A stretch of DNA of 62,129 nt, filler included, from Sphacelaria rigidula (Eukaryota): the NCBI GenBank assembly GCA_964200075.2. It is 9 parts of 9 records of this genome, joined end to end, with 100 filler letters (N's around TTAATTAATTAA, not from the genome) between each part and the next. Parts side by side here need not be neighbours in the genome. Positions count along the whole stretch, not along the records: positions 55,316 to 62,129 come from CAXNAA020017948.1; 8 more parts are not named here. The stretch is one strand, 5' to 3'. Under the pieces are notes generated by a model that had not been told where the DNA came from, made no database searches, and saw only the letters and a list, made by a program, of their open reading frames with translations. This document shows, in pieces, positions 1 to 62,129 of the stretch. A program made the position numbers and the translations under genes. How positions within the stretch are numbered: position 1 is the first letter of the stretch; every line of letters starts with the position of its first letter.

Positions 1-460
1 TGGGTAAGCTTGGTAAGCTTGGGAGAGTGATTGCAAGGGCGATAGACCACCGCTTACAACCATGTTCAATCCTGGAAGAAGAATCCAACACTCTACACGT
101 ACGTAAGGTCTAATCGTATCATTCAATTCAACCTCGCTATTGCTGACGCGGTAGCCTTGCTAGCTTAGATTTACTGCAAAGTTGTACACAAGATATCCTG
201 TAGCTTACGTGGCCTATATACTCTGCTAGAGTATCTTTCATTGACAAATCATGGCAACACGCCTACTGTAGCAGTATCCTACCTGAAACGTCATTCACAC
301 AGGTAGACTATAAATCAATACAAAAGATCTACTCTCTGTGAAAAGGATACTAATGAAACGGTCTTACGTGGTTCGCTGTTTCCTTGAAACGCAACAGGTT
401 GTACCGCTATCTTTTGTTGTAACAACTCTATTCAAACATAATGAATATAGACTACATCGT

Positions 461-1850
461 CTAAATGTTTCCAACAAGGTGGACATTGTACCGCCTTCCC
501 AGGTCCAACATCCTCAACGTATGCGGGCGACTTTGCAGCGCCGCATTTTTCTGAAGTCCCATGATTTGGGCTAGCTGCCACCCTGCTTTCTTCATGCAAA
601 AATAATTGTGGCATCCAACGAGTTGCGGATCGTAAACGTGAGGGCCATCATTGACGTTGCCCCTAAGTTCGTAACCCTTAGCCACAAACATTTTCCCCCG
701 CCCCCTCGCCTCCTCCCTTCGTGCCAAGTCAATACGATACTTGCGATACTTTGCGTTATCGGGTTTTTCCATCTTCGGATTTCCCATCCAGTATGTAAAA
801 ATCACACGACCGTATTGTTTAACATCCTCTTCATGTTCCCATCTCGGCCTTTCCAAATTTTCCCAATATAGCAAGTACTTAGTATTGTACGGACAGCTTC
901 CCCCCCAAACCGCGATATAAACAGTGGCTCACGATTTTTGTGGGTTTCAACCTGTACTTGTCCAACTGCACTGACACATCCTCCTCTGTAAGGTGTAACG
1001 GCGGTGACAATTCCGAGTACTGGTTCAACACGTATTCACTCAGACCCCAAGGTAATGATTTAGGCGGCTCCCGCTCGTCTTTTGGATTGTAGCACCGCTT
1101 ACATTGCAACACCGAAACTCGAGGACTCATAATCACTCCCGGCTCATTTGTCCGAAGTTCTAGCAAGAGTAATTTTTCTCCTGCTAGCTCCCCCTTTTCC
1201 GAAATACCTGGTCCTACCACTAAAATTTTGTATGGCCCCTTCCATGAGTGAGACAGTTTCGACGATAGAGATATTTTCCCCCCATCTCGTACCGCATTTC
1301 CTCCCGACATAATCGCACCCTTGGTATCATAAACAAACACCCAGTTGCCTACTTCCCATTTTGGTAGTCGATTCAGAACTTCCTCCGCTTGCTGATTATT
1401 TGACTCATGCTTGGGTTTTAGTGAATAGTCTTCTTGTCTTACAAGATCGTACGCTTTGGTTTGACGATCCTTCATCAACTGCAAATACTCAAGTTGATCT
1501 GCCTTCAATCCTTGGTGTCGGACGCACCCCTCTTTCCCAGGATGGTCATGGGTAACCTGGGATACCTTCCGATATGCACCTCATTCGGCGCCAATCCTAT
1601 TCCCCTACTTACGTTATTGTTGTGTGCGGAAATAGCGTGTAACAACAACTGATCCCAATCCTTCTGGTCATCCGCCACCAGATACGACAACATTTGACAC
1701 AACGTGTGGTTTAGTGGCTCAACCATTCCGTTTGTCTGTGGGTGATACGCACTTGTATATCGTTTCACGGCTCCCAACATCTCATAGACCAACCTTGCTA
1801 CTTTGGCTGTAAACTCCACTCCTCTATCCGACAGTAACGTATGAGGACAC
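461..1850 (-). mobile_element. Ty3/Gypsy LTR retrotransposon pol 3' part (integrase core C-half, C-terminal domain, chromodomain-like region), frameshifted
   Basis: ORF 1505..1921 has CPHTLLSDRGVEFT...TSAYHPQTNGMVEPLNHTL (rve core). ORF 879..1508 has WEVGNWVFV...KLSHSWKGPYKIL (Gypsy IN C-terminus). KIVSH...SVQY and YWENLERPRWEHEEDV across 879/874 resemble a chromodomain. Confidence 0.9.
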
Positions 1851-2127
1851 TGTGAGGGATTTTGGAGTATGTACCCTCTAGTGGCACAGACGTTAGCGTT
1901 GGCAGCTGTTAAGCTTACCACGTAGAAAGCGAGAGATGGATAGTGAAAGAGCTTTGTATTGATGGTTCCCGGAGAAGAGTGATCTCCTAGGTAAATGCCC
2001 TCTATCCTAGATGACCTGAATATACAGTTACTAGTGTATCGTACGAATCGTAACCAAACATACCGCTATTCCAATTATACCGCAAGTCTCCATTCATGGT
2101 GTGTTACTTCTCATTGTTTTCCTGACA
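1851..2127 (-). repeat. 3' LTR of the Copia element (~277 bp)
   Basis: Bounded by TG...CA with imperfect terminal inverted repeats (TGTGAGG / TGTCAGG). Directly follows a polypurine tract, and its far edge coincides with the point where Gypsy integrase similarity starts. Confidence 0.75.
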
Positions 2128-2137
2128 CTCCCCCTCA
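2128..2137 (-). promoter_or_regulatory. Polypurine tract (TGAGGGGGAG) of the Copia element
   Basis: Typical Copia PPT abutting the TG of the 3' LTR, downstream of the RNase H stop. Confidence 0.8.
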
Positions 2138-2361
2138 ATGAAAGTCTCAGATGCAATAATATAAGTCTAAATTAATTTCGGAGAACTCCTAGAATCTAAT
2201 GTCAATAATCCACCCGAACAAATCAAAGAATGTTCACTACAAATATATCAAGTCAACAAAACAACATTCTACTGCATCTTAACGCCCATCTCATATCCGT
2301 GTCACGGTCCGCGCTCGAGTCCGAAACCAGCCATGTCTTGCTTTTCCAGTGCTCCTGCACT

Positions 2362-2829
2362 CTAGTCAATTGCGTTGTCTCCGAAGGCCTGTATCTTGGA
2401 AATGAGCTCTCGAAAACGAGGGGTTGCTAAAAATTTAGTTCCAAGATCAGCAAGCTGGTTCTGCGTAGCGATATATCGAACAGCAATCTTTCCCGACTCA
2501 ACTAGTTCCTGAACAAAAAAGAAACGAAGGGCAATGTGTTTAGTGCGACCGCTGTATGTACGATTACTGGCAACGCGAATGGCTGACTTGTTGTCTATAT
2601 ACACCGGAACAGTGTTGAAGGTTGATCCAAAACCGAGCTCGAGCATCATATTGGAGCAGAAGACAGCTTCCTTCATCCCGAGCGCTGCAGCCACAAGTTC
2701 CGCTTCCATGGTAGATTGAGCCGTCATACTCTGCAATCCCACTCTAAAGCTAACTGGAGCCTTGGACAACGTGATGATGTACGAAGAGGTGGACTTGACG
2801 TTGTCTGGGGTTATTTCCCCAATTGGCAT
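2362..2829 (-). pseudogene. Copia RNase H domain
   Basis: AQSTMEAELVA...VYIDNKSAI...RTKHIALRFFFVQE...QLADLGTK. Confidence 0.9.
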
Positions 2830-4387
2830 CTGAAAACGCCGTAAGCTTAAAGTTGTCTTTCTTGCATGTGATACAGAAATCGATGGTGCCAGCCAGGTAC
2901 CGAAGAAGGTGCTTCGCCGCCCCCATGTGAGCCTTGGAAGGTTTCGTCATCGCTCGTGCAAGTTGGTTCACGGCAAACAAGATATCGTAGCGTGTGACCT
3001 GGGCAAGGTAAATGACACTCCCGACAATAGCTTGGAAACTCTTCGTTCGTTCCGCATCAAGCTGTTCAGATTGTTGCACAACTGTCGAAAGTTCTGGCCC
3101 GACTCCTGGGGTGTTCACCTTGTTGCATCCGTCCATGCCAAATTTCTTGAGAGTGCTCCTGACGTAAGATGCTTGCGTGACGGAAACGATACCACAATTC
3201 AAATCGGGCGAAATTTCCATGCCAAGCACCAGAGATGCATCGCCCAAATCCTTCATCTTGAAGCGCGCCGTCAACTTCTTTTTGAGAATGGACAGCACCG
3301 CATCATCTCCCCCAATTAGAATCACGTCGTCCACGTACAAAGCCAAGATCCCAGCAACGTTGTTGTGTCCTTCGGCGATGTTCGTCGTGGATTGTTTGGG
3401 ATCTTCTAAGACATATACATACACGCACGGGTCTGACTTGAGCGGCAGAAATCCAATTTCCCCGAGATAGCCATCGATGGTGAGGTACCAGTGACGCGGT
3501 GCGTCTTTCAAGCCATAGAAAGCCTTCTTAAGCAACATCACGCACCGCTCACCTGTCTGCGAGTCCGTATCTTGGTACCCCGGGGGCAGTTCCGCGTACT
3601 GCGGGTTATCGAGCACTGCGTTGACGAAGGCTGTCACTACATCCAGCTGTTGGGCAGACCAACCAAGTGCAGCCACTGCGGCAAGGAGCATCCGAATGCT
3701 CTGTAGTCGACAGACAGGAGCGTAGGTTCCACCACAGTCAATCCCAGGAACTTGACTCCAACCTTGTACAACGACGCGTCCTTCAAACAACCCGTTGGGC
3801 TTAAGCTTGAATACCCACCTAGTGCCGAGTAGTTTCGCCCCGGGAGGGACTTTTGATAGCGGTATCCTCTCAAAAACACCCAGTGTTAAGAGGCTGTCAA
3901 ATTCCATCTTGGTGGCTTCTCTCCATCTGTCAGCTTCAGGGAGTGCCATGGCCTCCTCGAAGGTGTTGGGGACAACAATTTCGCGGTCTGAATCCAGCCG
4001 TCCATGCATTTGAGTGCTGGTAGCGGCGTAAGCGTACTCAACGACCGTAAACCACTCTTCATGGCCTACGTCTGGCAAGTTCGCCTTAGCAAAGAAGGAA
4101 ACGTTGGAATCAACCAACGCGGGGTATGAGAGTCGATTCAGTTGGCGTCGTGTTCGAGCACTTGTTGTTCCATCACCAGAATTTGTTGATTGTTGAGGAT
4201 TACTCCGTGTACCCATTCGTGACACTGATGATGTGTGCGTATGGTTGGTCGCTCCCCCTGCCTCCAAGGGTGTCACAGTGGATTTGGAGTCCTGCGCGCT
4301 AGATAGATGGTCCATGAGGACGTTCCAGTCGCCGGGCGTATTGATTTCCACCGGAGGGTAAGAGGGAGACACAGTGGACACGCGCAA
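2750..4387 (-). pseudogene. Copia reverse transcriptase (RVT_2)
   Basis: LGTRWVFKLK, QLDVVTAFVNA, LKKAFYGLKDAPRHW, LALYVDDVIL, AFSDANW, then a frameshift into RNase H. Confidence 0.95.
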
Positions 4388-4453
4388 ATCTAGTTGCGAT
4401 GCATGTTGGTGGAAGTCCCGTAGAAAGTCGTCCTGGCTTGTGTACTTGGAGTC

Positions 4454-5015
4454 TCAACCACGCAGGGTGTCTCCGTCAGCGCAGTCCGCAGGTGGCAGGA
4501 GATGTGCGGGTGCTTCGATGAAGGCGACGTTCCTACTTTCGATTACCTTCTTGCCGACTGGGTCCCATAGTCGATATCCCTTGCTATCGAAAGCGTAGCC
4601 CACTAGTCGGGCAGGAACAGCCCTGAGTTTCAACTTTGGGACATACGTTTCGATGTGTACAAAGGCTTGTGATCCAATGACACGAGTGTACGACAGATCC
4701 GCCTCTACTCTGTGAAGATGTTTGTAAGGCGTCCCCATCTTGAGAGCGGAATATGGCACGCGGTTGGACACGTGCGCAGCAGTCATCAGTAACTCGCCCC
4801 AGAGAAGGGCAGGTAAACCAGTGGAAGCAAGCCAACAACGAACCATCCCAAAAAGGACACCACTAACCCGTTCTGAAATTCCGATTTGTTGCGGAGTAGC
4901 CGTGGCAGCGAATTACAACTTCACGCCAGAGTTGATGCAGTGTTCCCTGAATTCTTTCCCGATGTACTCACCTCCTTTGTCTGTGCGAAGCCTGTGGACA
5001 CGCCTCCCCATCGGC
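4454..5015 (-). pseudogene. Copia integrase core and SH3-like domain (in-frame stop)
   Basis: Minus strand reads RVHRLRTDKGGEY...KL*FAATATPQQIGISER, then LPALLWGELLMTAAHVSNRVP and LVGYAFDSKGYRLWDP...ESRNVAFIE. Confidence 0.9.
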
Positions 5016-5888
5016 TTAGTGCGCGAAAAGTTTAAAGGTGTCAAGGGCGTCGCTCTTAGACTTCATCAGATGAAGTGTGGTCCGGCGGCTGAAGACGTCG
5101 GTGATTTTGCTTACGGGCTGAAAACCCCCTAGGGCAGAGGGTGAGATTGGTCCCATCAAGTCACCCATGAGCAGCTCAAAGGGAGCCGACACGTTGTACT
5201 TGGTTGTCTTGGGGTGTGGCTGCTGCTCACTTTTACCGAGTTTGCACACGTCACATGCAGGCAGCAAGCCCTCGTAGCTGACTCCGTTTCCAGCCGTCTT
5301 CCTGAGGATGTCCAACGTTCTTTCACAAACGTGTCCAAGTCCTTGATGCCAAAGTTTCGCTGTCGAGCTCACGCTCATGGCTAGTGTAGGAGTCTTTGAG
5401 TCCGAGGCATCTAATTCCATATCAAAGGTGAAGATATCGTTATATCGCGCCATAACGTCCAGCGGGATCACATACGACCCTGCCTCCAAGCGTGGATGCT
5501 GGCGGTCGAAGATAGTTGTTATACCCTTGCGCGTTGCAACCATCACATAGAAAAGGTGCCGTCCCAGGCCCGGTACAAGATGAGCGCTCAAAGAAATTCG
5601 TTGCTTCCGTTCGTAAGAGTCCTTAATCGTATCAGGTACTGTTGCCTCGGCCACAGCATGCAATACATGATCGCCCGCGGTAGTGATACGGTACGGCGTT
5701 GTAAGCAAGCGGTAATCAGGGAGTCGTTCGAAGACGCCAGGCATAGACGCATTATCGATGTAATGCCCAGACGAACCAGAGTCGACAAGGAGTTTTAGTG
5801 TGGTAGGAGAGCTGGCGGCAGAGGCCACAGGGTCCGCCGTTGAAGCACAACAAGAACGGACAAGTCCGCCAGTAGCCATCAGCGCCAA
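5016..5888 (-). pseudogene. Copia aspartic protease, GAG-pre-integrase and start of integrase
   Basis: LLVDSGSSGH; LWHQGLGH...CDVCKLGK; FELLMGDLMGP. Confidence 0.9.
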
Positions 5889-6001
5889 TCCATCAAAGGC
5901 GCCGAAAATAGTATCGGGACGACTCTCCGGTTGTGCTGATCCAACAGTAGAGCGTGCTGGAGCTGCAGAGTGAGCTGGAGCTGCAAAGTGGCTGCCCGCA
6001 G

Positions 6002-6762
6002 CTACGAAGGAGAACCCACGAGGCGCAGCAGCAGTCGATATGAAGGGCGGTGCCGATGGATTGACGACAGTGGGCGCAGGCGCTCCTCCTGAAGTGGCTC
6101 CAGATGCACAGCAGTTAGCACAAACAGCGGGGTGGGGGACCGACCCAGAACCACCAGCGGAATTCTGTTGGTTGAGGACACGGCACTGTTCCGTCGTATG
6201 TCCACATTTGCCGTGATGTGAGTAGTATCTACTCTTTCGGCGGTGATTCTTCCGTTTGGTGTCGTCATCCTGTTTAAGGCCGGTGTTTTATTCTCCGGGC
6301 AATGCCGCTTCAAATGGCCATACTGTCGACACTGATGGCACTTGACATGCGTGGCATTGGCCCGCATAGCCGTACCAGGGCCAGCAAGTTTTGAGGAACA
6401 CTCATCGCGAGACAGCCAGTCGCGGTAAGTAACCAGAATGGCCGCCTTGATATCCTTAAGCGCAAATTGGGGATTAAGCCGTTGTTGTTGGCGAATGTAG
6501 TCATATGCAAGCGGGAGCGCGCGGAGTGTAAGGTCTTCGAACCGGATGTCTGACACGGGATCGCCCAAGATCCGCAAATGTTCTCGATCGTTCTCCATAT
6601 CTTGTAAGAATATCTCCGGTGGTTCCTTGTCGCCGAGTTTACGCGCAGCGAGGCGCGCGCTCGTGTCATAGATGGCTGCCTTGGTGGTAGCAGCGAAATG
6701 CTCCTCAAGTGCCAACCAAGCTGCTCTGCCGTCACCACTGAAACCAGTGCGAGCGCCACCAC
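6002..6762 (-). pseudogene. Copia gag with zinc knuckle
   Basis: ALEEHF...LRALPLAYD and CHQCRQYGHLKRHC (CX2CX4HX4C). Confidence 0.85.
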
Positions 6763-6815
6763 CGTCGATTTGTGCGCCAGCAGTCGAGGTATGATACAGG
6801 AATGGTTCGATGATG

Positions 6816-6915
6816 NNNNNNNNNNNNNNNNNNNNNNNNNNNNNNNNNNNNNNNNNNNNTTAATTAATTAANNNNNNNNNNNNNNNNNNNNNNNNNNNNN
6901 NNNNNNNNNNNNNNN
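6816..6915. other. Artificial contig spacer (44N-TTAATTAATTAA-44N)
   Basis: Palindromic linker with stop codons in all six frames, inside an N run. Confidence 0.98.
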
Positions 6916-7109
6916 AAGTCAGTCATCATTGATCGCAGATGATTTTTCTTTCAATATATGTCAAGAGTATTAAAATATCTCCGGATACCCATTTTTGGCA
7001 TCCAACAGTCACTGTGATGCGTGGTGTCAAGCAAAACAAATTTGGACAATCTTTGAGAACCTAAGAAATTACGGATTGCGCATACTTCTGACTCTGACTA
7101 CTGTATCAA

Positions 7110-7299
7110 GAGTATACCCGTGCCCCCGGTAACGGTACGGGAGGCTTACAGAACTCACAGAACTATCGGGTACGGTTATGGAAGTCTTCACAGACTCAAC
7201 AGAACTGTTGAGTACCAGTATGAAAGTGTCGGGTACGGTCAATACGGTGGAAAGTACTCGGGGCATACAGAAAATCGTACCCTACCGAACACAACCTTG
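7110..7299 (+). repeat. Partial copy of the CAAGGTTGTG-TIR element family (full copy at 39231..39788)
   Basis: Shares CAGAACTCACAGAA / GTCGGGTACGG motifs and ends in GAACACAACCTTG. Confidence 0.7.
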
Positions 7300-8968
7300 G
7301 AAACTTTTGACCTTCTCTACAAGATTTCTTCACCCACTGCTCACCGATTCGCACACTACTACCAGATGCCTTGGCGCGCTGGGGGCCTCGTCTGCGTGCC
7401 ATCTCAGACACTGCGCGCCTACAGTACGATATGCATTGTTGTACAAGCACAACTTGTGCGGCACCACCACTCTGCGGCCGGGGCACAACCGATGTAATCG
7501 AAAATTCGATTTCAGCCGTTTTCTTTCCCTAATTCCGCCGCACATGTCACCCCCAACTCTCTTCTACACTTCGCAGCTGACTACAGTTTGGTACGATCGC
7601 AGTGCTACATGGATTGAATGACGCGCGTTGATTTGCACACTACCACGATGTGTCATAGTAGGCACAGCTCGCGATGCATCGTCAGTTGAAACAAATTGAA
7701 GGGAGGTTGGCTACGTCGGTGGCCCAGCCTGTAGCGTAGCGGGATCTGAGGTCAGGGGGGCGAGATAATTCGTTACAAGGTGCTCCTGGTTTGGCGAATG
7801 GATTGCAAGGAAAAGTAGCGCCGCCCGCGACAGCCCCCCCCCCCCCCCCCCCCATAGACCAGCCCGAAAGCTGTCGTGAAGATGTCCATATCGCGCATGA
7901 TAGCTGGTTTCAGACGGCGTTGGCGAAAACGATCCCAAAAGTGGAAGCTCAGCTGCTCGGTGTGCTCGTCTTGTGTCATTTTGATCACGCCGTAGAGTTT
8001 GCTTCCTCAAACCTGCCACTTTTCTGGGGGGGGGGGGGGAGGGGACTATCAGCTATCGCGGCATACGTGTTGAGTACGAATCGATTATGCTGATACACAT
8101 GGTTGTTTTGGGCGCCGAAGGGAGACAGCTGTTCCAGCAATTTTGGTGTAACTATATATATATTGTGTTCCCTTTTTCCAAAAAATAAATAATCCACCCC
8201 CCAACAACTCTTAAACAACAAACAAATGAAATTGAAATGAAATTGAAATGAAATTATATTCATGATGTATAATCGAATGGATTATAGTTGAATTATTAAA
8301 TAAACATTACAGACAATGGCAGTATTTTTTCAGCCAACCAGTCAAGCAGCACAAGCAGCTTAGTCGACCATGACGGTGGATTGGGCATTTCGTTTGTCAT
8401 GTTTGTGCGGTGTGCGCTTCGCCCCACATGGAGAAATGCTGCGCGAGGTGGGGAGGTAAAAAGCTTGTCCATGCTTTTGAGTAAAAGCCTCTTCGTATTT
8501 TTTCTTGGCTTTGCATGTCTGCCTGCTGAGGAAATGTAATTGAAGAAAAAAACAGATGATGCATAAGAGGAGCGAAAAGGCCATTCGTGCCCCACGTCGT
8601 CAAGTACTTTCCATTTCTGCGCACAAGGTCGCTTCTTTATGGTACCAAAAAAAAAAGTATAAACGCTTTTTTGATCCTTCTTCGTCGGTTTACGCCTCAA
8701 ATGAGAGCTAGGCGGAGTTCGACACCTTGGGTAGACTTGCTATACTCGTTGAGACGGCTCCAGGACATCTTCGCGTGTTCCGGTGGCCGCAGTTTTTATT
8801 TTGGCCAAGCGAGCATTTTTGTCCGGTGATGATCAAGAACGGTCAATTTTTTCCACGGACTTGACCGTCTCTGGACAAGAAATGTTTGTCGGGCCAAAAT
8901 TGGAGGCGACCTAGAGTTTTGGTCGTATATCTATGTTTGATTTTTTCGAACAAACTAACAATAACGCG

Positions 8969-8990
8969 AACCCTAACCCTAACCCTAACC
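8969..8990 (+). repeat. Short interstitial telomere-like repeat (CCCTAA)3+
   Basis: aaccctaaccctaaccctaacc. Confidence 0.7.
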
Positions 8991-10399
8991 CCGACCCAAG
9001 GTGTGCGAGATTCTTGGGCAAGGAAGGTGCATAAGTTCCCCTATTCTCATGAGCCTCGGCCCTAAGGGTGATCGCGCTGTTGGGATGTATGGCCATATAC
9101 ATATACGAGCACGCCCGCACCCCCCCCTCCCTGGTTCTTTATCCATACTGTAAATGCTTCTGCTCGCTTATCGGGAGATGAGTTTTTTGTCATTTCCCCG
9201 AACACTTTCCACCGAGCATCCGCGTTCTTCCAGCGTAGAAGTAGGTACAATAAGGACTACGGATGATGAAGAGAGCTCAAGTTGACCCTTAGATCGCGAA
9301 CGTAGTCCATCTGCACACTTTTTTCAAGTGAAATGGATGCCGATTCAGCAGATGACCTACTCTTCCTGTCCAAGGATCAAGAGAGATGCCGAACTAAGAG
9401 AAGTCGAAATTGCTGGCACACACCACGCTCTAAAATCGACCCCCCAACCTGTGTCTCTCAAAATCGTGCCTCGACCAGGACCCGCTCTTCTATAATAGTG
9501 GAAACCTGACAGTACGCGTGGCTGTACGGGGCTGACTGTGTACGGCAATAGAGGCCTTTGATAGCGAGCGAAGCTAACAGCTTACAGCTTCACTGGCTGC
9601 AGCACGGTGCCCTGTGGAGCGGGTTTGCGTTGCAAAGTGATGCCAGCCAGGCCACAAGTCGAGCCCCCCGCTGTTTGTCATGATTGTTGTCGTTGTTGTC
9701 TTCACATTGAAAAAAAGACGATATCTGCGCAGCACTTCGTATTGGGCGTCTGATGCGGACGCCTTACGTGGTCACAGGCTAACTAACGACCCAAAATAAA
9801 GTTTAAGGAAACCAAATGAAGTAAGCTAGGAAAGACCCAGAGAAATTCACACAGACGCGATACGAAATTGAAAAAAAAATACTGCTAACATCATAAGTTT
9901 CGGTGCCGCAGGCGACCGTTCGGATTACCGCAGGTAGAGTCCAATGTTTCCACGCTATTGACAACACACAAATGCCGTCCCTTCCAGCGCTCTTGATTCC
10001 ACGAACAGGCTCTCTAGAAGAGGTTAGTTTACCACTTTGGGAGGGTGAGAAGTTTCTCGGAAATTTATGATTTCGAACAAAGTATAACACCAACACTAAC
10101 CCCAACGACGGCACATCGAAAACCCCCGGAGAAGGGGGTGCAAAGTGTTCCCTAAGCGTAGTGCGCGTTGCCAGACCTCCAATCGGCGCCCCAGGCACCG
10201 ATTTAGACACAAACGCGTTCTGCGCGAGTTGGGAGCACGCTTCGAGCACCACCCCTGTAAAGATCCAGATTTTGCTGTCCCCACTAAAATCCAGTCGAAC
10301 TGAAAATCCACCAGAGCACCCTCCCAAGTGGTAAACTATATTGCTGTAGAACTCGTACAATCGTTTTGAGATCAACATGCTGTAAAGCCGGGATATCGT

Positions 10400-10614
10400 T
10401 CTTCTTTTTTCTTTTGTGACGCGAGAGGGGTTCAGCAGCCCCTTCTCCTCGTCGACCGTGAAGTAGAATTTTGTGTACCCACGACATAGTCGCTCTGGAC
10501 TGTTGGGCATGGTGTGAGCAAAATCCCAGATCGTGTGCCTGCACCGAGATTCAAACCCAAGGCCCAACCGTCAGAGGGTTTCGAGATTACCAACTGAGCC
10601 GCCGGGGCGACCGG
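10400..10614 (-). mobile_element. tRNA-derived SINE (family A), 5' half
   Basis: Minus strand CCGGTCGCCCCGGCGGCTCAGTTGGT (A box) ... GGGTTTGAATCTC (B box), followed by a body shared with 39871..40234 and 17845..18119. Confidence 0.8.
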
Positions 10615-12442
10615 TGTGCCAGAATTTAATTAATGCACTACGGTCACCGGAAGGCCTGGGTCATGAAGACACACCAAATCGCCTGACTATGCCATGAAGG
10701 CGTTGGCGTAGCTGTGTCCATTCAGGCCTCCGACCCCCCTGGTGCCATTTCCATATATGTAGGCGTTGTATCTATACCTGAAATCAATTTGTCTCGAATC
10801 CCCGTATTACAGGAGAATTAGGGATAAGTAAATGCAGGAATACGGTAGTGCAAGGAAGATCAGGATTTAAATGATTCCCTCGCGGGAGATGGAGTTGATC
10901 ACGTCATAGTGAAGTTTCCCCCGAAGCTAACGTGAACATGTTGAAAAAAATTACGTCGAATGATTTGCTCCGTCTCGAAAGGGATGCGTGGTCAATGGAC
11001 AAACGACTAAGGCAAGCCACACATGAGAACGCCCCCCCTCCCCTTGTTGTTCATGATCATACTATGTAGAGTATGAATAGTGAGACACCCATGAGGCCGT
11101 TTGTAAGCTGTGGCTGTCTCTGGAAGTGGAGATACCAAAAAATGAAGCAACTCGTTCGAGGCTGTCATCCAAATGCAAGATAACTAGTATGCTTCGGGTC
11201 GAACAATCGTTGCAGAAAGCAGCTCATCCTTCATGCGACTCGCCGATCAGTCCACGACGCTTCGTGCTCGGTGATTGATTATGAGCCTGGTCCGGCGAAA
11301 ACCCGGCGTGCTCTGTCCCGGCTTCGTAGGGATGCGAGGTCAATGGTCTGATGACTACGGCCCGGCTAATTTCTTGTGGTTTGATTGTCTTTTTTTTTTG
11401 TCCTTCCTCGGGACGAGTCCGTGGTCTCACTCAAAGGGATATATCAACCCATCTCTCTCCCCGGTACACGCCTTGCATTTTGGTGTCACGGATTGGATCA
11501 TGACCAGCACCTCCCGGACCGCGTCAACCAACTCTAATTAAACACAAACACACTCGACTCCTTTTTTGTTATACTCAACGTACCCATGCTTTCGAGTGTG
11601 AAAATCAGATATTTTGGGGAAAAAACAAAAAACAACAACGCAGCGAGAATCGAAGCCATGTTCTCCATACCCCCGATAGTGACGTTCGGACAATTAGGCC
11701 ACCGAGGCACGGCTTCAAGTTGAGGATGTAGCAATTCCGTGTATGTTGTTAGGGAACGCGTAACTGGGGTGCTGTGTCTGGTAAAGCATCGCGCCCCCAG
11801 AAACGGAAGACCGCTCGGAGTTCGCCTCGGAAGCGCAAACCCGGATTTTTTGTGTGATGGTTTTTCAGTAGGACAACGCATTCGTGTGATGAATATTGAG
11901 CAAAGAGATGGCGGAGTCAAAACGACCCCGTGCAGTCCGAGGTCAACATGGGTCAAAGAGGAGAGATGTTCATCAATAGCAATTTGATGAACTGGTGGTT
12001 CAAAACGTCTGGGACGGGGGAGGCAAAACTCCGGTATGCTTGTACTTGATCCTTACATGATACCTGTCGCCTACCGCTGCCCGCCGCTGCCGCTCGTCGC
12101 GTGTTATCTCTCTTCCCTTCTTTTTTCCCCGCTCTTTCCTCTTTATTTTTTTTTCTCTCTCTTCTTTCCTCTCCTTTTTTGTTTTTTTGTTTTTTTGTTT
12201 TTCTCGCTTGTTTGCTTGTTTTGTCTTTTTTCCTCTATTCTTTCCTTTTTTTTTTCTTTCCCCCTCTCTTTTGTTTCTCTTCTCTTTTTTATATTTTTTG
12301 GGGGGGGTTGTGGTGGTGCGCAGGAGTGGACACAGTAACGGACTTGAGCCACGTGAGGCTTATTTGCATGGGGTTCGGCATACTGCCAGACACCAAAACA
12401 CTCACAGGTATGGATTATGGCATACATGTACATCCAATTTTC

Positions 12443-12713
12443 TAGGGTTCTGTACGTTACACGTCTCAAATTTCGTTACACGTCACAAAGTGCGATACAC
12501 GTCACAAAGTGCGTTACACGTCACAATTTTGAAGCCTGGCTAGTACTACAGTGGGGGCCTACGTGGTCCCCCACCGTAGTACTAGCCAAACCCAAGGCTT
12601 AATTCGATTTGGCTTGACTTTACACAAGGCTCCACGTGTAACGAATTTTGTGATGTGTAACGTCAAGTTGTGACGTGTAACAAAATTTGTGACGTGTAAC
12701 ATGAAGAGCCCTG
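12443..12713. mobile_element. hAT-like MITE with tandem subterminal GTTACACGTCAC motifs and a central hairpin
   Basis: TIRs TAGGGTTCTGTACGTTACACGTC / CAGGGCTCTTCATGTTACACGTC; flanks CAATTTTC / AAATTTTC (7/8 TSD). Confidence 0.75.
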
Positions 12714-13010
12714 AAATTTTCCTGCCTCCTTTGCCGGGAGTAGGGAGCTCTTTTTTTTTTCTGTGGATGTCGCCGTCGGAAATGCGCTGTGTACAACATA
12801 GTCATGAGTCCGCTGTCAAGCCTCTGGCTGCGAAGCAAGCAGTCATCTTGAGAATATCCCTGTCCCTATGCACATTTTTCGGAACACGCTGTGTTCAACA
12901 CAGAAATCTGTCCGCTGTCAAACCTTTCGGCTGCGAAGCAAGCCGTCATCTTGAGCGTGTTCATGTGCCCGTGCAATTTTCCCACGACTAGATTCCGATG
13001 TGCACACAGC

Positions 13011-13110
13011 TCCTGTGTGACCCCGGCTGGTGCGCCCACATGTACCGAAAGGTGTAGACCGGCGTCCAGAATTAGACGGGATGATAGCACACACAACAAC
13101 AACACACACA
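13011..13110 (+). mobile_element. SINE family A 3' tail fragment
   Basis: TCCTGTGTGACCCCGGCTGGTGCGCCCACAT...GGGATGA...(AC)n, matching 18030..18119, 34304..34410 and 39871..39965. Confidence 0.7.
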
Positions 13111-13730
13111 GCGCGCCGGTCTCCCCGATGTTGAACATGGTTCAACTATTTTGGAACCCGTTGAAGATTTTTTGTTTGTGTGAATCGACATCATTTTCAC
13201 TCATTTTCAAGTCAAAATGATGCCGACTCAAACGAACAAAATCACCAATGAATTCCCAAAAGGTCAAGTGGAGCTGCGCATGATCGTCTACATTGAGCGT
13301 AGTAGTCGTAGTGTGTCACAAAGCTGAGACGAGGCAAAATGAATCGAGTCACTAATGCAGTGTGTCTCTTAATCGTTGGACCACGAGGGTAGTCCATCTG
13401 GATGATGCATACTTTTTTTCAAGTGAAATTGATGCCGACTCAACAGATGACCTCCTCTCGACAATGTTTTCGTGAGATTGAGAATCCTGAGTTGATTGAG
13501 AGTGAGTTGTATCGTTCGCTTTATTACGGGGAAACGTATTCATTAATAGTAGGATAATTACAAAAACAGTATACAGGATTGGAGGGACGCCAACAGGAAA
13601 TATTCACGACGTTGACCTTAATTTCTTAAGTGTTTTTTTTTTTTTTTTTTTTTGTTGGTCCCTTTCCCCTTGAACCTTTGGGTTTTTTCCGGGTGTTGGT
13701 TTTTTGAATTTGCCCATTAAAGCTTGGTTT

Positions 13731-13830
13731 NNNNNNNNNNNNNNNNNNNNNNNNNNNNNNNNNNNNNNNNNNNNTTAATTAATTAANNNNNNNNNNNNNN
13801 NNNNNNNNNNNNNNNNNNNNNNNNNNNNNN
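13731..13830. other. Artificial contig spacer
   Basis: 44N-TTAATTAATTAA-44N. Confidence 0.98.
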
Positions 13831-15614
13831 GTGATGTGTTCGGCGAGTCGCATGAAGGGTGAGCTGCATCCTGCTAAGATTGTTTGGCTAGAAGCCTACT
13901 GGTTATCTTGCATTCGGATGACAGCCTCCAATGAGTTGCTCTGTTATCTGGTATCGCCACTTCTAGATACAGCCACGGCTTTCACACTGCCTCATGGGTG
14001 CTTCACGGGGGGGGGGGGGGTACGAAGGGCATTCAACACAGAGTGTACACCTTGGGCATTGCTAAGTAGAGTACATGATACGTCCACAGGTAACTAGCCG
14101 TAACATGAATAATTTACGAGTTTCATTGCGGTATGCCCAGGTGTCAAGTTTCTGGCCTGACAGCAAAAAATCTATCGTCAATGAAATGGGGCAAACGACG
14201 GCACATGCGCATGCAACGGTTTTGAGCACCAAGCCAAGCTTCGTTAGGACGCATCACCCGGGACAAGGCGACGACAAGCTACACGATGCGAGCCAAGTTT
14301 TTTCGAGCTTGAGCCTCATTCGATATGCGATGCGACGGCTATGCTTGATGCTCACCATTCTTAGAAAGCGATGTCAACAAAAAAAAACACTACACAAGGG
14401 AAGGAAAAAACACATCCATTGCCATGCCGAAGAACCGCAGGTACTACCTTTCAACATTTGGGTGAGCTGCATCCTGCTAAGATTGTTTGGCCCGAAGTGT
14501 TTTGATTATCTTGCCCATGGATAACAGCCTCCAATGAGTTGCTTCATTTCCTGGCATCGCCAATTGCAGAGACAACGACGTGTTTCACACTGCCTCACGG
14601 GTGCCTCACCATTGAAACACTACGTAGTATGATCATCCCCTTTGCGCGAAATTGCGGTTCTCCCACTCCGCACAATATGATCTAGCTCGACCACCACTAT
14701 GATTACCGCAGAAAGAAGCAAGCGCGCAAAAAAAAAACGGCAATCTGGTTGCCTAACTTACGCAGTGAGTGACGTGTTTTATAGCGTCATTATCAACCAA
14801 CGCCAACCCCATAGGGGTCCGTCCCTACAAAGCCAGGGAGGAGCACACCGGGTTTTCGCAGGCTGGGAGTTTTTGTCACGTAAAGTTTCAACACATCACG
14901 ATTGTTCTCAAGTTTTCCATGCCGCTGCGATGTTGCCTAAATGTCCACAGCCTACAGCTCCCCACACATAGATACGATTAGAGCCGGTTCTCCTACGTAA
15001 CATACTGATTGACCTACTGAAGCAGTTTCACCCGAAAAATCCAATCAGCACACACCCGATGTGATACCGCGACTCTTGTCACTCCCAGGAGCGGTATGAC
15101 CGCCACGGTGTACCCCAGACTCCAATTCGTGGAATGCTGCTTCAGGAGGCTCGTCCGTATGTTATGGTGGAGTGCTGACTCAAGCCGTGGTCATGTGATA
15201 GGCGTTGTGAGCCTTGACTATGTAGGCTGTGGCACAGCGGTATGGAAACACAAAAAAAAGCAGCCATATCGGCCAATTCGATTCTTGAAAGCAAGAAAAA
15301 TCAATTCGAGAAATAAAACATATATCTACGTCCCACTCAGAAGCGGCCTCAATTCATGTACGACAGCTTCTACATTAAAGGTCCCCCAAAATCGTGCCAC
15401 TCCATTCGACTTCTTAATAGGGCAGTCATGTTCCAAAGCAATGCATAACCACCTGCAATTGGGAGACGGCCAACTCTTTCCTTCCTCGAGGGAAGACCAT
15501 CTTCACCACGCACTGTCCCAACATCGGCTGCCACATCAACCGTCGCCCCTGATATTTATTCTGGTAATAGGACCTAGACGACGCGCAAACGAGACAGCAG
15601 GATGGTTGAGTGAT

Positions 15615-15829
15615 ATCCTACGATAGGGGGGTGGGGGGGGGGGTGTTTGATGGCACGAAAAAAGGCTCTTGGGTGTATCAGACGACTCAACACACTTGCG
15701 GTGTGAAGCAGCATGAGTGAGTGTCAGTGTTATTTTCGGTAACAACCGCGTTCGAACAAGTGTTGCTTATTGCTGCTTTCGTGAAAGTAATGGCCCCGAC
15801 TGCTTCCCCCCCTCCCTATATCGTAGGAT
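15615..15829. mobile_element. Small MITE-like element (related copy at ~42073..42290)
   Basis: ATCCTACGATAG...CTATATCGTAGGAT inverted ends; internal TCAGACGAC...TTCGAACAAG shared with the 42 kb copy. Confidence 0.55.
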
Positions 15830-16696
15830 GACTCCGTTCCACATATAAAGGCACGCGGAGGGTGGGTGCGATACCCCGGAGCTTCACATAAAGCAACGAA
15901 CATGGCGTCCCGCGATGATTGAGGGGGGAAACTGTCGTAAATTGCTCATACCCGCACCTAGCGGGAACGAGTGAACTTCTCCTTTATACCTGCTCCCCCG
16001 CCCCCGGCGAATCACACTGGAAACATTCTCCCCCCGCTCGAGTCCCCCGCTACTGTTGCACAACTCGAAGAAAACAACTAGCAACTGAACAGGGTATTCA
16101 GTCTTACACAGCGTCTGACCGTGACGCCTTCAAGGATCTTCACATAATAGCGACATTGGAACATGACTAAAACGTCGCCACAGAGTCCGTAGTTGCATGC
16201 ACTAGGACCTTCCCCCATTCGTCGTCACGCGTTGTTGCGCATAGTTGTTGTTGTTGGGTTTTTTGGGGGGGGGGTGCGTGTCTTCCAAGACTCCAAGCGC
16301 ACGAGGAGGAATCGCCTAGCATCCAAGTACAGAAATGGACACGTTCATAGCGAAAGGGTTAACGGCTTCAGGTGTAGGGGTTCGAGGCTTTTACGGCTAG
16401 AGGCCGTAACAGGCCACGAGAAACGTCATGTATAACACCATCTACAACGTTAAAGAGAAGACCATGAAAAGTACAATACAAAGCACACACCTGAAACACT
16501 CGACGTGCTCTTCCATTTCCTCCGGCATACCGACCTCCATCGCGGGGTACGCCGGCCAGTATCCCGTCGTCAAAACCTGATAAAAGCAGAAAGGAACAAA
16601 GGTTCGGAGTTAACAACGCATTGCAATATGATATATTTATATATTTATATATTTATATATTTATATATATATATATATATATCCATGTCCGCTGCG

Positions 16697-16775
16697 CTCT
16701 GATAGTCCAAGCGGTACACCAACAACCGATTAGGCAAAAGGTTGTGCGGTCGAATCCGACAGATTTCTTCGTCCG
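16697..16775 (+). mobile_element. tRNA-like Pol III head, probably a second SINE family
   Basis: TAGTCCAAGCGG (A-box-like) and GGTCGAATCC (B-box-like) at tRNA-like spacing; no convincing cloverleaf. Confidence 0.45.
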
Positions 16776-17844
16776 GCATGATCTGATTTACGTAGCTCAG
16801 AGCCGTGAGGACGAGAGTACCGAAAAGCGGTCAACGAGAGCCGTCGACCTGTGGGAGTGATCATCTTGTAACCCTTGAAAGCAAAATGACAAGCAGGTAC
16901 CGGAGAAAAGATGGGTTAAGGAGCCTATCGACTCATCGCGATGATAAGGGAGGGGGGCGGGGGGTAGTATGGCGAAATAAACGGGGAAAAGAGCCAAACG
17001 GAGGAAGGTACACTTCCTCGCAGCCAATTGTGCACCCTCGCCCACAACTTACGCATTTTTATGGCTCATTCCTGCTTTGTGCCGGCATTGGTTAGACGCT
17101 ATTTTATGTGTACTGTTTAGTGAAAGTGGCTCTAAAAATGCGTCGGAAACGTTGACCGACTGTCCTCAATTGATATCTACTGTATATACAACCGTTTTGC
17201 GATAAATTTACTGAGAATCGTCAGTTAGTAAGGACACATCACTGTATACTACGGATACATCGATGCCAGAAAAACAAACAAATAATTCATCACGACTGAT
17301 GAAACGGAATACTGGATCAATCTACCCACCTAACATAAACTTCATTGTTCTAGTTGTGCGCAATGCATCTAGATTAGGTCCCGTATCAACATCAGAAGAA
17401 GTAAACATGGTATTGGGAGAACAAGAAAGATTGTGACGATCAGCCCACACGTGGCAACCATGCAACGTTCCCTTTCGCATTCTCATGCTCACCACCATTC
17501 TCATCGAAATCAGTCATTTTAGAACCATTCTTCGTGAAAACGGAGGAACAACCCGATGAAATTGCGGAAGGGACCGTAATAATGGTCGCCACGCGTGAGC
17601 TGCTCGTCATTTTCACTCCCAGTCTCACTTTTTCGTTTCCCCGAGACGGGGCCTCACTGATTCACCATTTCGGGACACAGCACTTTGCCGCTGACAAACT
17701 GTTGTTGACGTACATGCACGGGTGCTTGATGTTTTCGAAATGCGATATTCCTTAATTGCGGCGCCTTCATACATACAGCAGCCGTGACCCGGGTCAAATT
17801 CAAATTTTACTTTGACCAGCACATCCCTTTTTCCAGGTCCATTC

Positions 17845-18119
17845 CGGGATTTTTCCTCATTATGTCCGATAGTGGAGAGCGACTATGTCGAGGGTACACA
17901 AAATTCGACTCGTTGGTTGACAAGTGAAAGGGAAAGCTGAACCCTTTCCGCGATAAAAAATAAGGATTATAACCGCAGAAGGAAGGTGGAGAAGAAAAAA
18001 AACATAATAAAAAGAACTCTTGCGTTGACCTTCCTCTTGTGTGACCCCGGCTGATGCGCTCACGTATACCGAAAGATGTAGACTGGCGTCAAGAATAGAT
18101 GGGATGACAACACACACAC
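17845..18119 (+). mobile_element. SINE family A, body and tail (diverged)
   Basis: GAGCGACTATGTCGAGGGTACACAAAATTCGACT...GTGTGACCCCGGCTG...GGGATGACAACACACAC. Confidence 0.75.
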
Positions 18120-18659
18120 GAATATTTTGTTTGCTTGGGGCACGCCGTCGACGGCTCCTGCATCTCTGCACGGACGATGTCATATCATAGTCGACACAAC
18201 CAACAGCACACCCTGGACTATAGACAGCTTCTTTAGCAATAAAGAAGGAATCTACCGCAATAGACGCCGTCTATTTTCGTAGGTAATGGCTATCGATCGA
18301 CATGTTTCTCTGTCTGCTGTCGTCGGCAATGTCTATCGAAAGATCCCCTTCCTACACCATTGCCCGGGCAGCCGTCAGGTGTGGCCCTACACCGAAAGCT
18401 ATTGCCGCCGACCGAATATATTGATAAACAGTTTCCCAAATCTTTTGACGACGGGAACGGCTGTAGGAAAAAGTGGGCATCAAATCTACTGACGGCAGCA
18501 ATGGCTGTTGCCAGATTGCATACAAAATATGTTGATGGCAATGGCTATCGATCTTTACATACCAGATTACCCTGTGATATACAACGCCCATCGACAGATA
18601 TCCTCTGTTATCTACTGCCACACCTACAATGCAATATACTCATATAGAGCATATACCTA

Positions 18660-19625
18660 TTGAGGTAATTGAAGCTTTGTTGTATGGATGTGCCATATGG
18701 AAGTTACGTTAGGAGGACTTGATAGTCCACGGACTGCCCATCACAAGCTCTTGCTGCGAGTGATTGGATTCCGCAGGAAAGATCGAAATGGCTACAAGAC
18801 TCTTCCGTACAGAGCGGTGATCGAGATGACCAACTGCGAACGTATCGAGGTGATCTGCAAACGTCAATTCTGGTTCGCGGGAGCCCTTGTCCGGCAGAAG
18901 GAAATGCCTTCCTAAACGCATCATGAAAGCTCGGCTAACTGCACAAGGGCCCAAGGAGGCCAGCCGCCCCCCCAAGCAATGGGAGGAAGACCTGCAAGAG
19001 AACCTACGTGCACTAGGGGCTGTCCCGCACAAGGGAGCCCGACGGAAGTGGTTCGTGTACATTGTAGAGATTAACGATGCATGCCATTGGGTCACTGCGG
19101 CGAAGAACATGGGCAAATAGCATATTGGAGTCGAAAAAAGAGCGCAAGAATTTGAGGACACGTGGCGACGCGCCGACAGACGAGAATCGGACCGCCGTCA
19201 CAAGCGAGAGGCTGCTGCGTCGAGGGCCGGCAATCGAATAACCCTATCTGCTGATATCGGTTATCGATTGTGTCCATAGTCGGTGGCTCTGCGGTGCCCA
19301 TTGGTGTGTGTCTGTATCTACTCCGCTGCCCTGAATTTCCTGGGCATTTTCTCTTGTTTTCTGTTTCTACTACTCTCTGTAATTTTCTTTTTAATGTTAT
19401 ATTTCAGACCGATAATTCAATTTGTTTCTGTGCTTTTCTTTCCTTCACGTTTTTTTTCACTTTTTTTTATGGCGTCCAAGTCTACTACGTCGTTCTGTTC
19501 GACTTCTTCTCTTCCTTCTTCTTCGGCGAGTGTTTCAGTCTCGTTTTGTCTTGGGTATGTCTATCATCTTGCTGGATCCCTGGGGGGTCAGTCTAAGTGC
19601 GACGATCATCATCAATCATCAACAT
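18660..19625 (+). mobile_element. RTE-type LINE, 5'-truncated 3' fragment with short-repeat tail
   Basis: RTAHHKLLLRVIGFRRKDRNGYKTL...KRQFWFAGALVR...PKRIM...RPPKQWEEDLQENL, then 3' UTR ending GGGGGTCAGTCTAAGTGCGAC(ATC)n; same family as 23547..25445. Confidence 0.85.
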
Positions 19626-19986
19626 CACCCTATTGATACGATAGATGCCGCAGTTCAACATGCGGTGGGTATATGATGGTACTACTGTCCTTATTTTGGC
19701 TGGTGATCGTGGCTCTCGAATTGGCTCCCCCCCTGTTTGGCCTCACGTGCTGAGTGGACCAATGGGCCCCGCCTCCAGCAGCCCGAATGGTTGCATACAA
19801 CATCAGAAATTAGAAGGCTAGCAATCGTCCTTTCTCCTTCCTCTTCTTTTTGAGTCTTTTCATTTCATTGGTTTTTTATCTTTTTGTATCGCGTCTGTGT
19901 GAATTGCTTCTCGGTCCGATTATATTTCATGATTTTCTTTCACCCTAGCTTGGGGTAGTTAGCCTGTGACGGTTCTTAATGTGAAG

Positions 19987-19987
<1 letters not shown>

Positions 19988-20041
<54 letters not shown>

Positions 20042-20042
20042 C
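19988..20042 (+). repeat. (CAA)n microsatellite
   Basis: About 18 perfect units. Confidence 0.95.
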
Positions 20043-20645
20043 CCGTGACTCTGGGTATTGCAGCGACGGTACGAGTTGAGCTTAACCACCGCCTGCCTCT
20101 CTCATCACCTTCTCTTGTCCATGGTGGAGATTTAAAAGCGTGTCCATTCTGCGGTTCTCCATCCGCTGCACTAACCGAGGATACCATGGTGCTGAGGTCA
20201 TCATCGTCGCGCTTATGCCACTGCTACCGCCCAGCCAAACGCCCGTCCTCTCTAATGAACTAATGGGTGATCCAGCCCATTCTCCCCTTGAGCTTCCGGT
20301 CTTGTCTACTAGCTTCAAGGAATTTTCACTCCTAAAAGGACGCGAGAAAAAATGTAGTGAACAAGAAATTGAGAGCATGGAAAACCGTTCCGTCGACGAT
20401 TTCGGAGTCCAGGCGTGACAAAGCAGGACACAACCGGCATGGCCAGTATCTACGCATGGCCGGCGATTCTTTTTGACTATGGCATTTGGGACAATCTTGT
20501 TGTACTGCACGTGCACAAAACCCCCGCCAAGAACGATAATCAGTTGGAGAAATCACGAAATGCAAGACATAACTGTAGCTTAGTGACATTATCATGCACT
20601 AGAGACGTTCGACGACAGAAAAAAAGTGCGTGCGCTGGGGGGGAG

Positions 20646-20745
20646 NNNNNNNNNNNNNNNNNNNNNNNNNNNNNNNNNNNNNNNNNNNNTTAATTAATTA
20701 ANNNNNNNNNNNNNNNNNNNNNNNNNNNNNNNNNNNNNNNNNNNN
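20646..20745. other. Artificial contig spacer
   Basis: 44N-TTAATTAATTAA-44N. Confidence 0.98.
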
Positions 20746-20820
20746 CGTCTAGAATCGTTAGGAGCCCCTGAACCAGACAAAATTTCGCGAAAAAAGTGCA
20801 CCCCTACCGTAGCATTGCTC

Positions 20821-21751
20821 ACCTGTGCTAGGTCATCGCTCTCTACACTGTACCTGATGCGGCACATCGCGCGCAAGGGAGTCTACGCGCCAACTTCAAC
20901 CATGGCGCCCACACATTCAGCTCTTTACTCGCTCATTTGCCAAGCCCGCACTTTGCCGAGGGCATGCTATGTACCACCCTTGTCTAAGGCTTCTTGGTTT
21001 GCGTTGAAGTGCGGCCTTTGCAGACCCCAAATCGGCTCCTGTGGCGCAGATTTAGACGAAAACGCGTTCTGCTAACACGAGGAGCAGACGGCACTGTCAG
21101 TCGCACTAAAGATCCGATCCTCGTTGTGCGCACTATGGTCGAGTAATATCAACCATGGATATTTATAGCCCAACGCCGGTTATGTCTACTGGTACAACTC
21201 ACGATAAGTCCTCAGTTCGAACGAGCTGAAGTAAAATCAGCTTCTTAGGCGGCCCAGCTGCTACTGCATTATGGTAGCAGCGAAGGAGGAAAGAAGACGG
21301 GTATCGTGATGTTCGGGTTAATTGAGCAGTTTGACGTACTCCCAAGGACGATTCACGCGGGCTCGGTTGGGTGTGCGGGCGTACAGTAATGTACCCGTTG
21401 CTTGAACCAACCATTGATGATGCAAGAACCGCCCGTTGGTGATGGAAAAGCCTCGCTTGACCCTGACACCAGCCCCGAGATCGCAACGGACCGTTGGTGT
21501 TTCACAACCCGCCGCATCACAAAAGACCGACGCGTTGTGAGTTGTGAGTCCAGCTATTGTGTCGATGCGGAGAGACTCGAGAAACAATTTCCGGGGAGGA
21601 AGGGGCGTGGTCGTTGTGACGTCCGTGAAGGGCCAATGAGAGGGAAAAGAGCCGAATGTGTGGGAGCCATGGTTGAAGTTGGCGCGTAGACTCCCTTGCG
21701 CGCGATGTGCCGCATCAGGTAAAGTGTAGAGAGCGATGGCCTAGCATAGGT
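20821..21751. mobile_element. Non-autonomous DNA transposon with ~120-bp terminal inverted repeats
   Basis: 20821..~20941 is the reverse complement of ~21632..21751 (ACCTGTGCTAGGTCATCGCTCTCTACACT...AACTTCAACCATGGC); no clear TSD. Confidence 0.8.
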
Positions 21752-22084
21752 ACGCTCTCGGCCGATCGGTGGCCCAGATAAGGTACGGTTGAAAACGAAT
21801 GCCTAGATCAGGTGTACCTCGGCGAAATGTGGCCTACAGAAGGTACGCGGTTTCTGGAGGCAAAATGTCCGTTTCCGCTTGGCCATATTTCACGAGTAAC
21901 ATGTTTATTTTTCGTTTTCTTTCGAAGCTCGGGTGCCAAAATGATGTGCGTGAAAACTCCGGAGCGAAAACGGCCAAAATGGTGTGTTTTGCTGTTTTCG
22001 CATATCTGGCCATTTTCTTACCTTCCTTAGGCAAAATACGATATTATGGTATATAACTTTTCTAGGTCATTGCCTTTTTTTTCT

Positions 22085-23545
22085 GCACGAAAACTTGCTC
22101 TTTCGCTCTTATCTGCCAGGCCACTTGCGAAAACGTAGCAATTTTCGTGATCAATTAGGGATACCTGATAAGATACGCCCGCTTGTCATGGAAGCTTGCC
22201 ATGACTTTACAGCTTCTGATGGTCATCTAGCGTTGAAAGGTACTTTCGATCAAGTGCGTGATGAGTACTGGTGGCCCACAGTACACGCTGATGTTAAAAG
22301 CCACGTCGAATGTTGCCCATCATGTCAAAGGTGCAAGGCCTCCACACGGCCACCGGTGTTACCCGTCGGTCACTGTCCGATCACAAGGACACTTCAATGT
22401 GTCGCGGTTGACCTCGTTGAGTATTAACCCCGCTCCCGAGGCAATCGATTCATCTTGCCAGTGATTGATCACTTAGCACGTTTTGTAGTCCTCATTGATA
22501 TTCCCAACAAAGAGGCTATAACCGTTGTCCGTCATATAGGGGAACGTGTCTTTTCCATCCTCTGCCCCCCTGAAACATTACCTTTCGACCAAGGTCCAGA
22601 ATTTGATAGTCAACTCGTCAGGGAACTTCGAACCGTATTCGGATATACGAAGACTCGGACTACAACATATCGTCCCCAAGGTAACCCCGTTCTTGAACGC
22701 GAGTCCACAGTGTGGTACACATAATGTTGGGAATGTACAGTAATATTGCGTGTTCTAACTGGGCAGATATTATGTTACCGTTTGTCCAACTGGCACATAA
22801 CACATCCTATTAATCTACGCTTCCCGAAACACTGCACTCTTTGGTGTTCGGCCGTCCCGCCGTACTACCCATCGATCTAATCCTTCGTGTACCGTTTATA
22901 TCGGCGTCCTAGTCTCCACTGGGTTACACGCGCGAAACTGTCAATAAATTGTCATCAGCACATGAGTTGGCTCTCAAGAATTTCAGAGAACGGTCGGACA
23001 AACGAGCAAGTGCAAACGACAAATCATCATTTGCAAGTATTATTGTTGAAACTCTCACACGCGTTCATGGACACGGATTACTTGAATCCAATCCAATACG
23101 CCCTTCTCCTCTTGGATTTGACGGAGTAGCCGGCTGACACCGTCATATCTGGGGGGGCAGATGTGAGTACCAGGGTAGTCAACAAATCTTATGTAGTGTC
23201 CACAACCGCGACGAGACCATATCTCCCTCGCCATAGTTCCGAGAATATCTCATGGATATTCCGCTCCGTAGTATGAATGTTCATGTCTCCGGCATAATTC
23301 CGAGAACACTCCCTCTAAAACTCTAGTATGTCCTTCCGAGTCATCGTCAATCCCGTCCCCGGAGTAATAGCTATACTCCTCAACTCGAGGTGGCACTTGT
23401 CACGGTGCCCCCTCGAGGCACTCATCATCACGACCCTGGAGGCCTCCTCCACACAAAAACGAACCGTCGAAGCACGTTCCATGGCCAAGTCCGAGGCTCC
23501 CGCAGACTACTTCTCCCACACCTAGGGGTAGTAGCCTTAGAAGGC
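22085..23545 (+). mobile_element. Ty3/Gypsy remnant: integrase (H2C2 + rve), PPT-like tract and probable start of the 3' LTR
   Basis: ACHD...GHLA...YWWPTVHADVKSHVECCPSCQRCK; VAVDLVEY*; VIDHLARF; DQGPEF; YRPQGNPVLER. GGGGGGGCAGA is followed by TG at 23162. Confidence 0.85.
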
Positions 23546-23546
23546 T

Positions 23547-25445
23547 TTAATTGATTGATTTGATTGATTGATTGTCGCACCTCAACTGACCCCCCAGGGG
23601 TCCAGCCATAGTCTCATGATAGACATACCCAACAAAACCGAAACTGAAACACGCCCTCAAAAAAAGAAGGAACATAACAGAACAAAAAATCGAACTGAAC
23701 GACATAGCAGACAAAGTCGTAACAAATAAAAAAAAGTCGACACAAGCAAAGCACAGAAAGAAATGTCCGACCAAAAACAAAAAAAAGGAAAAATAAATGA
23801 AAATTAAAGAGCAAATGAAATAACATACAATAAGAGGAAAAGGCCCAAGGGATTCAGGGCAGCAGCGTAGATACAAATACACACCAGTGGGCACCGCAGA
23901 GCCACGGACTGAGGAAAAAATCAACAACCGATATGAGCAGACAGGATTCTCCGATTGGCAGCCCTCGACGCAGCAGCCTCTCGCTTGTGACGGCGGTCTG
24001 ATTCTCGCTTGTCCGCGCGTTGCCACGTGTCCTCAAACTCTTCCTCTCTATTTTCGGCTTATTTATGCTACTTGCCCATGTTCTTCGCCGCAGTGACCCA
24101 ATCGTATTCACCGTTAACCTCTACACCGTAGACTAACCACTTTCGTCGGGCTCCTTTGTGCGGGTCAGCCCCTAGCGCACGTAGGTTCTCCTTTAAGGTA
24201 TCCTGACATTTCTTGGGGGGAGCGGTCGGCCTCCTTGGGCCCTCGTGTGGAAAGCCGACCGTTCATGACACGCTTGGAAAGGCGTGTGTCCTTCTCCCGG
24301 ACAAGTGCTCCCGCGAACCAGAGTTGACGTTTGCGGATAGTCGTCTCGATGCGTTCGCAGTTGGTCATCGCGAGCACCGCTCTGTACGAAAGAGTCTTGT
24401 AGCCATTTCGATCGTTTCTGCGGAATTCAACCAGTCGCAGCAAGAGCTTGTGATGGGCAGTGCGCAGACTGTCGAAATCCTCAGAAAGTAGCGTCCATGT
24501 GGCACACCTCTACAACAGAGCTTTTACCACCTCCGCTCTAAGTAGCCGAATTTTCAAGGATAGCTCGGCGTTGTGTCGGTCGTAGAGTTGGGAGCTATAT
24601 TTTTGGATACGCGCCCACGCCGCGCTGATACGGCGGTTGATCTCGACGGGCATTTTCCCATCCGCACTGATAGCTCCACCAAGGTAGATGAACGTCCCTG
24701 TCTGCTTATACGGTTGACCGGCAGCTTCGATATCCAGGGTGGCCTCCGTGGGACTGGGTACTGACTAAAGGCGCAAGGACTCTGTCTTGCTCTCGGAGAC
24801 CATCAGGCCGAATTCCTGGCAGGTCATCACTATCAGGGTCATCATTCGAGCAAGGCCTTCTCAGGTCTTCGAGGCTGTGCCGGCGTCGTCCGCATAGATC
24901 ATTGCCCACACCGCGCGTCGCACCTTTTCCAGTGGTGTCTCTTCCACGGGTTCACCACCGACACCTCGTGGCGCATCATCTAGAAACACGAAGTCTGAGA
25001 CAATGAGTGGGTCCGTCGCAAATCGCTGGACGATCACTTCCACCAAGCCTGCTCCGAAGATGTTGAACAGCAGCGGAGACGAAACGCAACCTTGTCTGAG
25101 TCCCTGGCAGACGTCGATCCACGCTGATAGTTCCCCACCATCTAGCTGTACTCGAGCTCGCATGCCGTCGTGAAACATACGGATGATCGTGATCATTCGT
25201 GACGGTACTCGGTACCGAGCAAGCACTTCCCACAAGAGCGTGCGTTCTACAGAACCGTAGGCTTTCTGCAGATCGATAAAGCACATGTTTGTTGGGATAT
25301 TGCTCGCCCGTCCCAACTCCTGGAGTCGGCGTACTACGAACACCATGTCTATGGTCGATCTTTGGCGCCTAAATCCACACTGCTCTTCCGGGAAGACATC
25401 TGTTTCCTCACAAAAATCACCGAGCCTGTTAGCTACGATTTTGAC
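23547..25445 (-). mobile_element. RTE-type LINE, 5'-truncated, with RT domain and (ATCA)n tail
   Basis: PEEQCGFR, CFIDLQKAY, QGLRQGCVSSPLLFNI, MIYADD; C-terminal IRKRQLWFAGALVR; tail TGCGAC(AATC)n. Confidence 0.92.
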
Positions 25446-25872
25446 AATTCAAAGTTATATATAGTGGCGCGCGGAGAAAAACTACAAAACAATGAAGGTG
25501 AGCTTTTTCGATCGAAAACATGCGGTCGAAAGGCGCGAAGCGGCACTTGACTCCTATCTTACAGACCACCATGCCAGATAACAGTCGTCCACAGAATCAT
25601 GGAAACTCCATCCAACTCATTCTCAGCTACCGCCGCAACCCTGGAGCATCAAGTACGAGTTGAGCACAGGGATAGATACGTTGCAGTCGATGGGTATATT
25701 GGGGGTCTGATCGGCAGACTATGTGGATTTGAACATCACATGCTTCACGCATGTGGTTACGATACAAACTAACAAAGACTATGTGTTTGTGAATAACAAC
25801 TGTCTTGAAGTCTCAAAGCCCTAGTGAGGGAGGAAGTCCTTGGAGCAGTCTTGTGACTTTGTTCTGAGTTCA

Positions 25873-27424
25873 CACGCGTGGACAGATAGCACCCTGTGGA
25901 GGGGGTCTACGGGGTTTACGTATCCTGCGCAGTGTTTCTGGTGGGAATTTTACTGTACAGTGTTTTCCAGCGTAGCACAGGACGCTCCACAGGGTTCTCC
26001 ACAGTGGTCATGCACACGTGGACGAATTGCACCCTGTGGGGCACGTCTACAGGGTTCAGGGAAACTGTGCAGTGTTTCTTGTGGGGATCTGGCTGTGGGG
26101 GTTTTTTTGCGCCCTACAGGACGCTCCACAGGGTTCAGGAAAACTGTGCAGGGTTTTCCCGCGGGGATCCGACTATAGGGTGTTATTTTGTGCCACACAG
26201 GGCGCTGCACGGGGTTTCGTCACTCCGTGTGGAATCCATCGCTGTTAATATGGTGTGTAGCCTTTATAGCACGCATACAATATACTCCATACAGCATGGG
26301 CATGGTACTGGCAGAAAAAAACATTCCAGGACTGGCAGGGGTGGGAATTGCACTCCCGAACTTGTGCTCCGGAGTTCATCAGGTTACACATCGTGCTACC
26401 TGACTTGTCGTTCACCACTGTATTATTTTGTGCTTTTAATAACTATCCAGCGAAAAACCTCTTGAAACAAAAGCATTTTAGGTTGAGTGCTTTTGGTAGA
26501 CTGCGGACCACGGGGTTTTCAAAAGCAATGTGCATTGATATGCGAGGTATATCCCGCCGGCTCATCATCCGCGTCTTAAGCAGAAGCGTCGTATCTACAC
26601 TCACAGGCGTGTGGACATACACTCGATCGTAATCAGTGTGTCGGATCTCCATTCAGCAAAAGCTCTTGAGAATTATTCATCCTCTAGCCCATGTACATGG
26701 ACCGAGGGGCAAAAGGATGAAGTACTTTCAACAACTTTTTCTGCTTGTCGGATCCCACATGCTGATAACGGTGCAGTATGCGGGATTTGCCCAGCAGCTG
26801 ACGCTGCTCGCAATCAAGCTCTTTTCCCCCAATCTCCGGATGAGTTGGAGGGCAAAGTAAAGATTTATTTCGAGCTTCTTCTGCGGTTCAAATTCCAAAC
26901 CTGCCAGTGTGCATGGGATTTGCGCAGCAGCAGAAGCTGTTCGAAATAGATCCTTTTTTCGCTCATTTCAAAAATGGGCGGAAAAAAAATCGATTTTGAA
27001 CAGCTTCTTCTGCTGTTCGAAATGAATATTTTTTTTTGCCTCAATAAATTGGGCAAGAAAAGGATATGTTTTGAATAGACTGTCCTGCTGTCCGACATAA
27101 ATTCTAAATTCATTTTTGCCCGATTCAAATCGGGTGAAGAGGAATTTACCTCGGACAGGAGGACAATCTCTTGAAAATATAAATATTTACAGATTTTGTA
27201 CCAAAATTTTGGAACTTGAAAAAAAAAAAAAGAGTCAGGGTTTTATATCAAAACACTACCACATGACTCTGCAGGGCTTTGCCGACAAGCCTACACAGGG
27301 CTATAAACCCAACGAGGGGTACAGGTTTGGATTTCCACTGTCAGGGTTTTTTCACGAAGACTGTGGAGGACCCTATACGGACCCTGCAGAGTGCGCCCCA
27401 CAGGGTGCTACCTGTCCACGGGTG
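25873..27424. mobile_element. Non-autonomous TIR element with CAC termini and CCCTGTGG/CCACAGGG subterminal repeats
   Basis: Left CACGCGTGGACAGATAGCACCCTGTGG, right (reverse complement) CACCCGTGGACAGGTAGCACCCTGTGG; CA on both flanks; second left-end-like copy at ~26012. Confidence 0.65.
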
Positions 27425-27559
27425 CAGGAGGGCTCTATACGTCTTCTTGAAAATGATCTCTTACCCTTTTTTGTTCACCTTTTGACCCTTTTTTGTGAAG
27501 TAACAGCCGATCCTAATTTTTGGGGTTGAAACAAAATATGAGGTTGAAGTCCCATCCCT

Positions 27560-27659
27560 NNNNNNNNNNNNNNNNNNNNNNNNNNNNNNNNNNNNNNNNN
27601 NNNTTAATTAATTAANNNNNNNNNNNNNNNNNNNNNNNNNNNNNNNNNNNNNNNNNNNN
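27560..27659. other. Artificial contig spacer
   Basis: 44N-TTAATTAATTAA-44N. Confidence 0.98.

Positions 27660-27704
<45 letters not shown>
27660..27704 (+). repeat. (AC)n microsatellite at contig start
   Basis: About 22 units. Confidence 0.95.
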
Positions 27705-27705
<1 letters not shown>

Positions 27706-29194
27706 GGCCTGTGGCCATCACACTAACATACCGTTCATCGGCTTGTTGATTCCGGAACAGGAAACAGAAATGCCACGCTAAAGCGTGTTGACTAAAGCTA
27801 TTCAAACACCACTATTAATAGCCCCTTCGCCGACTACCTCGAGTTTGATTGGTGCTCCATGTCCACCTACACCTACGCTGGGGTCCTGAGGCAATCGATT
27901 GTTGCTCCTGTCGAGCAAATCATAGCCGAGGGCAGAAGAACCTCTAAAAAATGGTGTGAAGTGGGACTCTTTTGAAACTCCCCAATGCTATCAGAACCAT
28001 GTACCGCTCCCCCTCAGGCATACACGGGTGTTGGTCGTAGTTTGGGCGCACACCGTGCCGTCTGTAGCGAGTCAAATATCTTGAAGTTCTGGTACTCATG
28101 CCCGCACGTTGTTTCCAAGTTCGCGTTCCCACCGCGAGAAGGAGGTGGGGGATGGATCGGCCTTCTCCCCCCCCACCCCGTCCTATATTGTAGGTTCTTA
28201 CAGAACAGGTCCGCACCGTATATCGGGCTTGCATCCAACTGCACATGCTTCATGTACACAGTGCAATATTATGATGTACTGTTGGGCTTTTATAATTTGT
28301 TGGTGTTATCTTGGCTGCATCTGGAAGAAATGCTGTTGAGCAAGCGCGTTACGTGCGGCGTCCGACTCAACGCATATCCACAAGACAAGAGCACCCTTGT
28401 TAGAAGCGGAGGTGAAGTGTCTGAGAAGAAAATATAAGGCCATAAAGATGATGCTGACATATATAGATCGCCTCTTGCATCTAGGTCCTCGAAAAACCCT
28501 CACCCAGTTCTTCAAACCACAGCGCATAAAGCTGGTGATGAACATTTTTGAAAAGTAGTAGAGCATGCGCACTTTTTTATACAAACTAAGAAGTAATTTT
28601 CTGTTCTGTCCCTGACAGGCACGATCCCACAATGTTGCCCCTAATTTTTATCTCTTTCGATTATTCCTGTTTCATGAGTCGATCATGTTTATTTCTTGCA
28701 CCGGGGATGATGAGAAACTCTACGTCGCGTCCGTGCGGCCGGAGCCCCTTGCACCCGATTGACCCCGATATTCTCGAGCCAAGTTCCACGATCACGGGAA
28801 CAATAATGACTATGCAACGATTGAAACGCGACTCTTGGATAATACTCAAAGTGGTGATGACGCGAGAGGGCAAACCGAGCCGATGTGCTTTGTAGAGAGG
28901 GAAGTTTTGGACATTTTCGGGTGTACCCCTTGTCCGCCTCCCCGAATCTCAGAGTGATATCATGATACTGCGCGAGACTTACCGCGCACGCGCATTTCGG
29001 GGAGAGAAAGGAACACACCTGATTTCTAGGGACTTCGTCATGGATCCATCCGAAGAAAAAAGACGCTCAAAAGCTGCGTTAAAGAAAGGAGATTGAGATG
29101 AGTCGTGAGCGCGAAAACTGCTAATATGACGCTCTCTCTCGTCGCCGTCTCGGGGATGATTGTGCTGTGTGGTGCCTGTATTGTTGCCGTGCAG

Positions 29195-32100
29195 GAGCTG
29201 AACGCGCTGAACCCGATCGCAGAGCCGGCGTGGTCACCGTTACTCGCAGGTGATGAAGAGTAAAAAATATGTAAAGAGACGTGAAGGTGGTGGCGAATAT
29301 GGACAGCAGCAGTGTACGTGAGAGGAGCAGTAGTCAGTAGGAGCTGCTTCAATCACAATCACAATACTTGTAAGAGACATGACCGTCTTGCAAGGGTAAG
29401 TTTTTCTCGAGGTTGTTCTCAACACCCAAACTTTCGAAATGACGGTTTGACCGATTTTCTAGGGAGTAACTAATGGGCGCGGGTCTCATTTTTTCTCTTT
29501 TCAACCGTTTTTTTTCTTTTTCTCTTGCTGTCGTTTTTTGAGGCAACTGTCGAAAGGATCTGACATAGGTGGTGACCAATCAGGTGATGCATGCGGAAAC
29601 ATGCGCGGGGCCATGGAGCTCGTTCTTGAATGTAGCGACCACTGTGTGCGGGCTAGAAAACATGAGTTTTTCTTCCCCTTTTTCTCCTTGATGGAATGAG
29701 GAAATCTCATACCATACTTACAGCGCGAGCGGGTTCGTGTGTCAATTACCCGTGGGCTCGACTAGACCGCCTGGCGGTAGCCATGTGGGATGGGCGCTTC
29801 GAGCGTTCGGAAAGCTTTGCTCAAGGCAGTGTGGGGGTCAAACCCACTAAGACCCCCTGTCAGTTGGGGATGCACATAGCGCTACACATGCACGACCCTG
29901 CGAGTCTCATCGTCTGCGATGCAGCGACATGCATGTAGACACCTATAGTAGCTCTTGCTCAAGGGTGAGGTGCGTTGGACATTTTTGTTCCGTTCTGATC
30001 CGACTACAATGGATGAAAACTAAAAGGAGACACGATGTTGTCGATACCCGTGCTTCTCGGTCAAAAACAAGTGCAAGCGGGTGAGAGGTACGCCCGTTCT
30101 CCGTTTCTTGATCTGCGGAGTGTTCCCCCGTTGCTCCTCCACTACCACTCTTGAACGGCCTCCGCGTGAGGTATGATAGCTTCCAGTTTGTAAGTTTTAA
30201 GAGAGCCATGGTTGGATCCAGTGTACGTGTGCTGGGGTGCTAGCAATACAGGTGCTGACGAGCGCAGTTATACAACGAACAGTCCCAAGGACCGAAGCTC
30301 ACAAGAATATGGCGGCGCGTGCACTGCTCCGACTCGACAGGGGCTTTTAGCGATTTCAACCACCACACTGCCTTGAGCAAAGCTTTCCGTACGCTCGAGG
30401 CGCCTACCCCACAAGACTGCCGCGAGGCGGTCTAGCCGAGCTCACGGGTAATTGGCACAGGCACCCGTTCGCGGGGTAAGTGTTGGGTGAGGTTCCCTCC
30501 TTCCTCCCAAGAAAAAAACAACGGAGAGCCCCTAGGCTCGCAAGGGGGTATGAAATATGAAATACATCCGATGTAGCGTGACGCATAGTATCTTGCTCGC
30601 TCAAAGTTCCCGTTCACTTTTGCGAATGGACCGTAATCTGTCGAAACCGAAAGACTGAACCGACTGACTCGGAGGAAACGTCGCTTCGTGAAGAAAAATC
30701 GTGTAAAATAGGCGGCCTGGTCATCAAAAACATTTGCTTAATTGCGTGGAAACTCGTGTATTTTTTTGTTGTATGAGACATCACAACATGCTTCCCCCTG
30801 CGCCCTCCGTCTCGAGAGGGACGCATGGTCAATGGTCAAATGGCAAGGCAAGCAACAAATGAGTACACGCCGCTCCCCATCCTTCTACAGTAGATGCCTT
30901 AACTGATAGTAATCGCGGGAAATATAAAAATCATCGACTTTAGGGGCATATCGCACATCACGTTGGACAAAAATGTGCTGAAAAGGTGGCGTTTAGGAGA
31001 CGGCTCATCTCTTCCGCCGCTATGCCATCATCTCCATAATTGTTTGCTGCACTGCATTGATTGATTACTTGATTGTTGCACACATCAACTATCCCGCGAT
31101 GGATCCAGCCGGAAACACACAAGAATTACGCATACACAACGGCGAATAAACGAACACGGAGGAATAAGTGCTTGAAGGAAACCTTGGCAATGGAGATGAA
31201 ATTGAAGGAAATGTAAAAACTACGCGGAAAATACGATGTACCGTTCAGACGATCTCAACCGTGTGAGCGTGTTTTACTCCATATGCTGCTATATACCCGT
31301 CCTTCGGGGTACTATAGTGTGTCTCGGCTGCGTCCTTTGCAGGTCCAGGGCGGACGAGATGTCACAGTCGTAACCAAGGATACTTTCCAGCTTTATGTGT
31401 TTGTTACGTTGCTGCTGGTGCTACTGATGCTGCTGCTGTTGTCATAGCCGGCGTCTATCACAAAACTGGTCACCTCGAAGTGTTGATCACACCCCACATG
31501 ATTATAACCAGGGAGCGCCCCGACCCCTTACAGAATGAAAGGTACTGTAGCTGTAAAACGAAACAAATTGTATATTGTTAGAAACAGTAGTGCGGCAGTG
31601 GAAGAGGCCGCTGCAGTAAGGGAAATACTGTCAACTTCAACCGATGCAAGTACTGCCCCCCCTCCCCAGCCCACACGCCGTCTCGAAAGGATACGTCGTC
31701 AATGTTCCATCGACTAAGGCAAGCAGCAAAAAGTCCGCCCCCCCCCCATCCCAAACACACACGTCCCTGTTTTCACGTAGATTTTGTTATCACCGTTGGT
31801 CTCTGAACATGCACACCGCAACTGTCACAAAAATAGTTGTCCGAAAAATCTTGTCAAAGCTGCTTCGCGTGCGGGCATTGACATCTTCCAGCCTTCATCC
31901 ATTTTTTGCTTTGAGGAAATGACTGGGACATTCGCTCCCTGTCTTGTCTGTGTTGCGAGGTGCCTGGTCCCTGCCCGGGGCAAGCTGTAGCGGTGTGGTC
32001 TGCAAGTCGGTCAGCTTAAGCGATGTTCCTTCGTCTTGTTCTCGATCGATACACTCACAGCATTTCAATGGAAGACCAATACCACAGTACAGTCCCCCCT

Positions 32101-32308
32101 CCTCAGGAAACATGCTGTTCGAGACTGAATACCTTGTAACTTTCCCGCCAACGTGCATCAAAGGGTACTTGCTCCCTAAGCCGAAGATCCCTGATCCATA
32201 CTTCATCCCCACTCCACCCCGGAGTAGGAACGGTGCACCGTCTCGAAAGGGATGCGGGGTCAATGGTCACACGACTAAGGCAAGCAACAAACGAGTACGC
32301 CCCCCCGC

Positions 32309-32341
<33 letters not shown>

Positions 32342-32614
32342 CCCCCCCCTTCCCCGCAATCCCAACCCATCTAGCCCNNNNNNNNNNGGGCACAGTCTCG
32401 AAGGGCTGGGGGGGGCAGTGGACACACAAAAAAGCGAAACAACAAAAGGGGTCCCCCCCCCCCCCCCCCCCCTCCCCCTTCACCCCGCTCCCCCGGGACG
32501 AGAGAACAGGAAAGTGGCGATTGCTGTACAGCACGGTGCCCGGGCCATCGTCCGGAAAACTGGGCCCCTTCGTCGCAGACGTATTCCAAGATATCCGTCC
32601 TGATGAAAAACGAA
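29195..32614 (+). CDS. PAP/fibrillin-family protein, two internal exons (29195..29249 and 32510..32614)
   Basis: AG/GT-bounded exons join in phase 1 to give ELNALNPIAEPAWSPLLAG-KWRLLYSTVPGPSSGKLGPFVADVFQDIRPDEKR, matching the fibrillin L.ALNP...P..SPLL.G.W.L.Y[ST] motif. Other exons were not found in the contig. Confidence 0.8.
29721..30476. mobile_element. MITE with ~120-bp TIRs inside the fibrillin intron
   Basis: CAGCGCGAGCGGG...AATTACCCGTGGGCTCGACTAGACCGCC...AAAGCTTTGCTCAAGGCAGTGTGG is mirrored at 30360..30476; TA on both flanks (TTA/TAA context). Confidence 0.8.
32222..32300 (+). mobile_element. Extreme 3' fragment of LINE family B (similar fragments at ~10970, ~30810, ~31678)
   Basis: CCGTCTCGAAAGGGATGCG.GGTCAATGG...ACGACTAAGGCAAGC, encoding SRNGAPSRKGCGVNG, as at the end of ORF 55564..56034. 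Confidence 0.7.
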
Positions 32615-34303
32615 GTGAGGAAGAGATCGGGAGACAGAGACAGAGACATGGAAACAGAGGGCGCTTTGATTGCACCTGAAAGTGATGCGTAGGATGTTTT
32701 CGACGCGGTACTTCTTGTGTGTTCGTGTAGCATGATTCCCGAGAGGAGGAGGACTTGCCGCCGAAAGCGGTGACCGTCGCCGATAGGTTGGTTTTGTCGT
32801 ATTTTCTATGGATTCTGAATCTCGGATGTGGGCAAAATTTGATCTGATCTTATGGCCCGTTTCTTGACAACGTGTGTATATTGTGTGTGGGAGAAAGGGG
32901 GGTAGAATAGTAGCTAAAGGTGTAAGTCTTCGTGTACCGCGGGCAATGTTTTTGTTCTCCCTGTACTTACACGCGCTTTAGATGGATGTTTTCACACACG
33001 TAGCCTCTCCCACAAATCTCGTGAACCCGAACCGAGGCCGCTGTGAAAAATGACCCACTATGTGTAGTACACACAGGCCTGCGCGATTTTTTCGTGCTGC
33101 CTAGGGTCGTTCATCAAACACCTCGAACGCGAATCTAATCGGCAGTGCTGTCTTTCTTCATCATTGCTGCTCCTTACTCAGTTGTTGTGTCTGTTTTTTT
33201 TTCTTGTATTGTCAATCAGCTACCGCTTGAATTTCATCTTGTTTCATCGGCTGATTTTGCTGTTTCTGCATTTGCATACATGTGTACTTGTCCTTCTGTG
33301 CGCTGATGATCGATTCTTCGAATCTTCCCCTGTTTCGGCGATGCCTCTCCAAACTCTCATGATCGCGCTACTTTATCAGTCTTCAACATCCTGGAGTTGG
33401 GACCGACCTGGGCTCTTCGGGTAAGCACCTCCACACTCACGTCTTTGTATACGGTCCGCATGAAAGCAAAGCATGCATACAGTATACGCTCAACCAGCTG
33501 AGATTCGGGTATTTACAGAAGTATATATGATCTCGTAAGAGGTATTTATCGGTGAATGCCCTTCTTAACAATAACGGAGTGTTCGGAACTGCACTCGATA
33601 CTGTCCGAACCGTACCGGAATGTTCCGAATATTCGTTACACGTTTCGGTATGGTTTAGTATGCCAACCAAAAATCTAACACTTTCGGGTATACCCCCACA
33701 TAACACAAACCTTGCACATATATGTATGTGTGTTGATTGATTGTCGCCCATTAACTGATTTCCATCCAGGCGTAGTCATTCTCCACAAAGATAGACCTAT
33801 CCAAGGCAACGGGAACGAAAATACTCGCTGGAGGAAGCTCGATAGAGAGGATGACGAAGATCAGAGCGGGAAAAATCGAGTAAATTGCGGAAGAAAACAG
33901 AAAAATCGAAAAATAAAATAAAACGAAAACAACAAGAACGAATGATGCTTATATGTAAATATATATCCATATGCTTGTAGCCGCCTCGCCCCTGCATTTA
34001 AGATGGTACTGTAACGCCTGTAGGAGCTAGTGAGGGCAAAACATTTCGGGTTTGAACTCTCAACACACATAAAGTTATTTCCAAAGCAGAGTCCTCGGTA
34101 TCGTCCTTGAAAACGTGAGGATGTGTGTCGCAAAAGACAAATGTCACGAGGTTCGACGCGGTGCGGGGTCCGGATGGTCATGATCCAATTCGCGATACCA
34201 AAAAAATCGGGCAGGAGCCGTACCGAGAAAGAGATTGGCTGATCCCTTAAGGTTCCGAACCGGTCCCGAGAAGGGAGAGGGGCTTAGAATATGACGAAAC
34301 TAA

Positions 34304-34410
34304 GTGTGTGTGTTGTGTTGTCCCATCTATTCTGGCCGCGGGTCCACACCTTTCGGTATATGTGGGCGCACCAGCCGGGGTCACACAGGAGGAAGGTCAG
34401 CACAGGAGCT
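34304..34410 (-). mobile_element. SINE family A 3' tail fragment
   Basis: Reverse complement of the tail at 13011..13110. Confidence 0.7.
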
Positions 34411-34473
34411 TTTTTTTTTTTCCTTTTTTTGGTCCCCAATTTTCCTCCTCCCGCCCTTCCCTTTGTTTTTTTT

Positions 34474-34573
34474 NNNNNNNNNNNNNNNNNNNNNNNNNNN
34501 NNNNNNNNNNNNNNNNNTTAATTAATTAANNNNNNNNNNNNNNNNNNNNNNNNNNNNNNNNNNNNNNNNNNNN
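34474..34573. other. Artificial contig spacer
   Basis: 44N-TTAATTAATTAA-44N. Confidence 0.98.
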
Positions 34574-34617
34574 TTCACGCATGCTAGACCCATAACGTTG
34601 AAACCTGCGGCACCGCT

Positions 34618-34648
34618 GCCACGCGCGTCAGCCGTGGCTTACCACTAG
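34618..34648 (+). mobile_element. Helitron-like 3' terminus (hairpin + CTAG|T)
   Basis: GCCACG-cgcgtcagc-CGTGGC hairpin, then TTACCA-CTAG followed by T; identical at 38613..38643. Confidence 0.6.
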
Positions 34649-36874
34649 TCCTATATATTATTAGCCTAAATGATCCGCCGCTTGATACTGGAATCAAGTA
34701 AGCGTGTGATCCTTCTCGGAACAGTAATTTACATCAAAACCAGTCTTCCATTACTTCAACAAAGTAAACGGCTCGGCAAGAGTCACAAAAAAGAAGGCGT
34801 AGCAGTTCAACGGACTCGACAAAACGGAAGAGTAAACGCTCGGCAAGAGTCACAAAAAAAAGGCGCCGTCCCATTAAAAAAAATAAAGGCCTCCCTTGCC
34901 AGTAAAGGTTTTTTCACGTCCTCTGCCCGCCGTCCCATTTTCAGAAAAAGGGGCAGAGGTTGGGAAACATTTTTCGACTCTTGACGGCAAACTGCCCGGT
35001 TTTTCCGCGTTTGTCTTGTTCTACTTTTGCAAGTTTTCGCTCACATGTCGAAGCGTTTAGTCGTATGGTACACTGTAAGGGAAGTCGCTCTGCAATTATA
35101 CTATTTTGAACCCAGGTTTTCCTAGCAAGACCCATGTATCAGCACAGCGCGTTGAGGGTGCCTCCAGTTCGGAACACACCGTACAGACACCACAGTATTA
35201 TAGCATAAACCATCGGTTGAGTATACCTCTACAGTTGCTCTGGTAACCAAACAGCTGCTCACTCAAACATACGACACCAAATTAGCATGCCATCACCATG
35301 CAACCCGTTTTTCTCGTACGTGTCCAAGAGTTTACTCGCAGGGTTTACTACCGGGGAAGTAGCTCTCTGAATGTACTGTCATGAACCCAGGCTTTCCTAG
35401 GAAGATCCATGTATCAGCGCAGCGCTTCGAGGGTGCCTTCAGTTCAAAACGCTCACCGTACAGGCAGGACAGTATTATAGCGTATATTATCGGTGGAGTA
35501 GCTTTACAGTTTGCAGTTGGACCTCACTACAACCAAAGTGCAGAAATGCAAACAGAATTGTCAACTTTGCTCAACAGGTATCACGGAAATGCACGACAAA
35601 ATTGAGAATGTGGACGAATGCTGTTCGTTCACAGTGTTTCACACACCAGAATATATAGCACCACATTTTCATGGACATGGTGCTCCATAGGTCATGCCCG
35701 CGTACCGCAGTCAAGACACGATAGCCCGATCAAGTACATGGCAGCCGGGCAAGAAACACAACCCAGGCACACGAAATCATCCAGTTATTTGCAGTATAAT
35801 ATCAAGATAACAGCGGAGCAACACATGAACGGTCTGTGTGGTTTGTCTGTGTGAGGGGTTCGTTTCGCCGTTTCGCTGTGCATCTGCCTACCGTGTCGTA
35901 TGCTGCGGGCGCGATATGATGCGCCGTCTCTTGTGTAGGGTTGATCGAAAACTGTATTGATTGCGAGCGGCAGTACCCCAGTCGAGACACAATTTCGTTT
36001 GCAAGCAGATCAAGCCCGACACAGTGCACGGCCGCCGCCGTCAATCCAGTGATTCCTCACCATTTGATCGTATCGCTCAGGGTTTACGCCCACCGATTCC
36101 TTTCGGCTTGCACCGCCGTCCCAAAATGAGCGGCTTTCTTCGGCAAGTATGGCATTGAGTAAACACCGGGTGTTTGCTTTCAAGACAAAATGCTCCCACG
36201 TGAAACCGCGCGTGCTGCGCTTCTACCCTCGATGTATGTGCGTGTCTGACCAGGTTGTGTTGTAAAGGTGTAAAGTTCTTTACTTATAGTGTGTTTCAGT
36301 CACGCCCGTCGAGATTTTCAGACCTGTATCCGACTACAAGTAGTTGTTCTGATTTTGAGTTCTTCAGTGTAAAGTTCTTCCTAAAAAATCTGATCACGTG
36401 CTCTCATGCCACAAGTCATGTTCTGGAGGGTGTGGCGGCGAAACTCTCTTCGGCGTACTTGCTGCCTGTTTTGGGAAAGCATATGTTCCCCTCCGAGCTG
36501 TCCGGGAACCCCTTTTTCAAAAGATGGTTTCAGAAAGTGTTTTTGCACTGCCTGAAATCCCCCCAAAACAGGGGATTTCTGAGAACGTTTGAGGATTTTT
36601 CTTGGGGGGGTGGTATCGCAGGGATCAATCAGCGATCGTTTTTCAAAAAAGGAGATTTTGCCATAATCCTAGGTTAAACAGATGTTGATGATGCACCCGG
36701 GTGCATAAATAATTTTTCTGCTTCGCGGACGTTAGGGTAGAGTTCACCACTGGGTGAGTTGAAGTTGCCCCGACTTGGATATATATATATTGTGGACACT
36801 GATATCTGGAACTTTAATAGCGGGGGCTGCGCTCCTAGCTTGCGCAGAATGTGCTTTCGTCTAAATGAGGTCTT

Positions 36875-37081
36875 CAAGGGCAGGTCGAGTAGAGTATACT
36901 CAAGTGCGAGGTATTTTGAAAGACGTACGTGAGATACTCAAATTAGAGTAGAGTGCTGGGAGCCGTACCCAAAAAATAACTGGGGAGCGATCCCCAAAAC
37001 CTTACCCCCAATTTGTGTACTTCAACTTTTCAACTCCCTAAATGCTCCGCAGTTGAGTATAGTCTACTCGACCTACCCTTG
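36875..37081. mobile_element. hAT-type MITE (207 bp)
   Basis: 34-bp TIRs CAAGGG(C/T)AGGTCGAGTAGA(G/C)TATACTCAA(G/C)TGCG; perfect 8-bp TSD GAGGTCTT at 36867..36874 and 37082..37089. Confidence 0.9.
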
Positions 37082-37823
37082 GAGGTCTTCAAACGCACAA
37101 TTTTCCTAGCAAACTCTCCAACACTTCGCAACGATTGACGAAGAGCAACATAACCTACAGGCAGAGTAGTAGAACCCGGTTCACAGGACATTTGTGCAGA
37201 CCCGCCGGTCCAACCAACACCACTTTTGCATGCACCCGCACACAGAGCTGGCAGATAGCGAACGCCACGGCACGCACACCACCAATGCCACAGCTCACAC
37301 GGACCCATACACAGACGAAACACCAATAACGGCCAAAATTAAGAGATCATGCAGCGGAAAGATCAAGCCCACCGCTCCTGCTCGACAAACGCATACGAGA
37401 TAAGTTTCGACCCAAATATCCTCCTTTGAGGAAAACAACTGCAAGGCCGGGGCATGTTCGCTATTTTTTGCGTTGTGTGCTTCGAGCCCAAATTCACCCA
37501 CTGGGTTAATAACCCTTTCCAGGGCACGTCCCGCGCTCAGCGGAAAAAATCGGACAATTGCCTGTTTCTTCCGCAAGTTTTGAGGGTCGGCTTGAAAAGC
37601 ACTTGGAAATAAGGATCGACCCCGGAATGTCTCAGTAGTGTGGAAGTGCGTGTGGCGTCTGAATAGCGTTACCTTAGCGCATGATTTCTCCATGTTAAGG
37701 ATGCAGGCTAAAATCAAGTGTATCCCAAGGAACGAAGGAAAACGGGCGATGGTTAGTAAAGTGTCGCCGAACAGCCCGGACACTTTTCAGAGGCTAGCAA
37801 TCCACCCGCGTTTAGCGCCTTTA

Positions 37824-38453
37824 CACACACGGCCATGTGGCTATCCCTCAAAATGCCTCCGGAGGGATGCGCGGCCCTCCAGAGACAAAACAAGCCTCCG
37901 GGGGCCTTAAATTCCTCTGGAGGAAACCGAACACTACCGCCCTGGAGGGCCGCGCACCCCTCCAGAGGAATTTGTGGGTAGCAACATCCCTCCGGAGGGA
38001 TGCTCGGCCCTCCGGAGGCAAGAACATGCCTCCGGAGGCGTTTGATCCCTCTGGAGGAAACAAAAAAAAAACATTCCCCTGGAGAGCTGCGCACCCCTCA
38101 GGAGGGCAGCCCACCGGAGTTGTTGCTACGATAGGGTTGCACTTTTTGAGCGAAAATGTTTCTCGGGGTGTTCCACGGATATTTTTGAGAATCGGCATCA
38201 TTTTCACTTTTCAAGTGAAAATATTGCCAATTAATGAAAAGGCCCCTGTGTGCATCTCCGTGTCCTGTCCCCGGAGATTTGGGTTGCACAGTAAGCCCCA
38301 TATATTTAGGCTCCTGCAAAAAGGAGATCCAGAAATAAAAAGTGCAACCCCTATCGTTGCACCACTCCCCCTCCGGAGGTGTTCAGTTCCTCGGGGGCTC
38401 GAAAAGTTGACTGCCCTGGAGGAAATTTGGGGGTAGCCAAATGGCCGCGTGTG
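37824..38453. mobile_element. TIR element with palindromic CCCTCCGGAGGG subterminal repeats
   Basis: CACACACGGCCATGTGGCTATCCC versus reverse-complemented right end CACACGCGGCCATTTGGCTACCCC; TA flanks; many CCTCC(G/A)GAGG motifs. Confidence 0.75.
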
Positions 38454-38612
38454 TAACACTCATCATGTTAGCCGTGGGGCTGGAAGTCCTTATTCGCTTA
38501 TACTTTGTACTGTATACTCATTAGTTATGGTTAACGTCGTTTTCACTTTTCGCAAATTTGTTCAAACCTCCACCCGTGCAAGACCCGTGGCGCTGATACG
38601 TTCGGCACTGCT

Positions 38613-38643
38613 GCCACGCGCGTCAGCCGTGGCTTACCACTAG
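38613..38643 (+). mobile_element. Helitron-like 3' terminus, second copy
   Basis: Same hairpin + CTAG|T as 34618..34648. Confidence 0.6.
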
Positions 38644-38649
38644 TTATTT

Positions 38650-38651
<2 letters not shown>

Positions 38652-38701
<50 letters not shown>
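38652..38701 (+). repeat. (GTT)n microsatellite
   Basis: About 16 units. Confidence 0.95.
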
Positions 38702-38702
<1 letters not shown>

Positions 38703-39230
38703 CTACTTCTTCTTCTTCTTACCTCCGCACATTAGTCCGATCTCGCGAACCCGTGGTCCCAGACGTGGGGTCGTCTTTCCAATACTGTCCATGCTATTCC
38801 TTACAAGACATGTTACCAAAAATATAAATGATTAGAGACGCCACGAAAACATGTGAGAAGTAGCTCCCCCAAGTTCAAACGGGAAAATCCCCCCCGACAA
38901 CGTCAGATCTGCCTAAAAGAAGAACGTACACCGAAAGAAAGGAAAAAGTATGTGTCATACTCCAAAATCTTGCATGTTGACTTTCTCGGGTAGTGGGTGT
39001 TGGCTAACACCGGGGATAAAAAATTATTTTGGCTGTAGCTATGAGTGACATCGTACGTCCGTGCTAATCACACCTTATAGTTTACTCGGGAAAAGAAAAG
39101 TTGGTGAGATCAAACCTTTTTGCCATCAGTGTCGAAAAGCTTGAAATTAGAGACCGGTCACTTGGGGAGTAACGTGGATTTTCCCTTCCGCCTCTCCGGA
39201 CGTTTGTGTGCAGTTTCAAGGGGGAAAATG

Positions 39231-39788
39231 CAAGGTTGTGTTCTGTAGGTCACGGGTATGTTCTGAAAGGTATGAGATTCCTTACAGATCTTAAAGAAAT
39301 ATCGGGTACCGGTATGAAAGCCTTTCAGAAATTACAAAACTGTCGGGTACCGGTTTGAAAGTCTTACAGAAGTCACAGAACTTGTCGGGCACGGTACGGG
39401 AGGCTTACAGAAAACCGTACCGGCAATCGGGTATTTTTTCAAGAGCGTACCCGCGCTCCTGGTACGGGCATACACTATGTACAGAACTCACAGAAGTGTC
39501 GGGCAAGGGCATGGGAGGTGTACGAAACTCACATAAACTGTCGGGCAGGGTATGAACGCTGCACAGAAAACCGTACCAGCAACCCGGTATCTTACCGAGA
39601 GCGTACCCGTACCCCCGGTAAGGGCACGGGAGGCTTAGAGAACTCTCAGATCTATCGGGTAAGGGTATGAAAGTCTTACAGACTTTACAGAACTGTCGGG
39701 TACCGGTATGCAAGTGTCGAGGTACGGTAAATATCCGGGAAAATACCCCGTATATACAGAAAACCGAACTCTACAGAACACAACCTTG
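39231..39788. mobile_element. Non-autonomous TIR element built from degenerate internal tandem motifs
   Basis: Perfect 18-bp TIR CAAGGTTGTGTTCTGTAG / CTACAGAACACAACCTTG; interior of TTACAGAA / GTCGGGTACCGGTA motifs. Confidence 0.8.
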
Positions 39789-39870
39789 GAAAAGGTGGAC
39801 GCTGACAGAAAAAAGAGTTGAAGAAAAGCTCCCCGTGGAAACAGTTTATTAGTATTAGCGTAAATGTCAT

Positions 39871-40234
39871 GTGTGTGTTGTCATCCCATCTGTTCTGGAT
39901 GCCAGTTTACACCTTTTGCTATATGTGCGTGATTCAGCTGGGGTTGCACAGGAGGGAGGCCAACGCAGTTTTTTTCCAGTTTGTTCTCTTCGCTGTCAGT
40001 TCTATACCTTCCCTCTGCGGCGCTCACCTTTTCTGTTATCGCGAGAGAGGTTGAGCGGCCCCTTTCCCTCGTCGATCGTGAAGTCGACTTTTGTGTACCC
40101 ACGACATGGGTGTTCTCCACTGTTGGGCATGGCGTGAGCTAAAATCCCAGATCATGTAACTACACCGAGATTCGAACCAACGACACAACCCTCACATGGT
40201 TTCGAGGTTACCAACTGAGCCACGGGGCGACCGG
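39871..40234 (-). mobile_element. tRNA-derived SINE family A, apparently full length (~365 bp)
   Basis: A box TGGCTCAGTTGG, B box GGTTCGAATCTC, conserved body, tail GGGATGACAACACAC. Confidence 0.85.
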
Positions 40235-40681
40235 CTCCTTCTTCACCATATTTTTACCGTGGCACTTTTGGGCTGGTATTGGGAGGGGGCTACCGTAGAA
40301 AGTGTCAATATTAGATGTTGCTCTACATCGAATGTGGGGCGAGTTTGAAACAGGAAACAGAGCTGTATTCTTGGCCATTTTGGGGACAAAAGCGAGTATC
40401 TGCGTGTGTACTTGGTAGCTGGAGGATTGACAATTTTCGGAAAATGACCACTTAGGTAAAAAATCTAGGCAAAGCGGCTGCGTTATGGGCAAAAACAAAA
40501 TCTGAGAGTCTTCGTTGCGGTATGGAGTAGTACGTACGTAGCAACCAACCCGTCCGGGTCACGGTGGCGTGTTCGTGTTGATATCAACAACCGATGTGCG
40601 TGTTCAGAGCTCAGGTCTCCCTGTAGCTTGTGAAGGAAACGCTATGAAGGGCTGTTGCGTTTCTCGGTGGAAAGAAATTAT

Positions 40682-41105
40682 CAGGGATATACACGTTACG
40701 CATGTGGTGCATTCATAAAAACCGGAAAAAACGCAACTTTTGGCTATTCAACGCTACGTGAGGTATGGGTTTTTTGGACGGGACAAATATAACGTAACGT
40801 GATGTAACGTGTGGACCTTGAAGCAGTGCCTCTCGGGATTTTGTAGATGTAAAAAAATGCTGTTTTTGTGAATTTTCAACGTGACACGTGGCATGTTACA
40901 AATTCACGTAAACAAGCAGATTTTCCGTCACATTTGGAAAGTAAAACGCTACGCTAGGGTTCATTCGAAGGACCATACGTTACATCACGTTACGTTACAC
41001 TTGTCCCATCCAAAAAATTAAACCTTCGTAGCGTGAAATAACCCGAAATTACGTTTTTTTCGAATGTGTCACGTTGAAGTGTCACGTGTAACGTGTAGAC
41101 CCCTG
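40682..41105. mobile_element. hAT-like MITE with ~140-bp imperfect TIRs
   Basis: CAGGGATATACACGTTACG... / ...GTAACGTGTAGACCCCTG; inner GGGACAA...AACGTAACGTGATGTAACG mirrored; flanks GAAATTAT / GAAAGTAT (7/8 TSD). Confidence 0.8.
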
Positions 41106-41387
41106 GAAAGTATGGAACGTACACGTATGAAAACGGACACCGGGTACCTTTGTTTTTTTCTTTCCACGACGTTGTGTGGCCAACGTCCACCATGAACTCA
41201 CATGCAACGAGATGTGCGTCCTCTCTCTCTCTTACCCAACGCCCACCCCGTTTTCCAAGTTCGCGCCGCTGTCAAAACGAAAAATGCACGGCTGTATACC
41301 CGCAACATTCAGGACACTTTCTACGATAGCTCCCCCCCAAAAAAGTGCATGGTTTTGGGAGGCAAAATCTTCACGTAAATCGAAATG

Positions 41388-41487
41388 NNNNNNNNNNNNN
41401 NNNNNNNNNNNNNNNNNNNNNNNNNNNNNNNTTAATTAATTAANNNNNNNNNNNNNNNNNNNNNNNNNNNNNNNNNNNNNNNNNNNN
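41388..41487. other. Artificial contig spacer
   Basis: 44N-TTAATTAATTAA-44N. Confidence 0.98.
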
Positions 41488-42680
41488 GGAATTCCCAGCT
41501 TCTTGTTGTGCTCGGCTTTTCCCATTTCGACTTACGTGGAGATTTTGCCTCCCAAAATCATGCACTTTTGGGGGGGGGGGCTATCGTAGAAATTGTCGGA
41601 GCAGAGGTAAATATTCTAACCCCGCAAAGCCCACCAAACTTTTCGGTTTTCGTAATTTGTTTCAAATCAATTTCCTGCGACAGTGTTCAACAAGAAAAAG
41701 ATCATGACAATTTTCGAAAGAATGCCCTCCAGGAGGGGGAGGGGGGGAATCCTCCGTGTCCAAAAATCTTCCCCCCCCAACCCCTGAGATATATACTTCG
41801 CGCTGCTATGCACGAAGCGTATGCAATCTAGAGATTCGTAGACCTTGATTTGGTGAGCAGCGTCGGCCTCAGACCTCAAAGATGAAAACTTCGAGTTAGT
41901 AAATGTGGATATGGCGGGGGTTTCGGCTTGTGATCGTTTAGTGCGGTCTGTTGTTATCACCTACCAGGTTTGTACCCTTTAGAGACGTCACCCTCCAAGG
42001 TGTGACCGCCCCAGATCGCAAGCTCACCCTAGACGCCGTTGACTGAAACTGCCAAACACTCGAAAGTGATGCTATACGATAGGTGGGGGGTGGAGGGGGG
42101 GTGTTCGAATCCACGTGAAACAGAGGCTCACATGTGTGTCAGACGACCTAACAACTCGCGGTGCAGGTGAGTGTGCCTTATGAGTAACAATCGTGTTCGA
42201 ACAAGCTTTACTGCTTTCAACCACGATGTGAAGTAGAATTTCGTGTAATAATTGGCTCAACATACCCCTCCCCCGTATCATAGCATCCCTCTTGGGTGAC
42301 CAATTTCGAGCAGGATACCTGTATCCTCAAGCCAACATTATTTACACCGTCTGCGGTAGACAAACTTAGATGATTTTCCGAACGAACAAAAACAGCAACA
42401 GCTTTCATACACAATGATTCCCCGTTCGTAAAGTGAAACACTGTCTGGGGGCATGGATCATACGGGTTGCATGTGCGCTAGGCGCGTAGTTTTGGGCACA
42501 CCGATGTGTTCGATGGCTCACGTGATTGCTACGCTGCAGTACGGATATGCCAACCTGTTTCATATCCATTGTACTTCCCCAGTGATGAAACGGCTGACCT
42601 ACGTGCGTCGGGCTCGTCAAGTGTGTTGAACATGAACGAAATCGTCCCGTTTTTACGAACTTCCAAAACCTCGACAATAG

Positions 42681-43520
42681 GGGTGGAAAGCATGGGCAGC
42701 CTGTCGCGAGAGGAAGACAGTCTTGTCACGCCAACACACGCTACGAGACGCGTTCGATCGATGGCGACACCGGCAGCAGCGTTGGAGAACATGCGTCAGC
42801 AGCCTCCGTCGCGTGGTCATTCGAAGACAACTAAAAATCGCTCTGCATGACTGGGACCTAGGTGTCGCTGCCGCCAAAGTGACTGAGGCCCAAGACCACA
42901 CACATCGACGTCGTCAGGCAGCCCTGAGACATATCTTGCGCTTGTTTCTTCTCCTAAAATGCTTTCGGATCTTCGCACGAAATGCCAGTCTACGGCGGAT
43001 CCTAGGTCGGCTGCTGGAACTGAGAAAAATAAAAGCCCTCCAAGACGGAATGAGCGCATGGCGGCACGTTCAGATACCCCATCCTGCTGTGCCAGACCTA
43101 TCCTCAACCGCCAAGCGAGATCCTTCCCCTGCCACGATTCACCGCGAGGTCAAGCCGCGGAAGCCGCATTGTCGCTGCGTCTACGACGTTGGCCGCAGGC
43201 AGCGCTGCACGTGTGGACCCCACTTGCACCTGCTCCGAAGGGTGGAAGAACTACACAAGCTCGTCGCTAACAACCTAGCCAGCGGGGATGAGGACGGCCG
43301 CGTTGTTGGCCACGTTTCACCTCGTGTTGCCACGATAACAGGTAGAAGAGTCGGGCCTAAGGTGAAAGACGCGTTGAGTAATCCTCGCGGTAATCGGAGA
43401 GCAGGAGGTATTGCGAGCAACACATTCGCGGAGAAGTGCCGAGGGACTGCACACAAAGGCGGAGAGTGTGAAAGGCCCGCTGGCTACTCGTCATTAATCA
43501 CGGTTTCCGGCGGATGGTGA
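42681..43520 (+). CDS. Probable terminal exon of an uncharacterised basic helical protein (Trp-periodic, Sfi1-repeat-like)
   Basis: 840-bp open frame starting just after an AG; GWKAW...AFDRWR...IALHDW...GMSAWR followed by a small Cys/His cluster (HCRCVY...RCTCGPHLH); converges on the carrier gene. Confidence 0.45.
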   Translation, partial: GWKAWAACRERKTVLSRQHTLRDAFDRWRHRQQRWRTCVSSLRRVVIRRQLKIALHDWDLGVAAAKVTEAQDHTHRRRQAALRHILRLFLLLKCFRIFARNASLRRILGRLLELRKIKALQDGMSAWRHVQIPHPAVPDLSSTAKRDPSPATIHREVKPRKPHCRCVYDVGRRQRCTCGPHLHLLRRVEELHKLVANNLASGDEDGRVVGHVSPRVATITGRRVGPKVKDALSNPRGNRRAGGIASNTFAEKCRGTAHKGGECERPAGYSSLITVSGGW

Positions 43521-44279
43521 GATGTGAACGTTCTGGTAGTTTTGATGCTTTTCAACACGGTAATGTATGTGCGCGTACGTTTGCTTTACAATGGGTATGA
43601 TGGAAAGCTTCAAGGGGGCCCTCCTCTATTCAGACGAGTCGGGTGCTCCTCACGGACCAGGCAGGTGGTGCGTATCCACCTCGCTCGAAAAGAGACCATT
43701 CAGTTAGTGTCTGTTGCTGAAAACGACACGAGAAAAACATAACCCGTTTTTTGTTTTGCGATCCTTCGATGTCAAGTTTAAATCCGTTTCCCACTATTTT
43801 GGTACACCCAGGCCTGCAAGAGAAGAACGCATGGTCTACAACAAGAACAACCACTCAGGTCGAGAGCGGTTTACGGCACGTAGACAGCCCATGACTCGCT
43901 GGTGATTGCCGACACACAAGACGTGGAAGGAGGAGCATGCCGCTCGGATGAGCACCATAATACAAATGACTGCTACTCTCTAGCCCTTGCCGTACGCATT
44001 TGAAGTGCAACTACACACCACGTTCTACGCCGCAAAGTGTACACACAACGCAGGAAGCAGTAGCTTCTGTATAGCTGTTGGCTCTGTCGCTAAGCCACAC
44101 GAATATTTACTATTAACAGGATGAGCACACATTCCACACAACTGTGGGACAACTGTCATTGCGTGGAGCTACTTGGTCAGAGTTGCCGCAGCGCCGAGTG
44201 AACGCGCACAAGTTTCAGTGGGCATTATTCCGTTCAACGGGCAAAAAGCCCAAAGCCCAAAGTTTGACGAGGACGTCCA

Positions 44280-47200
44280 CTATCCTAAGGCCTTGTCCGT
44301 ATATCTGCATATTGTGTCGTAAAGGCTGAACTGCAGCCCAATCTCAAGACAAACCCTGCACATAAACACACGCAGTACGTGACGAGCAAAAATGGGTAGG
44401 CGACGAAGGACGGGAGCAGAGAGACGCTTCACATCAGGACCAAGCTGGAGTGTGACGCTGTAAGTCGAGGTGAATCGACCCTCGTCCGAATTTCCACGTA
44501 CGCTCCCGTACCGCCCGCGACGTTCCAACTGTCGCCGAAGAAAATTACCGCCATCCAACCGGGGAGAGTCAGCCTCGGATTCGTCTTGCGGAGGGGGGGG
44601 ATGACGGTGCCCCCTGAAAACAAAAGAATGGTTTACACAATCTACTGCTGTTTCTGTCATCTCAGACCGCAGCCGAATTGTGTCATTTCACTCTCGAAGC
44701 TCCTGCAATCCAAAGGCCAGGACTCCTACAAACATTATACAGGTGCCCGCCAGATATTGCAGCACATCATGTTACACAAAGCCTTCCTGCAGGCGAGTAC
44801 CGAAACCAAGGCATGTCAACCAGGATATCGGACGTAATGGGTCTCAACGCACCTAATAACTCGAGGCGTAAGTCCTCGGAAAAGACCCACCACACCCGAA
44901 GATGCCACTATCTGTCTAAAACAGTCCACACTGCCAGAGTATCTCCTCGCCGAAAGCCCCTGCAGGTTACTCTTCACAGTGTCAATGGGGTGTGTCACCA
45001 CCTGAAACGGGGGTGCAACAGTGGTCAGCGGTCAAAATATGCACAGTACCCCTCTCAACCTTACTCAATGGTCAGAGCCAAATACTTGAGAAGAGATATG
45101 TGAAGGTAAAAACTATATGTAGGGTACAACTCGAACACGAGGAGACATTGAAACCGTCATTGAAGCAATCGCAAGAGACACCAATACTCGCCGTCTGTAT
45201 TTCGATTAGCTGCTCGGAAAAAGCGATAGGACGGCAGCATGATCACAGTTTCACCACGGCTACACTGCCAGTGCCATGTAGGCCACACGAGAACAAATTT
45301 AGATCAGAACTGTGCACACAACCCGTAAAATATTTCAATACTTGACTAGAAAAAAACAGTAGTATCGTATCCTCTAGGCTCACCGCGCTCACAGCACCCG
45401 CCGCAGCTCCCAAACCAAATGCAGCGGACGGTCCCAAGGCTTCATCAGCGGCCTCTCCACGGGTTCTGCGGAGAGCCCCCGCCATCTCGTTGTACAGTCC
45501 AAACCGGATACAATTGTTGATCGCCCCCTTCGCTACTGTCGGCAAAAGCCCGCTGAAGAATCCCGCCCGCAGGCCTTCCCGCCTCGGAATCTCGCTCAGC
45601 GCGTGAACAAATCCCCTACACCCCCAGCGGGGGGCAAATTGGTCGAGCAGGGCATCACAATTACAGGGGTCGGCCGTGGTGGGCGCTTTGAAAGAAACAT
45701 GCCGGTTCGTTGTCGGGGAGTTCAGGTCCAGGCGAATAGTGAAACAATAAAAAACCACACCATTAGGCACCTGCCCACAATGACACATCCTCCGAGTGAA
45801 TCCAAGTATCTCTTCGCTTCGCTCGCCACTTAAAAATTCACCTGTAAATTCGGGACTGCTGAGGGGAATTCATGTCCTGGGTCATCTTGATCTGGATATT
45901 TTGAAGGGGAGTAAGGCACACTGCTGACTCCATGGCACCCGCCACGGTGCCCGCCGCAAGCGCGTTCATCACGTGAACTTTTCCTGAGTCCTCCTGAAGC
46001 CAGCCAGATATGCGTTCAAACGTCGTGAAGCGTATAGCCGACCTTCGATGCACCGACCGGGTGCCAGGCGATAAAATATGGCGTTGGCGACGGCGTGAGT
46101 GGACGTTTGGGTTTGCTTTGGTATTTTAAAAAACATGACGAGAAGACTCGTTTCACTGAGCCGCGACACGACGAATATGTTCCATGAGTTAGTTGGCTTG
46201 CTTCGCCCGCGAAACAAAAGTGCTTTGACAACATGCGCAGGTTACACGGCCATTCTTCTACTGTAATATCTGAGCCCCACAGAGTACACTACTACGCGAA
46301 TCATGAATGTATCTGAGATTCCAATTGGCATACTCTTTCCTTTCTCGAACTCCCTTCAACAGGGTGTTTTGTTTTTGTTCACCTTGGGGTTTATCTATCG
46401 ATGGCCATGGCTGGACCTCCTAGGGATCAGCTAATGTGCAATAAGCAATCCAAGCTCTCGTACACCAAAAACATCTGCGTAATCTAATCGGCCGAAAAGT
46501 GCCTGCCTACAGTTGATACAGCACCTTGGCAAAGCGAAAGTCAGCCACGCGGGCAACCCGACATAAAGTCCCCGTGGCCCTCGACTCCGCAATGTCCGCG
46601 CTACACAGTCCACGGGGTCCTGAGACGGGCGCACACGCGAGCGGGTACACGTAGCATGAAGCATGTCCCTACAAAGATTAATCTGTAGGTCTGATTTCGT
46701 TTTCCGTTGAGTGAATTTGTGGCAGCCCTCGTACCTCTATCTCAATTTGAGAAAGTCAAATGAAAACAGTCCCGGCTCTGTAGACCGCTGAACCATCTTC
46801 GCGACTCGTGGTGGCATCCGGGGCAATATGAACACATGAGCACCCCCACGCTTTCTCGAGGAGACATGGCGGTTCCCAAGCCAAAGAGTGCACGCACGGG
46901 AAGCGGGGTTCTGCCGCATATGAGGGTGTACAAAGAAGTAGTGTACTCGAGAAGAAGGGATCTCTCGATGACGACGACAACGACGACGATGATATGTGTT
47001 GCCGCATCAGACAGAGGTACTTCACCTTGAACTTTGGGCCGCGTTCCCCCACCTCTCGGAGCTGAAGCTGCACTTTGACGTATCTGTTGTGACGCGTGAG
47101 AGACCAAGACGTCGTCGATTTGAAGGGGCGATGCAATGGGTAGGCACCGCCATTCGTCAGACATCAGTCATTTGAGCAGCGTGGGCGACTTCATCACACA

Positions 47201-47421
47201 AATGTGCCCGTCCCATTGTGATACATTACCTCCTCATGCTAGCGGCGCTAGAAGAGGCGGTTGAAGATAAACTACAGCGTAGCAGTAGCTCCAGAGGGGA
47301 GCAGCAATTTGCAGCAGTACAGAAGAGAAGCACTGTGGCCGGCTAAAAAGGCGGATGCGAAGTGGTCCCCCCCAGCGCGAGCGCTGGGCTCGTTCGGATC
47401 GCCCAGGCCAATGTCTTGCAT
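44280..47421 (-). CDS. Mitochondrial carrier (SLC25) protein, tricarboxylate/citrate carrier-like; exons 47026..47083, 46525..46619, 45842..46042, 45384..45615, 44853..45001, 44280..44355, plus a probable first exon from ATG 47421
   Basis: Six GT-AG exons join in consistent phase: YVKVQLQL...DPVDCV...GPRGLYVGL...PRSAIRFTTFE...TPLQNIQIKM...REGLRAGFFSGLLPT...HPIDTVKSNLQ...GVVGLFRGLTPRVIRVCLEIGLQFSLY. Three carrier repeats, with motifs most like SLC25A1/CTP1. The 5' exon structure is unresolved. Confidence 0.9.
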
Positions 47422-47845
47422 AGCTAATTATTACTTCTGACAACAGGTGGAAAAATGTAGCCTGAAAATGCAGTGAAGACGCCGAATCTGAGATGCTCTT
47501 TTTGATTTTGACTCTCGTTCTATTGGAAAACCACCACCTCTACACCCAACACACCTAATTTGGCCTATTCAAGACAAGCAAAAAAATAAACATCTCGGGA
47601 ATCGAATCTATGCCGTCGAATTAGTGATTTTGTCTTAGTCGGGTCAAATTTGGCCACGTACATATCCCATGAAGTTTCAGCGCTTTGCCCGACGGGTCCG
47701 CACCAATTTGGGCAAATTTACTGGGAAAATGACGAAGATAAATGAATACGACGGCAGCGAAGATTCCATGCTATCCATGTACTGTACTGCAGCACAGCAG
47801 ATGGCGGACCAAATCCGCACGAGTGGGGAATATTCCCATCAGTAT

Positions 47846-48301
47846 ACAACACGGGATCTTACAAATTGGGGATGGATCTTTTATTGGGGACGAGAAACCC
47901 GGAGAATTAACATTAAAATCCTTGTATCCACACCAAATCTTCGAAATATGGTTCCATTTTTTTCACCTACTGATAACTATGGACAACTGCTACACCCCAC
48001 AGAACTTTGGATTTCGATGACCGAAATGTTGGGGTCCTAGGTAAAAAAACAATTTTGGGGGATTCCGGGTGTCCGTTCGGACATCAAAATGGTTCCGAAA
48101 TTGGTTTTTCACCTCGGACCCCAAAATTTCGGTGATCGAAATCCAAATTTCTATGGGGTGTAGCAGTTGTCAATAGCCATCAGTAGGTGAAGAAATGGAA
48201 CCATATTTCGCAGATTTGGTGTGGATACGAAGATTTTTATTCTCCGGGTTTCTCATCCCCAATAAAAGATCCATCCCCAATTTGTAAAATCCCGTGTTTA
48301 T
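47846..48301. mobile_element. Foldback element (two ~210-bp inverted arms, short spacer)
   Basis: ACACGGGAT...TTACAAATTGGGGATGGATCTTTTATTGGGGA...CAACTGCTACACCCCA...GGGGTCC is mirrored in 48095..48298. Confidence 0.85.
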
Positions 48302-48401
48302 NNNNNNNNNNNNNNNNNNNNNNNNNNNNNNNNNNNNNNNNNNNNTTAATTAATTAANNNNNNNNNNNNNNNNNNNNNNNNNNNNNNNNNNNNNNNNNNN
48401 N
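48302..48401. other. Artificial contig spacer
   Basis: 44N-TTAATTAATTAA-44N. Confidence 0.98.
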
Positions 48402-49599
48402 GCGCGAGGCCCGAGAGGCGCGTGAGGACCATTCTGACCAATCACGGTCGTCAAAATGAGCACTTTTGTTCCATTACGCTAAGACTCTGTAAGACTATCA
48501 GCTGTCGAGCATGAAATCTCATTTTTATAAATGATTATCCAACCATAGATAACATTTGCTAAAAGTGTGTGTTTGTTGCTTCTGTGATAGAGTTCACTGT
48601 ACTGTTGTTGTTCAATTCTGCCCTAGCTGCGTCGTCGTAGCTGCATACCAGCACCTGACATAAAATTAACGGCGCAATACGCGAGGCCCCAACACGAGTA
48701 TCCAGTGCACATCGCAGTTGATGCCCACATTAATGGAGATGCGACCGTTATTGCGGATCAGTTATTGAAGGTTTGCGCACACTCCCGACACCATCTTCGA
48801 GAGTTCGCCCACGAGCCTGCAACAGCTGTCTGGGCGAGGCGGCGATTACACAATGGGTCAACCCCGGGGCTGGACGCTAGTGTGAAGGGTGACGCGCTCA
48901 TAGAGGCGGCCGCGGCTCATTTTGATCTGTGCTGGGAGGCGTGGTGGCTAAGTAGGGTTCGACGTTTGGGAAGGAATACCGCAATCAGGTGAGGGCAAGC
49001 CTCTGGTGTATCTGTGCATGATGAGGCAGTGTGTCACCTACTCTGCTTAGCGAGGTGTCGTCGCCATCGAACTAACTCACGCTTAGAGGATAGGTCCGTT
49101 TGGGCGCACGGTGCAGTAAGTAATATGTAGCACTCTACCGTTGCGTGACGGCGGTCTCATTGAGGGGTACCGCATTTGCTTTACACAAGGAGAGGCTATC
49201 GCATCAAACCGGCCCGTGTTCGGCGAATACTCACTCTCTGGGTATACTTCAATATATATATGAAATATACTGTAGCGGGAGTACAGTAGGCTTCATTTTT
49301 TTTCGCACTGTACTGTCTGTAAATATACTAGACAACAATACAGGGGTCGTCACCGCTTGAAACCTGGAACGTATCGTGGGGAGGTGTGCCATGCGCTCAT
49401 TTCACAGGTACTCGCGAGTGTGCGACGTGCGACGCCGACGACGTGCTGCTTCAAAAAAAATGCACGCAACACACTACATACACGTGCGGCGCCTACAGTC
49501 ACGCTCTAGTTACGGGCAGCTATCGATGCTCCGGTTTTCATGTATGTGATGACACTCAGACTGCACAGGCACCTTCGGAAAGGTAGATACTATAATAGT

Positions 49600-50145
49600 A
49601 CCCGGTATACACCGGTATTCGGGACATCTCACACCCCACCAATACGCCTCCAATCGTGTATTACAAATATCATATCCACGACACCCACGATACCACGGTA
49701 TTTCGAGATGTCAATACCTATCGCACCCGCTCGATCGGGTTTTTTCGAATCTCATACCTACGATACCCACAATACCACGGTGTCTCGAGGTTTCAATACT
49801 TACCTACCGTACTCGCCCAATCGGGTATTTTCAAAAAACGCACCTACGATATCACCGTATTTCGAGATTTCACTACCCATTGTACCCGCTAAATCGGGTA
49901 TTTTCCAAACTCATACCTACGATATACATGATACTACGATATTGCGCCAATTCAACACCTACCTTACCCGGTCAATCAGGTATTTTCCAAACTCATACCC
50001 ACGATACCACAAGATTTCGAGATTTCAATACCTACCGTACCCGTTCAATCGGATATTTTCAAAACTCATACCTACGATACCCACGCAAACCACGGTATGG
50101 GACACCCCGAGAAATACCGGGGATATATCCGGTAAATACCGGACG
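49600..50145 (+). repeat. Degenerate tandem-motif repeat (ATACC(C/T)ACGATACC / AATCGGGTATTTT units); partial related copy at ~51050..51165
   Basis: Recurring ~55-70-bp units seen directly; the ORFs across it are repeat translations. Confidence 0.75.
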
Positions 50146-52081
50146 CGATGCGATCCCCCGGGTGCAGCAGCTGGTCCCAACTTACGCAAAGGCTAGAAGT
50201 TGTCAGAGCAGGTACGTCTTGTTTTCACAAGTAGTATATACCCAGATTCCCCCTGATTTTCGTGTTCGGATCAATTCGATGAACTTTTTTTCATGTGGAC
50301 TGATGTTCTGGGTAAATGGATATAAATATTTTTTCACCGTTACGGTGCTGTACATTGTTTCATAATTCATTAAGATGAACATCATACACGATAATATTCC
50401 ACGTGCAAACAAGCAGAGAGAAAAAAGGAGAAGGAGGACAAGTAACAAAAAAACGTGAGGGGTCGCAGGAGGCATCCAAACTAGATAACAAGGTGCCAAA
50501 TTACCAAATAAATAACCTGGCATATATATGCATATATATGCCGTTATTACTGCGCCATTGCCGGGTGCTCTACATGAAAAAACACGATCACATGGAGAGG
50601 CAAACTCTGCCCTTGCGTACTACTGTACCTCCCCCTGCGTACAACTGCAACACCTTAGTGCCACAAATTACAGCGCTACCCCCTCGGAATGAAAATCTGA
50701 CCACAGTATTGAATTTTAAATTTGCCGTTACTAGTACTCTATCCTCAGAGTGCTCTCGTCCCTGCACCCACGTCAACAACCACGAATATCACCACGCGGT
50801 ACTCATGATCGATCCATGGATTGAGTGTCTCACCCTGTCAGCTGATTGCAACATTTCAGCTGAGGATCATGATGGGGTTCTGTGTGCTTTGAGGTCTGCA
50901 GGTTAGCGTTGTGCGTTGTGTGCGTGTGGGGGTGGGGCTGCCCGCCTTGGGCACATCAATAACTTGATTGCCGAACTTGCACAGGGATCTCAAACGCTTT
51001 TCCGCACTGCCGGATGGCAGTTTTGAAATCGGTATAGAGGGTAAGGCAGGTACCCCGTGCCGGTATTTCGGACATCTCATACCCTACCGATACCGACCCA
51101 ATCGGGAATTGTCAAGTGTCATACCCACGATACCACAGTATTTCAAGATACCAGAACCTACCGTACCTGTTCCTTTCGCGGTCAGTGAACACCGCTAAGC
51201 GAACGGCGTTCACCTTTTCTGTTTCCACGGAATAGGCGTTCGTCTCAACTGGGGAACGACCCTTATGTATGGAGAGGTACGGATGGGCCAATCAGGTTTG
51301 GTTTAGCGATTCCTGCCCGCCGCGGGTTGGCGCCGAAGGCGCAAAGGCGGATGGTGTCTACCGGCAGTAAAACATCATGTTTCAACGTCAACATCCTCCC
51401 TTGGATGACATATCTTCGTGTATGTCTTTGTCGCTCGAAAAAGTGAGGTGGAAAAAACAATTGCCATCGCATATGTCCACCGCGTTCTGCTCCTAGTTGG
51501 CATCAACGATTGTTTTATCATTACGGCGTGCCTTCGCACATCACTTTTATATGGGAAATGTACGGTGGAAAAGGAAGACTCTGATTTGATAAGCCGTGAT
51601 TTCACCTATTTTGTATCAAATTATTGTTTGCGCACATTTGTCCGATCTCTCGAACCCGTGGTCACATATGTAGGCTCGTCCTTCCAATACCGTTCCTGCT
51701 ATTCAGCTGCCGTGGCTTATTTTGAAGCTGGTTCAAATTACGACCTATTTCATCGGAGTTTCTGTTTTCCACTGCACGTTTCGATCCAAATATGATATGC
51801 TAAGACACGGCCTTAGTGGCGAGCGGGGAAGAAGTGAAAAACAGTAAAGCCAACCTTTTTCTAACAAAAATGCGGGGGAAAGGCACGAAGAGGTGCTGGA
51901 CCCCTAGCTTACAGACTACCACGCCACATACCATCCGTCCACATGATCATGCAAACTAGTGCACACCACTCATTGTTGGCTACGGTCGCAATCCTGCAGC
52001 ATTGAGCAGGAGCTGAGCACAGGGATGGATGCACCGCAGTACTTGCGTATGCTGTGTGTACATTTTGTCGGCGAAAACTTG

Positions 52082-53200
52082 CACACGTCGGACGATTCAT
52101 TACTCGTCGAAACGAGTGCACTCGTTAATATTTCTTGAAAACACCACGAGTACGGCTCGTGTGCTCGAGTTATTTATTCGTCTCCACCAAGACCGACGAC
52201 TCGTGTACTGGAGTCATGATTTTTTCCACCACGAACAGTTACTCGAGTGCTAGACCTATGAATTTTCTCCGCCACGAGCAATTACTCGAGCGCTCGCCCT
52301 ATCAATTTTTGCCACTACGAGCGATGACTTGAATACTCGCCCAACTATTTTTTGCCACTACGAGCAATGACTCGAGTATTCGCCCTATATTTTTTTCACA
52401 CGCCGGACGAGCACGAGTATGACTAGTGGCACTCACACTCGTTGGGCTGCTCGTTGGCGGTAAAAATTGATAAGGTGAGTACTCGAGTCATTGCTCGCTG
52501 TGAAAAAAAATAATAGGGCGAGCACTCGAGTCATTGTTCATGATGAATGACTTGAGTGGAGTAGCCAGCAATCCGACGAGCAAATAATTGTAATGAGCCC
52601 TTCGACGATCTTGAACCTAGAATCTTCAAGGAAATATGCTTAGGGTTAGTTTTCAGTTTATCCAAGCACCCCCACACACATAGTGATCAGAGTTTTACCA
52701 AAGCAGCGGAGAGTACCTCTCGAGTAGTACATCTACATTTTTTTAGGGCGAGCACTCGAGTCATTGCTCGCTGTAAAAACAAAATGACTAGAGTACACGA
52801 GTGATTGCTCGTTCTTGAAAAAAATGACTCGAGCACACGAGTCATTGCTCGTTGTGAAAAAACTGAATGACTCGAGCGCACGAGTCGTTGCTCGTTGTAA
52901 AAAGAAACGATGCCTCGAGTACACGAGTTTTGCTCGTTGTGTTTTAAAAAACGTCCACGAGTGCAGTCGTTTCGACGACTAATGATTAGTCCGACGTGTG
53001 ATTGTTCTTCATCACGAGCAATGATTCGCGTACTCGCCCTATTAATGTATTTCCACAAGGACCAATGACTCGTGTACTCGCCCTCTTCATTTTTTTTCAT
53101 CACGAGCAATGATTCTAGCACTAATCCTAATACTTTTTCTCACCACGAGCAGCCCAACGAGTGCAAGCCACGATTCATCCTCGTGTTCGTCCGACGTGTG
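52082..53200. mobile_element. TIR element with 8-bp TSD and ACGAGCAATGACTCGAGT internal repeats, containing an inverted copy of its own family (52397..53000)
   Basis: Ends CACACGTCGGACGA / TCGTCCGACGTGTG; perfect TSD AAAACTTG (52074..52081, 53201..53208); motif fragments recur at ~61960..62020. Confidence 0.85.
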
Positions 53201-55215
53201 AAAACTTGACTATCTTCTTCCATCGTAGGGACGAGGGTTAGAACGGCGTGGTGAGGTGGCCAACCCCCTCGCGGACGCGGTCATAGACCCAATGCATGTA
53301 CAAAGCTGCGCATTGTCCGAGTCCTTTTCACGTCGCATTGTGGGCAGAGAGAACAGATGGTACTGCCTTGGAGGTTCTGCATGTTGCCCGCTCCTCTCTC
53401 ACATCCTGCTGCATGAAACATGCAGACACGAACTCAATATGCACTGCATTCAAACAGCGCAGACAGTACGGACTGTCCGTATTGTTCACAAACGGCCATA
53501 TACCGCTTCACGAATTTCACCGTCCTTTTCCGATAAAAAGCTTGAAAATTCGCTTCGACCCAAATCGAGTTACAATATCGAATTTCGCTGAAATTACTTG
53601 CCATCGCTCGTTTTTTTCGATGAAAAAGTGCTGCAAGACACTCACTCAGCACGTTATGCCGTCGGTGCGCGAACTGCCATAGATGCCTCCACCAAAGTGC
53701 GTCGACACTATGCTCGAACGCCGTGCGGAATCTACGAAATAGAACGATTTCAACGGTTTGGTGATTGCGGCGTTTTCTACATGTATTTTCTGTCGAAAGC
53801 CCTAGTGAGAGCTCCTAACCCGTGTAAAGTACTGCCATCGCATACGAAAGAAGTCGTATCTCTTAATAGTGCTATGCGCTCGGGCCATGTTTTTGTCGAA
53901 ACAAGTGATATCGGAATGAAGTTGGGAGCTCACATGCACAAGGTAAAGAAGACAAACCTTGGGGGATGGAATCCACATTTCGTCCATCCAACTGGTGATG
54001 AAAGTCCCATGACACCAGCAGGGCGCGGCAGCAGTATTGTGCTACGATAGGAGTAGTTTTCTGTCGAACCGCGGGTTCGCATTCACATATTGTCTGTGCT
54101 CTGGGATGAACACTACCTCTTGCCTCCGTACTTCAGCGCCCATCTCCCACACCAAATTATGTTCATGCCTGTCATTCCGGCGACAGAATGTCGTGGCCGG
54201 CGCACGTTGTGCGTGCACCGCTGTGATGCACACTGCATCCGCGCCACACCTTCGGCGATGCACACGATACTCGCGCTGTTTTTTTTCTGTCTTCCATATT
54301 TCATTGCGCTCACCGTGTCCTTGCCGCGCCCATCACCTCTAACCCTTGACTCCCTGTGCAGACGGCCTTCAGGTCAAGGAAATCGCTCGGAGCACATGGA
54401 TGGAGGGTGCAGATACCTCGGCGGGACTGTTTCACCGCGGCATGCCCCGTCCTGTGGGTCGGGGATGGAGAAATTCCGTCGGCGGTACGCGAGGCTTTCG
54501 CCTGGCTGTGGGATAGGGGGTCCTGTGAATTTGCCAGGCGTCTACGGAAAGCCTCCACGCTGTCGGTGTGAAGGATGTAACAACTCCGTGATAAGTGGAC
54601 GGAGGGGGGGGCGGGAAGTTAAACCTCACTTTGGATCCACGATAGTCTGCCCCGCCGGAAGTTGGGGTGACGATTCCTACCCGCCTGTCACGAAGAATTT
54701 CAACTCTTTCTGTGGTCGTGGTGAATTCTTTGTCCCCACATGTCGGCGCCGACGCGTTGTGGTGTTGGGGGCGGCAGCGATGCGTGAGGATGGCTGCTGT
54801 CGGGGTTCGCGGATGTGTTGCGCTCCATGCCGGAGTATGGAGTCGTGTGATGAATTCGGCGCATATCGCACAATAGGTATCCCTGTTTGACCCACTGAGT
54901 CGCGGACTTGGGCCGTGGGTTCTGGGTAAGAGGCGCCTCGTATTGCGTGGTTCAGTTGTCCTCTGTGGCGCGGTGTTCGGCGGGCTGATTTGTTTTTGTC
55001 CTCCTCGGCTTTCTTCGTATTTTGTAGCCTTCCTCAGCGTGTGTTCTTTGTTGTCGGTGTCTGTGATTGTCTGTATATTATCTCGGTCTCTTGGGGGCTG
55101 GGGGTGTGTGGTTTATAACTGTGGTAGTGAGGTCTACACATAACAGTGTTTTCGTGAGATTGAGAGTGAAAAGCGGTCAATCAGCGAATGAATCGTTTCA
55201 GTTCCGAAATGCACT

Positions 55216-55315
55216 NNNNNNNNNNNNNNNNNNNNNNNNNNNNNNNNNNNNNNNNNNNNTTAATTAATTAANNNNNNNNNNNNNNNNNNNNNNNNNNNNN
55301 NNNNNNNNNNNNNNN
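55216..55315. other. Artificial contig spacer
   Basis: 44N-TTAATTAATTAA-44N. Confidence 0.98.
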
Positions 55316-55384
55316 AGAGACAGCCATGGCTTTTACACTGCCTCATGGGTGTCTAACCAGGCTGGAGGGGGGGGGGGGTTGGGG

Positions 55385-56570
55385 GTGTATGAATTTGTTG
55401 CTTGCCTTTTTCGTTTGACGATTGAACACACACCCTTTTCGAGAAGGTTCTCTAGTGGGGGGAAGGGAGGGGGGGCGTCCTCATTTGCTGCTTACCTTGA
55501 TGGTTGGACCTTTGACCACGCATCTTTTTCGAGACGGAGCACCGTAGCACCGGGGGATCGTCCTCAATTTCTGCTTGCCCCAGTCGTTTGACCATTGACC
55601 ACGCATCCCTTTCGGGATAGGGCACCGTCCCTACTCCAAATAGAAACACCTGCAACGTTCAGGCGCCCATTGCGTTTCTTCCATTTATTACACAAAAACG
55701 GTTCGCGTATCTTATTCTCGTCCTGTTTCGCCGTCTCTGGCCACCATCTATCTCCTAGCACAACCATCGTATTTTCGCTGTCTAATGCATAAAACGATTT
55801 CATGCCACCTTCGTTCGCGTCCCGCCCTTCCCTCTCTAGCACGTCCCGTTCCTCCTTGTACAGTTCACATTCTGCCACTAAATGACTTCTCCTCCTTATT
55901 GCTTTGCCAAAGGGACAATCCTGTGCATCTACTTTCTCCTTCTCTCGACGACTGGTAAATCTCTTCTTTGTGGCAGGTTCAGGTCCCCCACCCGAGATTG
56001 CAGCTTCAAATTTTCGCCGCGTCCATCGGGCCATGCAAATATGTTTCCATCCTTACCCCCTCTCCCAATCCCTCATATATCTTCTGTGTTCTTCCTCGTC
56101 TACTTTGCGTCTGAGGGCTTCTTCTCCCCTTATTTCCATCATGTCTCTCACTCTCCCGCTCCGTTTACCCGTGGAGTACGCCCTAGGATTGGTTTTCATT
56201 AGCTATGGATACTCTCCATCCTACTCTTTTCACCCATGCCGACACCTTACTTGTTTCCATCCTTGCCCAACTCTTGCTTGCGCTCTGTTTTAGCGTGTCT
56301 CGGGAGTGTTCTTCCTCCCTTTCTACTTTTCCTCTCGCCAAACAGTGTAGTCCAACTCCATCGCAATTCCTTTACTCTATTTTCGTCATTTCGCTACGAA
56401 CTCCGAATACCAGCACTACTAGTATTACACACGTCCACACTTTACTTCTCCATACGCCCTTTCTCGCCGTCTCTATCTCGATCTCTATCGAGAGAATCTC
56501 CAGCTTGTTCGTTTCGAGGGTATTGGTGGGATGCAGTCAACGTACTGGAACATGCCAATCCTAGTACTTG
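55385..56570 (-). mobile_element. LINE family B 3' remnant (C-terminal CCHC-like region), decayed
   Basis: CPFGKAI...SHLVAECELYKEERD...LGDRWWP...SRKGCVVNG resembles the zinc-knuckle end of a non-LTR ORF2; the terminal motif recurs locally and elsewhere in the window. The upstream boundary is approximate. Confidence 0.7.
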
Positions 56571-59103
56571 TTGCGGGTCTGGTGTCTTGAAGTGGGGAGG
56601 AAGATTAGATGGCGATGGATAGCCCCATCCTGTTTTCGGACAAGAAGGAGCCTCCTGCCCAGTCCTTATTGCCCGCGGCACTATTTGGCCCATAGGCACG
56701 CTCAAAAGTTGATGAAAGTCGATTGATTTGCTTTGCCTAGGCAATGGCCGTGTCTCCTTTGCGTTAGGATTAGATGTTGATTGATCCAGGAGGAGCACAG
56801 GCAGAGCCCGTATCTGTCTTTTGCCACTATCTCATTCCGGCAAAAAAAAGGATGCGTCGCCCCAATTTCGTCTTTATCTTTTTTGTTGCCGTAAGAAATG
56901 TCGGGATCAACTTCTGTCCAGCCCACATGGTACTCTTTTTCTAGCCGTAGTGGCCGAGTGCAACACACAGGAGAGATGAGGAAATGGCAAGATATTTACC
57001 GGTCTAGTACAACTTGCCCGAGTATCTGACGCAGGAAGATCTTGTTCTGCTCTGTCGTATATGTGCATAAAGCATGCAGCATGGAAGTATGTTCTTTGTG
57101 TTGGCTTGCTCGGTGAAATAAACGGAGCGCACGCTTCACCAGTGGGCGTGACCGACGCAATGCCGCCCGTCCAACTATCAATGCTGCAGTGCGTCGCGTA
57201 GTGTGTTTCACGCTCTTCGGCCTTGCGCTTGCTGCACAGATAGCGTGCGTTGCTCTGTGACTGCCGTACTGCGTAGTAATATGTTGTGCACTCAACACTA
57301 TACAGTCAGTTTGTGCATTTCCGTTATATTTCAGGTCATAGTGAGCCCAGCATACACGCGCCGACGTCATATAGTACCCCGCCAAGCACAATATATGTGG
57401 CGACGATTTGTAGCATCACCAATGCAGCTGATGAACACCATCGATAGCCACGACATGGCACAGCTCAGCAGCAGATTCGTATCATCCCGACGATGAACAC
57501 TGTGTGTCTTCGGGAACTCAGGCTCTTGTAAATCCTATTTTATACAATCAGGAATCATGTGTAGTACAGACCCTCGAAAAGTATGGAGTTACGGCGACCA
57601 AATACTTCCCGTCCACGCCACAGCGCAGCCGATGAAGCATTTTTGGACATCACACCGCCGGCTCATTTACCGCGTTCCTCTAGTGAATCTCGGAGTTGCT
57701 TCGTCCATCCAGGGTACTATTGTGGCTGCAATACATTTGCCGACGATGTTCGTGGCACTGCCACTAATTTGTGCAACCATGAACCCAAGAGGAAGGTAAA
57801 AACAAGAGGCTGGCGCGAACCCCGCACCCGCAGGTACCTTGGCACGCCGGCGCGCACCTGTTGAAATCTTTGCCTGCTAGTACCAACAAAGAACCGTGTT
57901 TCTGCGATGCGTCTCGGCGTTGTCGTAGCATATGGTGCCATGTAGACCGAGTGTGCATCTAAACGGTGATATTAGATCTTGTCACTGCAGTACTCTTAAT
58001 GCCAACTCACTGTATAGCTTTTGTTTCAGTTTTGATCACCACAGTGGCAAGTAATTCAACTCTCTGGGAGACTCCACAAATCTTGCAAGGAGCGGACGCA
58101 ATCGTTGCACAAGTCGGATACTACCAAAACTTTCCCAGAGGCTGCAGAGTGATACTGACAGCACAGTCACCTGGGTAGATTTTCGGTCAGCGATGGAGGT
58201 CTTGCCACAGCTGATACGATCAAAACCCTTTCAGGATTGTTGCTGGTGTGACTTAGATATCGATTTCCAGACAAACCTCGTTTATTATCGTCATTGCTCT
58301 CCCGGAGTTCGCAACACAGACCAGCAGCTGATACTCTGTAGCGGCTTGAAGAGCTGTAGCGGCTTGCAGAGCCCCTGCAGTAATACGTGCGGTACATTAT
58401 ATACACGCGCTTTCGAGTCCTCCAGTCCAAGAGTTCAACATCGCCGTGACCCTTCTCCTGAGCCATGTATGACCCGTGCATTTTTGCAGGCGATGTTTAA
58501 CACAAAAGCTGCCCATCCCTCACCACACGCGCCCGTTTTATGTTTACTCACGTGCATTGCGTATGTGATGCTGCATAGCGATCGCTGAATCCTTCGGTGA
58601 TGTCGTCTGCCTCTTCACTTTGCACAATGATTTCTAGCTGGCTCGTTCTGTCTGACGTACAAACCCTGAGTTCTGTATCACTGAATACATCAATGTCAGA
58701 TATATGTGATACGGCTGAGTATGCTTTAGCAGTGGCGTTGTACTTCACATGTTTTGTGTATTGACCATCCTGCTATTGTTGTATATTTCATCCCAATCCG
58801 CTCTCGATCCCTTCCGCGATTATGTAGAGAACGTCCCATCCCATGGACTCATTTTGCGAGTATCTTTGTAATTTTCGGGGTCAGCTTTACATGGAGAGTC
58901 GTTTGCGTGTGACGGCAGGCGGCTATATTTTTTCCGGAGTATGTGCCGTGAAAGTAACGCCACCTGTTCTGCGAGGCGTTTCAACTCACTTTCACCCGTG
59001 GCTCACGAGGTATTTTCTGCCGTTGTGATGTTTGTGCTTCCGTGAGCAGTTGGTTTCCAAGGGAGCACGACACGGAGGACCCCGTGGTTGACGTAGCCAG
59101 AGA

Positions 59104-61437
59104 GTGTGCATTACCAAAGGTTGCTCCAAGCCGTCATCTCGTGGTGTACAGGGCTACGAGGCGGAGGTCTGCTCCAACCACGCCAGGGTAGAAAAGATGG
59201 ATGTGAACAAGAAGTGCGGCTACGACCGCTGCTCCACGCTTCCGTCGTATGGCGTGGCGGGGAGCAAGAAGGCAGAGTTCTGCTCCAAGCATGCGAGGTC
59301 GGGAATGGTTAATGTGGTGAAGAAGAAGTGCGGCTATGAGAGCTGCTCGACAAAGCCGTCGTATGGCGTAGCGGGAAGTAACAAGGCGGAGTTTTGCTCC
59401 AAGCATGTGAGAGAGGGAATGGTGAATGTGGTAAGCAAGAAGTGCGGCTATGAGGGCTGCTCCACGCAGCCGTCGTATGGTGTAGCAGGGAGCAAGGCGG
59501 AGTTCTGCTCCAAGCATGCGACGATGGGAATGGTGAATGTGGTGGACAAGAGGTGCGGCTATGAAGGCTGCTTCACGCTTCCGTCGTATGGCGTGGCGGG
59601 GAGCAAGAAGACGGAGTTCTGCTCCAAGCATGCGAGGTCGGGAATGGTGAATGTGGTGAAGAAGAAGTGCGGCTATGAGGGCTGCTCGACGAAACCGTCG
59701 TATGGTGTAGCAGGGAGCAAGAAGGCGGAGTTTTGCTCCAAGCATGCGACGATGGGAATGGTGAATGTGGTAAACAGGTGCGGCTACGAGGGCTGCTTCA
59801 CGCACCGGTCGTTTGGCGTGGTGGGGAGCAAGAAGGCGGAGTTCTGCTCCAAGCATGCGACGATGGGAATGGTGAAGGTGGTGGACAAGAAGTGCGACTA
59901 CGAGGCCTGCATCAAGCAGTCGTCGTATGGTGTGGCGGGGAGCAAAAAGGCGGAATTCTGCCTCAAGCATGCGAGGTCGGGAATGGTGAATGTTGTGCAC
60001 AGGACGTGCGGCTACGAAGGCTGCTCGACGAAGCCGTCGTATGGTGTAGCTGGAAGTAACACGGCCGAGCTCTGCTCCACGCATGCGAGGTCGGCAATGG
60101 TGAATGTGGTGAACAAGAAGTGCGGCTACGTGGGCTGCTCCACGCTTCCGTCGTATGGTGTAGCGGGAAGTAACAAGGCGGAGTTCTGCTCCAAGCATGC
60201 GAGGTCGGCAATGGTGGATGTTAAGCACATGAAGTGCGCCTACGTGGGCTGCTCGACCATGCCGTCGTATGGTGTAGATGGAAGTAACAAGGCAGAGTTC
60301 TGCTCGAAGCATGCGAGTTCGGGAATGGTGAACGTGGTGAACAAGAAGTGCGGCTGTGAGGGCTGCTCCACGAAGCCGTCGTATGGTGTAGCGGGAAGTA
60401 ACAAGGCCGAGTTCTGCTCCACGCATGCGAGGTCGGGAATGGTGAATGTGGTGAACAAGAAGTGCGGCCACGTGGGCTGCTCCACTATTCCGTCGTATGG
60501 TGTAGCGGGAAGAAATAAGGCCGAGTTCTGCTCCAAGCATGCGAGGTCGGGAATGGTGAATGTTAAGCACAGGAAGTGCGGCTACGAAGGCTGCTCCACG
60601 CTTCCGTCGTATGGTGTAGCGGGAAGTAACAAGGCCGTGTTCTGCTCCAAGCATGCGAGTTCGGGAATGGTGAACGTGGTGAACAAGAAGTGCGGCTACG
60701 AAGGCTGCTCGACCAAGTCATCGTTTGGTGTGGCGGCAAACATGAAAGCGGGGTTCTGCCCCAAGCATGCGAGATCAGGAATATTAGACGTGGTGAGCGA
60801 GAAGTGTGAGAAGGGGTGGTTGAAATCAACTGTCGATAAGAGGCACACCGTTGATGAGGCGAAGGTCTGCCGACAACATACCTTTGCACACGATACAGCT
60901 GCGGCGCCCGACACCGCGAAGCTTCACAGTGGGGAGGGCACCCCCCTCCATAGTCCAACAAAGGTTGATGGAGGAAGCGTTGCCGATGTACGAGGAACAA
61001 AACGCAAGCACCCGGGATTCTCGGGTTCTGTTATAAACGACGGTGTTGGTGCTCGCCGGAGTGCGTTTGCCGGTCCCAGGCAGGTCGTCAGAACAAAACA
61101 TCCGGCTTCTGGGGCTGGTGAGATGTTTTTAGAGGCGAGTGCAGGAGATTGGATGGAGGTAAAGCTAGCAGTCCGTTCTGCAACACACGGTGGCGATACG
61201 GGCAGGGAGGGTCGCGAGCAGCCCGGCCGTTCGATTGATTGGACCAACGAGGGTCGTCGTAGTAGTGTCTTTGGCAGTGGCAGTATCAGTTCGGGGCGGC
61301 TTTGTGGTTCGCCGGCCATGGCACGTGGACGCCTGGGCACGTTTCATGTGGACTTTGAACAGGTGGAGGAGAATTCGAACGTGAAGTTGGAGCTCGGAGT
61401 GTCTAGTCGTCCTCCTCGGGCATACGACACATTGTAG
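59104..61437 (+). CDS. EsV-1-7 cysteine-rich repeat protein (14 intact + 2 degenerate 38-aa repeats, low-complexity C-terminal tail)
   Basis: 777-codon open frame with consensus CGYEGCSTxPSYGVAGSxKAEFCSKHARSGMVNVVxKK, the EsV-1-7 motif known from Ectocarpus virus 1 and brown algal genes such as IMMEDIATE UPRIGHT. Start uncertain: GTG 59104, splice acceptor at 59100, or ATG 59197. Confidence 0.92.
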   Translation: MCITKGCSKPSSRGVQGYEAEVCSNHARVEKMDVNKKCGYDRCSTLPSYGVAGSKKAEFCSKHARSGMVNVVKKKCGYESCSTKPSYGVAGSNKAEFCSKHVREGMVNVVSKKCGYEGCSTQPSYGVAGSKAEFCSKHATMGMVNVVDKRCGYEGCFTLPSYGVAGSKKTEFCSKHARSGMVNVVKKKCGYEGCSTKPSYGVAGSKKAEFCSKHATMGMVNVVNRCGYEGCFTHRSFGVVGSKKAEFCSKHATMGMVKVVDKKCDYEACIKQSSYGVAGSKKAEFCLKHARSGMVNVVHRTCGYEGCSTKPSYGVAGSNTAELCSTHARSAMVNVVNKKCGYVGCSTLPSYGVAGSNKAEFCSKHARSAMVDVKHMKCAYVGCSTMPSYGVDGSNKAEFCSKHASSGMVNVVNKKCGCEGCSTKPSYGVAGSNKAEFCSTHARSGMVNVVNKKCGHVGCSTIPSYGVAGRNKAEFCSKHARSGMVNVKHRKCGYEGCSTLPSYGVAGSNKAVFCSKHASSGMVNVVNKKCGYEGCSTKSSFGVAANMKAGFCPKHARSGILDVVSEKCEKGWLKSTVDKRHTVDEAKVCRQHTFAHDTAAAPDTAKLHSGEGTPLHSPTKVDGGSVADVRGTKRKHPGFSGSVINDGVGARRSAFAGPRQVVRTKHPASGAGEMFLEASAGDWMEVKLAVRSATHGGDTGREGREQPGRSIDWTNEGRRSSVFGSGSISSGRLCGSPAMARGRLGTFHVDFEQVEENSNVKLELGVSSRPPRAYDTL
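59215..60804 (+). repeat. Coding tandem repeat array, 114-bp unit x14 (two units 111 bp)
   Basis: All unit-length changes are whole codons, so the frame is preserved. Confidence 0.95.
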
Positions 61438-62129
61438 GTGACACTCAGTGTTGCGCCAAAAACAAAAAGTAAAATGTTGGCCGATTTTCGTGTGCAAGTC
61501 ATCGTATAAAATACCAGCTTAGAGCATCCCTAAAGTAGGTATTATCCGCACGATCGAGGAGTCCCTTGGGGAGGATCTACGGCCCAACACGCGGCATATC
61601 TCAAATTCAATGTTTGAGGCTGGATCGTCGGCGCAAGTCGCAGGCTGAAAAAGTGATCATGTCCCGCGTTCGGTGTTTTGCATGGTGTTGCTCGGTACGG
61701 GTGCCTTGCCGTCCCCATGGCACGCCGACGGTTCGCGGCCACGGTTCGTGTTCCCGCCCGTCACCACTCCCAGGATGTAGTTCAAGGAGTGTGGAATTCG
61801 CCTTGAAGAGAAGCATCTCAATTGCTTTCAGCATAAATAAGAACGGCGTGATCGTTTGCATGCATGCATGTCTGGCGGCGCAGGTGGTGGCTTTGACTTT
61901 GAAAACTTGGACTCGACCATTATAAAGTGCAGTATAATTGCTGACGTTATGTACTATCGACTCGAGTGCTCGCCCTTTTTTGTTTTTTCACAACGAGCAA
62001 TGACTCGAGTGCTTGCGCTATCAACCCTTCTGGGACCGACCCCCCACTAAGACGGGGTTGATCATGTAGAGGGAAATGTACCAATTAAGATACGCTTCAG
62101 GCACCTGGCGGGAAAAACTCTATATCTTG

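Follow-up and report, generated by a model that had tools for sequence, protein, structure and literature searches.

A long EsV-1-7 Cys3His array in Sphacelaria rigidula and its unit-specific ninth residue

The region at 59104..60879 of the window (the whole 62,129-nucleotide stretch of Sphacelaria rigidula DNA that was analyzed, filler included) is the repeat part of an intact brown-algal gene, and this gene adds a member to the EsV-1-7 family, which is known and is expanded in brown algae. Sequence comparison across the family supports the view that position 9 of the repeated Cys3His module is not merely unconstrained; it appears to be unit-specific and yet conserved between algal-type ortholog-like sequences. 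We give an even chance to the reading that the protein acts in the nucleus as a zinc-finger array on a polyanion, most likely DNA. Residue 9, possibly together with residues 33, 35 and the neighbouring linker, would then make a module-specific contact, and the order of the residue-9 identities would help to set the recognized sequence, much like the contact residues in C2H2 finger arrays. The question of the ligand is made concrete by a conserved residue that is specific to each unit, by the near-absence of acidic residues at that place and by the giant-virus proteins in which the same kind of array precedes a probable nuclease. A readable code, should one emerge, would make this a new programmable DNA-binding scaffold; otherwise we are dealing with an ordinary, young gene of a known family.

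In the ORF listing of the window the gene is a single intact open reading frame (59104..61437, plus strand) of 777 codons, counting the GTG first codon and the stop at 61435-61437. In-frame stops lie upstream at 59026-59028 and 59089-59091, a possible 3' splice site (cag) is found ahead of the frame at 59098-59100 and the first in-frame ATG is at 59197. The GTG codon, this ATG and a spliced 5' end are all possible starts of the gene. The frame has no N-terminal non-repeat domain, and the closest relatives of its product are paralogue-like S. rigidula proteins.

The array is found on the plus strand and begins with a divergent EsV-1-7 unit and its linker (unit 0, CITKGC...C..H, 59107..59214), which keeps the four ligands and lies upstream of the first ATG. 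It is followed by units 1-14 (59215..60804), canonical EsV-1-7 Cys3His modules of 38 aa (114 nt), except for units 3 and 5 which are 37 aa long. These units start at 59215, 59329, 59443, 59554, 59668, 59779, 59893, 60007, 60121, 60235, 60349, 60463, 60577 and 60691. A degenerate half-unit (CEKGW...VCRQH, 60805..60879), which has the pattern C-x20-C-x2-H without the C-x4-C knuckle, closes the array; it is kept in the Sphacelaria paralogues, and its end is exactly where the original prediction had placed the end of the region. That prediction of 14 intact C-x4-C-x15/16-C-x2-H units with invariant ligands agrees with a regex scan of the frame, which finds 15 fitting units, the 14 canonical ones and the divergent unit 0. 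C1, C6, C23 and H26 are invariant in 14/14 canonical units. Tandem Repeats Finder reports 13.9 copies of a 114-nt period at 59203-60782 (83% matches, 0% indels, score 1963). The nearest units are 91-96% identical at the DNA level, and the array grew through recent tandem duplication. It is also basic, with 84 Lys and Arg against 35 Asp and Glu, a pI of 9.3 and a net charge of +2.7 per unit.

The assignment to the EsV-1-7 family, which had been made from the sequence alone, stands: the Pfam family PF19114 (EsV_1_7_cys) matches the frame far above threshold (E 1.1e-212, 687.9 bits against a cut-off of 25, in 14 stretches), and a Foldseek search against BFVD matches the viral EsV-1-7 protein Q8QNQ2 (E 8.7e-23, 50% identity over 190 columns). 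The family was described with 2018 proteins in 31 genomes and is among the largest gene-family expansions of brown algae (10.1101/2024.02.19.579948). A role as zinc fingers or transcription factors has already been hypothesized in print (10.1101/2024.02.19.579948, PMC12629598). The window protein has the same C-x4-C-x16-C-x2-H repeat and 38-aa period as IMMEDIATE UPRIGHT (IMM) of Ectocarpus and the phaeovirus EsV-1-7, and it has the layout that is typical of brown-algal members, an array and a tail without any other domain. IMM has an IMM-specific N-terminal domain followed by five repeats (10.1101/2024.02.19.579948), whereas the window array has 15 units and is longer than most; it is also unusually homogeneous, with 83% DNA identity, compared with other EsV-1-7 arrays. 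In NCBIfam and PADLOC nothing was found on the window protein, PHROGs gave one weak match with no passing stretch, the ESM Atlas gave no usable match beyond PF19114, tblastn of a phage collection gave no match, and searches for related loci with a window fragment or with homologue P0138 found no viral relatives. The Pfam matches Phe_ZIP, TT_ORF2a and DUF5967 on the window protein were rejected as spurious since no stretch passes by itself, and Gallidermin, CTD, TnpV, FAM86 and ATP_bind_3 on homologues were likewise taken as spurious.

Within the array, position 9 is the third residue after the second Cys. Over units 1-14 it reads L,K,Q,L,K,H,Q,K,L,M,K,I,L,K, residue for residue as first reported. 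Its 14 codons, of 3 nt each (59239..60717, plus strand), start at 59239, 59353, 59467, 59578, 59692, 59803, 59917, 60031, 60145, 60259, 60373, 60487, 60601 and 60715, and in order they are CTT AAG CAG CTT AAA CAC CAG AAG CTT ATG AAG ATT CTT AAG. With six residues and an entropy of 2.26 bits it is the most variable of the 38 positions, followed by the linker position 36 (2.21 bits), position 18 (1.57) and position 37 (1.43). The neighbouring variants FTHR (unit 6), IKQS (unit 7) and STKS (unit 14) and the linkers VKKK, VSKK, VDKR, VNR, VHRT, VNKK, KHMK and KHRK, which had been listed along with it, are all present. It had been proposed that the variation is concentrated at few sites; the peaks at 9 and 36 bear this out, but the entropy is at least 0.9 bits at 12 of the 38 positions, so that the variation is peaked at position 9 and the linker sites and not confined there.

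One possible explanation of such peaks, which we find fairly unlikely, is that nothing is encoded by them: positions 9 and 35-38 of this young array would be the least constrained surface and linker sites, the first to drift after duplication, as inter-domain linkers are commonly loose. The selection tests inside the array are consistent with this. At 34 scaffold codons pN/pS is 0.35, and at codons 9 and 36, which were chosen post hoc, it is 1.48; purifying selection acts on the scaffold, and the two variable codons change roughly as fast as neutral sites would and not significantly faster. Between the members of five sister pairs these two codons have 4 differences in 30 nucleotides, against 56 in 534 elsewhere (p 0.40), and at the first and second positions of these codons the change is 0.15, compared with 0.167 at four-fold sites. 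Codon 9 shows 7 parsimony steps at its positions 1 and 2 where ~3.9 are expected neutrally (p ~0.1 by a Poisson estimate). An excess of non-synonymous change, as implied by the original prediction, was not found beyond this about neutral rate within the array, and dN/dS is above 1 at no position in three tests, allowing for the post hoc choice of codons.

The two variable patches are a property of the whole family and are not peculiar to this array. For the per-position statistics we used units of exactly 38 aa that contain M31 and are ungapped in the alignment. In 162 other arrays (804 units) the excess identity between units of the same array is lowest at positions 36 (0.07), 33 (0.08), 37 (0.08), 9 (0.09), 38 (0.12) and 35 (0.13), while it is 0.16-0.37 at the remaining 17 variable positions; at positions 9 and 33-38 two units from the same array resemble each other little more than unrelated units do. 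The coupling of adjacent units at the same position is 0.25-0.64 for scaffold positions against 0.116 for position 9. Variation is greatest at positions 36, 35, 38 and 9 in 16 other homogeneous arrays, and the same pattern is seen in 62 nuclease-fused arrays. About 20 of the 38 positions vary across the family, which indicates a gradient and not a two-residue code. Among 570 units the residues at position 9 are led by R (155), Q (101), I (65), T (43), H (35) and K (34), and Asp or Glu occurs in 1% of them, against 10-41% at eight other variable positions; such a near-absence of acidic residues argues against drift.

A site that is only free to drift should be the fastest one between orthologues as well. 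We compared ortholog-like groups defined by at least 70% identity alone, which may include paralogues, leaving out the isoform pair P0224/P0228 and the partial pair P0143/P0223. In the 11 groups without the nuclease-like domain, 85% of the unit pairs from one array have different residues at position 9, but between ortholog-like sequences this position changes in only 3 of 49 units, compared with 23.3% at 20 other variable positions (binomial p 0.0015), and it ranks 31 of 38 for change; positions 29, 7 and 3 change in 31-43% of the units in these algal-type groups. Position 9 is also invariant (R,R,P,S,R) across the five units in 9 aligned sequences of the order-wide Ectocarpales orthologue set wherever the unit is present, two of the nine being N-terminally incomplete. 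Position 36 behaves otherwise: it changes in 11 of 49 units (p 0.53) and is thus an average variable site between orthologues, as drift would have it. In the giant-virus relatives 44% of 68 orthologous unit pairs have different residues at position 9. It is among the three fastest positions there, which also suits drift, with a pN/pS of 0.67 that is below 1; no position is above a dN/dS of 1 among these 68 pairs. In the seven nuclease-type groups 8 of 29 units show variation at position 9. The faster change in viral and nuclease-type groups means that the conservation of position 9 between relatives is not universal.

The same data bear on the suggestion that the protein is a fast-diversifying receptor that recognizes viruses or other pathogens in an arms race. 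In brown algae the EsV-1-7 family has expanded greatly and forms clusters (10.1101/2024.02.19.579948), it is shared with giant viruses, and the present array is young and differs at few exposed-looking sites, all of which would fit such a receptor. Yet no position has a dN/dS above 1 in any of the three tests, position 9 is kept between orthologues in the algal-type groups, Pfam shows no signalling or immune domain in the window protein, and IMM, the one characterized member, is a developmental regulator (PMC7457493, PMC12993054). The pathogen-recognition alternative of the original prediction thus found no support, and we regard it as very improbable.

The structure of units 1-5 was predicted with AlphaFold2 without metal, with a mean pLDDT of 93.1 and a pTM of 0.62. 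The 10-residue blocks of this model have a pLDDT of 91-97 except for the first (80) and the last (85), so that the linkers between the units are also confident. Most of the five modelled units share one secondary-structure pattern: each module is predicted to form a small zinc knuckle, a β-hairpin, a one-turn helix that supplies the C-x2-H and a closing strand (MVN), and the modules are predicted to be joined through 4-residue basic linkers into a confident continuous model. Foldseek against the PDB found no significant fold relative (best E 0.79 for the five-unit model and 6.7 for a single-unit model), profile searches of the PDB gave 0 matches, and the best VIA-align scores (Z 3.1 and 2.8) were both to RING domains. 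None of these missed matches establishes a new fold.

Comparison with known zinc and repeat systems shows where the array may resemble them and where it departs. In outline the arrays are like C2H2 arrays (KRAB-ZNF, Zif268-type): both would consist of small, basic, tandem zinc modules on a conserved scaffold, in which few positions differ between modules and are yet kept in orthologues, and both would grow through tandem duplication. C2H2 fingers have the ligand pattern C-x2-4-C-x12-H-x3-5-H and a conserved, TGEKP-type linker, whereas the window units are Cys3His with x4/x16/x2 spacing, have no zf-C2H2 Pfam match and are not members. No recognition helix is predicted, and a 3-residue helix is seen in only two of the five modelled units; the linker positions 35-38 are among the most variable, unlike TGEKP, and there is one clear identity residue in each module and not three or four. 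TALE repeats are helical, metal-free and 33-35 aa long, with variation confined to residues 12 and 13. Like these, and like PPR and PUF repeats, the EsV-1-7 units are near-identical tandem repeats in which the variation peaks at one or two positions, and these act in each repeat independently of the others, but the modules have Cys3His sites and are predicted to be β and coil, and they are not members; with 12 of 38 positions at 0.9 bits or more, the variation is far less confined than in TALEs. Treble-clef fingers of the GATA/ArfGAP type have the spacing C-x2-C-x16/17-C-x2-C. The predicted order of elements in the model, a knuckle, a hairpin and then the last two ligands at a helix start, is similar, and some family members (P0138) use C-x2-C-x16-C-x2-H. 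The local matches to ArfGAP fingers are weak (rmsd 3.2-3.8 over 30-32 columns, probability 0.06-0.08), and the EsV-1-7 module differs in its last ligand, which is His, in its long tandem arrays and in the lack of any significant fold or sequence match.

All the weak structural resemblances are to protein-binding zinc modules (RING at Z 2.8-3.1, LIM, ZZ, B-box and PHD), and they suggest another option, a protein–protein scaffold in the manner of LIM, RING, B-box or PHD, in which residue 9 and the linker would contact protein partners and not nucleic acid. Unit-specific residues that are kept between orthologues would suit any specific ligand, and no Ectocarpus family member has a DNA-related Pfam domain (10.64898/2026.04.27.720984). 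The scarcity of Asp and Glu at position 9 and in the linker and the strongly basic character of the array suit a polyanion better than they would varied protein surfaces, and the domains fused to the array in its homologues also argue against this scaffold, to which we assign only a minor chance.

A C-terminal domain of at least 100 aa is found in 67 of the 120 best homologues and in 224 of all 368 fetched proteins, and many of the genes that combine it with an array are on giant-virus contigs. In 80 aligned domains R, D and D-E are invariant (RPD...EVDE.QH), and P, E, Q and H occur in at least 90%. The domain matched DUF2726 (E 9.1e-5, 22.6 bits against a cut-off of 24.7) and DUF559 (E 0.025) below threshold, with only 1 of 80 members giving a match at E <=0.01; NCBIfam, PHROGs and PADLOC gave nothing for it. 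DUF2726 and DUF559 are both placed in the Vsr group of PD-(D/E)XK nucleases, which includes a group I intron homing endonuclease (PMC3424549). From its conserved residues and these matches, the fused domain is probably a Vsr/DUF2726-like nuclease. The 67 homologues would then be built like engineered zinc-finger nucleases, with a DNA-targeting module in front of a nuclease. Among 29 significant viral structure matches four are named Endonuclease and one DNA primase, and a helicase-associated (HA) domain is fused in homologues P0036 and P0038; a related-locus search from P0036 found only a helicase/HA/methyltransferase gene without an array. That most of the closest homologues combine their array with a Vsr/DUF2726-like domain speaks for DNA as the ligand. 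The window protein itself differs from these array-nuclease proteins: neither it nor the six frames of the window match an HMM of the fused domain (~150 aa).

For the recognition-code part of the original prediction the outcome is divided. The unit-specific and conserved position 9, the few Asp and Glu residues and the nuclease fusions speak for it, but position 36 is an average site and there is no dN/dS excess; a true one-module code seems to us quite unlikely. Equally doubtful is a wider proposal in which EsV-1-7 arrays are a further natural, modular scaffold for recognizing DNA and each 38-residue module reads a short step of the site. It would do so mainly through residue 9, for which the repertoire is R, Q, I, T, H, K and L with hardly any acidic side chains. 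In giant viruses such arrays would direct Vsr-like nucleases to their targets, in the manner of natural zinc-finger nucleases; in brown algae they would have been domesticated and multiplied, and would serve as transcription factors. If so, L-K-Q-L-K-H-Q-K-L-M-K-I-L-K would spell a target site ~14 steps long.

The array is followed by a C-terminal tail of 185 aa (60880..61434, plus strand) that has no Pfam domain and aligns with the tails of the S. rigidula paralogues; this type of tail was found only in Sphacelaria proteins among the sequences compared. It contains a basic cluster, RGTKRKH (60991..61011, plus strand; RGTKRKR in paralogues), which looks like a nuclear localisation signal, and a conserved near-terminal NVKLELG (61378..61398, plus strand), whose VKLE we infer to fit the SUMO consensus, hydrophobic-K-x-E. 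In the sequencing runs X1, X2, X3 and X5 joints occur only within the repeat array or the terminal high-copy repeat, and none marks an upstream intron. Across 57000-59050, which is covered by run X5, there is almost no coverage from runs X1-X3 (the RNA nature of X1-X4 is a guess). Contigs of runs X1-X3, whose RNA nature is likewise a guess, match the unique tail without differences, those of X1 at 61041-61186 and 61176-61360, and a contig of X2, also only guessed to be RNA, spans the stop codon (61393-61584).

The window protein, P0001, is encoded by a single 777-codon ORF at 59104-61437 on the plus strand and is a new member of the known EsV-1-7 family. In Pfam the ORF matches EsV_1_7_cys (PF19114) over 14 stretches with an E-value of 1.1e-212, and Tandem Repeats Finder describes a 114-nt unit repeated 13.9 times between 59203 and 60782 (83% matches, no indels). 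A regex scan for C-x4-C-x15/16-C-x2-H finds 15 units: the divergent u0 (59107-59214, +), which keeps all ligands, and u1-u14 (59215-60804, +). These are followed by a degenerate half-unit (60805-60879, +; same scan) and a 185-residue tail, and no further EsV-1-7 units were found in the other 59 kb of the window. Unit u0 lies upstream of the first ATG of the ORF (59197), with in-frame stops ahead of it at 59026-59028 and 59089-59091 (within 58843-59103), and the cag at 59098-59100 could be a splice acceptor, ending at 59100, ahead of u0. Sphacelaria gene models likewise begin at a Met within a linker. A 506-aa antisense ORF (59134-60654, −) also runs across the array, most likely as a by-product of periodic sequence that has no stops in that frame.

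A homologue search of 5.8 billion proteins, with 8000 candidates scored, gave 165 homologues at E <= 1e-3 among those candidates. The top ones are Sphacelaria rigidula proteins (P0002 with 65% identity, others with 47-51%), whose tails align with that of the window ORF down to the final residues. Tail alignment of the Sphacelaria paralogues shows three common motifs: RGTKRK(R/H) (60991-61011, +), MKVE, which reads MEVKLA in the window (61150-61173, +), and SNVKLELG (61378-61398, +). Judged by consensus rules, these resemble a nuclear localisation signal together with SUMO sites. None of the Ectocarpus EsV-1-7 family members is reported to carry another Pfam domain (10.64898/2026.04.27.720984), and the function of IMM is given as unknown (PMC7457493).

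The original prediction described this array as hypervariable positions on a fixed scaffold, and its residue lists for the variable positions are exact. All four ligands (C1, C6, C23 and H26 of the 38-residue unit) are invariant in 14/14 units, and the entropy is 2.26 bits at position 9 (the third residue after the second Cys), 2.21 at position 36, 1.57 at position 18 and 1.43 at position 37, being at least 0.9 bits at 12 of the 38 positions. Nei-Gojobori counts over all unit pairs put pN/pS at 0.45 across all codons and at 0.35 for the 34 that remain when 9, 18, 36 and 37 are set aside; codons 9 and 36, a post hoc choice, reach 1.48. The closest units are 91-96% identical outside codons 9 and 36; u3 and u5 differ at these two codons by several bases (CAG vs AAA, GAC vs AAC), as do the otherwise close u11 and u13 (AAG vs CTT). 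On leave-one-codon-out trees codon 9 takes 12 steps, the mean being 3.7, and its first two positions take 7 steps where four-fold sites average 1.94 per site (p ~0.1 by our own Poisson estimate). In five sister pairs of the unit tree no enrichment was seen at codons 9 and 36 (4/30 nt vs 56/534 elsewhere, p 0.40), and their replacement positions change at 0.15 vs 0.167 at four-fold sites. Based on these pN/pS values, tree steps and sister-pair counts, purifying selection acts on the scaffold of the window array, codons 9 and 36 evolve at about the neutral rate, and an excess of non-synonymous change at the variable sites is not borne out in this array.

Pooled over 448 units of the family, about 20 of the 38 positions are variable. 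Mean within-array entropy in 43 other arrays is highest at positions 36 (1.77) and 9 (1.69), followed by a continuum, and in 16 other homogeneous arrays the most variable positions are 36, 35, 38 and 9, followed by a drop. Across 162 arrays (804 units) the excess identity of units within an array over unrelated units is only 0.07-0.13 at positions 36, 33, 37, 9, 38 and 35, compared with 0.16-0.37 at the other 17 variable positions, and mutual information between adjacent units couples scaffold positions but not position 9. The scaffold is array-specific, and residues 9 and 33-38 are unit-specific. Entropy, excess identity and mutual information together therefore establish the two proposed variable patches, position 9 and the linker, as a genuine property of the whole family.

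A second type of family member comes from giant viruses. P0138, one such protein, has a DUF4379 treble-clef finger, then EsV-1-7 units (some with C-x2-C), then a C-terminal region that matches DUF2726 (E 9.1e-5; 22.6 bits, below the cut-off of 24.7) and DUF559 (E 0.025). Searching 1.84 billion representatives with it returned 6344 proteins at E <= 1e-3, of which 1083 reach E <= 1e-30, and 94 viral stretches encode relatives of one such array protein with the C-terminal domain. Of these, 80 loci were kept (L002-L081), many on contigs labelled as giant-virus genomes, with two (L032 and L035) sharing one contig. Proteins of this large giant-virus family (P0138, P0020, P0083, P0229-P0368) have 5-10 EsV-1-7 units and then a conserved domain of ~150 aa (RPD...EVDE.QH), in which R386, D388, D405 and E406 are invariant and P387, E403, Q408 and H409 are kept in at least 90% of 80 aligned sequences; one of these 80 matches DUF2726 at E <= 0.01. 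With matches counted over at least 100 aa, an HMM of the domain finds it in 224 of 368 fetched proteins, among them 67 of the window protein's 120 best homologues, with no match in P0001, in the six frames of the window or in the named brown-algal proteins checked. VSR, DUF559 and DUF2726 are placed in one PD-(D/E)XK group, to which a homing endonuclease also belongs (PMC3424549). Because of this grouping, the conserved residues and the DUF2726/DUF559 matches, the giant-virus proteins probably combine an EsV-1-7 array with a nuclease, the nuclease call being sub-threshold, and they look like a natural zinc-finger-array nuclease.

The joining of a probable nuclease to these arrays argues that the EsV-1-7 array would bind DNA. 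The mean net charge per unit is +2.7, and the pI of the window array is 9.3. In 570 distinct units, Asp plus Glu account for 1% of residues at position 9 (1.5% in nuclease-fused arrays) and for 10-41% at positions 2, 3, 4, 7, 15, 25, 28 and 29; position 9 is mostly occupied by R, Q, I, T, H and K.

Residue 9 was also followed between orthologues. Fetched proteins with at least 70% identity formed 18 ortholog-like groups with 78 usable units, in which position 9 varies in 14%, position 7 in 45% and position 29 in 41%. In the 11 groups that lack the viral C-terminal domain, most of them from named brown algae, position 9 varies in 3/49 units (rank 31/38), compared with a pooled rate of 23.3% at 20 other variable positions (binomial p 0.0015, Fisher p 0.0027), and within the same arrays it differs in 85% of unit pairs. 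Position 35 varies in 6/49 units and position 36 in 11/49, which is average. Position 33 differs in 80% of within-array unit pairs and varies in only 1/49 orthologous units, a unit-identity signal even stronger than that of position 9; it shows an Asn/Asp dimorphism family-wide, the window units having mostly N. In an Ectocarpales-wide set of nine sequences, two of them N-terminally incomplete, the position-9 residues R, R, P, S and R are kept at all five sites wherever the unit is present. Position 9 varies in 8/29 units of the seven groups that carry the viral domain. In giant-virus locus DNA (68 unit pairs from 16 disjoint pairs, pS 0.44) it differs in 44% of pairs with a pN/pS of 0.67, third after positions 11 and 25, no position exceeding a pN/pS of 1. 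By these counts, residue 9 behaves like an identity residue in algal-type proteins and turns over quickly in viral nuclease-type proteins. This contrast fits conserved targets on the algal side and retargeting on the viral side, and a general difference in constraint fits it as well.

An AlphaFold2 model of units 1-5, built on an alignment of 105 homologues, has a mean pLDDT of 93.1 and a pTM of 0.62, with linkers as confident as modules; a single-unit model has a pLDDT of 80.9. In most of the five predicted units, residues 12-14 (YGV) and 31-33 (MVN) form strands and residue 22 (F) forms a bridge. Only the first two units have a one-turn helix at 24-26, which directly follows C23 and ends at H26. 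No significant fold match was found by Foldseek against the PDB (best E 0.79 and 6.7) or by the VIA-align fold search (best Z 3.1 and 2.8), and a PDB sequence-profile search gave 0 matches; all sub-significant fold rows are small zinc modules (nsp13 ZBD, ArfGAP, RING, LIM, ZZ and B-box). Predicted viral structures gave 29 matches at E <= 1e-3. EsV-1-7 itself is one of them (E 8.7e-23), and others are marseille-, pitho-, cedrat-, klosneu-, chloro- and Tetraselmis virus proteins; four of the matches bear the name Endonuclease and one the name DNA primase. Partial Pfam matches to Zf_WRKY19 (PF24906), a plant motif, cover the first half of EsV-1-7 units in P0050, P0094, P0145, P0147, P0154 and P0073, which points to a possible distant relationship between these motifs, though the EsV-1-7 family is said not to occur in land plants.

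The suggestion of a modular recognition code holds in part. Residue 9 is unit-specific, conserved between orthologues of the algal type and poor in acidic residues; against the code stand the roughly neutral rate of codons 9 and 36 in this array, the average behaviour of position 36 and the number of positions that vary. The likeliest reading, to which we give an even chance, is that the window protein is a nuclear zinc-finger array that binds DNA, with residue 9 contributing to recognition module by module; a simple programmable code seems unlikely. In the EsV-1-7 and PF19114 literature as far as covered, no mention was found of variability by position, of a recognition code or of fusions to nucleases; within these limits, neither the evolutionary pattern at residue 9 nor the joining of array and nuclease in giant viruses is in print.

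The window is eukaryotic DNA with few long ORFs and ~49% GC. Pieces of a Ty1/copia-type retrotransposon lie at 2750-5888 (−), with RVT_2 reverse transcriptase (E 1e-50) and gag_pre-integrs (E 4.4e-7). At 24225-24758 (−) tblastn finds similarity to P0073, also an EsV-1-7 protein, within its non-repeat part at residues 286-429 (E 5e-14, 31% over 192 aa, one stop). This stretch may be a decayed tail left by a second family member, or else shared mobile sequence. The window holds 714 N, in paired 44-nt runs at 8 places ~6914 nt apart, the first at 6816-6915 (the filler between joined records), plus 32378-32387; the runs look like masking, not assembly gaps. The end of the window, 61959-62129, has a summed contig depth of ~389,000 in sequencing run X5 vs ~100-700 in the flanks, with many rearranged joints, and this very high-copy sequence is probably a dispersed or satellite repeat.
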